From: Octopus vulgaris
Taxonomy: Eukaryota
Assembly (NCBI GenBank): GCA_951406725.2
Contig: OX597832.1
Span: forward strand, 60,326,001 to 60,390,000
Length of the DNA stretch: 64,000 nt
Direction of reading: 5' to 3'
Positions 1-64,000 of this stretch are shown piece by piece. A program made the translations under genes and the position numbers. Within the stretch, counting starts at the first letter, position 1; every line of letters starts with the position of its first letter. The notes beneath the pieces are model-generated. The model worked only from the letters and a program-made list of their open reading frames with translations, did no database searches and was not told the origin of the DNA.

Positions 1-29
1 GGACACATATTACGCATAATGCACATAGA

Positions 30-286
30 TAACTTTCTTTATTGGCCACTCAGGGATGAACACAGGGGAGTTAAATACAAATGTAGAGCTTTTCTTTTCG
101 AAAATGAAAAAAAAACAATAAAAAGAAGGAACAAAAGTAAAAAGTAGAATTCCGATCAAAAGGGATCGGGAAAAAACGATAAAAAAATGTAAAAAGTAAG
201 GTTAGGTTTATCCGTGGAATGAAAAGCCAACGGAAAAGACCACGGTAACCGCAGGCAGGGAGGGAATAAACACATGAGAACAAAGT

Positions 287-344
<58 letters not shown>

Positions 345-985
345 TCTCTTTTCGATTTACAGGATCATGCTCAAAGTGGTTTCGTCACTCACACGCAGCA
401 TCTTGGCTACATTCACCCTCCTTTTTCTGAAACTTTCACGAGACAAAAGCTACCTCTCCATTCTAACCTTCCTTTTCAAGTGGTACTTGAAAAAGATGAT
501 GAGCGATTGACCAGAGAGGTAAGTGTTTGTCTCTAATACTTTCGCTCGAGTCCACTACACACATTCTTTCACCATGGCCACCAGTACGATGAAGACTGCC
601 TTGCCTTCCCGGTTGAGGGAAGGTGGCGGAGCAATTGTCAGAATAGACTCGGCCGATAGGCGGACTCGTCCCACACGTGACATCAGCCGTTCTGCATAAA
701 CCCATAAGTCTGAAATGGCTGGACACTGCACGACGCATGCAGAACGGTTTCGTCGCTCTGACCGCACCTCGGGCAAGTCGGTCTCGAATGGTGCCTGTAG
801 AGCTTATCCCGAACGAGTAATGCTTCTCGATAGCACTGCCAAGTCAGGAGTCTTTGGTGATTGTTCATACGTCCCGCCCCGACAGTTGTCCTGAACAGAC
901 GGGCCAGGGATTCCTCGTCAACGCCCAGACTCTGTCCGAGAACGTCGTCACACCTCCCCTCCACTAATCCTCTATAGAACGCCAG
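30..985 (-). mobile_element. Tx1/L1-clade non-LTR retrotransposon 3' fragment (zf-RVT C-terminus plus 3' UTR), decayed
   Basis: Minus-strand peptide LTWQCYREALLVRDKLYRHHSRPTCPRCGQSDETVLHA is a zf-RVT-type CxxC..E..H motif. The C-terminus is homologous to the copy at 17200-17498. The 3' end reads CCCTGAGTGGCCAATAAAGAAA, and a (CT)n run interrupts the UTR. Confidence 0.85.
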
Positions 986-997
986 ATAGATAGATAT

Positions 998-1067
<70 letters not shown>

Positions 1068-1178
1068 GAGTAGTTGGATGAGTAGTTGGATGGAGGGAAA
1101 GAAAGAAAGAAATAGATAGATAGGTTGATAGATAAAGAGAGAGCTATATAAAGAGATATATAGATAAGATAGATAAAT

Positions 1179-1238
<60 letters not shown>

Positions 1239-1288
1239 CAGACAAACAAACAGACAGACAGATAGAGACATATGTGTGTGCATATATC

Positions 1289-1349
<61 letters not shown>

Positions 1350-1633
1350 CATACATACATACATGCATACATACATACATACATACATGTGTGGGTACAT
1401 GGAAGGATGTATGTATAGATGGGTTGATGGGTAGGTGTTGGGATGGGTGTACGGATGGATTCATGCATGCATACATAAGTAGACAGATACCGAAGTAAGC
1501 GCGTGCACGTAAAAGACAAGATTACGCAATGTTCTCACATCCGTTTGCGTAACAACAATTGATGCGAGACAGTCGCCAATGTTTAATTAAATTTTATGTA
1601 TAATACCTCTGAGGAACGTACCACGAAAACAGT

Positions 1634-1687
<54 letters not shown>

Positions 1688-1868
1688 CTGCGTGTGTGCG
1701 TATATGCGTATGTGCGTGTTTGCATGTGTGTATGTGCGCGTCTGTGTGTAAGTGAGGGCGTCGATGAATGAATGGGAATGTGAGTGCGCATGCGTATATG
1801 ATTGTGTGTGTGCATTCGTGAGTGTGTGTACATATGTTACGTTACATATATATATATATATATGTATG

Positions 1869-1902
<34 letters not shown>

Positions 1903-2034
1903 TGTATGTATGTATGTATATGTATATATATATATATATATTAATTGTATCTATTACATAAATATATGTATGTGTATATATTGTATATTATCTGTATGTA
2001 TATCATATATATTAAATATTTCATACATATATAT

Positions 2035-2126
<92 letters not shown>

Positions 2127-2179
2127 TTAGATGAATAGATAGATAGATAGATAGACATACATGTATGTATACATTTCAA

Positions 2180-2214
<35 letters not shown>

Positions 2215-2792
2215 TATATATACATATATATATATATATATATTTGTATGTATATATTTCATATATATATACACAAACATACATACATACATATACATAT
2301 GTTCAAACATATACAGTTGTATATATGTTTATGTATATACATAAATACATACACCCACGCACACAGACATACATGCACCTTGCATTCGCAAACATATTTT
2401 ACACCTAACAATAAACACACGACAAAAAACCTGTCCAGAATTTCTTGTTTCATTTCTCTGTACTCAATAGATATTTTGCGTCAGTATTTCAGGTCGACAT
2501 ATAAAAAGCTAGCAGACATGTTTGGGTAGTGGTTAATATAAAGACATGTTTACGTTTAAAAACATTGTATATAAGTCTAGGTGGTTTGAACAAAAGCTGG
2601 TTTCTTTATGAAGACAATGAACCCGCTTCAAGGCATCCATTTTATAATTTAAAAAATTGTCTACTAAAATTTTGGAATGTTTATTATACAGAAGAAAAGT
2701 CAGAAAATATCTGCACATGCTTGTACGTCTTGTGCCCACATATGCATATATATACGTATAGATGTATGTATGTACACATACGTATGTATATA

Positions 2793-2841
<49 letters not shown>

Positions 2842-2849
2842 TATAGTAT

Positions 2850-3450
2850 TATGTGACTGAACGCCACACATCATCTCCCAAGTAAGTTTTATCTTAATAA
2901 TCCTGATGCGCACTCTATGCGATCTTTTTACTCTTTCTTCTCCCAGTATTCTATCCTATTACTCTGTCAATTACTTTCCGTCAGTCCTCTTCCCTTACTC
3001 ACATGGCTCCCACGTGACCATCGGCTATCTTTCTTTCTTTTTCTCCGTTGAAGCTGGAACAAGGAAGACGTGTTCTTGTTTGTCTCCTGTCACAGCTTGA
3101 TTTACGTGTTCGCCACCACAACCTCGTTTAGACTTAGCAGCCCTTCCTGCTTGTTTTCACTCTCCTGTTTGTGTTACCTATTTTGAGCCTTTGCAAAATC
3201 CCAAATTTTATTTAATTTGCTTTGCGGGAGCAACTATTTTATTGAAAGCGTACATTGTTGTTAAATGCGCGAAATACGAGAGTAGAAAACCAGCCAACAA
3301 CCGATGAAGGGGCGTTCTTTACGGTGTTTGTCTTGTTTTCCATTGTTGCCTTTCGTTGTTCGAAAGAATAGTTCATGTTTCATGTATTCTTGCTTCGTAC
3401 TATTTTGTTGTATACGTTTCATGACGCCCTGTGCCCACATATGCATATAT
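2850..3450 (+). mobile_element. Interspersed repeat inserted in (TA)n; family also at 46690-46830(-), 55775-55950(+), 61628-61810(+)
   Basis: Shared motif GAGTAGA...CAAC(T/C)GA(T/A)GAAGGG..TTC(C/T)TT in four copies; ATTTAATTTGCTTTGCGGGA is shared with the 46.8 kb copy; all are next to TA arrays. Confidence 0.6.
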
Positions 3451-3515
3451 ATATATATACCTATAGATGTAAGTATGTACATATACGTGTGTATATATGT
3501 ATATATATTATTTAG

Positions 3516-3818
3516 TGGAGGTGCAATGGCCAAGTGGTTAGGGCAGCGGTCTCGCGGTTGTAGGATCGCAGTTTCGATTCTCAGACCGGGCGTTGCAAGT
3601 GTTTATTTAGCGAAAATTCCTGATGTTCCACGAGGCTCCGGCAAAAGGTGGTGGCGATCCCTGCTGTTCTCTTTCGCCACAACTTTTTCTCACTCTTTCT
3701 TCTGTTGGTATGCTCGCTTAGCCAGCGGGGAGGCGTCATTCGAAGGCTAAAACAATGCGAAGCGCTTTGTGACCAGCGATGTGTAGCAACATCTGATAGC
3801 CTGGTCGGTCACGTGATC
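3516..3818 (+). mobile_element. tRNA(Arg-like)-derived SINE, family A (resembles octopus OR-type SINEs)
   Basis: A-box TGGCCAAGTGG, B-box GTTTCGATTCT; homologous to 20027-20322 and 41741-42121. Confidence 0.8.
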
Positions 3819-3819
3819 C

Positions 3820-3856
<37 letters not shown>

Positions 3857-3935
3857 TATATTATATTATATATATATATATATTATATTATATATTATTA
3901 TTATATATATATATATATATCTATCTATATCTATA

Positions 3936-3981
<46 letters not shown>

Positions 3982-4529
3982 TTACATATGTACATACACA
4001 CATATACGTATGTATGTATGTATGTATGTATGTATGTATGTATGTATGTATGTATGTATGTATGTATGTATACACACATGCATATCCTTAATTTCTCTTC
4101 TCGCTAACAGCCGAATGCAAACTCCTAGAATCCTACATACATACAATTATTCATACACAACCTTCACCGCAAACTTTTACCGTTGCCCTCACTATATATA
4201 GCGGGTGTATATGTTGGAGTATATGTGTATGTGTGTGTGTGTGTGTGTATGTGTGTGTATATATACATATGTGTGCGTGTATGTGTATTTTCTATGTGTT
4301 TCACCACATCCGCCATCATCACCATCATCATTACCAACAATCCATAACAACCGCCACTTCTACGCGAGTCATTCAGACAGACAGACAGACAGGCAGATGT
4401 CTGCTTCCCAATTTAATCCGATTAAATGAGCTGTTAATCCTTCTATTACATCGTGCAGGTAAGCTGGCCAACTTTAATTAGTACCAGCAAAACGCATAAC
4501 TCGATACGCACCCATCTGCATACATACAC

Positions 4530-4576
<47 letters not shown>

Positions 4577-4601
4577 TAAATACATACATACATACATACA
4601 T

Positions 4602-4638
<37 letters not shown>

Positions 4639-5039
4639 TGTGTGTGTGCGGGCGTGCGTGTCTTAATCGATTCCCTCTATGCTCCTTACCTGTGATTCGA
4701 CCTCACAATGAAGTAGATTAATATTTCCTGTCAGCAACCTCATAAGTCCACTAGTTTAACCCATTACTCAACCGACTAACCTTCCTTCCTTCCTTCCTTC
4801 CTTTCTTTATTATGCAACTATTTGCTGTCGCATTTAGTAACCGAAAGTTAGTCTGTATACACGAGTTTGTATGTCTGTCTGTGTGTGTTTTTCTTACGCA
4901 ACTGTTAAATCTGTTACTAATTATATCAGCATTTTTTTGTTTTTTCCGTTTTCACGCCACAGCTGTTCTCTCCAACCCCGTTCAATAACACGTACGTTTC
5001 TCCCAAAATCTTGTTAGCACATTTTATTAACTGATTACG

Positions 5040-5640
5040 TATTTCTTTACTACCCACAAAGGACTAAACACAGAGAGGACAAACAAGAACAGACAACGGA
5101 TTAAGTCGATTATATCGACCCCAGTGCGTAACTGGTACTTAATTTTATCGACCCCGAAAGGATGAAAGGCAAAGTCGACCTCGGCGGAATTTGAACTCAA
5201 AACGTAACGACAGACGAAATACCTATTTCTTTACTACCCACAAGGGGCTAAACACAGAGGAGACAAACAAGGACAGACAAAGGGATTAAGTCGATTATAT
5301 CGACCCCAGTGCGTAACTGGTACTTAATTTTATCGACCCCGAAAGGATGAAAGGCAAAGTCGACCTCGGCGGAATTTGAACTCAAAACGTAACGACAGAC
5401 GAAATACCTATTTCTTTACTACCCACAAGGGGCTAAACACAGAGGAGACAAACAAGGACAGACAAACGGATTAAGTCGATTATATCGACCCCAGTGCGTA
5501 ACTGGTACTTATTTAACCGACCCCGAAAGGATGAAAGGCAAAGTCGACCTCGGTGGAATTTGAACTCAGAACGTAGCGGCAGACGAAATACTGCTACGTA
5601 TTTCGCCCGGCGTGCTAACGTTTCTGCCAGCTCGCCACCT
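5040..5640 (-). mobile_element. Trimer of tRNA-derived SINE family C (184-185 bp units) flanked by a 15-bp TSD
   Basis: Units start at 5041, 5225 and 5410. B-box GAGTTCAAATTC; core GTCGACTTTGCCTTTCATCCTTTCGGGGTCGATAAA. Direct repeat TATTAACTGATTACG at 5025-5039 and 5640-5654. Confidence 0.9.
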
Positions 5641-5734
5641 ATTAACTGATTACGATTGAAATTTCCCTGTCTAACTGTTCCATTATAGCTACGCCAGTTT
5701 CAACACCGCAAAAGTTAAACCATCAATTATTAGG

Positions 5735-6112
5735 TAGGTTTCCCATCCCTGAGTTTTAAGTGAAAGGATGAAAGACAAAGTCCAGAATGATGGAGTTTGA
5801 AATCAGAACCTAAAAAGCCGGAAGAGATGTTGATAAACACTCTTTCCGGCATGCCAACGATTCTGCCAGCTTGCGGCTTTTGAGAAGAACATTTATGAAT
5901 TTCAAATTTTGACACAAGGACAGCGTGTTCAGGAAATGGGGTAAGTTGATTAAATTGACCCCAGTACTCAACTGGTACTTATTTTATCAATTCCGAAAGG
6001 ATGAAAGGCAAAATCGACCGAGATAGAATCCAAACTGAAATCATAAAGAAGGACGAAACACTGCTAAGCAATTCGTCCGGCGTGTTAACGATTCTACAAG
6101 CTTGTCGTCTTT
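5735..6112 (-). mobile_element. Two degraded family C SINE copies
   Basis: Remnants GAAAGGATGAAAGGCAAA, ACTGGTACTTATTTTATC and CCGGCGTGTTAACGATTCT. Confidence 0.65.
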
Positions 6113-6146
6113 GAGAGGAACATTTATTGGCATCAAACCCACTATA

Positions 6147-6354
6147 CTCTTTACTCTTTTACTTGTTTCAGTCATTTGACTGCGGCCATGCTGGAACACC
6201 GCCTTTAGTCGAGCAAATCGACCCCAGGACTTATTCTTTGTAAGCCTAGTACTTATTCTATCGGTCTCTTTTGCCGAACCGCTAAGTTACGGGGACGTAA
6301 ACACACGAGCATCGGTTGTCAAGCAATGCTAGGGGGACAAACACAGACAAACAT

Positions 6355-6427
<73 letters not shown>

Positions 6428-6594
6428 TACGACGGGCTTCTTTTCAGTTTCCGTCTACCAAATCCACTCACAAGGCTTTGGTTGGCCTGAGGCTATAGTA
6501 GAAGACACTTGCCCAAGATGTCACGCAGTGGGACTGAACCCGGAACCATGTGGTTGGTAAGCAAACTACTTACCACACAGCCACTCCTGCGCCT
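6147..6594 (-). mobile_element. tRNA-derived SINE family B (CORE-like CTTGGGCAAGT motif, internal TA/CA microsatellite), full length
   Basis: Head GGCGCAGGAGTGGCTGTGTGGTAAG..GGTTCAGTCCC and tail GTAAAAGAGTAAAGAG; more than ten homologous copies in the window. Confidence 0.88.
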
Positions 6595-6878
6595 ATACTA
6601 AAAAAAGGTTTGTAAAAGCAACGGGCGCTACTCTTTTCTCCATATCCGGCAAAAAAAAAAGATAAATAAATTAGGGGCTTTAAAAAACTGGGATCGAGGT
6701 CCTTGAAAATAAATAAAGAAAGTAAATTTTGAAAGATTGGAAATAGTAACCAAATATCCCTCAAATTATATGAAACAAACTTAGCACAATGGAGTATGCA
6801 GAGTGTTAAATACATGAAATCTGAAATATATATATTTTAAATAACAGCAACAGCAACAGCAGCAGCAGCAGCAGCAGC

Positions 6879-6985
<107 letters not shown>

Positions 6986-6994
6986 TAATAATAG

Positions 6995-7640
6995 ACAGTG
7001 GCTCTCATGGCTTCTGATCTTAACTGATGGGAAGTGTTGTCATGTACATTGTTTTGTCTTGGTATAAAATATGGACTACAGCAAATATTCTGCTCTGTAG
7101 CACAGATTTGCTTGTCATTTGTTTGACCTTAACCAGTTGAGCATGTCCTTTAGTGGCTGACGATATGTGCATCTTTGATCACAAGCAAAAGTAGCGGGGG
7201 AGCATCATAGCCATGTGTTGAGAGGGATTCTTTGGGGTTTGGATAATTCACGTCTGGAAGCATGGGTGTTTCGTTCAACATCCTTAAACAGACCTTATTC
7301 AGGAACCTTTAGAGTGGGATGGGCAACTAAACCTGAATAAAATTCTAGCTGGGCCCCACCTGGAAGGGCGTGTGCTAAACAGCACACGACCTTGCAGAGG
7401 AATTCTTTGGGGTTTGGATAATTCACCTCTGGAAACATGGGTGTTTCGTTCAACATCCTTAAACAACCCATATTTAGGGATCATTTGAACGGGATGGGTT
7501 ACTCAACTAGAAGAAAATTCTAACTGGGCCCCCACCTGCAAGGTCATGCGCTGTTTATTTTGATATGAGATGAGTAAACTGGCCTTCGTATATTTTACCC
7601 CAGTGTCACATTGATCGCATGCACTGCTCTCTCACTCAAT
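6995..7640 (+). mobile_element. Probable LINE 3' UTR fragment embedded in an (AAT)n array, with an internal ~140-bp duplication
   Basis: Flanked by (AAT)n on both sides; 7227-7365 is duplicated at 7401-7545. Confidence 0.5.
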
Positions 7641-7668
7641 AACAATAATAGTAATAATAATAATTATT

Positions 7669-7708
<40 letters not shown>

Positions 7709-8160
7709 CATTCATCATCATCATCATCATTATTATTATTATTACAAAGGAGTGAATGGTTATGATTTGAACGCGCTTTTCGTCATAGGTCTTGCTGGAT
7801 CAGAGTTTATCTGGAAATAAACAAAGGCAAAGAAAAAAAGAAAAAAAGAAAGAAAGAAAGAAAGAAAGAAAAAAAGAAAGAAAGAAAGAAAGGAAGGAAG
7901 AAAGGAAGAAAGGCAGAAAGAAAGAACCAATCGATATTGAAGAGAGGGAAAAGGAAATTCTAGTTTCCTTGTCGTTCCTTGCTTTACTGAAGGAACAATA
8001 TAAATTAAGGAGCCAAACCCTAACAACAACAACAACAAAAACGCATAAACCCAATTTTCTTCCAATTATTTATTGATTCATTCGCTTCTTTGTTTTTGTA
8101 CAATTATTATTATTATTATTATTATTATTATTGTTGTTGTTATTATTATTATTATTATTA

Positions 8161-8281
<121 letters not shown>

Positions 8282-8332
8282 CAAGGCTTCCTCACTCACT
8301 CTTTTCAACTCTTTCAGTTATTTTTCTCCGTC

Positions 8333-8405
<73 letters not shown>

Positions 8406-9039
8406 GTCTATCTGTCTATCTATCTGTCTTTATCAATTTTTCTGTCACTCCGTCTCTAACTTATTCTTTCTTTTTACTCTCTCACTTTAACTCTCTCTCT
8501 CTCTCTCTCTCACTCTCTCTCTCTATCTATCTATCTATCTACCTATCTATCTCTATCAATATTTCTGTCACTATGTCTCTAACTCATTCTTTCTTTTTAC
8601 TCTCTCACTTTAACTCTCTCTCTCTCTCTATCTCTCTCTCTGTCTCTCTCTATCTATCTATCTACCTATCTATCTCTATCAATATTTCTGTCACTATGTC
8701 TCTAATCCATTCTTTCTTTTTACTCTCTCTCTCTCTTTAAGTCTCCCTCTCTCACTCTCACTCTCTCCCTCTCTCTCCCCCCTCTCTCTCTCTCTCTCTC
8801 TCTCTTTAATAAACAGTAGACGCTTCTGCTTTCTTTTTCGTTGCCGATGTCTAAAAGCAATTGGACAAAATGTAGGTAAATATAACAACAAAAATAATAA
8901 TAAAAGACAAAAACAACACCACCACCACCCCCCACACACACACACATGCACACACATTATATTATATCATATTATATTATATATTATATTTTATATTAAA
9001 TCATATATATTTTATATATTATACTGTGCGATCTATCAT

Positions 9040-9102
<63 letters not shown>

Positions 9103-10513
9103 ATATCAACGCTCACACACATACACAAACACACACACACGCACAATACACGCACACACACATAAAAATTGCGTCTGTAGAACACAAAAGAAAATATTTT
9201 GGAAGACAAAACTGAGAAATCTAATTTCACAATGTTACAATATTCCAAGGTTTTCTGCGAGAAGACAAAAGACAAATTCTTGGATTCTCTCCGTCTGGTT
9301 CAGCCTCGCTGATTTCCAGCACAAAACCGAGTTTCCAATCTAAAGATTCCTTACTTCTTGCTGCTTACCATTTTTCTGTTTTTTCCTTCTTTCTCTCTTT
9401 CGTTTGTCTTGCTTTCCTTCTTTTTTCCTTTACTTCGTTTGTTCTTCCTTTGTTTCATTCTTCACTTGTTTCATTTTTTTTTATTTGCTTATTATATATA
9501 TATTTTTTTTTGTTTATTTCCAGTACCCGAGACATAGAAATTGGCGAGCGGGTGGACGGGTGGCGTAACTTATTCTTCCCACCGCCACTTCTATCCACCC
9601 TGATGTCTGGTATGCGAAACGCTACAACTACCAGCAGAACACATACACAATTATGCACACACACAAGCACACACTTGCACACACACAATTATACACATAC
9701 ACACACACACACATATGCACACACCTCCACTATTGCCTACAGAAGTGGGTAGATGGGAGTAAGGGTAGGGAGTTAGAGTTTAGCTGCCACACCGCTACTA
9801 CCACCACCACCACCACCACCACTAAGACCACTACCACTAAGACCACTACCACTACTAACACTGCAGCCACAACAAACACAGCCATCAACATCACCCCGCC
9901 ACAAACACCACCTCGGCCATTACCACCACCACTACTACAACTACCAGCTACTCCACCACCACAACCAGCAACACCATCACCACTATTACAACCACCACCA
10001 CTATAACATCACCACCACTATAACATCACCACCACTATAACACCACCACCACTACTACAACAACGACCATTCCCACAACAATACCCGTTACAACCACAAC
10101 CACCAGCATCACCACCACAAACAGCTCAACAACCCGAGCACTAGCACCGCAACCACTATCATAACCACCACTACAACCACTACCACCATGGCTATCACTA
10201 CAACAACATTTTCACTACCACTATCGCTCATACGTTGCCAACACCATCACCACAACGATCATAAAACAAGCCAACACCACCTCAAACTACAGCCTAAACT
10301 ATCACCGCCACCGCAAACCAGCAATTTCAGTATCACCATTACCACCATCGCCAACGACACAATCATGAAATCTACTACCAAAATCACCCACAACCACCAC
10401 TACGCTTACAACAAACAGAACCATTTATTGTTGCCAAAATTTTTTCTTTCTGTCTGTTGCAATTTTGTAGTTTACGATTTTCCTTCAGTATGATGACCAA
10501 TTATGTCACCTGA

Positions 10514-10615
<102 letters not shown>

Positions 10616-10750
10616 CTATCTTGTTTACCCCAATCATTAAGGGACTGAATCTTGAGTCATTGAAAAAAAATGTGCCTTATTTCAGGAAATCACGTTGATT
10701 TCCATTATGTGAGTATGTCTACATATGCATATGTATGTGTGTGTATGTGT

Positions 10751-10785
<35 letters not shown>

Positions 10786-10899
10786 AATCGCTCTAATGCT
10801 GTAGTTAACGCACGTGTAATTCCCCAATTTTGTAAAACATTGCAAACTACTGTTTATATTAATTATAATATATATGTGTATGTATGTCCTATCTCCCCT

Positions 10900-11598
10900 C
10901 CTACCCTTCCTCGGAACTTTCCAGGAATTCCTCGCAACTTTCCGGGAAGTCCTCGGAACTTTCCAGAAAGTCCTATTTCCCCTCATCCCCCTCCTCGGAA
11001 CTTTCCATGGTATCCTCGGAAGTTTCCTCGTATCTCTCCCTCCTCCCTTTCATCACCCCTCGGAACTTTCCAGGAAGTCCTCGTAACTTTCCAAAAATCC
11101 CCGGAACTGTCCAGAAACCCTCGGAACTGTCCAGGAAATCCTACCCCCTTCCTCGGAGTTTTCCAGGAAATCCTCGGAACTTTCCAGGAAGTCATATTTC
11201 CCCCTCCCCTTCCTCCTCCTTCTCAGAACATGCCTAAACTCCTCCCCTTCTTCGAAACTTTCCACGAAGTCCTATTTCTCGGTACTCCCCTTCCTCCCCA
11301 TCCTCGAAACTTTCCAGGATGTCCCATCTACCTCCTCCTCCTCGTCCTCTCTTCCTCGGAACATTCCAGGAAGTCCTATCATCCCCTCCTCCTCTCATAG
11401 GAACTTTCTAGGAAGTCCTATCTCCCCCCTCCTCTTCTTCTTCGGAACTGTCTAGGAAGTTCTATCACCTCCTCCACTTCTTCCCCCTCCTCGGAACTTT
11501 CTAGGAAGTCGTATCGCTCCCTCCTCCTCTTCCTTTCCCTCCTCGGAACTTTCCAGGAAGTCCTATCTCCCCTCATCCTCTTCCTCGGAACTTTCCAT
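10900..11598. repeat. Irregular minisatellite built on CCTCGGAACTTTCCAGGAAGTCCT
   Basis: Roughly 20 variants of the motif separated by variable CT-rich spacers. Confidence 0.9.
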
Positions 11599-12502
11599 AA
11601 AGTAAGACAAAGTAAGACGAAGTAAATTGAAGTAGGACGAAGTAGAACGAAGTAAGACGAAGAATGACGTAGTAGGACGAAGTAAGACGAAGTAAAACGA
11701 AGTATGACGAAGTAATTCGAAGTAAGACGAAGAAAGACGAACTAGGACAAAGTAGGACGAATTAAGACGAAGTAAAACGAAGTAGGACGAAGCAGAACGA
11801 AGTAAGATGAAGTAGGACGAAGTTGGACGAAGTAGGACGATGTAAAACTAAGTAGAACGATGTAAAACTAAGTAGAACGAAATAGAACGAAGTAAAACGA
11901 AGATAGACAAAGTAGGAGGATGTAAGACGAAGTAGGACGAAGTAGGACGAAGTAGAACGAATTAAGACATAGTAGGGCGAAGCAGAACGAAGTAAGACGA
12001 ATAGAAGGAAGGAGGGCGAAGACGAAGAAAGGCGAAGACGAAGAAAGGCGAAGACGAAGAAAGGCGAAGTATGACGAAGTAAGATGAAGTAGGACAACGT
12101 TGGACGAAGACGAAATAAGACAAAGTAGGATAAAGTGGAACGAAGTAAGACGAGGTAAGACGACCTAGAAAGAAGTACAACGAAGTAGAACAAAGTAGGA
12201 CGCAGAAAGACGAAAAAAAAAACAAGTAAAACGAAGTTAGACGAAGAAAGGCGAAGTAGGACGAATAAGAACGAAGTAAGACGAATTAAAACGAAGTAGA
12301 AGTAAGACGAAGTAGGACGAAGTAAAACAAAGTAATGCAAGTAGGGGGAAGTAGGAAAAAGTAGAACGAAATAAGACGAAGTAGGACAAAGTAGGACGAA
12401 GTAAGGCGAAATTGGACAAAGTTGGATTAAGTAGAACGAAGTAGGACGAAGTAAGACGAAGTACGACGAAATTGTGCGAATTAGGACGAAGTTGGACAAA
12501 GT
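11599..12502. repeat. 10-bp satellite (GTAGGACGAA / GTAAGACGAA)n, ~900 bp
   Basis: Clear 10-bp periodicity visible in the sequence. Confidence 0.95.
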
Positions 12503-12639
12503 ATTGAGTGGTGTTTCCTCTTCTAGAAAAGCGGCAGGGTGCTGCCAACAGCAGTCTCACCTCATACTCTGTGGTAGGACCTCAGCTCATAATGGAGCTG
12601 GCTGTTTGTTTATTGTTTTATACTCTTTTATATTCTGTT

Positions 12640-12830
12640 ATTCTTTTATTTGTTTCAGCCATTGGATCGCGGCCATGCTGGAGCAACGACTCGAGGAATT
12701 TTTCTTTGAATGAATGGACACGAGTACTTAATTAATTTCTTTTTTTAATTAAGCCTGGTAGTTAGCTTATCTGTCGTTTTTGGTGAACCACTAGGTTTCT
12801 GGTACGTACACACACCATGACCGACAGACA
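12640..12830 (-). mobile_element. Degraded family B SINE tail
   Basis: TGTTTCAGCCATTGGATCGCGGCCATGCTGGAGCA matches the family B tail. Confidence 0.55.
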
Positions 12831-12831
12831 G

Positions 12832-14830
<1,999 letters not shown>

Positions 14831-15092
14831 GAAAGAGAGACACAAAGACAAACGGAAGACAGGCAGGCATATAGATGGGTATGTATGTATGTATGTTTGT
14901 GTTCCTAATTAATTGTCTATCGCAGATATATGCCTGCGTTTCGGTATTCAGGCCCGAATTATATAAAAAGCTCTTCACTGTCCTGTTTATAATGGTTTTG
15001 CTTATTAATATTTGCCATTTGCTTTCTCAATGTTTTAGTGTTGTTGCTATTGGATACTTGCCTGTAACTTTTCCCTAGATGCATCATCCATT

Positions 15093-15135
15093 CTATCGAC
15101 GTTTCACGGTCACGTGACCGCGTCTTCAGAAATCC
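15093..15135 (-). ncRNA. Minimal type-I hammerhead-like motif with degenerate stem I
   Basis: CTGAAGA-c-gcggtcacgtgaccgt-GAAAC-GTC; stem II is a near-perfect hairpin. Confidence 0.55.
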
Positions 15136-15139
15136 AGCC

Positions 15140-15770
15140 ATCACAGAGCAATTGGGTCGTCTGCTTTGCTTTGCACTGTTTTCGTTTTTTTTTTTTCCTC
15201 TTTTGTTTTTGAGCTGTTTCTTGTTTGCTTCTCATTTTTTTCATTTTTATGTTTCGTTTTTGCTTTTTTATTTGTTTGCTGTTTTTGGCCATGGTTGCTA
15301 TTAGCAATTTTAAAGAATTATGGTGTTTGGTAGAATGGCATTCATGGGCAAAAGATTTTACTTTTTTTTTTAAGACATTGAGTAATACCACGAGTTCGGT
15401 TTTGCTTGATGGAATTTCATAAGCATTAGGACATTCGTTTCTATTCAATCAATGTCACGGTATCGATTTTCTCTCATGGGCGTTCTTATATTGTTGTTAT
15501 ACACGTTGATAGAATTTTCCTATTGATTTTTGCATAATGTTCTGTCAAGAAGATGGATGCCTTGGAACAGCTCTTTCCTCTGATGTGCATAGTTATGTCC
15601 CGATAAAGTATGGAGCACGTTCTACCTGTTTAGCATCACTTTTCATGGCGTTTGCTGTTTTACCTGTTTACATGACCCAGCAGTCAATTTAGCATTAGCT
15701 CATGATCATTTTGTGGAATACTGTAGGCGGATAGGCATAACCAATGCAACTTTCAGAGAGTAGCGTATCA
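15140..15770 (-). mobile_element. Possible highly decayed Penelope-like element 3' end
   Basis: Reading frame contains LNRNE (reminiscent of the PLE GIY-YIG terminal LNRDE) upstream of the hammerhead motif; otherwise disrupted. Confidence 0.3.
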
Positions 15771-15989
15771 CATTAATTATTATTATCATTATTATTATTA
15801 TGGATCTTTTCACTTTGACCGGCAGATTTTAAAAATAATTTCTATGTAACTAGACACTTTTAAACTTCGTATATTGGTAGTGTGTTACATAAAACATCTT
15901 TTTCTCTTGGCTTTCTTGAGTAGAAATTCTGTAGTTTATAAGCTATTTCTTGTTAAATTTCTTGCATTTCGGCAATTGCAACCAATACA

Positions 15990-17767
15990 ATTTCTGCGGT
16001 TGTTTGTCAATGCGGTGTCAATGCGGTCCAACCGTCTGACAACTATCAACTGGATTTCTCGAATGTGTCAGTGTGGACCTGGTCAAACCTCACTGGGTCA
16101 TCCAGATCGTATCTAGATTGGGTATTCTGTAGAGTAGCAGATAAAGATAGCATAGGTTGTCCACAGTTTAAAGTAATCGACTACACAGACCACAAATTCG
16201 TGATCTGTACAGACGACCTAGATAGACTTCATAGACAGGGACCCGGTTACTGGAAGCTGAATACGTAGTTGCCGGCACGTAATGATTTCAAAGATAGGAT
16301 TAGGGAACTAGTTAAGATGACATTGACGGGGCCAATAATCAACATGAAATGATGGTTCGCCTTGAAAAGGGTAATTAGAATATAATCGATATGGTTAGCA
16401 AAGGACTAGCCGTAAAGGCAAGGCTAGTCAAAAATTTAAACGAGGCTTTTAGAAAAGGCATCGCGACCGACCAGCCAGATTGGCACTCGACCAGTTCTTC
16501 AATGCGAAACACGAAGTTTGCGTTGTTAGAATTAAGGCACGAGCACTTAGACACAACAGGACGAAAACCGTTTAATGGGCCCGAGTGGCGGAGGTGTGAC
16601 AATAGATTCACGATCTCATCCTTGCCGTATCACGACAGTCAAACTGACCCGAGACAGATTTGTGCGGCCCTTCAGCGGCGCTTCGTTTAACTGTTCGGGA
16701 GCAGCGGTGAACCAGGTCACAGGATGGATTTCACGTCCTAACTCTACAGATTGCCGCAGCTCTCGGCGACGGAGGCAGAGCACTGCGAAAGGTCAATAAA
16801 TAGCCTTTGAAATACAGGAAGCAACAGCTAGCTGCACGAGGGGTAAATCGCCTGGTTTGGATGGTCTGCTCTACGAGCTTTACGCTTAGATGCCAGACTT
16901 GTTAGGCGACCTCTTAGCAAACATTTACTGCAACTGGCAAAAGAATGGGAGAATTCCCAGTTTTGTGAGCCGAAGGGAGGTGGCGTTGCTGAAAAAAGAC
17001 CTGAAGAAGGGGGACTGTATTGACAACTTTAAGCCCGTAACTCTGCTGAACGTAGTGCGACGACGTTCTTGGCGTCAACTGAGCATGTCTGAGATGCGCG
17101 TGAGACGACGAGACGATCCTGCATGCACTCGTCCAGTGCCCGAGCGTTGTTGACTCATGGGTTTATGTCGATTATCTGCTGTCGCGTGTGGGACGGATAC
17201 GGCTGTCGACTGAAGCCATCGTAAAGATCGTCCCGTCGCCTTTCTTTAACCGAGAAGGAAAAGCTGTGTTTACATGTTTGGTGGCCATGGCGAAAGAAGT
17301 TGTGTGGTGGACGAGATTGAAGGGGCTGAAGACACTTTTCTCTTTGGCCAATCCCTGATAAATTTCTTCAAGTTTCACTTGAACAGGATAATAAGGGCAG
17401 AGAGGGAAGTATTGTCTTTTAACCAGTTTGCTGAAATGTGGATGAAAGTTATGAGAACGGTGGATATGAACGAGTCTACCCTGAGCATACGCCTGTAGTT
17501 GAAAAAAAAAGAGAAAGAACGAAAAAGAAAAAAGGTACCTGCCACAAAAGTCAGGGTACCCATCTATGATTTTTTATGGAGTTTTTCCATGAGCAGCCCT
17601 CGAGGGTCTCCTCCCTATTGAGAACCACACGTTGATGTTTTAAAATTTTGTTGATCTTCTTTACACGCAAAACCCTCACAGCATCAGACATTCACATACA
17701 TTCTTTGTTTTGTCCTATAATGTCCATAATGTTTTTCTTAATGTAAACCCTTGTGGTTAATAAAGAA

Positions 17768-17768
<1 letters not shown>
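15990..17768 (+). mobile_element. Tx1/L1-clade LINE remnant with internal deletion (APE endonuclease end, RT N-terminus, zf-RVT, 3' UTR)
   Basis: YLDWVFCR..TDHKFV..GPGYWKLNT; KSPGLDGL; LLKKDLKKGDCIDNFKPVTLLN; abrupt jump near 17055 to the C-terminus; ends CCCTTGTGGTTAATAAAGAAATC followed by (ATC)n. Confidence 0.88.
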
Positions 17769-18200
<432 letters not shown>

Positions 18201-18505
18201 TTTTAGGGCTTGACTTTTGCTTTGTATTTATAGAAGTTGACGCCAAGTCTCACCTCAAGAGACAAGAAATTAGAAGTTCAAGTTGGTGTTATGCCTAGGG
18301 TGCCATATATTTGGGTTTGTACATAGTATTATTCTAGAGAATGTTTAAGAAAACATAAGAAAATTATAAGATTGTTACAAAATTTGAGATTACATAGACA
18401 GTATTTTACGTAGGATATGAGAGTTCCCACAAGCACTATTTTTTGAATTTCGGCCATTTTTGATTTCCTAATATCTGAGCTAAGTAGCAATCAGCCACTT
18501 TTACT
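18201..18505 (-). mobile_element. RLE-type (Dong/R4-like) LINE 3' end
   Basis: Frameshifted ..MAEIQKIVLVGT/HILRKILSM* followed by a UTR and an (AAT)n tail. Confidence 0.7.
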
Positions 18506-18910
18506 CATTCTTATTATTCTTGTTATTGTTGTTGTTGTTATTATTATTATTATTGTTATTATTATCATTTGTTTTTCTTTCAATTTTGTTTCCATTTCTT
18601 GCTAAGTGTCTTCTCGATACCTAGAGCAAAAGAAAGCTAACTGTATATTTATCTCACACTGAACACGTCTCTTACTATCTTTCTTACTAAAGTCGCATCA
18701 CGTCGATTACAATACAGTTTCTTCCTCTTATCTGCGACTACAATACCTGATGTGTTGTGTTCGATTATTCCTTTGGCTTGTGTAGTTAAAACCCTCAGCA
18801 ACCTCACTCCATCATTTCTATTCTCATAAAATGTTCATAGCTACTTTCTGCACATGAAAAACCAAATGACAGGCAATGATTCCAGTCAATTATTACAGTT
18901 ACCTTCTCAT

Positions 18911-19320
18911 AGGTGCAGGAATGGCTGTGTGGTAAATTGCTTGCTTACCAACCACATGGTTCCGGGTTCAGTCCTACTACCTGGCACCTTGGACAAGTGT
19001 CTTCTGCTATAGCCTCGGGCCGATCAAAGCCTTGTGAGTAGACGGAATTGGTAGACGGAAACTGAAAGAAGACCATCGATATATGTATATATGTATGTGT
19101 ATGTGTTTGTGTGCCTGTGTTTGTCTCCCCCGACATCGCTTGACAACTGATGCTGGTGTGTTTACGTCCCCGTAACTTAGCAGTTCGGCAAAAGAGACCA
19201 ATAGAATAAGTACTAGGCTTATAAAGAATAAGTCCTTGGGTCGATTTGCTCGACAAAACGCGGTACTCCAGTTTGACCGCAGTCAAATGATTGAAATAAG
19301 TAAAAGAGTAAAAGAGTATA
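18911..19320 (+). mobile_element. Family B SINE, full length
   Basis: Homologous end to end to 6147-6594. Confidence 0.88.
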
Positions 19321-20026
19321 CCTACTGTCAGGTCAGGTCTGTTGTATGCAGCATCAGATCCTACTACTGGTAAACTGTAAACCAGTACAACCTGTGTCAG
19401 TCGGGTAGAAAGGGCTCCTTAGCCGTAGTGAAGGCAATCTATCTAGGGAGATAACCTTACAATAAATCACTCGGCCCGTAGCTTAGAAATACTGGGTTGA
19501 CGTCCAGCGGGAACAGCTTTGTTTCATGGAGGAGGAAAGATCTTCTTTAGTACTTGGTTGTACAATGTTTTCCAATGTGTGTAGTAGTGGCGCGCGCACA
19601 CATTATTAGCCATTTGAAAAGACTATGGAATTTAGTCTCGACCACGGTCGAACAATGATGATGATGATACCCACACATTTTATACTCATTTTGAACTAAC
19701 TATGGACATCCCATTACAGTGTAAACTATAGTCCCATTTGAATCATCGCACATTCAACATATGAGTAAACAGTCTTGCTCGTCTATTATTCTTTTCGTAT
19801 GCTTTACTCTTAGGAATTGTTTCTGCGCCACTAATATCAACATTCTTCAATATTCCTTTCTGTAAATAGATTTATCCGTCCTTGTCATTTCTGACCTTTT
19901 GAAAGGGGGAAAAAAAAACACTGAATGAAGAAATTTTCCTCCGGCATTTCATTTTCTGTTCCTAAATTTTCTTGTTTTCTCTTTTCGGGTTCTACAAATT
20001 TTGTAAATAAAGTAATGATGGCATAT

Positions 20027-20322
20027 CACGTGACCGACCAGACCATCAGATGTTGTTACACATCGCTGGTCACAATGCGTTCGCATTGTTTTAGCCTTCG
20101 AATGACGCCACCCCGCTGGCTAAGCGAGCAGGCCAACAGAAGAAAGAGTGGGAGAAAGAGTGGTGAAAGAGTACAGCAGGGATCATCACCCCCTGCCGGA
20201 GCCTCGTGGAGCTTTTAGGTGTTTTCGCTCAATAAACACACACAACGCCCAGTCTGGGAATCGAAACCGCGATCCTGCGACCGCGAGTCCGCTGCCCTAA
20301 CCACTAGGCCATTGCGCCTCCA
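20027..20322 (-). mobile_element. Family A SINE, young copy with 13-bp TSD
   Basis: A-box TGGCCTAGTGG, B-box GTTTCGATTCC; TSD AATGATGGCATAT at 20014-20026 and 20324-20336. Confidence 0.9.
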
Positions 20323-20554
20323 CAATGATGGCATATACGATGCACACTCCCTCACTTGACAAAAATGTCTCAAAAAATCACCCCGGATTCTATATGGCAA
20401 GTTGAACCCGTATTACATGCTTCAATGCGCTAAGAACTTCTTTTCCTGATTATGTGCTGCTGACAGTGGGATGCGCCTAATGCGCCTGTGCATCTTATAC
20501 GTCATCAAATACGTCAGTTCTTCATCTAACACCTCTGTATCTTGTATCTCTCAT

Positions 20555-20761
20555 TTCCTATTTGTTTCAAACATTAGACTGCGGTCGTGCTGATGCAAAG
20601 CTTTGAAGAATTTTTGGTCGAAAGGATCGACCCCACTACTTATCATTTTAAAGTTTTGTACTCATTCTACAGGTCTCTTTTCTCGAAACGCAAAGTTGCG
20701 GGGACATAAACACACCAACACCGGTTGTCAAGCGGTGGTGGCGGCAAACATATACACACGT

Positions 20762-20824
<63 letters not shown>

Positions 20825-20888
20825 TGTGTATATATGTCTGTGTATATATATGTGTATATATGTATGTGCATGTGTATATATATATATA

Positions 20889-20945
<57 letters not shown>

Positions 20946-20962
20946 ATGCATGTATGTATGTG

Positions 20963-21031
<69 letters not shown>

Positions 21032-21172
21032 GTCGTGCTTCTTTCAGTTTTCATCAACCAAATCCACTCACAATGCTACGATAGAAGACTCTTGCCCAAG
21101 GCGCCACGCAACGAGACTGAACCCGAAACCATGTGGTTGGGACGCAAACTTCTTGCCACACAGCCACGCTAG
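20555..21172 (-). mobile_element. Family B SINE with expanded internal microsatellite, diverged
   Basis: Tail and head homology on either side of a TA/TG array. Confidence 0.75.
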
Positions 21173-21837
21173 TGCCTTTAAAAAGTTTTTCCAAGATGGA
21201 AACTCACAATTATCTTCTTTAGCGCTACGACTACTTCGGCAATTCATTAACCCTTTTCCTCCTCCTGACCCTCTCCAATATAACCAGTCCACATCAGCCA
21301 ACAAGAGGCACACACACTTCTGTACCTTACGGACTGCTTTCTCCTTTCCCTTTTCCTTATCCCTTAGATTACCCTACCTCCATTCATTAATTCCTGTTCC
21401 ATACGTTATTAATGATATTGCCCTCAAGTTGATTGATTTTATGATATCATTTCTTGCATTCAATTTAGATTTTAAAATCTTCATTCAAAGAAAATATTCT
21501 TTAATATAAAATTCCTTCATTCCTACTCTTTTCATTTGATTACTATCCAATATACGTAGCTATTCCAGTGTTTCTTCAACATTTAATCATTTATTTTCCC
21601 ACCCTCACCTTGGTCTATTCCAGTACATTTTTATCTATTTCCTTCGTTTCATCGTCACCCTAACGCATCTCCTAATTCCATATATCATCTCAATGTCGTT
21701 ACTAAATATTCGTAGTTTACACTAAGGACTCCAACTGCTGCTTAGCTTTTCTATAAAGCCTTAAATCAACCATAAACAGCTTATTTCATGTCCCCTATTC
21801 CTTGTTTCTTTACCATTATTATCATTGTTATAAATAC

Positions 21838-22057
21838 AAAGCGGCAAGCTAGCAGAATCGTTATCACGCCGGATGAAAAAAGTCAGCGGCATTTCGTCCG
21901 TCGTTAAGCTCTGAGAGCAAATTCCGCCGATCTCGAATTTACTTTTCATCCTTGCTGTCAATAAAGTAAGTACCAGTTAAATACTAGGGTCGATGAAACC
22001 GGCTAGCTCCTCCCGCCAAAATTAGAGACTTTGTGCCTACAGCTAGAAGGATTATTA
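21838..22057 (+). mobile_element. Family C SINE (alternative tail ending GGATTATTA), diverged
   Basis: GGCAAGCTAGCAGAATCGTTA head, TTTTCATCCT core, TTGTGCCTACAGCTAGAAGGATTATTA tail. Confidence 0.7.
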
Positions 22058-22140
22058 CGGTTCGAGCCTACGCACTTCCACAGAAAGGATTAAGAAGGAA
22101 AAAAATGGAGAGAGATTACTGGTTCAACATACAACGTGTG

Positions 22141-22173
<33 letters not shown>

Positions 22174-22474
22174 ATGCATGTGTGTGTGTGTGTTTGCGTG
22201 CGTGTGTGTGAGTGAATACATGTGCGTTAGTGCTTGCTGCATACGCGTGTCGGCGCGTGCGTATTTAGGATGCATGTATGGGTGTGTTCGTATGGATGAT
22301 TGGGGAATGTATGTACATTACTGTATTTATATGCGTACGTATGAATGTATGCATGTTTGTCTGGAAGAACATGTACGCGAGTTTGCATGTGTGTGTATGT
22401 GTGCACATGTACGCGCGGTGCACATATACATATTCGTGTTATTGGTATTGTATGTGTTAAGATGGTATATCTAA

Positions 22475-23060
22475 ATTGTCGACGACCAGTAGTTTGAAAT
22501 TCACCATGAGGGTGTTCCTCTGAAGGCAGCAATAAGATAGTTCATATTTCCTGTTGATATATACTTCATGTTAATGGAGTTTTTCATGGAGGCAGAAATG
22601 GTAATTGCAGACTCCAGGTGAGTAAGGTGGAGCACTGTCAATGATGGTCCATTCGATGTTGGGGTTTGCATTCCGGTAGTCACGAAGTTTCCAGAGGTAG
22701 CGAGACAAAGAGATAAAATTCTCTCTATCCCAGAATATTAGCGAATACATATGCTGCGTGTACTTTCCCTTGCAGTCATTAGCCATCATTCGTATTGTAA
22801 GTTATGTCGCCAGTGGAGGGAGTGATGGTGTCTCTGTAAACTACAGCCCTTGAGAGGAAGTATCCCCGTAGAGGGAAGCTGGTAGAACCTCAGAAATTGC
22901 AGTTTGGGGTTGGAACTTTTGCTACTGGATGTTTGCGTCTGGTGTAACACGCAATGTTCGAAGCAATGCTCTCTAAGCAGCAGCAGCTCACCTTGACCTT
23001 ATGTGATTTGAAAAGCTTATAATACTTATCACCCTTGGGGTAAATGCTTCCTGTCCTTGA
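22475..23060 (-). mobile_element. Penelope-like element remnant (thumb/linker and GIY-YIG endonuclease C-terminus)
   Basis: KLFKSHKVKVS..; CNF*GSTSFPLRGYFLSRAVVYR (decayed CNC..CPL.G.CL..VVY); LSRYLWKLRDY/NIEWTIIDSAPPYSPGVCNYHFCLHEKLH. Confidence 0.75.
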
Positions 23061-23547
23061 TTAAGAAGCGTCTTGAAGCACCTTCTGAATTCTATGGGAA
23101 TTAACAATTATGAGTGAATCGCCGTTCTCAAACTGAATTAAAATTGTCCGCATTTATTTTGAGCAAAAGTGAAATTCTGTGGTTGCATTGTTTGGGGTAA
23201 TAAAAAATCCGGACAAGGCCAGGTGCTGATATAGTTAAAATTGCTAAAGGGTGCTACACAGATTTCAATGAAAACTATGACAAGGTTATGATTTTTATGG
23301 GAGATTTTTGATAACAAATAAATCGTTCTCATTTTTGTTGAAGGAATTCATGTTTTTTATTTTTCAGATTCAATGAAAAATATTATACACACACGTGTGT
23401 GTGTGTGTGTATGTGTGTGTGTGCGTGTGTATACCCGACGGTTAAGCCTATCGTCATGTTGGAATACTTTGTTTGGAGAGGAAGGTTTTGAATGATTTCA
23501 GGGACTTGTGTGGAATGTGGAGGACACTTCATGGGAAGGGGACGGGG

Positions 23548-23688
23548 AGAAGAAGAAGAAGAAGAAGAAGAAGAAGAAGAAGAAGAAGAAGAAGAAGAAG
23601 AAGAAGAAGAAGAAGAAGAAGAAGAAGAAGAAGAAGAAGAAGAAGAAGAAGAAGAAGAAGAAGAAGAAGAAGAAGAAGAAGAAGAAGA
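23548..23688. repeat. Pure (GAA)n, ~46 units
   Basis: Direct tandem run. Confidence 0.97.
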
Positions 23689-24400
23689 GCAGCAACAACA
23701 ACAATAACAGCAACAACAACGACGACGATGACGACTGCAGCAAATGAAGAAGAATGGAAAAATGAAGTGTAAAGAAATATTTTTTCCGTTTCTTGAAATG
23801 GGTCACCATTTTTTTCCAAAAAGGGAAAGGATTGTAGTTTTCCCCAACAGCAAAATACACGACAGAATTCCAATAAAAATAGGGCCTTTTGTTCGCTAAA
23901 TCTGTCTTACATTCTTTTCTGTTATCTTCTTTTTTATTCATATAAAAACCATATTACCGCTAGGTGTTGTAAAGTGCCGCAGCTTTCTTTGCGTATCGTC
24001 TTGAAATTAGTTGAAGGGGATTTATTTATTTATTTCCAAGAAAAGTGTTGGGGCGGTTTTTTGCAGGTTTTGCCTTTGAGATGATTTGAAGGCTAGCATT
24101 GTAAAACAGAGAAGTTCGATATGAAAGGATGTAGAACAACCAGAATGAAAAAAACCAGTAGCAGTTCGTACACCACCTTAGCCATCTTTCACGGTCTTAT
24201 TCAACCGAGCTGTTTGTAGATGCAGGAAAATTCTATAATTCACGAAGAAACAGTGACATTACTAACTGAATGAGTGTTTTGCTGACTTTCAAGTGCTAGG
24301 CTCAATTCCATCTTTGATGAATATTGGCCGTGATAGACTGATAGGCGTCCTGGTCAGGTGACATCTGATATTTGTCTATCAATAGTTAGACATTATGAAA

Positions 24401-25246
24401 CTCTTTTACTCTTTTAATTGTTTCAGTCATTTGACTGCTGTGGCCATGCTCGAGCACCGCCTTTAGCCGAGCAAATCGACCCCAGGACTTATTTTTTGTA
24501 AGCCTAGTACTTATTGTATCGGTCTCTTTTGCCGAACCGCTAAGTTACGGGGACGTATATATGTATGGGTATGTTTGTTCCCCCAACATCACTTGACAAC
24601 CGATGCTGGTGTGTTTACGTCCCCGTAACTTAGCGGTTCGGCAAAAGAGACCGATACAATAAGTACTAGGCTTACAAAAAATAAGTCCTGGGGTCGATTT
24701 GCTCGGCTAAAGGCGGTGCTCCAGCATGGCCACAGCAGTCGAATGACTGAAACAATTATATATATATATATATCAATAATAACAACGGGTAAAATTAATT
24801 AATTAATTAGTAATTAACAATTTTACCAAGTAGTGTTCAGCATGTTAAAAGGACCAGCTACGGTAAACTTAAACATTACTTTATATAATTATGAGTATAA
24901 TTATGATTAGAGTTCAGCAAAAAAATTTGCCTTGCTACATACCGAACTTTTAGAAATAGCAACCAAAAACTTAACTATTTCTTCGACTATAAGAAGAATC
25001 TCCCAGACAGTGTGTACTCAAAAACAATTCACGTAGGCATAGAGGAAAAAATAACGAAAATTCATATATATATACACATATACGACGGGCTTCTTTCCGT
25101 TTCCGTCTACCAAATCCACTCACAAGGCTTTAGTCGGCCCGAGGCTATAGTAGAAGACACTTACCCAAGGTGACACGCAGTGGAACTGAACCCGAAACCA
25201 TGTGGTTGGCAAGCAAGCTACTTACCACGCAACCACTTCTACGCCT
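24401..25246 (-). mobile_element. Rearranged family B SINE: tail, inverted duplicate (24557-24757), foreign insert (24775-25065), head
   Basis: Arms 24416-24556 and 24616-24757 are reverse complements; the SINE head resumes near 25075. Confidence 0.85.
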
Positions 25247-25258
25247 GAAATGTGTGAC

Positions 25259-25376
25259 GCTTACAGCACCTAGGTTTCCCAAGCGGTCACCCATCTAAGT
25301 ACTAACTAGGCTCGACGTTGCTTAACTTCGGTGATGGGACGAGAACCGGTGCTTTCAACGTGATATGGCCTAAATA
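25259..25376 (-). pseudogene. 5S rRNA: 5S rRNA pseudogene (dispersed copy)
   Basis: GGCCATATCACGTTGAAAGCACCGGTTCTCGTCCCATCACCGAAGTTAAGCAACGTCGAGCCTAGTTAGTACTTAGATGGGTGACCGCTTGGGAAACCTAGGTGCTGTAAGC. Internal control region is recognisable; the first 6 nt are diverged and there is no oligo-T terminator. Confidence 0.92.
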
Positions 25377-25494
25377 CAAGCACCGAACAAGTAAATTGAT
25401 AAAGATCTGTGGAAGAAACGTTCAGGCTTCAAGAAATGCTGCTTAGCATTTAGACTGATGCATTAACGATTCTTCCAGTTTCCTGACTTCTAAT

Positions 25495-25690
25495 AATCCT
25501 TTCTTCTCTTGGCATAAGACCTGAAATTTGTAGGGAAATTAGTACATGAATTGTACTTATTTTATCGACCCCGAAAGGATAAAAAGCAAAGTCGACTTCG
25601 GCGGAATTTGAACTCAGAACGTAAAGCCGGACAAAATGCCGCTTAGCATTTTGTCCGGTGCGCTAATGATTCTGCTAACTCGCCGCTTTC
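25495..25690 (-). mobile_element. Family C SINE (alternative tail)
   Basis: TTTATCGACCCCGAAAGGATAAAAAGCAAAGTCGAC core and GAGTTCAAATTC B-box. Confidence 0.78.
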
Positions 25691-25705
25691 GACCGCCGTG
25701 TAATA

Positions 25706-25809
<104 letters not shown>

Positions 25810-25826
25810 TGATGATGATAATAATA

Positions 25827-25890
<64 letters not shown>

Positions 25891-25913
25891 TGATAATGAT
25901 AATGATGATGATG

Positions 25914-25983
<70 letters not shown>

Positions 25984-26155
25984 TAATAATAATATTTTAG
26001 GCGTGAGGTCACAAATTTGATGGGACGAGTTTAGTAAATTTTCCAATTTGGCCACACGGGCAAGTATTTATTAGAGAGAGAGATGTATAGTCGATTAAAT
26101 TTACCCCCGATACTTGACCAGCAGGGAAACCAGATTCAAACAGCTCATACACTCC

Positions 26156-26531
26156 TTTAAAACTAAAAGTTTAAGCTGTTCCTCAACTTATCCCAATAAA
26201 TGAGAAGAAAATTGAAGGTTAGTTGAATTAACGGCATCAAAATTATCTGTAGCATCGTGAAAAATAAAGCATAAACTCAAATACATCAAAGAAATACAAG
26301 ACTATACTTCACTCAGCACTTCAGTATGTTGAACAAAAACACCGAAATACTGTTAACTTGTAGGCATATGAACAAATTCATCTTGAAAAATTTCAATTGA
26401 ATACTTAGTAACAGTCCGTACTATTATCTGCCCATCTGTACAGATCATTGGCCAAAATGTACATCTAGCCTTCGATTTTCTTCAGATGTATTGGGATAAG
26501 ATCAGGAATAGCTTAAATTTTTAGTTTTAAA
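26156..26531. mobile_element. MITE-like element with ~70-bp imperfect terminal inverted repeats
   Basis: TTTAAAACTAAAAGTTTAAGCTGTTCCTCAACTTATCCCAATA.. matches the reverse complement of 26460-26531. Confidence 0.7.
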
Positions 26532-26544
26532 TATATATATATAT

Positions 26545-26762
26545 ACGGAGATGTACATGCATAGCAAGTGATCTGATCTGAGATCGTGTGCTGGAACGAA
26601 AACAATTGCAGCGTGGAAGGTGTTTATAAGCCATTTAAGAAACACACAAAAACCGTTAGATTCACTTCAACATTTAAATATAATTTGTCAAAATATTTCC
26701 GTCGCTTTGAGACCATGACCTGTTCACTGACAAAATGGAGCACGGAATTTTGTCAGTGAACA
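26545..26762 (-). mobile_element. Short repeat in (TA)n with a variant hammerhead-like fold and a terminal 16-bp inversion
   Basis: tttgtca-GTGAACA-ggtc..gac-GGAA-atat-tt-tgacaaa; inverted TGTTCACTGACAAAAT/ATTTTGTCAGTGAACA. Confidence 0.45.
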
Positions 26763-26815
26763 TATATATATAGTACTAATAAAATTGGAGATGGAATATG
26801 TAATGGACTTTATTG

Positions 26816-26856
26816 GGTAAAACATGTTTCGGCCCGTTCTGGGTCTCTTCAGGTAC
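26816..26856 (-). ncRNA. Minimal type-I hammerhead-like motif
   Basis: gtac-CTGAAGA-gaccc agaac gggcc-GAAAC-AT-GTT-ttac, palindromic ACATGT stem III, AATAAA downstream; one mismatch each in stems I and II. Confidence 0.55.
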
Positions 26857-26862
26857 ACACAC

Positions 26863-26927
<65 letters not shown>

Positions 26928-27114
26928 GTATGTTTGTATATATATATATATATATATATATACGCTATACGCGCTGATAGACAAATGACTATTTCGAAGA
27001 AAGCAGCATTTGGAAAAGATAGAAAACTATTGTAAATCTATTCTAGGAGGCAACAGAAGATGACTTTTTATTGCGGTTCCATCAGGTGATTCCTCAAAGT
27101 TGATGCTGCTGCTG

Positions 27115-27249
27115 CTACTACTACTACTACTACTTCTAATATTACCAATACACAAACCACTACCACCAACACTATAACTACTAGTGTCATCAGGACGATT
27201 ACGAACACTTTTAATGATAGTACTACTACCACCAACACGGCTGGTAGTA

Positions 27250-27288
<39 letters not shown>

Positions 27289-27458
27289 TAATTTTTCTAT
27301 TCCACTTATTACTGCAACTGCTACTACTACTACTACTACTACTTCTAATATTACCAATACACAAACCACTACCACCAACACTATAACTACTAGTGTCATC
27401 AGGACGATTACGAACACTTTTAATGATAGTACTACTACCACCAACACGGCTGGTAGTA

Positions 27459-27497
<39 letters not shown>

Positions 27498-27668
27498 TAA
27501 TTTTTTCTATTCCACTTATTACTGCAACTGCTACTACTACTACTACTACTACTTCTAATATTACCAATACACAAACCACTACCACCAACACTATAACTAC
27601 TAGTGTCATCAGGACGATTACGAACACTTTTAATGATAGTACTACTACCACCAACACGGCTGGTAGTA

Positions 27669-27707
<39 letters not shown>

Positions 27708-27755
27708 TAATTTTTTCTATTCCACTTATTACTGCAACTGCTACTACTACTACTA
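27115..27755. repeat. Three near-identical 209-210 bp tandem units inside a trinucleotide region
   Basis: CTTCTAATATTACC at 27133, 27342 and 27552. Confidence 0.92.
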
Positions 27756-27854
27756 CTGCTGCTGCTGCGACCACCACTTCCACCAATACCAACACCATCA
27801 CCACAACAACTACTACTACTGGTTCTACTGCTGCCACCACCACTACCTCCACCT

Positions 27855-27887
<33 letters not shown>

Positions 27888-28005
27888 GTAGTAGTAGTAG
27901 CACTACTACTACTACTACTACTACTAGTAGTAGTAGTAGTGCTGCTGCTGCTGTTACTCCTGCCACCATTACTACCTCCACTACCACCACCACCACCATC
28001 GCTAT

Positions 28006-28084
<79 letters not shown>

Positions 28085-28690
28085 ACTGCTACTGCTGCCG
28101 CCTTCCTTTCCACCAGCCATCCATGTTCAGACATCCATGTATATGTTATTCTCTCTTTTATATTTTGCCACTACTTCGAACTCCCACACAGAAGCTACTC
28201 CTTACTGAATTCCTTTTGACGCGGCCACTAGCATCTACTTTCTGCATCACGATTGGTCTGTTTTACCACAACCAAAAACCACCACCACCGCCACAACCGC
28301 CACCACCACTACAACAACAGCCACCTATACTACCACCACCACCAAAACCTCCATTACCCCCACTACCACCATCACCGTCACTTTAAATACCTCTTCTACC
28401 ACAACCAATACTATTACTGCCACGTCTATAACCACCACTATACCACCACCACCACATCACTAATATTATAACCATCCTATCACCATAGCAACCATAATAC
28501 AACCAACACCAACACCACCACTACCACCTCCTATACTATTAGCTGTACCATTCATCTCTTCCAAAAGAAACACAACTACTACCGCTACCATCTCTTCTAC
28601 CACAACCAATACCACCATCACCACAATCTGTACCACCACTATAAAAACTATACTCTCACCACAACCAGCACCACGACAATGACCTTCATA

Positions 28691-28741
<51 letters not shown>

Positions 28742-28751
28742 GCTACTGCTG

Positions 28752-28783
<32 letters not shown>

Positions 28784-29008
28784 GTTGCTACTACTACTGC
28801 TGCTTCTATTACTACCACTGCGACTTCCACTACCTTTACCACTACCACAACTACTGTTGCTGCTACTACTGTTGCTACTACTACTACTATTACTACTGCT
28901 ACTACTACTTCTACTACTACTATCACTACCACTACTACTGCTATTGTTGCTGCTACTGTTACTGCTGCTACTACTACTGTTACAACTACTACGACAAGGA
29001 CCTTCATA

Positions 29009-29041
<33 letters not shown>

Positions 29042-29088
29042 ACTGTTACTGCTGTTGCTACTACTACTACTGCTACTACTACTACTAT

Positions 29089-29136
<48 letters not shown>

Positions 29137-31990
29137 TACTACTTCTACTATTACTACTGCTGCTACCACTGTTACAACTACTGCTACTACTAAAACTTCC
29201 ATCACCTCCACAGTAATCACCACTGCCACTACCTCCTATTCTGCAACAAGCACCAACAACAGCCCCTTGACCACAACTATTAAGCATTAATGCCAACACC
29301 ACTGCCTCCAGTTCGACAACCACCATCATGAAAACTACAATAACTTTCTCCACGACGACCCTACCATGACCACCATCACATATACTCCTATAAACAACAG
29401 CAACAACAACAACATCGCAACTGCTACAGCCACCACTTTCACCACTGCCAACACGCCGCAACCACAACCACAACCACCTCCACAACAACCACCACCACCA
29501 CCACCACCGCCGCCGCCGCCGCCGCCATCACCGTCGCTTCCTATACCATTATAAACACCTACAACAACAACACCGCCGTCAATAAAAACACCTCTCTCAC
29601 CACTGCCGACACCAATATAAACATCCCACGACCTCCACAACCCACCCCTCGCCATCACCGCAGCCGCCACCACCACCACCACCACCGCCTAAGACATCCA
29701 CGTTTACAGTTAACTCCAACAGAACATCACCCCTCTCTGCTGTAACGCAACCCATACTAACCCCATCATTAATCCTTCTCAAATTTAAATTTAACTATTT
29801 CTTTACATCCGCCACCGCCTTTTTTACACTTCCCCAACCACCACCACCACCACCGCCACACTCTTTACACTCACCCCAACCCACCGGCACCCTCATTTAT
29901 TCCCCACCCCACATCCATCTTTTACGCCACCATCACCACTCCCTCTCTATACGTCTCCGACACCTCCTCCATCACACCACCACCTCCTTTTTACACTTCC
30001 CCACACCTCTCCATCCTTTACACTACCGTACCCCTCTATTTTACCCCGACACCTCCTCCTCCTTTGCACCACCAGCGCCCTCTATGTCTACTCTTTTCCG
30101 ACACCTCTCCATTTGCACCGCCACCATCACAATCACCACCACCCTCTAACTACACCTTCTCTAACACCTCCCCCCTCTTTTACACTACCGACACCGCCTC
30201 CTTTACACTTCATCATCCCCTTTCTTCTACTCCCCACAATTCTCCCACACCAATTACCAGGGGGACGGCAGAGGGCGGTTATATATATACTCTACTTTCA
30301 CTTTCATTATCAATTTCTTTTTTTTTTCTCTCACCTAATGTTTTCTCTTTTGTTTCTAGCTGTCGACTACGTTAATATTCTTGTTGTTCTTGTTGTTGAC
30401 GTCGTCGTTGTCATTGTTGTTATTATTGTTGTTATTGTTGTTGTGTTTCTTCCGATTCTTCAAACGTTTTCCTTCCTTCGCAATTTCTTTCTTATAAATT
30501 GTTTTTTCTCTTTTTTTATTTTCACATCCCATTTCTCTTGATTGTAATTTGCATGCTTATTGTTGATGTTGCCGTTACTATTGTTGCCACATTTGTTGTT
30601 GTTGTTGTTGTTGTTGTTATTGTTGTTGTTGTCGTTGCTGCTGCTACTGCTGCTACTGCTGCTGCTGCTGTTTTTGTTATGATGATGCTGGTGATGGTGA
30701 TGGCGAGGGTGAAAGGTGATTGTCGTATTATATTTTAAAATTTTTTTTACACTTTTTCAGTTTTCTTTTTCATTCTGTTTCGAATTTCGTTTAATTTTTT
30801 TCATGTTATATTTATTTATCTCATGCTCTTTTTTTCATTTTATTTATTTTATTTTATTAACTGCTTTATTTTTCATCTATACTTTTCTCTCTTTTGTGTT
30901 TTATTTTTTAGATTTCAAAAAATAAAAATTCTCATCTTTTCAATTTCCTTCAATTATTCATTCATACGTTTTTTTCTTTTCTTCGTTTTTTCATTCTTTA
31001 CTTTTCTTTTCCTTCCTCTTCTCCATTCTCTTTTCTCCTTCCTTTCAACTTCCTTTTTCTATTTTTCGTTCCTCTAATTTCCATTTCTTTCCTTCTTCTC
31101 TCCTACCTAACTCATTCATTACCTTAGCTCTATCTTTCCACCCTACTTTAATTTACCTTCTTCTCACTCATTCGACTTTGTTTTCCTTCTTCTCTTTCAC
31201 TTTTTCTTTCCGTCTCTATTATAATTCTTACTTTCATTTCTTTTCTTTTTTCTTTTATTATTTGTTTCTTATATTTTCCCCTTCCCTTCCTTAGTCTGTA
31301 GTAACCTTTTTCTTCCTTTATCTCTTTCACTCCTTTACTTTCTGCTTCTCAACATCTCCACTCCATTCTTTCCTCCTTCTATCTCTCTTTCTTTCTCATT
31401 GTCTTTCTGTTATCATCTCCCTCCTACCCCCACCCTCTATTTCCTTTCTCTCCTATCATTCTTTCTCTCCTTCCCTCCTGGCTCTCCTCACAATTTACTC
31501 TCTTCTCTTTTCTCTCATTCTCTCCTTTACCTTCTTTCCATTTTCTCATTTCCCTCCTCTCCTTCTCTCTCTTCTTCTCGCCTTCAATACTTCTCACTTT
31601 CTTTTCTTCCAGTCTTTCTTCCTTACCTTTCCCTCTCCGCTATTGCTCCTCCTCTTTCCTTTCTCTTCTCTCCTTTCTCTTCTCTCCTGTCCTTCTTCTC
31701 CTTCTTTCCTTCCGTCTCTCTCTCTCTCTTTCTCTCCATCTTTCTCTTCCCATCTCTCTCTCCTCCTTGTCTCCACCACTCCTTTCTCTCCCTTCCTCTC
31801 TTCCTTCCTCTCCTATCTTCCTTCCTCTCTATCCATCACCACAGAACACAGCAATACCAGATCTACAAATAGAACCAGCAGAGAAAATAATTGAAAGATC
31901 TGTAACAGTACATCTAAACCTTTCACCTTTCACCCCCCACCTCACAACCACCACAACAACCTCCTCCGCCTCCGTTCCTGAGACACACTA
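27756..31990. repeat. Long low-complexity tract (CTA/CTG/CCA triplets, then pyrimidine-rich)
   Basis: Composition visible directly. Confidence 0.85.
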
Positions 31991-32294
31991 ACGCACGTAC
32001 ACACACGCATACACACACACACACACCAGCAGACACACATGCGGAGTTAAAGATGTGTCGTTATTCAGATTCCTCATCTGGCAATAAGTTATTAGCAACG
32101 CAAGTACCATAATCCAAGCTGACTATTACCTCTTTACCGCTTTCATTCTTTCCTCCCACGCCCACCCCGCCTAACCCCGACTCACAGCAATCTACGGAGA
32201 ATGAATTAATAAACGAACGAGCGAACGAGAGTAAGAAAGAAGGAAGGAAAGAAGGTATGAGAAGAAATGAGTAAATTGCCGAAGAACATGTGTG

Positions 32295-32353
<59 letters not shown>

Positions 32354-32476
32354 GTGCGTGTGTGTGTACGTGTGTGTGCGTATGTATGTGTGTGTATGTA
32401 TGTATACGTGTATTTATGCGTCTATGTGTGTGTGTATGCAAGTATATATATTTATGTATGTATGTATTATGTATGT

Positions 32477-32536
<60 letters not shown>

Positions 32537-32645
32537 ATGTATGCATGTGCGTTCACATGCACAGTTTTGCATGCACCATAAGCAGTTTACGCATATATAT
32601 TTATACATGTATATAGGTGTGTGTGAGCGTATGCGTGTGTGTGAT

Positions 32646-32701
<56 letters not shown>

Positions 32702-32811
32702 TGTGTGTGTGTGTATGTATTCAGAATTAAACTAGCATTAAGAACATAAATATTTGCTTTAAATATGGTAAGCATGAATTTATATGTGTAAGTATGTGAG
32801 TGTATTTGTCG

Positions 32812-32876
<65 letters not shown>

Positions 32877-32911
32877 TATATACATATATATGTACATGTA
32901 TATATATATAG

Positions 32912-32944
<33 letters not shown>

Positions 32945-33012
32945 TACTAATACAATTGTTCGTTTGTTTTCCACCTGCCTTCGTCTTTTGTTTATTTTCA
33001 TAAAGCTTCCCG

Positions 33013-33063
<51 letters not shown>

Positions 33064-33550
33064 TATATACATATATATGTATATCTATATATAGTATATA
33101 TATATATGCACATATATGAATATATCTGCACATATATGAATATGTGTGTCTTTATGTGAAGTAGGTCTTTGTGTGTTTGGTTTTATAGAGGGATGAATAT
33201 CGAACTCAGTACATTATTTAGAGTATATCTATGCTATACTTTAAACATTTGAATTATCATTGTTGAATCTAAATACACATCTTTTTCTACAAAATGTTAC
33301 CATAAAGGGGAAGAGTCTTCCCTTTCGTGTGAGATATTTTTCAATTTTCATCATAAAAAAAACAATAATGATGATGATGATGATGATGATTATGATGATG
33401 ACGATGACGATGACGATGATGATGATGATGATGATGATGGTGACAACGATGATGATGTTGATGATGATGCGGGAAGGTAGGAATATAAAAGCACGCATGT
33501 ATGTATGTACGTACATGTATATATATATATATATATACATACATACACAC

Positions 33551-33585
<35 letters not shown>

Positions 33586-33831
33586 CAAATATATATATAT
33601 ATATACAAATACATATATATATATACATACATATATATATACATACGTATACATGTATGTATGTGTATCTATGTATGAATATGTATATGCATGTACATAT
33701 ATATGAATGTATTGATAGATACACACATATGTGTGTGTTTGTGTGTATCTGACTGCTTATGAATACACATATCATAAATATATGTAAATATAATCATATA
33801 GATACATACATACACGTATACATATATATAC

Positions 33832-33862
<31 letters not shown>

Positions 33863-34461
33863 GTATATATAACATACATACGCATACATATATTTGTGTA
33901 CACATACATGTATACACACACACATACATATATGTATATATATATATATATGCGTGTATGTATATGTGGACAAATATGCATGGTAAGTATGTATGTATGC
34001 ATGATAAGTGTATATGTATGCATGTGTGTATGTACAGATGTATATATGTATCTCTACATGTATGCATACATGCATTTATGTATGCATGTATGCATGTATG
34101 TATTCTATATACTACAAAGCAATCTTCAAAGAAATACAATTGTAGATATTTTCTTTGATTATGCAGCATCATTTTAGATCCAGAGGAATGGTACGGAGTG
34201 GTGGCCGGGGGAGGGGCGATTGTCGTCATCACCCCCCACACACACGCGCGCGCACTCACACAAACGCATACATACGCATACGCATACACTCACATTTACA
34301 CACACAAAATGGCATTTGCCTGCCTCCAACGCACAATTGGTTGTGTTTCTGACTCAGATCCCAATATTGCTACTGCTGCTGCTGCGGCTGCTGCTGCTAC
34401 TGCGGCTGCTGCTGCTGCTCTTGTTATTACTATTCTTGTTACTGCTGTTGTTGTTATGGTT

Positions 34462-34492
<31 letters not shown>

Positions 34493-34493
34493 T

Positions 34494-34865
34494 TATTACC
34501 TCCGACTTAGCGAAGGCGGGAGTATTGTTTTCAGTCGTATTTGTTTGTTTGTCCTTAGACAAGATATCTCAAGAACCACTGGATGGATTCGGATGAAACT
34601 TCCAGGGATGTTTAGCCTCGTGAATGGCACGAACTGATTGGAATTGGGGATCGATTCGGTACCAGACAAGGATTCTGGATTATTTTACCTGTTTTATTTT
34701 ACTTAAATTCTCAGAGCGGTTGAGTTCATTTTTAGTATTCTCGTTTGTGAGAGCAGTCGAGATTGTTTCATATATTCTCATTTTAAAAATCATCTCTGGC
34801 TAATCGTTGAGAGGATGTTGGTGTTGCCTTGGTGGAGGTTTGCGCTCTCTGACTGCTCTTGTTTT
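34494..34865 (+). mobile_element. Non-autonomous Helentron/Helitron2-type element (HINE/DINE-like)
   Basis: 5' TTATTACCTCCG sub-TIR, GTTT microsatellite, GGATGGATTCGGATGAAACT core, 3' GGTGGAGGT sub-TIR plus hairpin GCGCTCTCTGACTGC, T-rich flanks. Confidence 0.7.
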
Positions 34866-34998
34866 AAACTGTTTTATAGAGGTAATATCCGAGCATTACA
34901 ACAGCTTTGCCATAGCGAGGTGCTAAATGTTGCTTTCACTACGGGTTTTGTCGTTGCTGTTGTTGTTGATGTTGACATCACCGTTGTCACTGTTATGG

Positions 34999-35032
<34 letters not shown>

Positions 35033-35729
35033 GCTGCAATTTTTTGGCTCCAGGTGGGACATGAATGACCAAATCTACAGTAAATAATGTTCCAACAATG
35101 ACCACCACTCCTTTTATTTCGTAGCTACTATGTTTCTAATAGTTGTCCGATATAAGATTAGATATTGAAGGGTGTTTTTTTTCTTATGACGATGGAGTAT
35201 GTTTTAATGGGAACTTTCACTGCTATTTCTAACAGATCACGCAACTATATAGAGAGTCACTTGCTGCTGGACTTCCTGCTGTTATTGTTACTGCTGCTGC
35301 TACTGCTGCTGTTGTTGCTTTTGCTGCTGCTGCTGTTTTGTTTTTTTTGCTGTATATGTTTAGCTTCTACCTTCCAATATTGAACAACGTTCTAGTAAAC
35401 ATTCTGTAGCATTTTCAGATACGATATAACTATAGCGAGCTCACTGAAGGCCGTCGTCGACGCGTTGTTCCTAAGATCAACAGAAGCTCATCTTCGCTAC
35501 TCGTGCAATTCTTGCCAAAGACTCTGAAAGTATAATAAAGCGTTACTTATGATGATGTATTCTTCTTGCGAGGATCCCCATGTTTTAAGGATACATAACA
35601 TACGACCTTCCTCCTCGTATACGCTTGCATAAAGTCTCGCGTTAGGAGGTATTTTCCTTGGTCACGTAGTACTGCCATATAAATTTTTCTGTTAAGTGAC
35701 ACATTTTCATAACGTTTTCTAAAAAAAAA

Positions 35730-36155
35730 ATAGATTAAAAAGAATTCGTCCTATTTTTTCTGAACTGCTATGCGAGCTTAGCGATAGCTATTAACACCCA
35801 GTACTGCTGCCGCAGTCTCCTTTAGAGGGAGTTAAAACTAATAATATTTCCATTTTTTTTAAACCAGTGGATGCGTTCCACTAAATATATATAAATAAAC
35901 CTTCGAACAGACGCTCAATAGCGACGCCTGCTGGATTCGGCTTCTCCACATTGATAAGGGGCAAATACCCCGAAACGAATCTGTGGGAATTGAACCAGCA
36001 AAGGGAAGCTGATGACCTCCCCAATTCGAAGGTTGTAATGGACACTGATTTGTGTTTCACATAGCTAGCTAGAGGCGATGGCCTCTTGGAGCAAATCAAC
36101 GACGGCATTCGTCCTATTTTGTGGACTGCCATGTTAGCTTGGCCATATCTGTTAA
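35730..36155. mobile_element. Diverged, rearranged relative of the palindromic element at 56391-56920
   Basis: Shared GCTGCCG..TCTCCTTTAGAG.GA and TTCGAAGGTT.TAATGGAC..ATAGCTAGCT.GAGGCG.TGGCCTCTTGGAGC. Confidence 0.7.
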
Positions 36156-36244
36156 TATATATATATTATTGTATGTATGTATGTATATACATACATATAT
36201 ATATACATATATATACATATATATGTATATAAAAATATTTTTCG

Positions 36245-36330
36245 TAATGAGATAAAAACCAAGGCAGTGTAGATTTTAGAACATTTATAAATAGGTCTTC
36301 CAGCTGTTTCTAGGGTATTTATTATATCCC

Positions 36331-36335
<5 letters not shown>
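36245..36335 (-). mobile_element. Truncated repeat with a hammerhead-like remnant
   Basis: ATGAA-ggg..ccc-ta-GAAAC-AGCT-G; the 5' core is lost into a (TA)n run. Confidence 0.35.
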
Positions 36336-36372
<37 letters not shown>

Positions 36373-36382
36373 CATACATACA

Positions 36383-36463
<81 letters not shown>

Positions 36464-36879
36464 CAATGAGCTTCTTTCAATTTTCGTCTACCAAATTCAC
36501 TCACAAGGCATTGGACATTCGTCGGCGCGAAGCTACAGTAGAAGACAGTTGGCCAAAGTGCTGCGCAGTAGAAATGAAACCGAAACTACGTTGTGCAAAG
36601 CGAGCTTCTTAACAACACATCCATATTTGTACCTGCATGTTAATGCTCGTTGTTGTTTTTTTGTGGTTTCTTTGTGGTTGATTTGTTTTGTTTTGAATTG
36701 CTTATTTTGCTTTCTGGAATGGACATGTGACTGGCAAAAACATAGCTTGAGTTATAATTGTACAGAACGGTAAATATGCAAGATTTACCCCCAAAATATC
36801 CAGTATATTTCAAAAGTTTTCCCACTGAGATTTTCTTTTTTTTTTTTTTTTTTGACAAGTAAAAAATACCTCGAAAATC

Positions 36880-37216
36880 TTCGGAATCAGGTAAAGATAA
36901 ATCAGCTCAAGGCACTTTGTAATACCAAAGTGAATATCAAAGAATTTGAGATAATTGAGAAATATCAGCACCGAATCACAGAAATGAAGAGATTATGGAA
37001 AACCAAAACGACAAGTATTCCTGTGACAATTGGTGCGCTTGGCACAAAACCCAAACTGGTATCTAGGAGGCTGAAGAATATTACAACTGAGAAACGTATT
37101 GTAAGACAGAATGAGAATGGAATCTTGAATCTTATTCTTGAGATTTGAGGAGACTTGTCACCAGACCCCAACTTAACATCTCAGCGAACTGATTAAATGC
37201 GCAATAGATGTTGAAC
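36880..37216 (+). mobile_element. RLE-type (Dong/R4-like) LINE 3' end with (AAT)n tail
   Basis: IEKYQHRITEMKRLWKTKTTSIPVTIGALGT is a typical RLE C-terminal motif. Confidence 0.8.
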
Positions 37217-37263
<47 letters not shown>

Positions 37264-37264
<1 letters not shown>

Positions 37265-37398
37265 TGCACACATCCTACGCAGAACACTTTCCATACAATA
37301 ACCATCAGAGCATCACAACAAATCACAGCACATACCCAAGGCACACAGAGCTGCGCTCGGTAGTGAAGTGAAAGCACGCTATAAAAATAAAACTACTA
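37264..37398 (+). mobile_element. Second RLE-type LINE 3' end nested in the (AAT)n array
   Basis: AHILRRTLSIQ* then a short UTR and (AAT)n. Confidence 0.7.
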
Positions 37399-37460
<62 letters not shown>

Positions 37461-37472
37461 TGATAATAATAA

Positions 37473-37712
37473 CCCCTTCTATTATAGGCACAAAGCCTGA
37501 AATTTTGGGGGAAACAATAAGCATGCAAATTACAATCAAGAGAAATGGGATGTAAAATAAAAATTGGATTAGATCGACTCCAGTACTCAACTGGTACTTA
37601 ATTTTAGCGACCCTGAAAGAATGAAAAGCGAAGTCGACCTTGGTGAAGTTTGAACTCAGAACATAGCGACGGGCGAAATACCGCTAAGCATTTCACCCGG
37701 CGTGCTAACGAT
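37473..37712 (-). mobile_element. Family C SINE (alternative tail with ATT repeats)
   Basis: Core and B-box homology; tail TTGTGCCTATAATAGAAGGGGTTATT. Confidence 0.75.
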
Positions 37713-37729
37713 TATTATTGTTATTATTA

Positions 37730-37775
<46 letters not shown>

Positions 37776-38774
37776 GTCGATGATGCTGCTGATAATGATG
37801 ACGATAATGATGATGATGATGATTTGTTAATGATTTCTAATAATGATAATTATTTATGTCCCAGCGTCGTTAATTTATGCGAATCAGTCGTTAATTTATG
37901 CCTGGAGGCTGCAATTTACATTCCTCAACACAAATATATTCATGTTTCCATTGTTAAAGTTCGCTCTTTTTCGTATAAATTTCATTCCTTTTTCTCTCCT
38001 GGTAACACATTAAAAAGGTCGGAGTAACATTGACACCGGAAACCCAGAAATGATAAAACTTTTATCTATTCATTTATTTGTTTATTGCATTCTCCGCCGC
38101 ATATTAATTTCCTTGTATGTTGTAATGTATTTAATAAGTTAACCACTTAACTAATTGTATCCATTGTATTTCATGGATATGAAATTATTAATTTAATAAA
38201 ATTTTTAAGCAATTTATTTTGCAAAGATTACCAACGTAATCTTTGCATGGCCACAGCTCAAGAGCTGAAACTGGAAAAGATAAACATAAACGTACTTTGT
38301 ACTTTGTAAATGTGTTGAAAGTACGGTGAAAGATACTATTTACTGATGACGCTTGAGCAAACTGAAACATGACCAAAGTTGTTTCCCGTAGTCACCGGAA
38401 AAGAATTATTGAAAAAAATACATAAATCAAACATCATTTATCTTTTGTTTATTTCAGGTATGAGACTGCAGCCATGCTATATAAGAAAAAGAGAGAAGAT
38501 ATTATGAGATATTATGTTTTCTCTTTTTTTTATGTTGAGGACATTAAACACGTTGACACTATTCTATTTGGTGGATATTATAGGGGTGATGACTCTGACT
38601 GGGTTTCACCCTGATGATGACCTCATCAGTGTGATTTACTTAATAATTCTTTGCCCATCTGTGCACTGACCAAACAATTGTTATGAAAATGTAGAAGAAT
38701 TACGAAGATTGTACATTTGTTGGTCCAAATTGTCTTAAAATCAGAAATGGTTATCTATTTACACGTATGTATAT

Positions 38775-38871
<97 letters not shown>

Positions 38872-39277
38872 CAGAAGTGGCTGTGTGGTAAGTAGCTTGT
38901 TTACCAACCACATGGTTCCGGGTTCAGTCCCACTGCGTGGCACCTTGGGCAAGTGTCTTCTTCTTTAGCCTCGGGCCGACCAAAGCCTTGTGAGTGGATT
39001 TGGTAGACGGAAACTGAAAGAAGCCCGTCGTATATATGTATATATATATATATGCGTGTGTTTGTGTGTCTGTGTTTGTCCCCCTAGCATTGCTTGACAA
39101 CCGATGCTGGTGTGTTTAAGTCCCCGTAACATTAGCGGTTGGGCAAAAGAGACCGATAGAATAAGCACTGGGCTTACAAAAGAATAAGTCCCGGGGTCGA
39201 GTTGCTCGATTAAAGGCGGTGCTCCAGCATGACCGCAGTCAAATGACTGAAACAAGTAAAAGAGTAAAGAGTAAAGA

Positions 39278-39280
<3 letters not shown>
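38872..39280 (+). mobile_element. Family B SINE, near full length
   Basis: End-to-end homology; sits between TA arrays. Confidence 0.88.
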
Positions 39281-39328
<48 letters not shown>

Positions 39329-41581
39329 GTTATATTATATTATATTTATTCATATATAGAGAGAGAGAGCGATAAATAGGTAAGTAGATATGTATATCTA
39401 TATATATACACACACACAGATATATGTGTGTGTGTGTTTACGTATATATATATGTATATGTATATATATGCGTGTGTGTGTATGAGCGTATATGTGCGTG
39501 CGTGCGTGCGCGTGTGTGTGTACGCGCGTTGCGTGTGCGTGTGTGCTAATTAGCTCGACAAATTGATTCTTCCATCCATCAAAAACTATGACCACCAACC
39601 ACAAACCCCCGTTTTACTCCCTTTATTAATCTTCTTTGCACACTTGTTGTCTTTCTGATTTATATTTTCTTATTCACGTTCAACTTCCACCTCTCTCTCT
39701 TCCCGCCATTTCCCTTTCTCTCTTCCCGCCATTTCCCTCCTCTCTTCCCGCCATTTCTCTTCTCTCATCATTCTTATAATTGATGTTATTGCTGTGGCTA
39801 ATACAACACGAGGTTACCGCTGCCTCAGCGCTATCTCATCGTTCTTGCTCTTGCTGCTATCGTTGTTGCTGCAGTTGGTGGTGGTGGTGGTGGTGGTGGT
39901 GGTGGTGGTGCTGTCAATAGTTTTGCTTATGTGGTTGGTTTTTGTTGTTGCTCTTCTTATTATTGTTGTTCTTGTTGTTGTTCTTATTATTATTATTGTT
40001 GTTGTTTTTGTTGTTGCTCTTGTTGTTGTTCTTATTATTATTGTTGTTCTTGTTGTTGTTCTTCTTATTATTGTTGTTTTTGTTGTTGTTATTATTATTG
40101 TTGTTTTTGTTGTTGCTCTTGTTGTTGTTCTTCTTATTATTATTGTTGTTCTTGTTGTTGTTCTTATTATTATTATTGTTGTTTTTGTTGTTGTTATTAT
40201 TATTGTTGTTTTTGTTGTTGCTCTTGTTGTTGTTCTCCTTATTATTATTGTTGTTCTTGTTGTTGTTCTTCTTATTATTATTGTTGTTCTTGTTTTTGTT
40301 CTTATTATTATTGTTGTTTTTGTTGTTGGTCTTGGCGAAGTCGCTTTTGTTGTTGCTGCTGTTGTCGTTGGTGCCGTTCGTACTTATGTTGCCGGTGGTG
40401 TTTGGCTTTTGTTGTTGTTGTCGTTGTTGCTGTTGCTGGTGGTGGTTGTGGGGGGGGGGGGGTGTAGTTCTCTTGATCCTCTGATGGTATTGCCGCTTCT
40501 ACAGCTGCTGAGGTTATTGTTGTTGCTGCTACTGCTGCTGCTGTTGTTGTTGCTGGTGTTCATGTCGTTGTTCTTGTTATTGTTGTTGTTGCTGTTGTTG
40601 TAAGTCAATCGCGCCATACTTCTCCATCCCCACCACCAACCCCACCTCCACCACCACCACCACCACCTTCTACACCTCCTCACCTCATCCCCCACCTTCT
40701 ACACCCCCTCACCTCACCCCACCCCACCCTAACTCCTCTACTTACTCGACGTAATCGTCATTTATCATCGATGTTTGACATCGATATAGCAACCACCAGC
40801 GCCACAATCACCATCACCCCCACTACCACATCCACCACCTCCGCCACCACTACAACCTCCACCACCATCACACACACACACGCGCGCGCGCGCGCACACC
40901 GTCACCTCATGACTATAGCAAGCGATCATTGCCGACTCCCATCCATGCCACCAGTAACGCCACCACCACTACAACCACTGTCGCAATCATCACCACCAGC
41001 GCCGCCATCAGCAGCCGTGACCCTCCCCGACACCTCCGCCGTTTCTACCACCACCACCACCACGAACACCACCAGCAAAACCACCACCACCGTCCTCTCC
41101 TCCGCCGCCTGGATCGTTTATTCCAGTAAACATTTAATGAAAGCTGACGCTAATGTCGTCATAATTGAAGTTGTTATTGTTGTTGTTGTTGTTGTTGTTG
41201 TTAATATTGGTGTTGTTCTTGTGGTGCTGGTGGGTGGTGCTGGTGGTAGTTTCTGGTGCTGGTTGTGTCTTAATCGCGATTATATTACCGTTCTTCAACC
41301 CCAGGTCGGCGTCACCACCTCACTTCCCATCCATGAAAGACCAAATCATAAATCATTGACATTCCAGTTTCTACATGGTCTCTCGACCTGCCAGATATAA
41401 TAGTCAAATGCTTCATAATAGAGGAATATCGAGGACACACACACACACACACACTAAGATAGATAGATAGATAAAAAGATAGACAGATCCCTCCCTCTCC
41501 CCACTTTCTCGCCTCTCCCTCTCTTACCCTCTATTTCCCTCTCTCTCTCTCTTTCTCTCTCTCTCTCCTCTCTCGTTCGTG

Positions 41582-41622
<41 letters not shown>

Positions 41623-41669
41623 CATATATATATATGTGTGCATATATATATATATACGTATTGTATATT

Positions 41670-41740
<71 letters not shown>

Positions 41741-41742
<2 letters not shown>

Positions 41743-42121
41743 AAGCGCAATGACCCAATGGTTAAGGCAGTGGACTTGCGGCCGTAGGACCGAAGTTTCG
41801 ATTCCCTGATCGAGCGTTGTGAGTGTTTATTGAACGAAAACACATAAAGCTCCACGTGGCTCCTGCAGGGTGTGGTGGCGAACCCTGCTGTACACTTTCC
41901 CCACTACTTTCTCTCGCTCTTTCTTCCTGTTTCATTTGTACAAGCATTTCAAAGGGGTCAGCCTTGTCACGTTCTGTGTCTTGCTGAATCTCCCCCAAGA
42001 ACAACGTTAAGTGTGCACATGTCTGTGGAGTGCTCAGCCACTTGCACGTTAATTTCACGAACAAGCTGTTCCGTTGATCGGATCAAATGGGACCCTCGTC
42101 GTCATAACCGACGCAGTGCCA
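41741..42121 (+). mobile_element. Family A SINE head with a different 3' half
   Basis: Matches 3516 and 20322 up to ~41925, then an unrelated tail; a degraded tail homologue lies near 43930-44060. Confidence 0.75.
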
Positions 42122-42219
42122 CGACGATATATATAAAATTAAGATTCAGTTAAATTAGATACTTGTCCATCTTTGTTACTTATTTAAATGTGTGTGTGTG
42201 AGTGTGTGTTCTTATACGT

Positions 42220-42283
<64 letters not shown>

Positions 42284-42571
42284 ATACACTCTTTCAACCT
42301 TCTTTCGTGCCTTTATTTTCTATTTTATTATTTTTCGGATGAAAGACTAGTTTCCGAAACGTCTTAACAATGTCCTTTTAATTTAAACGCTAAACTAATA
42401 TAAAATTTGTTAAAATGTGTTCCTTACGTGCCGTCTTCTTTATGTACTCACCACCCAGCTTAAATAAATAAATGTGTGTGTGTGTGTGTATGCATGTATG
42501 TTTGTATTTATGCATATTTATAATTATATGTATGTGTGTGTGCATGTGCGTATATATATACATGTTTATGT

Positions 42572-42618
<47 letters not shown>

Positions 42619-42828
42619 ACGAAGAGAGAGTGCAGGTTAAATTGGAGGTGGAACTGTTTGGTAATACTGCTGACGCGGTTGGATTCTGCGCAGACTGACG
42701 AAAACCCAATGTTATCAGTACAAGACGCTGCCAGTCGCTTCTGGCTCCTTTCCATATCGGGTTTTCATCAGCATTTTCAAGGAACCATCCAAACCTGCAG
42801 CCATACTATATTTGTATGTGTGTGTACA

Positions 42829-42893
<65 letters not shown>

Positions 42894-42964
42894 CATCTTT
42901 TTGTGTCTATGTGCGTATGTACATATATATATATAATATATACGTATGCATATATATAAATTAG

Positions 42965-43017
<53 letters not shown>

Positions 43018-43068
43018 CATACATATAGATATTTATATATGTGTATTTTGCATCTCTCTCTTTCTCTG

Positions 43069-43100
<32 letters not shown>

Positions 43101-44694
43101 CTTTTCTCTCATGCACACACACACATATACTGTTCCTTCTTCCCTATTTTCTATATTTCCTTTGCTCCCCACCCCTTGTCATTTCACCTTATTTTTAGTC
43201 ATGCAAAAGAAGAGCAGTTGAAGACACGCGGCCTAATATTCAGGGTGTTGCAGTTACTATCGCAAGATCTAGGTTTCGATTCCCAGGCCAGGCCGTGCGT
43301 TCGTTTCTTGAGCAAAAAACATTTCATTTCACGTTTGCTCCAGTCCACTGGCCCGCCACTCACTGGCGTCTCTCGTTGAAGTGGGTGGGCGGAGGGAGTG
43401 CCTTGATCCCATTAATTTGTACGTCATGCAGTCCGGGTAACCGACTCTACGCGTTCAAGCGTTGAAGATGATAATGTGCAAGGGGTGACGACGATGTTGA
43501 TGATGATGACGATGATTATGATGCTGATGCTGATGATGATGATGATGACAACAACGACAACGATGATGTAATGATGATGGTGATGGTGTTGCAACGCACT
43601 AAAAGCCGAATGATCAGAAGAGAAGTCAATGGCGAAGTCCTGAAGTTGAAAACGAGGCTAACGTAGCTCAGCGTTATGTTGTGTAAGCAGAGCAGACAAA
43701 CAAGGGATGCGAGGATACCTATCCTCGTGGAGTGGGGGCTGATACAGTGTGACAGAAAGGATAAGATGTTCTCTTCACAATCCTGTAATCCAGGGTTCGA
43801 TCCTAATGTGCGACATCTCGACCAATTTTTATTTCACCATTGCTCTGAATCCGCCGAAAAACTGGGTTGACGGGTACACTGCTAGGAAGGCGTTTCGGGT
43901 GGATTATTATTTAAAGGTTATTATAGCCCCGTGACACACTGTGTCATGCTCAGTCTGTCTGGGAATTACGTTACGAATACACGTGTCTGCGGAATACTCG
44001 GCTATTCAGCAATCTGGGTATTGCTTCGAGAGCAGGTAATTCAGTTGAGATCAAACAGTTGAAATCTTCCCGTTTTCGGCATATTTGGCATTAGAATTTT
44101 TCTTTCGTCCTAATTTTGTAAATTATTTATAAATTTAACCTTTAAAGGTATTTTTTGATATGCTGGCCATTGATAAAAAATTTTTCCCGAAAGAAGACAC
44201 AACAGAAGGGAAGAAAAAATAAAAATAACAGTTCAAATAAAGTTGTTTTTTTTTAATACATGATAGCTGTGAAAAGAGAGTTCAAATCCAGGCAAAGAAA
44301 TAAATTTTCGGCCGAAAGGTACTCCTGGCCAATTCTTTTAATCCACGTGGGCACAAAAATTTTCAAATACAATTTCTCACAATTATGTGAGACAACACAC
44401 ACGTCTCCACCGCAAGGCAGACAAAAAGCTTCGAATCCAGTAAGGACTCCCTGCCTGTTCCAAAAAACTAAAACCAACAGGCAACAAATCCTACCGGACT
44501 CAAAAAAGCAAAAAGTCTTACCTTACAGCATCTTTCAGTTCAACTTTCGCCAGCTGCATACCAGCGTGACGACTTCAACAGGTGCGTGAACACTGTTTTT
44601 GTTCTTTTTTCTTTTTAGGACGGAGCTCAGACCGAGGCGTCCTCACAGTTCAACCGGAAGCAAGCTTCTTACCAAACAGACACGCCTATGTTTT

Positions 44695-44900
44695 ATCTTT
44701 TCTTTGTTTCTATCATTAGATTGTGGCCATACTGGGGCACCGGCTTGGAGAATTTTAGTCGAACGAATCGACCCCGATACATAATTCTTCGAAGTTTGGG
44801 TACTTATTAAATCGGTCTGTTTTGCCGAACCGCTGTTTTACGGGGACGTAAACACATCAACACCGGTTGTCAAGTGGTGGAAGGAGACAAACATACAAAT
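44695..44900 (-). mobile_element. Family B SINE tail, diverged
   Basis: TTTGCCGAACCGCT..ACGGGGACGTAAACAC motif. Confidence 0.7.
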
Positions 44901-45820
44901 ACACGCGCACATACAAGCATACGTAACATACTTACATACATGCACACACATGTGCAAATAGATATACATATACATAAGCATGTATGTATATAATATATAG
45001 ATATATATATATATATACATAAACTAATATACACGTATATACGCCAATGTGTATTTATATATATTTGTGTGTACGTGAGTGTGTGCGTGTGTGTGTGAGT
45101 GCGTGAGCGTGTGTGTGTTAGTGCGTGTGTGTGTATGAGTGCGTGTGTATGTTTGAGTGCGTGTGTGTGAGTTCTTGTGTATGTGTGTGAGTGCGTGTGT
45201 GTGAGTTCTTGTGTATGTGAGTGCGTGTGTGTGAGTGCGTGTGTATATTTGAGTACGTGTGTTTGTGAGTTCTTGTGCATGTGTGTAAGTGCGTGTGTGA
45301 GCGCGTGTGTGTGAGTGCGTTTGAGTGTGTGAGTGCGTGTGAGTGTGTGAGTGCGTATGTGTATGTGTGTGAATTTGTGTGCGCATGTGTGTGTGTGCAT
45401 GATTACGTGTGAATACGGTGCACCCATATGCATGTTTATATGGTTACATGTGTGTATATATATATATATATATACTTCTTTGTATATAAAAGTGTATAGA
45501 TATATGTATATATATTTACAACAGCACATATGATACCATAGACATATGTATATGTGTGTGTGTGTGAGAGAGAGAGGGTGTGTGTGTGTGCGTGTTTTAC
45601 GTGATCCTGGTGGCAACGGAAACGGAATGACGTCAGCAATCTGTCCATTTCTCACCAGTAAAATTCCCCTGAGGACAGGGACCCCACACTTACATGTACT
45701 ACTGTAACATAATGATGGCATGTATTATAGGGTGGGGTAGAGTGGGTGGGGTGGACAGTGGGGATAGCGCTGGTGAGGAGCAGCATGTATACAGTAGAAT
45801 GGTGGTGGTGGTGGTGATTC

Positions 45821-45864
<44 letters not shown>

Positions 45865-46405
45865 ACAAAAGCAGACGAAGAACGATGATGATGATGACGA
45901 TGAGGAGAAGAAGAAGAAGAGGAAGAAGGGGAGGAGGAGGAGAGGAGAAGAAGATATGAAAGCAATGGTGATGACAATGGAGGAGGGGAATGATGATGAT
46001 GATGATGATGATGATAGCGACGACGACGATGATGGTGATGATGATGATGATGATGATGATGATGTCAGAGATTCGTGTAAAGCAGAAGTAGAAAAACCTT
46101 TACGTTATGCAAATTAGTCGATGCAGTTCTCTATAGCCCCTGGATTTCTCTTGTATGTAAACAGATTGGCTGCTTGCTTCTCTGAGATTGGTCAAGCGAT
46201 ACAGACGACTCTGATGAGAACTCAATAAGGTTGGAAAATCAATCAAGACTGTTCGTAGATTTTTTTCCTTTTCTTTTCAATCTACGGACAAATAGTAAAA
46301 TTAGCCCCGTTTATATGTGTTATATAGGATCCATATATAGCATACCTTGATATTGTACTGACTGAGATCCCTTATGACAGGCCGATGATAATATATAAAC
46401 AGTTA

Positions 46406-46680
46406 TACGAGGTCTAATCAATAAGTATCTGAACTGAGGCTATAAAAACAAAACTACAACACGTTCCGATTTGGCATATAATCTCCTTCAAAGCAGTCCC
46501 CTTCGGAAGCTACACACTTAATCCAGAGCTGTCTCCATTTATGGAATCATTCCTGGAACTCGTTTTCGGAAATAATCAGCAGCTGCCACGTCGCATTTTA
46601 TCTTTGGAAAGAGGCAAAGTCGCAAGGGTCGAAATCTGGGAAATATGGTGGCTGTCGGACCTGGAAAAAAATTGACTTTT
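46406..46680 (-). mobile_element. Tc1/mariner transposase C-terminal fragment with 3' TIR
   Basis: QPPYFPDFDPCDF (decayed YSPDLAPCDF) and ..KWRQLWIKCVASEGDCFEGD; TIR TACGAGGTCTAATCAATAAGTATC. Confidence 0.85.
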
Positions 46681-46868
46681 TTTCAAACAACGCAAAACAG
46701 AGAAACGAGACGTACAGGACAAGGAATATTCCCCTTCTTCAGTTGCCCCTGTTTCCTCTACTCCGCGTTTCGAAGGTAAGGGCAAGACACGACTCCACTG
46801 AAACAATCCTTCCCGCAAAGCAAATTAAATAATATATATATATATATACATATACATACACACATATG

Positions 46869-46926
<58 letters not shown>

Positions 46927-47030
46927 CATACACACACACCACCTACATTGTAACTTTCGTTTAAGATATGTTATGTATTATTTTATGGTTCGTCCCTTGT
47001 GGCCAATAATTAAATAATTAAATAATAATG

Positions 47031-47097
<67 letters not shown>

Positions 47098-47371
47098 TAA
47101 TAATAATAATAATAGTAGTAGTAATAGTAGTAATAATTTTTAATTGTGTTTATTGCACTTTTCCTTTTTAAATGTCCTTATATTATATTATCGAAATAAA
47201 TTCATATCACATCTGTTGTGTGGTGGGGGAGGTTGTTGTGTGGGGAGCAGTAGAGGAGTGTCTACGCACGCAAGTTGTTTATATATATGCAAATAAATAT
47301 GAGTGTGTGTGCATATATGTGTGTACGTGAGTGTGCATGTGTGTGAGTGACTGAGCTGGTGTCTGTTCTGC

Positions 47372-47422
<51 letters not shown>

Positions 47423-48570
47423 TATATATACACATATATATACTCATATATATGTACATATATATATATACATATATATACACCTATATACATATATATA
47501 GACATATCTCTACATATGTATATACACAAATATATACATATACTTATACATATACTTATACATATATATACACACGCCTATATATATATGTGTGTGTGTG
47601 TGTGTATGTATATCTATGTGATTGTATGAATATATATTTATATATTAGCGCATGCGTGTGCTTCTATGCGCGTTTGTATGTGTGCATATGTATTATGCAC
47701 GCATGCATGTATCCATGTATGTATATATGTGTGAATGACTATATGTGTATACATATGTGTGTGCGTGTATGTGTGTGTGTGTGTGTGTAGTTCTATATTA
47801 GCGTGTTTCAGTGTATACTATGGAACTTTGTGCTAATTGAAAACAGAAATAACGATGAGACTGCAAAGAGGTAGGAGCGTACAAACCAGAAGGGGGGGGC
47901 AGTGGGATTTCTCTCTTTTTTTTTTCATTTTAATAAGATGTATTTTTGTAATAATGTAATTTTTTTTTTAAATTAAAAAAAAAAAACTATGTAGTGGTGA
48001 ATCAGGAAGAAAATTAATTTTCGTATCACAAAAATCACACACGCGTGGGCGCGCGCACATACACACGAACACACAATACACAAACACACATATACAAACA
48101 CACACATAGACAAACACATGCACACCCACGCTTGCATATACAGATGCACACACACACACACTCCGACGCATGCATACACTCAGACGAAAACATATACACA
48201 TATATAGACATATAAAAACACATAAACTTACACATACACATACATGTATGCTACATACACCTATACATACATACACATTTATACATGCATGCGTACATAC
48301 GGTCATGCATACATATATACCCACACACACATACATGCATACATATATACCCACACACACATACATGCATACATACATACATACATACACACTTGCATTC
48401 GTTCATATATATACATACATGCATTCGTGCATACATGCACATATTCATACACATAAACACGCACACATACGTACATACTTATTTGCATGCATGTATGCAT
48501 GCATACATACATACATGCATAACTACGTACATACATACGTACAGACACACATACATAAATACATACATAT

Positions 48571-48605
<35 letters not shown>

Positions 48606-49061
48606 CATACATACATACATACCCACACATACAAAGATACACATATACATATATACACATACATACGTACATATATATAAATCATACATACATACATATA
48701 TATATATACAACCATAAACACATACACTCATACATACATACATACACAGACACATATACAAACATATATGCACACACACATATACAAACATATATGCACA
48801 CACACATACATACATACATACATACAAACACATGCATGCATACATACACACACATATACATACACACATACATACACACACTCATACATACATACATACA
48901 TACATACATACATACATACATACACACACATACATACACAGACACATTTACAAACATATATGCATACACATACACACACACACACATACATACATACATA
49001 CATACATACATACATACATACATACATACATACATACATACATACATACGTACATATATAC

Positions 49062-49365
49062 GTGAGAACACAAAGAAACGATATGCTCTGTTGTGGAAAT
49101 CGGCTGCCCTCTGGACACCAGTGTGGTTATAAAAAGAAGTACAGGAGAAGGAGGACATCCATAGACTGTTGGAAAGAAGTTTCCAAATCCAGTACCCAAG
49201 ATACACTTTCAGCGCCATGGTTATTATTATTGGAGCACCATAAATACATACCAACCCGTCTGAATCAAAGTATGGTTGAGAATCAAATTTGAGGAGAGAG
49301 ATGCAAATCCTGATAACTGAACTATAAAAATCTGCAAGACCTTCATAAGGTTTAAGGATGATACT
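49062..49365 (+). mobile_element. RLE-domain LINE remnant (R4/NeSL-like)
   Basis: Frameshifted ICSVVEIGCPLDT../KEVQEKEDIHRLLERSFQIQYPRYTFSAMVIIIGA..; ends TIKICKTF. Confidence 0.65.
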
Positions 49366-49437
49366 TAAAAGAAAATATTAACCATTATTTCCATTATTTA
49401 CATTTCACGGATATTTGTCCTCATCTTGTTTGTTGTT

Positions 49438-49483
49438 AACACAACGTTTCGGCTGATATACCCTCCAGCCTTCATCAGGTGTC
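49438..49483 (-). ncRNA. Minimal type-I hammerhead ribozyme motif (inverted copy)
   Basis: gacac-CTGATGA-aggctg..cagcc-GAAAC-GTT-gtgtt. Confidence 0.75.
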
Positions 49484-49678
49484 TTCGGGCATATGGCGTA
49501 GTGGTTAAGAGCACGGACTACTAACACCAAGATTCCGAGTTCGATTCCAGGCAGTGACTTGAATAATAATAATAATATTGATAATAATAATAATAATAAT
49601 TATTATTATTATAACAACAACAACAACAACATCGAAAAATACTTTAGGAATGCGAACCCAGGTTCGAAATTTTCCCAA

Positions 49679-49724
49679 GACACCTGATGAAGGCTGAAGG
49701 GTATATCAGCCGAAACGTTGTGTT
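49679..49724 (+). ncRNA. Minimal type-I hammerhead ribozyme motif
   Basis: Stem I gacac/gtgtt, intact core CTGATGA and GAAA, stem II ggctg/cagcc, palindromic ACGT stem III, GUU cleavage triplet. Confidence 0.78.
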
Positions 49725-49894
49725 AGTAACAAACAAGATGAGGACAAAATATCCGTCTAATGTGAATAATGTAAATGATGTAAAAAATATACATAATTTC
49801 TCATCTCTTAAATATAGAACTGTAAAATATTTTCCTTCACAACTTTGCTACCAAATAGGTGGCCGGTCCAAATTTACTCTAAATTAGAAATCCA

Positions 49895-50291
49895 GATATT
49901 CTTTTCTACTCCAGGCACAAGACCCGAAATTTTGGGAGAGGGACTAGTCGATTAGATCGACCCCAGTACGCAACTGGTACTTAATTTATCGACCCCGAAA
50001 AGGATGAAAGCAAAATCGACCTCAGGGGAATTTGAACTCAGAACGCAAAGACAGACGAAATACCTATTTCTTTACTACCCACAAGGGGCTAAACACAGAG
50101 AGGACAAACAAGGACAGACAAACAGATTAAGTCGATTATATCGACCTCAGTACGTAATTGGTACTTAATTTATCGACCCCGAAAGGATGAAAGGTAAAGT
50201 CGACCTCGGCGGAATTTGAACTCAGAACGTAACGGCAGACGAAATACCGCTAAGCATTTCGCTCAGCGTGCTAACGTTTCTGCCAGCTCGC
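49895..50291 (-). mobile_element. Family C SINE dimer (Tx1-type tail unit joined to an alternative-tail unit)
   Basis: Junction AAAGAAATAG|GTATTTCGTCTGTC is identical to those in 5040-5640. Confidence 0.88.
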
Positions 50292-50474
50292 ATATATATA
50301 TATAAATAAGTAATCAACGCCACTTAAACATGGCTATTCCGTAAGAACTGATGTTACTGCTATTTTTAACCCCCAGAAGGACGTCTCCTCCAGTTGGTTA
50401 TTCGATGCAATCCGTATTCGATATTGCAAGCAGAAAAGTGAACCCCTACCATCTTCCAGCCACAAGAAAACTAT

Positions 50475-50514
50475 ACCGTACGGTTTCGACCTTTGTGTGG
50501 TCACCATCGGTGGT
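50475..50514 (-). ncRNA. Degenerate hammerhead-like motif
   Basis: acca-CCGATGG-t-gacc..ggtc-GAAAC-C-GTA-cggt. Confidence 0.45.
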
Positions 50515-50559
50515 GAATACTCGTCCGCTAGAATATATATATGTGGAGGGAGGTTCTTT

Positions 50560-50757
50560 TATCCTTTTATTATTTTACTTGTTTCAGTCATTTGACTGCA
50601 GCCATGCCGGAGAACCTCCTTTAGTCGGACAATTCGACCCCAGGACCTATCCTTTGTAAGCCTAGTACTTATTCTAACGGTCTCTATTGCCGAACCGCTA
50701 AGTTAGGGGACATAAACACACCAACATCGGTTGTCAAAAGATGGTGCGGACAAACAG

Positions 50758-50821
<64 letters not shown>

Positions 50822-50972
50822 CGGGCTTCTTTCAGTTTCCGTCTACCAAATCCACTCACAAGGCTTTGATTGGCCCAAAGCTATAGTAGAAGACATTTGC
50901 CCAAGATGTCACTCAGTGGGACTGAACCCGGATCCCTGTAGTTAGGAAGCAAGCTCCTCCCAACACACCCAC
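50560..50972 (-). mobile_element. Family B SINE
   Basis: End-to-end homology. Confidence 0.85.
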
Positions 50973-50987
50973 ATACATGCACACATG

Positions 50988-51018
<31 letters not shown>

Positions 51019-51059
51019 ATGCTTGTGCGTGTGTATGTATATATATATATATATATATA

Positions 51060-51272
51060 TATTCAAAATGTGACCTCGTGTGTACCATTGGCGATTTTTT
51101 TTCCTCTGTCTTCCCTTCTTTGGATCTTTCCTTCTCCTATGTTTCCGACGATAAGCTCCGCTCGAAACGTTAAACCCTCCTTCTTTCCTTCTTTCCTGAG
51201 CGTTCAATAATACTATATTTATTCCACGTCCTCGCGTTGTTGTGTTTTTTTGTGCTTTCTTGTTTGGATTAA

Positions 51273-51276
<4 letters not shown>
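51060..51276 (+). mobile_element. Short repeat in (TA)n carrying a hammerhead-like motif at 51141-51175
   Basis: gttt-CCGACGA-t-aagc tcc gctc-GAAAC-GTT-aaac. Confidence 0.65.
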
Positions 51277-51309
<33 letters not shown>

Positions 51310-51685
51310 TATATATATATACATCTTAATTACCTGTACCCCAATGTTTAAATGGTACGTCTACCCTGAAGTGATGAAAGGTAAAGTCAACCCCGACAGC
51401 AATTGATTTTGAGCAGAAATGCTACCAGGTACTTTTGAATCGCGGCGGTAAAGATCCTGCCTAGCTCGCCGCCTAAAAATATATAAGTAAATTAAAGCTA
51501 ACATTTTATTTCCAAACACCTGGGTTTAAAAATTCAAGAGAAAAAGAAAGCACAAACGTATACCATCTTTAGGTTTACAATCTGGTTCGCATGGAGGTGT
51601 ACGGTTTGAGAAGGAAGCCTTAACAATGTAACATGGATTATGTATTACGTTCAACGATCAATTTACTCCGGCTAACATCGATTTA

Positions 51686-51743
<58 letters not shown>

Positions 51744-52106
51744 TGTTGTTGTTGTTGTTTTCTTTATTCTTTCTTTCTTTCTTTCTTTCTTTCTTTTTTT
51801 TGTAATCTAATTCGCAGACACTTTAATTTCCTCGCTAACTTCCTCTTCTCTGTTCCGGCTCTGAGTAAAGCATAGAGGCGTCAGAACCTAGGAAATCGGT
51901 CTATCAGAACTCCTGACATTACAGATCAATAATCGACCGCAAATAAATATTGTTGATTGGATGGAATTTAACAAGAGCACAACTATGGGGAATTTCCAGA
52001 AATTATCTCTTCATTCTTATGGTTATTTATCTATTTACATATATATTCATATATTTCATTCCCTTCTCCAATAATACATACATACGTGCATATATATATG
52101 TATATA

Positions 52107-52152
<46 letters not shown>

Positions 52153-52429
52153 TATGTAAATATGCATATAAGTGTGCATATATATAAATATATACATATT
52201 TAAATATGTATGGTTATATATATGCGTGTGTGTGTGTGTGTAGATATATATATATATATAATTATGTACATATATATATATATAGTGTGTGTGTAGATGG
52301 ATAGATGTATATATATATATATATACATATGTATATGTGCATACACGTATGTATACATATATATATACACAGAAACACAAATATATAAACATACGTGTGT
52401 GTGTGTGTGTGCATACGTATGTAAGTACG

Positions 52430-52509
<80 letters not shown>

Positions 52510-52789
52510 TATACATATATATAGTGTGTGTGTAGACGGATAGATGTATAGATGGATAGATGGATGATAAGCCTGATATATAGATATATATATATATACA
52601 CATATATTTATGCATGTATGTATGCATAAATACATACATACATACGTGTGCTCGTGCATGTATTCCAGTCTCTCTTTTTCTCTGTCAATTTCTCTCTCTC
52701 AAAGTGTGTACGTGTGTATTCGTGTACATACATAGAAAGGAAGAATTAAAGTTGAGCTGTCAGTAAATGGACAAGTATAACTATATGAA

Positions 52790-52803
52790 TGCATGTATGT
52801 ATG

Positions 52804-52837
<34 letters not shown>

Positions 52838-53575
52838 TGTATGTATGTATGTATGTATTTATGTATGTATATGTATGTATATATATATGTATGTATTATG
52901 TATGTACTTATGTATGTATGTACGTATGTATATGTATATTTCTGTATGTACGTACGTATGTGCGCATGAATGTAAGTATTTATGTATGAATGAAACTACG
53001 TACGTACGTTTGTATATATATACGTTCGTACGTTTGTATGCATGTACGTATGTATGTATGCTAGTATGTACGTACTATGTATTATGCATGCATGCTTGTA
53101 CGTACATATGTATGTACGTATGGATGTACGTATGCATGTATGTACGTATGCATGCATGTATGCATATATGTACGTACGTACGTAGATATGTATGTATGTA
53201 TGTACGTACATATGTATGTACGTATGTATGTATGCATGTACGTATGTATGTATGTACGTATGCACTACGTATGTATGTATGTACCTATGTATGTACCTAT
53301 GCATGTACGTACGTGAGTATGCATGCATGTAGGTATGTATGTATGCATGTATGTATGTATGTACTTACGTACGTGTGTATGTATGCATGTACGTATATAT
53401 GTATGCATGCTTGCATGTATGTATGTAAGTATGTATGTATGTATGTATGTATGTATGTATGTATGTATGTATGTATGTACGTACATACGTGTGTATGTAT
53501 GTATGTACGTATATATCTACGTACGTATGCATGCATGCATGCATGCATGCATGTATGTATGTACGTACCTATGTA
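52790..53575. repeat. Degenerate (TATG/TACG/CATG)n array
   Basis: Tetranucleotide periodicity. Confidence 0.95.
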
Positions 53576-54187
53576 TACAGAAAGAGTCCGACATCCAAAC
53601 TATCCAGAGACTCCCACTCGCCGCACACTCGCCCGCACACTCAGCCGTTCACCCACCTACCCTCTCCACTCCACTCCAGTTGCATCATCAGAACGAGGCT
53701 CTGAATCAGCAGCCGACAGTTTTATAGCGTTTCTATCGACCGGGATTAACTCTCAGCAAGTTGCTTGGTCGGCATCCTTGCATGCCGCCCGGCCTTGTGT
53801 CTGTCTCCGCTGTAGACTGATGAAGTTCGGGAGAGCGGAGAAGGGAGCGAACAAAAACAACAACAACACAGTCTCGCTCTCACTCACACTCTACTACCCC
53901 ACCTCCACTATTCTCTCTCTCACACACACACTTTCTCTCTTTCTCTGTTCTGGAGAATTCCTGGGACACTTTCTCCATTGTAACAATATGATGAAGTGAG
54001 AGGAATTTCAATGGAATCAAATAGATTTTTTCCCCATTGCGCCTGACTTGAATTCCATTCGGAGAATAATATTTCTCAGTTTAGCGGGGATGGTATGGGA
54101 TGGTATGGGATGGGATGGGACGGGTGGGACGGGTGGGACGGGGGGAAAAGACACAAATGAAAAGGAAATGAACAGACAAGCAACTAA

Positions 54188-54438
54188 ATGATGATGACGA
54201 TGATGGTGGTGACGATGAAGATGGCAGTGGTGGCGGTAGTAGTGATGATGATGATGATGATGATGATGATGACGATGATGATGATGATGACGATGATGAA
54301 GATGATGATGATGATGATGATGATGACGATGATGATGACGATGATGATGATGATGATGATGACGATGATGAAGATGATGATGATGATGATGATGACGATG
54401 ATGATGATGACGATGATGATGATGATGATGATGATGAC

Positions 54439-54476
<38 letters not shown>

Positions 54477-54477
54477 C

Positions 54478-54518
<41 letters not shown>

Positions 54519-54588
54519 CGATGATGGTAGTGACGATGAAGATGGCAGTGGTGGCGGTTGTAGTGATGATGATGATGATGATGATGAC

Positions 54589-54650
<62 letters not shown>

Positions 54651-54678
54651 CGATGATGATGATGATGATGATGATGAC

Positions 54679-54722
<44 letters not shown>

Positions 54723-54723
54723 C

Positions 54724-54758
<35 letters not shown>

Positions 54759-54819
54759 CGATGATGATGATGATGATGATGACGATGATGATGACGATGA
54801 TGATGATGATGATGATGAC

Positions 54820-54854
<35 letters not shown>

Positions 54855-54855
54855 C

Positions 54856-54890
<35 letters not shown>

Positions 54891-55090
54891 CGATGATGGT
54901 AGTGACGATGAAGATGGCAGTGGTGGCGGTTGTAGTAATGATGATGATGCTGATGATGATTACGATGGCGATGATGTTCATGTCGGTGATGATGGTGATG
55001 TCGATGATGATGATGATGACGGTGATAACGATGGTTGTGATGAGGCTATTAACGAAGCATACGATAAACGATGATGATGATAATGATGGT
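54188..55090. repeat. (GAT/GAC)n array with a higher-order ~330-370 bp triplication
   Basis: GTGACGATGAAGATGGCAGTGGTGGCGGT occurs three times. Confidence 0.92.
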
Positions 55091-55474
55091 GCAACAAACT
55101 TTTGACCTTTTCTAAATCGAGGATTAAAAGACACCAGCCACAGCTTTCGAAGACATCAGATGAAAGAACATCGATGTTCAACATGGGACACAATTAAGCA
55201 ACACAAATAAATAAAATAAAACCCATCAAATAAATACGGGTGAAAATTATTTCGTAAAACTCGAGTTTTTTTAAGAAATAGTTTTCAGTTTCTTTATATT
55301 TGATGTCGACTTTGTTCATTAAAACTATTGTCTTGCGAGTATTCCTTGTTTTGTCTTGTGGGCGTGACAAGCGATGTGGCACCCAAGACCACTTGTCTGG
55401 GGAGCAAGATTCTTACCTACACAGATACATTTTTCGTCTATTATCCTGTACTTTCTCATCTGTTTTTATGTTCC

Positions 55475-55612
55475 TAGTTCAAATTCTGCCGAGGTCGACT
55501 TCGGCTTTCATCCTTTCGGGGTCGATAAATTAAGTACCAGTTGCGTAATGGGGTCGATATAATCAACTGGTCCGCTCCCCCAAAATTTCGGGCCTTGTGC
55601 CAAGAGCATAAA
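55475..55612 (+). mobile_element. Family C SINE, 5'-truncated, alternative tail
   Basis: B-box, core and AAAATTTCGGGCCTTGTGCC tail. Confidence 0.78.
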
Positions 55613-56032
55613 AGATGATCCTGAGCTTTCATCTTTTATTTGGTTCAGTCATTACACTCCAGCCATGTTGGGGCACAGCCTTGAAGGGATATGCTTTCTT
55701 TTTTGGCAGGAGGGGGCCGTTAAACGAATCTCCCGCTGTACGTTCTTAAGCCGCGTACTTATTAATATATATATACGCGGAGTAGATGAAACAAAGGCAA
55801 CTGAAGAAGGGGAATTTTCCTTGTGTTGTATGTCCTGTACTCAATTCTTTCGTTGTTTAAGAAAAATGTCCATTTCCTTGGTTTTGTGTTTATGTTTTCG
55901 TTTCTCATTGTGTTCGACGTTTTTTTTTTTTTGGTGTCCTGTACCCATATATACATGTATATATACATGTAGATGTAGGTACATACATATATGTATGTAT
56001 ATATGCATATGTTTTATTTATTAATTTGTTAT

Positions 56033-56098
<66 letters not shown>

Positions 56099-56199
56099 TA
56101 CGTGTTATATATATATATAAAAATTAAACAGTAACCTGTAAAAATCAAAATGCTGAATAACCTCGTGTTTCTCCTGACACAGCTTTTAGAATTTTTTTT

Positions 56200-56432
56200 T
56201 TCTTTTATTGTTTAGATGTCATTCGTTTCAGTCACTGGACTGACGCAAATGCTGTCTCAGTTGAACTATTCGATCCCAGCAAAAACAAAAAATGTCGATA
56301 CATTTTCTATCTGATTCTTTTCGCAAAACTGCAAGGTTACGGAGACGTAAAGAAGCCAACACCGGTTGTCGAGCGGCGTGGAGCAAATATAACGCTGCCG
56401 TAATCTCCTTTAGAGAGACTTAGTAATTTTAA

Positions 56433-56495
<63 letters not shown>

Positions 56496-57080
56496 GAAAT
56501 ATTAAAATTATTAAGTCTCTCTAAAGGAGATTAAGAGATTACGGCAGCGTTACTGGAAATTAATAGTTATCGCCATACTTATATGGCAGTCTTATAAATA
56601 TAAGACTAAAGCTGTCGCTGATTAGCTCCAAGAGGCCACCGCCTCAAGCTAGCTATTTGACACACAACCTGCGTCCATTATAAACCTTCGAACAGGGAGG
56701 TCAGCCGCCTCATCCTGCCAGTCAGACAGCTGCAGACATGTTTCAGCTGTCTGACTGGCAGGATGAGGCGGCTGACCTCCCCTGTTCGAAGGTTTATAAT
56801 GGACGCAGGTTGTGTGTCAAATAGCTAGCTTGAGGCGGTGGCCTCTTGGAGCTAATCAGCGACAGCTTTAGTCTTATAAATATAAGACTGCCATATAAGT
56901 ATGGCGATAACTATTAATATATATATATATATATAATGGATTTCTTTTCAGTTTTTGCCTATCAAATGCACTCACATTTGATTGGCTCAAGATTATAGTA
57001 AACGACACCTACCCATATGGAACTGAACCCAAGTCCGCTTGTTTGGAAAGCAAGCTTCTGATACACACAGCCACACTTGT
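56200..57080 (-). mobile_element. Old family B SINE interrupted by a palindromic insert
   Basis: Tail at 56200-56390, head at 56935-57080. Confidence 0.65.
56391..56920. repeat. Double fold-back: hairpin 56391-56551 with (TA)n loop plus a ~175-bp-arm palindrome 56559-56918
   Basis: Arms 56559-56732 and 56744-56918 are almost exact reverse complements. Confidence 0.95.
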
Positions 57081-57794
57081 GTCTGCTGTTGAATTATTCT
57101 TCACAATGACTTACATATCGTCGAATAATACATATTGATACGACTATGAAATATGTGTTACACAGTAATATATTATTGGTTGTTCAGTTAGTTTTTGGGG
57201 AGAGAGGGGGTGAAAAAGAAAGAAAGAATGAAAGAAAGAAGGAAGGAAAGAAAGAAAGACGTCTCGCTGGAAATTTATTGTCTGTAATTAAATAAAATAC
57301 ACCATATTATTGCTACTATTTTCTTTAATATTTATTTAATTTAATTTCGTTTTCAATTTCAATATTTGCTCCGTTAATATTCGCAGACAGACTGTTTCAA
57401 TATAATTGTGTCTCGTCAGTACAGAATTATCAAGTGGTTACATCAATTACATTACATTTGTTAAGAATTACAGCAAGTAAAATATGAAAATTACGAGAGT
57501 CAGGTAGAAATATTTGATATAAATATTTGATAAAAGAAAAATATTCATTAATATTAGTTCATAGTTCATTTCAGTTGGCGAGGAAGATAAATAAATAAAA
57601 AATTTTCATCTGGAGTACAAAGTTTTAAATTTTGAATTCCGATTTCAACATATCCTCTCTTCCTGGTGTTGGTTAGTCACTTATTTCTCAGAAATACAGG
57701 CTTGCAGGGAGTTTTCCAATCCAGCCACTTTGTACGGTGATAGGTGGGGTGTGGAGGGGGAGCAGAGGCATGGCGGCACTTTTTCTCACGTGTT

Positions 57795-57990
57795 CTTTCT
57801 TTTATTGTTTAGATGTCATTCGTTTCAGTCACTGGACTGATGCAAATGCTGTCTCAGTTGAACTATTCGATCCCAGCAAAAACAAAAAATGTCGATACAT
57901 TTTCTATCTGATTCTTTTCACAAAACTGCAAGGTTACGGAGACGTAAAGAAGCCAACACCGGTTGTCGAGCCGCGGGGAACAAATACAAA
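57795..57990 (-). repeat. Local direct duplicate of 56200-56390
   Basis: Near-identical, including idiosyncratic decay mutations. Confidence 0.9.
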
Positions 57991-58056
57991 TACACACACA
58001 CACACACATATGTATGTATATGACTGGCTTTTCCAGTATATATATATATATATATA

Positions 58057-58220
58057 TACTTTATTTAAAAATAGCAGAAATATCACAAAAACTGTTACTC
58101 AGAGTTTCACGTTCCCGTTCGTCGGACAGGTTTGTTAAAATAAATGAAGCATATTACTCTACCTCTGGTATTTGAGTACTCTTTTTTCACACCTTGTTTC
58201 ACATTTATGTGCTTACTCGG

Positions 58221-58222
<2 letters not shown>
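58057..58222 (-). mobile_element. Short repeat with a hammerhead-like motif at 58092-58129
   Basis: ctgt-CCGACGA-acg ggaa cgt-GAAACTC-T-GAGTA-acag; all three stems pair. Confidence 0.65.
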
Positions 58223-58299
<77 letters not shown>

Positions 58300-58312
58300 G
58301 CATGCATCTATG

Positions 58313-58364
<52 letters not shown>

Positions 58365-58367
<3 letters not shown>

Positions 58368-58749
58368 TGATACATCGCAGTACGAGTTTAATTCGTTTCA
58401 TAATCGATCTCGTCTTACGATTTACTCATTTTACAAATCAATTTTCGCCATTGAAATTAACTAAAATATAATTAATCCGTTCCAGCCCCCCAAAACCCAC
58501 TCAAAAACAATTTTTATGGGTTTTAAAACAGAAAAGGTATAGTTACAAGTAAAAGGACAATTATAAAAAAGAGAGTGCAAAAGAAATATGTAAACTGGTT
58601 TTATTAAATGAATTACCTTAAAAATGAGCCGATTTGTGCGCTCGTACTGCGGATTTCCGCTCGTTCTTCAAGACAAAAATTCGCACGAGTCTCAGCTCGT
58701 ACAGCAAATTACTCGTATAATGGGGTACTCGTACTGCGAGGTTCGACTG
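58365..58749. mobile_element. pogo/Tigger-like MITE with TA TSD
   Basis: TA|CAGTGATACATCGCAGTACGAG ... CTCGTACTGCGAGGTTCGACTG|TA with subterminal CTCGT repeats. Confidence 0.85.
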
Positions 58750-59647
58750 TATAAATATACAATGGGTTTTTTCCAATATAAATATTTATGTATGTATATA
58801 TGTATGTACATACAAGATAAAGGCCACGCCCTTGGGCCAATACAGCTTGGCACAAGTATCGTTTCAGACGTTGTCAGAATGCAAAGGTCGGCAAGCAACA
58901 ACATCAGGTATCGTTCCTCATACTCTAACAGTCTCGCTAGTCTGCCACCCTGGGCCGGTGCTTATTTTAATCGTCCTTGAAAGAAATGGAAACATTGACC
59001 TCGGCGGGATTTGAACGGGTAGCTCCAGGCTTCTTGCCCGATCCTCTAACTGTTACGCTAATAACTCACCCTAGATTGCTATCGCTTTGTTGACCCCGAA
59101 AGAACAAAAAGAGGGAATTGACTTTGGCAGGATTTGAACCAATAGCGGACAGCGTTAGAACAAACACCACAAGCGACTTTGCCCAATTTGCCGCCTTAGT
59201 TCCGTGACCCATTAAATACAAAAATAGGATGGTCAAGGATGGAATGTCTTGGTTCATAAATTTACTCTATTAAATTTGACGTAAGAGTACAAAACAACAA
59301 CAGCAACGGCTATAACGACAACAACAATAAAACAGCTGCAGCAGCAACAACAACAACAATTAATTGCTAATTGTCTCATTGTTTGCTTTTAAGCCTGACA
59401 TTGTAGTTAATTGGCAAAAACAGCAACGATTTCATTAATGGCGGGCGCAAGTCGTAGAACTTAAAGATTGTGTCGTCTGCTCTTTGAGATTTGTTAAACC
59501 TGATAACTCACAGATTAATAGATAAGTCGTGGGTTATTTGTGCTTCTTTTTTTGCTGTTTTCGTTGTTGTTATTTTCCTTGTTGTTGTTGTTGTTGCTCT
59601 TTGTTTGTTTGTTTGTTTTAGATTATTCAACACTCGGAAATATCAAT

Positions 59648-59887
59648 CTTCTACGTAAAGTGGCAAGCTTCTACGTAAAGTGGCGAGCTGCTACGTAAAT
59701 TGGCGAGCTTCTACGTAAAGTGGCGAGCTTCTACGTAAAGTGACAAGCTTCTACGTAAAGTGACAAGCTTCTACGTAAAGTTGCGAGCTTCTACGTAAAG
59801 TGACAAGCTTCTACGTAAAGTGGCGAGCTTCTACGTAAAGTGGCGAGCTTCTACGTAAAGTGGCGAGCTTTTACGTAAAGTGTCGAG
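59648..59887. repeat. 20-bp minisatellite x12 (CTTCTACGTAAAGTGGCGAG)
   Basis: Twelve contiguous units with no spacers. Confidence 0.97.
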
Positions 59888-60070
59888 AATAGTTAGCTAG
59901 CCGGGCTTACCAGTATTTCGTCTGCATGTACATTCTGAGCTTCAAATGCAGCCGATACAATAAATACCAGTTGTGCACTGGGGGAGAAATCAATGTAATC
60001 GACATCCCTCCACCCACCCCACTCCACCCCATCTTGCAGGCTTTGTGCCAAATTTTGAAGCCAATATTAA
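59878..60070 (+). mobile_element. Degraded family C SINE following the minisatellite
   Basis: GTATTTCGTCTGC..TTCTGAG..TTCAAAT, ACCAGTTG.GCACTGGGG, GCTTTGTGCC. Confidence 0.6.
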
Positions 60071-60177
60071 TCTCCTACTTGGCTGCAACAACGGTTGCCA
60101 ATTTTATTTTAATGAAAAGAAGCGAGAACGTTATAACTTATGGTGCAAGCGCGACAGAGTTGAAGGTCAGTTTGTGC

Positions 60178-60252
60178 TAAGCGGTTTCATTTTGCGTACT
60201 TTAGCTCTGTTACCATAGCAACAGACCCGATACTTTTTGATCAGAGCTCGCA
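60178..60252. mobile_element. Solo mariner-type terminal fragment
   Basis: Reverse complement TGCGAGCTCTGATCAAAAAGTATC resembles the TIR at 46406. Confidence 0.55.
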
Positions 60253-60391
60253 TGTATGTATGTATGTATGTATGTATGTATGTATGTATGTATGTATGTA
60301 TGTACGTACGTAGTACTACGTATGAATGTATGTATGTAGTATGTATACACACATATATACATACACATACATAGATACATGTGAATATACT

Positions 60392-60436
<45 letters not shown>

Positions 60437-60454
60437 GGAGGGAGAGAAGGAGAG

Positions 60455-60609
60455 AGTGTGTGTCGTAAGAAGCTTTCTTCCCAACCACATGGTTCCGGGT
60501 TCAGTCCCACTGCGTAATAGCACCTTGGGCAAGTGTCTTTTACTACAGCCTCGGGCTGATCAAGACTTGTGAGTAAATTTGGTTGACGGAAACTGAAAGA
60601 AGCCCGTCG

Positions 60610-60684
<75 letters not shown>

Positions 60685-61125
60685 TCTTTCTTTTATTCTT
60701 TTACTTGTTTCTGTCATCTGACTGCGGCCATGCTGGACCACCACCTTGAAGGGTTTTAGTCAAACAAATCGACACCAGGACTTATTCTTTTTAAAACCTA
60801 GTACTTATTCTATCAGTCTTTTTTGCCGAACTGCTAAGTTACGGGGAAGTAAACATACCAGCACTGGTTGTCAAGCAGTGATGAGGAGATAAATACAGAC
60901 ATACACACACAGACACACACACACATACGACGGGATTCTTTCAGTTTCTGTATACCTAATCTACTCACGAGGATTTGGTTGGCCCGAGGCTACAGCAGAA
61001 GAAACTTGCCCAAGGTACCACGCAGTGGGAATGATCCTGGAACCAAATGACAGGGAAGCACGCTTCTTACCGCACAGCCACACCTGCACCTATATATATA
61101 TATATGTGTGTATATATATATATAT

Positions 61126-61197
<72 letters not shown>

Positions 61198-61553
61198 GTT
61201 CCCGGGTTCAGTCCCACTGCGTGGCATCTTGGGCAAGTGTCTTCTGCTATAGCCCCGGGCCGACCAATGCCTTGTGAGTGGATTTGGTAGACGGAAACTG
61301 AAAGAAGCCTGTCGTATATATGTATATATATATATAAGTGTGTGTGTATATGTTTGTGTGTCTGTGTTTGTGCCCCTAGCATTGCTTGACAACCGATGCT
61401 GGTGTGTTTACGTCCCCGTCACTTAGCGGTTCGGCAAAAGAGACCGATAGAATAAGTACTGGGCTTACAAAGAATAAGTCCCGGGGTCGATTTGCTCGAC
61501 TAAAGGCGGTGCTCCAGCATGGCCGCAGTCAAATGACTGAAACAAGTTAAAGA

Positions 61554-61555
<2 letters not shown>
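60455..61555. mobile_element. Cluster of three family B SINEs in alternating orientation (60455-60612 +, 60685-61090 -, 61196-61555 +)
   Basis: Family B homology, separated by TA/TG arrays. Confidence 0.85.
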
Positions 61556-61607
<52 letters not shown>

Positions 61608-62217
61608 GTATGTATGTATGTATGTATATCGAAACGCGGAGTAGATAAAAGTGGGACAACTGATGAAGGGAATGTTCTTTATGTTACCTGTCCCGTTTCT
61701 CTATTTGTTTCTTTCGTTTTTCTGTTTCGTTTTCTATGTTTTTGTTTTTTATGTTCTCGTTTCTCATTTTGTTCACGTATTTCTTACGTCCTGTACCCAT
61801 ATATGCATGTATATATATATATACATATATATGTAGGTATGTACATATATGTATGTATATATGCACATAATCATATATTGCTTATATTATGTTATATATT
61901 TATATATATTTATATCTATATATATATACAGTTGATTCGAGATTCGAGGGAGTTATAACTTCATTAGGGATTATGTAATCCAAGAAATTCCACAGGCTAA
62001 TCTATTTTCCTATTAGCATTTAACCGAATGCTCAGAATTTCTAATTGACTTGGGGATAGCAGAGAAACATATGTAGGTTTTTTTTTAATTCCTTTTGAGC
62101 TTTGCAACTTATAATCAATTAATTTGTATTGTAATGTTTTTAAGGGAAATTTTTCAACACTTTTTAACATACAAATAAATTTTTCATTCATCCAATTCTC
62201 TCCATTTTCTTTTCTTC

Positions 62218-62317
<100 letters not shown>

Positions 62318-62364
62318 CATATATATAGAGAGAGAGATTCAGATGAATCTGATACTTTGCCTTC

Positions 62365-62395
<31 letters not shown>

Positions 62396-62427
62396 AATAT
62401 ATAATTATATATGTATATATGTATATA

Positions 62428-62528
<101 letters not shown>

Positions 62529-63039
62529 GATAGCTGGAATCTTATAAAGACTATCTGATTAGTGCCGCACGAAGTCTAATTCCTCACAGAAGTAATACAA
62601 ACATTCTCTTTGTTGACTGAAAAATCAGTGTCACTGCTATTGGACCCGCGTCAGTCGGTTGACTGATAAGGAGAGCACAAACTCAGTGTTGTTCGTATTC
62701 AGCTCAGTGTAAAATGGCAAAGAACCGCTTTGACTTCCGGCTTCCTGCGATTAACCGGTCTCGTAATTCTAACTATCGCAGCTGGCCAAAAACCAGATCC
62801 AAATACACAAACTCAATGCTGCTGCAGTTGCTACTGTTGTTGTCGTTGCTGCTGCTGCCGTTGTTATCGCTGTTGCTGCTGATGTTGATTTTGCTAATGT
62901 TGTTGTTGTTGTTGTTATTGTCACTGCTGCTGCTACTGATGCAAGTGTTGTTACTATCGTCTCTTTTGCTACTCTTGTTGCTGGTTTGTGTTGTTGCTAT
63001 TTTGTCATTGCTTTCTTCTTCTTCTTCTTCTTCTTCTTC

Positions 63040-63082
<43 letters not shown>

Positions 63083-63094
63083 CATCATCATCAA

Positions 63095-63138
<44 letters not shown>

Positions 63139-64000
63139 TAGTAGTAGTAGTAGTAGTAGTAGTAAAAAGCGTAGAGTTTCGCAAGACGGGGTCGTATAGC
63201 ATGGAAACTCCAGAGTCACAGGCCAGTAGACTGGCTTCAATAAACTACGTGTGTGTGTGTGTGTTTGCGTGTGTGCGTGCGTGTATTTTTGTGTCTGTGT
63301 GTGTATTATGTTTACACACACACACACACACGTACACACACACACACACACACATACTGTGTGGGTAAAAGAAAAAACTGTCTTTGATCCAACACCAGAT
63401 GACGAAGTAAATAGTGAAACATCTTGATGTCCCGGAAGTTGTGGTAGTATTCCATACTACATATCTCTATGTAGTATATATGAAGCCCGTTTCGCGGGTT
63501 TTTTTTTTCTAATTCACACTGATCTACAGTCGGAGCACAATTTACTTGATGAGCCACTGGGTACTCTCAGGGTTTAAATATTGCACTGTCTAAGCTTATG
63601 CACATGTATCTTCATTATGTGTGTATGGGTATACGTGTGCGGGCGACTGTACGTATATATTGATGTTTGTTCTCTTCTAACTTTAAGTTTTTGATATCTT
63701 CCAGTAAGGGAGAAGCCGGTTTCTAACAAAGATAAAAAAAACCCATCGTTTAAATGTATACTGCAAATAAAATGTCACATTTTGAACATTTTGAAAAATC
63801 TTGCATATTTCTACTCTTCAATTTACACATTGTATTTGTAATGTCCGTGTTAGCTGGTTGATTTCTTTTTCTGTAAAATGCTAGATTTTCCAGACCGTTA
63901 GAAATATACTCACAAAATCTAACAACACTATTTATTATTTGTATAAATTTGAATTTATAATCTGGGTAGAGAAACCGGAGGCTTCGAAGTAGTTGTCCGT

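What the first reader, a model, noticed from the sequence alone, without database searches (positions are those of the whole stretch)
5025..5654. SINE trimer inside a single 15-bp TSD, with the same multimer junction 45 kb away
Seen: one full head, then units joined tail-to-internal-head at AAAGAAATAG|GTATTTCGTCTGTC. One TSD brackets all three units. The identical junction recurs near 50063, joining to a unit with a different tail. Inference: a multimeric master RNA, repeated RT template jumping or circular template, or sequence-specific insertion into its own head. Tx1-clade endonucleases are known to be target-specific.
Basis: partly seen in the sequence, partly recalled or inferred. Interest (0 to 1): 0.7.

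Follow-up and report, generated by a model that had tools for sequence, protein, structure and literature searches.

The report
SINE that inserts into its head
This three-unit repeat belongs to a very common short jumping-DNA family with over 20,000 identical head-skipping joins, which likely form when new copies land inside older copies, guided by a few letters at the RNA's end, and then grow by ordinary local DNA duplication.

Summary
In detail: one head, three ~184-nt units, a perfect 15-bp TSD, and the same junction at 50064. It is not rare: the exact 29-nt junction occurs 20,831 times in the genome, and 30 of 95 young tail-A heads carry it. A shared multimer master or a circle is not supported as the main route: dimer units differ like random pairs and show no linkage across the junction. 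Targeted insertion is supported. 21 of 28 double-head loci show a young copy nested at head position 48. Terminal units of older families are older than first units. Two arrays ending in an old unit sit where a related species already has a SINE head. Target choice follows the SINE's own tail subfamily, suggesting RNA-DNA pairing rather than only a Tx1 nuclease. This trimer is a dimer plus a local staggered duplication (1 mismatch; junction haplotype unique to the locus); a relative has the empty site. How its first dimer formed is not shown. Similar arrays are published for clams and squamates, and this scan noted the same family at least three times on other DNA.

The parts
5640..5654 (.). 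Upstream (5') copy of the 15-bp target site duplication
   Evidence: Identical to 5025-5039; a single copy remains in the empty site of run X11
5593..5639 (-). SINE head, positions 1-47, present once; folds into a hairpin whose loop ends at the junction position
   Evidence: no tRNA call, no meaningful Rfam match
5409..5592 (-). Unit 1: positions 48-231, central domain plus tail A
5224..5408 (-). Unit 2: 5' part copies unit 3, 3' part copies unit 1 (staggered duplication)
   Evidence: 1 mismatch to the staggered model, null 1% quantile 8
5040..5223 (-). Unit 3: terminal unit with tail A, 13 differences from unit 1
5025..5039 (.). Downstream (3') copy of the TSD
50065..50291 (-). Second site: head plus tail-A unit
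49898..50064 (-). Second site: headless family-B unit joined at position 48

Best explanation
The element is a one-head, three-unit array of a young SINE subfamily (tail A); its tail-to-position-48 junction is re-made independently many times, likely by target-primed insertion of a new copy into the head of a SINE already in the genome, and its middle unit likely arose later by local staggered duplication. Shown: the junction register, nested insertions with inner TSDs at that register, unrelated units within most dimers, older terminal units, and in-place change of unit number. Inferred: the RNA runs a few bases past the tail (GGUAU...) and pairs with the nicked target, which matches position 48 of every family member; the cDNA then anneals to the homologous upstream head, so only one head remains and the older element's TSD brackets the array; each copy's 3' flank starts with the motif it was aimed at, so the preference would be inherited. 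An L1/Tx1-type LINE with a similar tail likely supplies the enzymes.
For: Nested copies: 21 of 28 double-head loci have an older head upstream, and the new tail resumes the core exactly at 48. Age: last unit more diverged than first in arrays ending in family B (0.075 v 0.043, n=63, p=1e-9) or C (0.131 v 0.048, n=10, p=0.002). Independence: A|A dimers differ within as between loci (0.106 v 0.112, n=51); 3 of 320 cross-junction site pairs at p<0.01 and none at p<0.001. Relatives: at L316 two young monomers are absent (bridged contig, 4 of 4 runs), while at the 4-mer ending in an old B unit contigs of 3 of 4 runs begin 25 nt inside the head; a second array (position-15 junction, old B end) shows the same by contig-end figures. 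RNA guidance: position-48 junctions go with T-type tails, and 14 of 15 position-15 junctions with C-type tails; monomer targets start TA:GG 19:3 in one tail subfamily and 0:18 in another (p=1e-8); TSD mismatches resolve toward the extension 19 v 6 (p=0.015; control 7 v 6). Enrichment: 30 junctions v 15 other GGTAT targets, against 35:599 available sites. Local growth. Precedent for seamless 5' annealing: PMC11331408 (passages).
Against: Only 3 of 118 multimers not picked by head keep two heads, so the seamless step is inferred for nearly all. Heads of A|B arrays mostly look new, not old: allele 43G in 11 of 49 v 16 of 56 monomers and 0 of 33 free B; head divergence 0.084 v 0.074, p=0.18. This needs the new head to overwrite the old one, and fits RNA-level joining equally. 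Outer TSD age is intermediate and inconclusive (31/469 mismatches v 57/1289 monomers and 29/262 free B; no significant correlation with either unit). 7 of 51 A|A dimers have near-identical units, some sharing locus-private variants. The orthologue test covers two arrays, head side only for the 4-mer, and cannot exclude an array older than the species split. In the paralogue series the monomer's body type matches neither unit of the dimer. For this trimer the relative's site is empty, which does not tell how the first dimer formed.
Confidence: 0.62

Rival explanations
1. Template switching during one insertion: reverse transcriptase stalls at the head hairpin, and the cDNA end pairs with the GGUAU extension of another (or the same) RNA and continues, so the multimer lands in an empty site in one step.
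For: The junction lies at the 3' foot of a hairpin loop; heads are mostly of the new type; units are unrelated or, in 7 of 51 dimers, near-identical; the window's site is empty in run X11.
Against: Does not explain double-head loci with inner TSDs, or heads present in relatives at two arrays. It needs old, decayed B and C copies to act as primary templates, yet 0 of 6 detected free-C TSDs are perfect and arrays ending in C have equally decayed TSDs (2 of 10 detected).
Confidence: 0.2
2. Read-through RNAs from many already-dimeric source copies are retrotransposed whole.
For: Explains new heads with older last units and intermediate TSD age; 6 locus pairs are close in both units against 0.23 expected.
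Against: No linkage across the junction. The close pairs are one paralogue pair and homogeneous young-subfamily arrays sharing subfamily, not private, variants. The trimer's haplotype has no sibling. It needs another mechanism to make the first dimers.
Confidence: 0.12
3. Same nested insertion, but aimed only by sequence-specific Tx1-type endonucleases, with different LINEs serving different tail subfamilies.
For: A young EN-RT-zinc-finger LINE with a tail similar to tail A sits in (TATC)n in 5 of 5 copies printed; a TAT core is common to most SINE targets.
Against: Target start differs between tails that differ by one base, and mismatches resolve toward the RNA extension. No LINE was found inserting at position 48: 305 of 329 cores starting at 44-56 follow tail A.
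Confidence: 0.1
4. A ~184-nt circular RNA template copied round several times.
For: Interior units of 5 of 7 arrays with five or more units differ by 5 or fewer bases.
Against: First and last units differ, terminal units are often other families, and nearly all arrays have a head that a circle lacks. Local duplication explains the uniform interiors. No RNA reads were available to test it directly.
Confidence: 0.03

Closest known systems
TSD1-(SINE)n-TSD1 arrays of the blood clam Scapharca broughtonii (PMC11481361; passages seen)
   Same: First unit with full head, repeated head-truncated units, one TSD around all, 4-15 units
   Different: There internal units also lose the 3' tail, about 3% of SINEs are tandem, and unequal recombination is proposed. 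Here units keep a full tail, about a third of young heads carry the junction, and nested insertion with subfamily-linked targets is shown.
SINE-derived satellites (sSat1-3) of squamates (PMC10702118; parts 1-4 of 5 read)
   Same: Tandem units shorter than the SINE, fixed register in abundant variants, more uniform units in longer arrays, unit number varying between orthologues
   Different: Most sSats have one extended terminus and start from internal duplication; insertion into the same locus is only mentioned. Here arrays are mostly 2-3 units and join different families.
SINEU-3 / Tx1-Mar of crocodilians (PMC4494074; passages seen)
   Same: A SINE that prefers a site in another repeat, stacks by sequential insertion, and is mobilised by Tx1-type LINEs
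   Different: Target is a Mariner element, tandem copies are separated by a TSD, and specificity is ascribed to the endonuclease. Here the target is the SINE's own family and joins are mostly seamless.
R2 'Anneal' 5' junctions (PMC11331408; passages seen) and 3' RNA-target pairing in I factor, R1Bm, R2Ol and RTE-related SINEs (as summarised in PMC6007223; passages seen)
   Same: Seamless 5' join by cDNA annealing to upstream homology; 3' pairing helps priming
   Different: Those are autonomous or engineered elements, mostly in rDNA; animal RTE microhomology was 1-2 bases. Here both steps are inferred for a SINE.
Dip, B2 and Ves multimers (PMC8466645; passages seen)
   Same: A large share of SINE copies sit in head-to-tail multimers
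   Different: Those are described as full-length units (PMC10702118), not head-skipping joins; origin was left open.

Membership tests
SINE (non-autonomous retroposon) | Short, high copy, flanked by TSD, absent at orthologous site | tested here: met
SINE (non-autonomous retroposon) | 3' tail shared with a LINE | tested here: met
   About 38 of 50 aligned columns match the 3' end of a LINE with EN, RT and zf-RVT domains; partner role itself untested
SINE (non-autonomous retroposon) | tRNA-derived head with Pol III promoter | tested here: inconclusive
   No ARAGORN or Rfam tRNA match; box-like motifs judged from recall only; transcription untested
True dimeric/multimeric SINE (Alu-like, copied as a multimer from masters) | Position-specific diagnostic variants linked across units | tested here: not met
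SINE-derived tandem arrays (sSat; TSD1-(SINE)n-TSD1) | Head once, truncated units repeated in fixed register, one outer TSD | tested here: met
SINE-derived tandem arrays (sSat; TSD1-(SINE)n-TSD1) | Four or more uniform middle units; subtelomeric bias | tested here: inconclusive
   Not met by this trimer; met by a few arrays up to 11 units; chromosomal distribution not tested
Tx1-clade target-specific system | Partner LINE falls in the Tx1 clade by RT phylogeny | not tested
   Closest solved protein is L1 ORF2p; ORF1 has a weak zinc knuckle; no tree built
Tx1-clade target-specific system | LINE and SINE share the target | tested here: not met
   Candidate LINE sits in (TATC)n; no LINE tail seen at position 48 in the sample
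Named octopus SINEs or HCD superfamilies (OR1, OR2, OK; CORE, Deu, Meta, Ceph) | Match to published consensus | not testable with these tools
   No consensus library available; PMC4824008 passages give no sequence to compare

The most novel reading that the evidence does not exclude
A SINE with RNA-encoded, heritable target choice: the few bases transcribed past the tail pick the insertion site, the site becomes the daughter's own extension, and one extension matches the family's own head. Junction-bearing copies then make longer self-matching extensions, a feedback that converts tens of thousands of dispersed SINEs into one-head arrays that seed satellites and overwrite old promoters with new ones.
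Probability: 0.4. Interest if true: 0.72.

Novelty: new variant of a known kind. Interest (0 to 1): 0.5.

Why it matters
How SINEs give rise to tandem repeats is open: the squamate and clam papers describe the arrays but leave the first duplication unexplained. This family offers a testable first step in tens of thousands of copies. It also suggests that a SINE's target preference can be carried by its RNA end and inherited, and that a young subfamily can take over older copies in place. For annotation, a single outer TSD is shown not to prove a multimeric transcript.

Tried and rejected
An early reading that clean-head arrays keep the old head fell when head-selected loci were removed. Outer-TSD dating could not separate nested from co-inserted units. 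Concordance of variants in the putative inner TSD (positions 49-62) was not above chance: 2 of 19 and 5 of 41. A long element joined to a SINE at L266 looked like a LINE targeting position 48; its three such copies are segmental duplicates, and 9 other relatives have other flanks. Rfam gave one chance snoRNA match; folding z was -1.76, weak. A random multi-chromosome census was not obtained; the sample is mostly the first 20 Mb of C1 and enriched for junctions by design. Literature searches listed no paper describing this junction in an octopus SINE; in PMC13282606 the terms 'dimer' and 'satellite' had 0 hits. Repbase, Dfam and subscription papers were not searchable, and no supplements were read.

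Full report
Observation. The minus strand of 5040-5639 holds one 47-nt head and three units of 184-185 nt between identical 15-bp repeats. The 15-mer occurs twice in the window. The junction occurs twice here and once at 50064, where the downstream unit has a different tail. A 643-nt contig of run X11 (organism E) joins 5024 to 5640, which is the empty site; contigs of X3, X5 and X7 run from a flank into the element. The element is therefore a real insertion. The genome looks octopus-like; that label is inferred from recall and earlier notes.

Scale. G000 holds 20,831 exact copies of the 29-nt junction, 3,580 and 740 of two variant forms, 56,898 tail 19-mers followed by G and 19,053 followed by another base. 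I analysed 330 loci (1.83 Mb), mostly from the start of C1 and enriched for junctions. Of 583 tail-A ends, 271 ran into flank and 312 into SINE sequence: 278 at head position 48, 15 at position 15, 19 elsewhere, mostly position-48 joins with small indels. Among 103 copies picked only by an exact head, 95 had tail A: 63 monomers, 27 position-48 junctions, 3 offset variants and 2 position-15 junctions. Three related families share head and core but differ in tail and age: A, B and C, with median core divergence 0.032, 0.097 and 0.15.

The junction is re-made, not inherited from a few masters. In 51 A|A dimers the two units differ as much as units from different loci (0.106 v 0.112, p=0.2). Across the junction 3 of 320 site pairs reach p<0.01 and none p<0.001; within the first unit of the same dimers 11 of 190 and 6 of 190 do. 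Seven of 51 dimers are near-identical, a minority route I cannot assign. Six locus pairs are close in both units against 0.23 expected; those inspected are one paralogue pair and uniform arrays of a young subfamily.

Nested insertion is directly visible. A pattern for an old head followed by a new head has 153 matches. Of 28 examined, 21 have an older head upstream and a new tail that resumes the core exactly at position 48 with an inner TSD; 4 are in register but lack a detectable head or core; 3 gave no tail-A call. The pattern fixes the upstream register, not the downstream one. In clean-head arrays ending in family B or C the last unit is older than the first (n=63, 0.075 v 0.043; n=10, 0.131 v 0.048), while A-ended arrays show no difference (n=68). 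At L316, contigs of 4 of 4 runs from organisms E and F bridge the site of two young monomers. At the 4-mer that ends in an old B unit, contigs of 3 of 4 runs begin 25 nt inside the head, and at a second array ending in old B the contig-end figures place the start inside the head too. Tail A is far shallower in X11 than in X3 relative to the core (depth is a rough guide only), so these heads most likely belong to pre-existing B copies.

What does not fit simply. Only 3 of 118 multimers not picked by head keep two heads, and heads of A|B arrays mostly carry new-family alleles. Heads are older where the last unit is older (0.085 v 0.052 at equal first-unit age), so some old heads survive. I infer that the cDNA anneals to the upstream head and usually overwrites it; seamless annealing is documented for R2 templates with as little as 11 bp of homology (PMC11331408, passages), but overwriting is my inference. 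Outer TSD age is intermediate and does not decide between routes.

What aims the insertion. TSDs start at the tail end, within one base in 63 of 86 T-type elements, and targets begin G,G,T,A,T in 47, 41, 64, 60 and 52 of 86 (partly tail-selected). In the head-selected set, one tail subfamily has monomer targets starting TA 19 times and GG 3 times; another has 0 and 18 (p=1e-8). C-type tails make the position-15 junction, whose sequence matches their own common target start. Where the two TSD copies differ in the first five bases, the downstream copy is closer to an extension motif 19 times and the target 6 times, of 113 elements (p=0.015; control 7 v 6). SINE heads are hit 30 times against 15 other GGTAT sites, while they are 35 of 634 available sites; at seven bases the excess remains; at eight bases heads already outnumber other sites 29 to 10. 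An RNA extension of about 5-8 bases explains all of this. TATTT is a moderate Pol III terminator in mammalian SINEs (PMC8466645, passages), which would end a junction-bearing RNA there; the head has the same motif, so this is speculative. Different LINE partners per subfamily remain an alternative. A young LINE with a 1,149-aa EN-RT-zf ORF2 and a similar 3' end exists but sits in (TATC)n; its clade was not established.

This trimer. Units 1 and 3 differ at 13 sites. Unit 2 equals unit 3 in its 5' part and unit 1 in its 3' part with one mismatch; random units reach 8 at the 1% quantile. Rare variants are shared in that pattern, and the 69-nt junction haplotype occurs twice in the genome, both here. 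Of 24 trimers, 7 fit this model with 5 or fewer mismatches and 14 need 10 or more, that is three independent units. Three segmental duplicates of one insertion, with the same TSD and private head variants, are a monomer, a dimer and a trimer, so unit number changes in place; direction is not shown, and the monomer's body type matches neither dimer unit. Whether this locus's first dimer formed by nesting or at RNA level cannot be read from the data.

Comparison. The architecture is published for clam and squamate SINE arrays; SINE stacking in a transposon target is published for SINEU-3. My searches listed no paper on self-targeting with subfamily-linked RNA extensions. Earlier scan notes on other DNA of this genome report the same family and similar readings; I had written my reading before seeing them, and they are not independent support. 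Verdict: a real, very common feature, a new variant of SINE-derived tandem arrays, with a testable origin.

Noticed in passing
L331, L332, L333 (G000:C1, about 5.52, 8.14 and 216.39 Mb): Segmental duplicates of one SINE insertion as trimer, dimer and monomer; the monomer's body subfamily matches neither unit of the others, which suggests body replacement.
   Followed up: partly
L349:820-6543 (-); L343-L348: Very young, abundant LINE (26,373 candidates; 150 scored at 99-100% identity) with EN-RT-zf ORF2 and a tail like SINE tail A, inserted in (TATC)n.
   Followed up: partly
L292 (-), about 7700-9400: Tandem elements with a 499-aa zinc-knuckle ORF and tail-A-like 3' ends; no RT seen in the stretch examined.
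   Followed up: partly
L316:2840-3311; L014; L307; L263: Young SINE copies joined tail-to-tail on opposite strands, one apparently inserted at the other's 3' TSD or junction.
   Followed up: no
G000:C4:19472630-19472930; C11:89645239-89645379; C6:120813005-120813093: Head-only tandem repeats with a period of 55-59 bp, likely expanded from double-head loci.
   Followed up: no
G000:C1:0-5 Mb: Junction matches are dense at the start of C1 (most of the first 100 lie in 5 Mb), possibly a subtelomeric bias as for sSats.
   Followed up: no
window 5762-5874 and 5934-6102 (-): Two older, diverged copies of the same SINE superfamily lie just upstream of the trimer in the same orientation.
   Followed up: no
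window 7221-7543 and 27109-27757: Unrelated tandem repeats of period 175 (1.8 copies) and 210 (3.1 copies, 99% matches).
   Followed up: no
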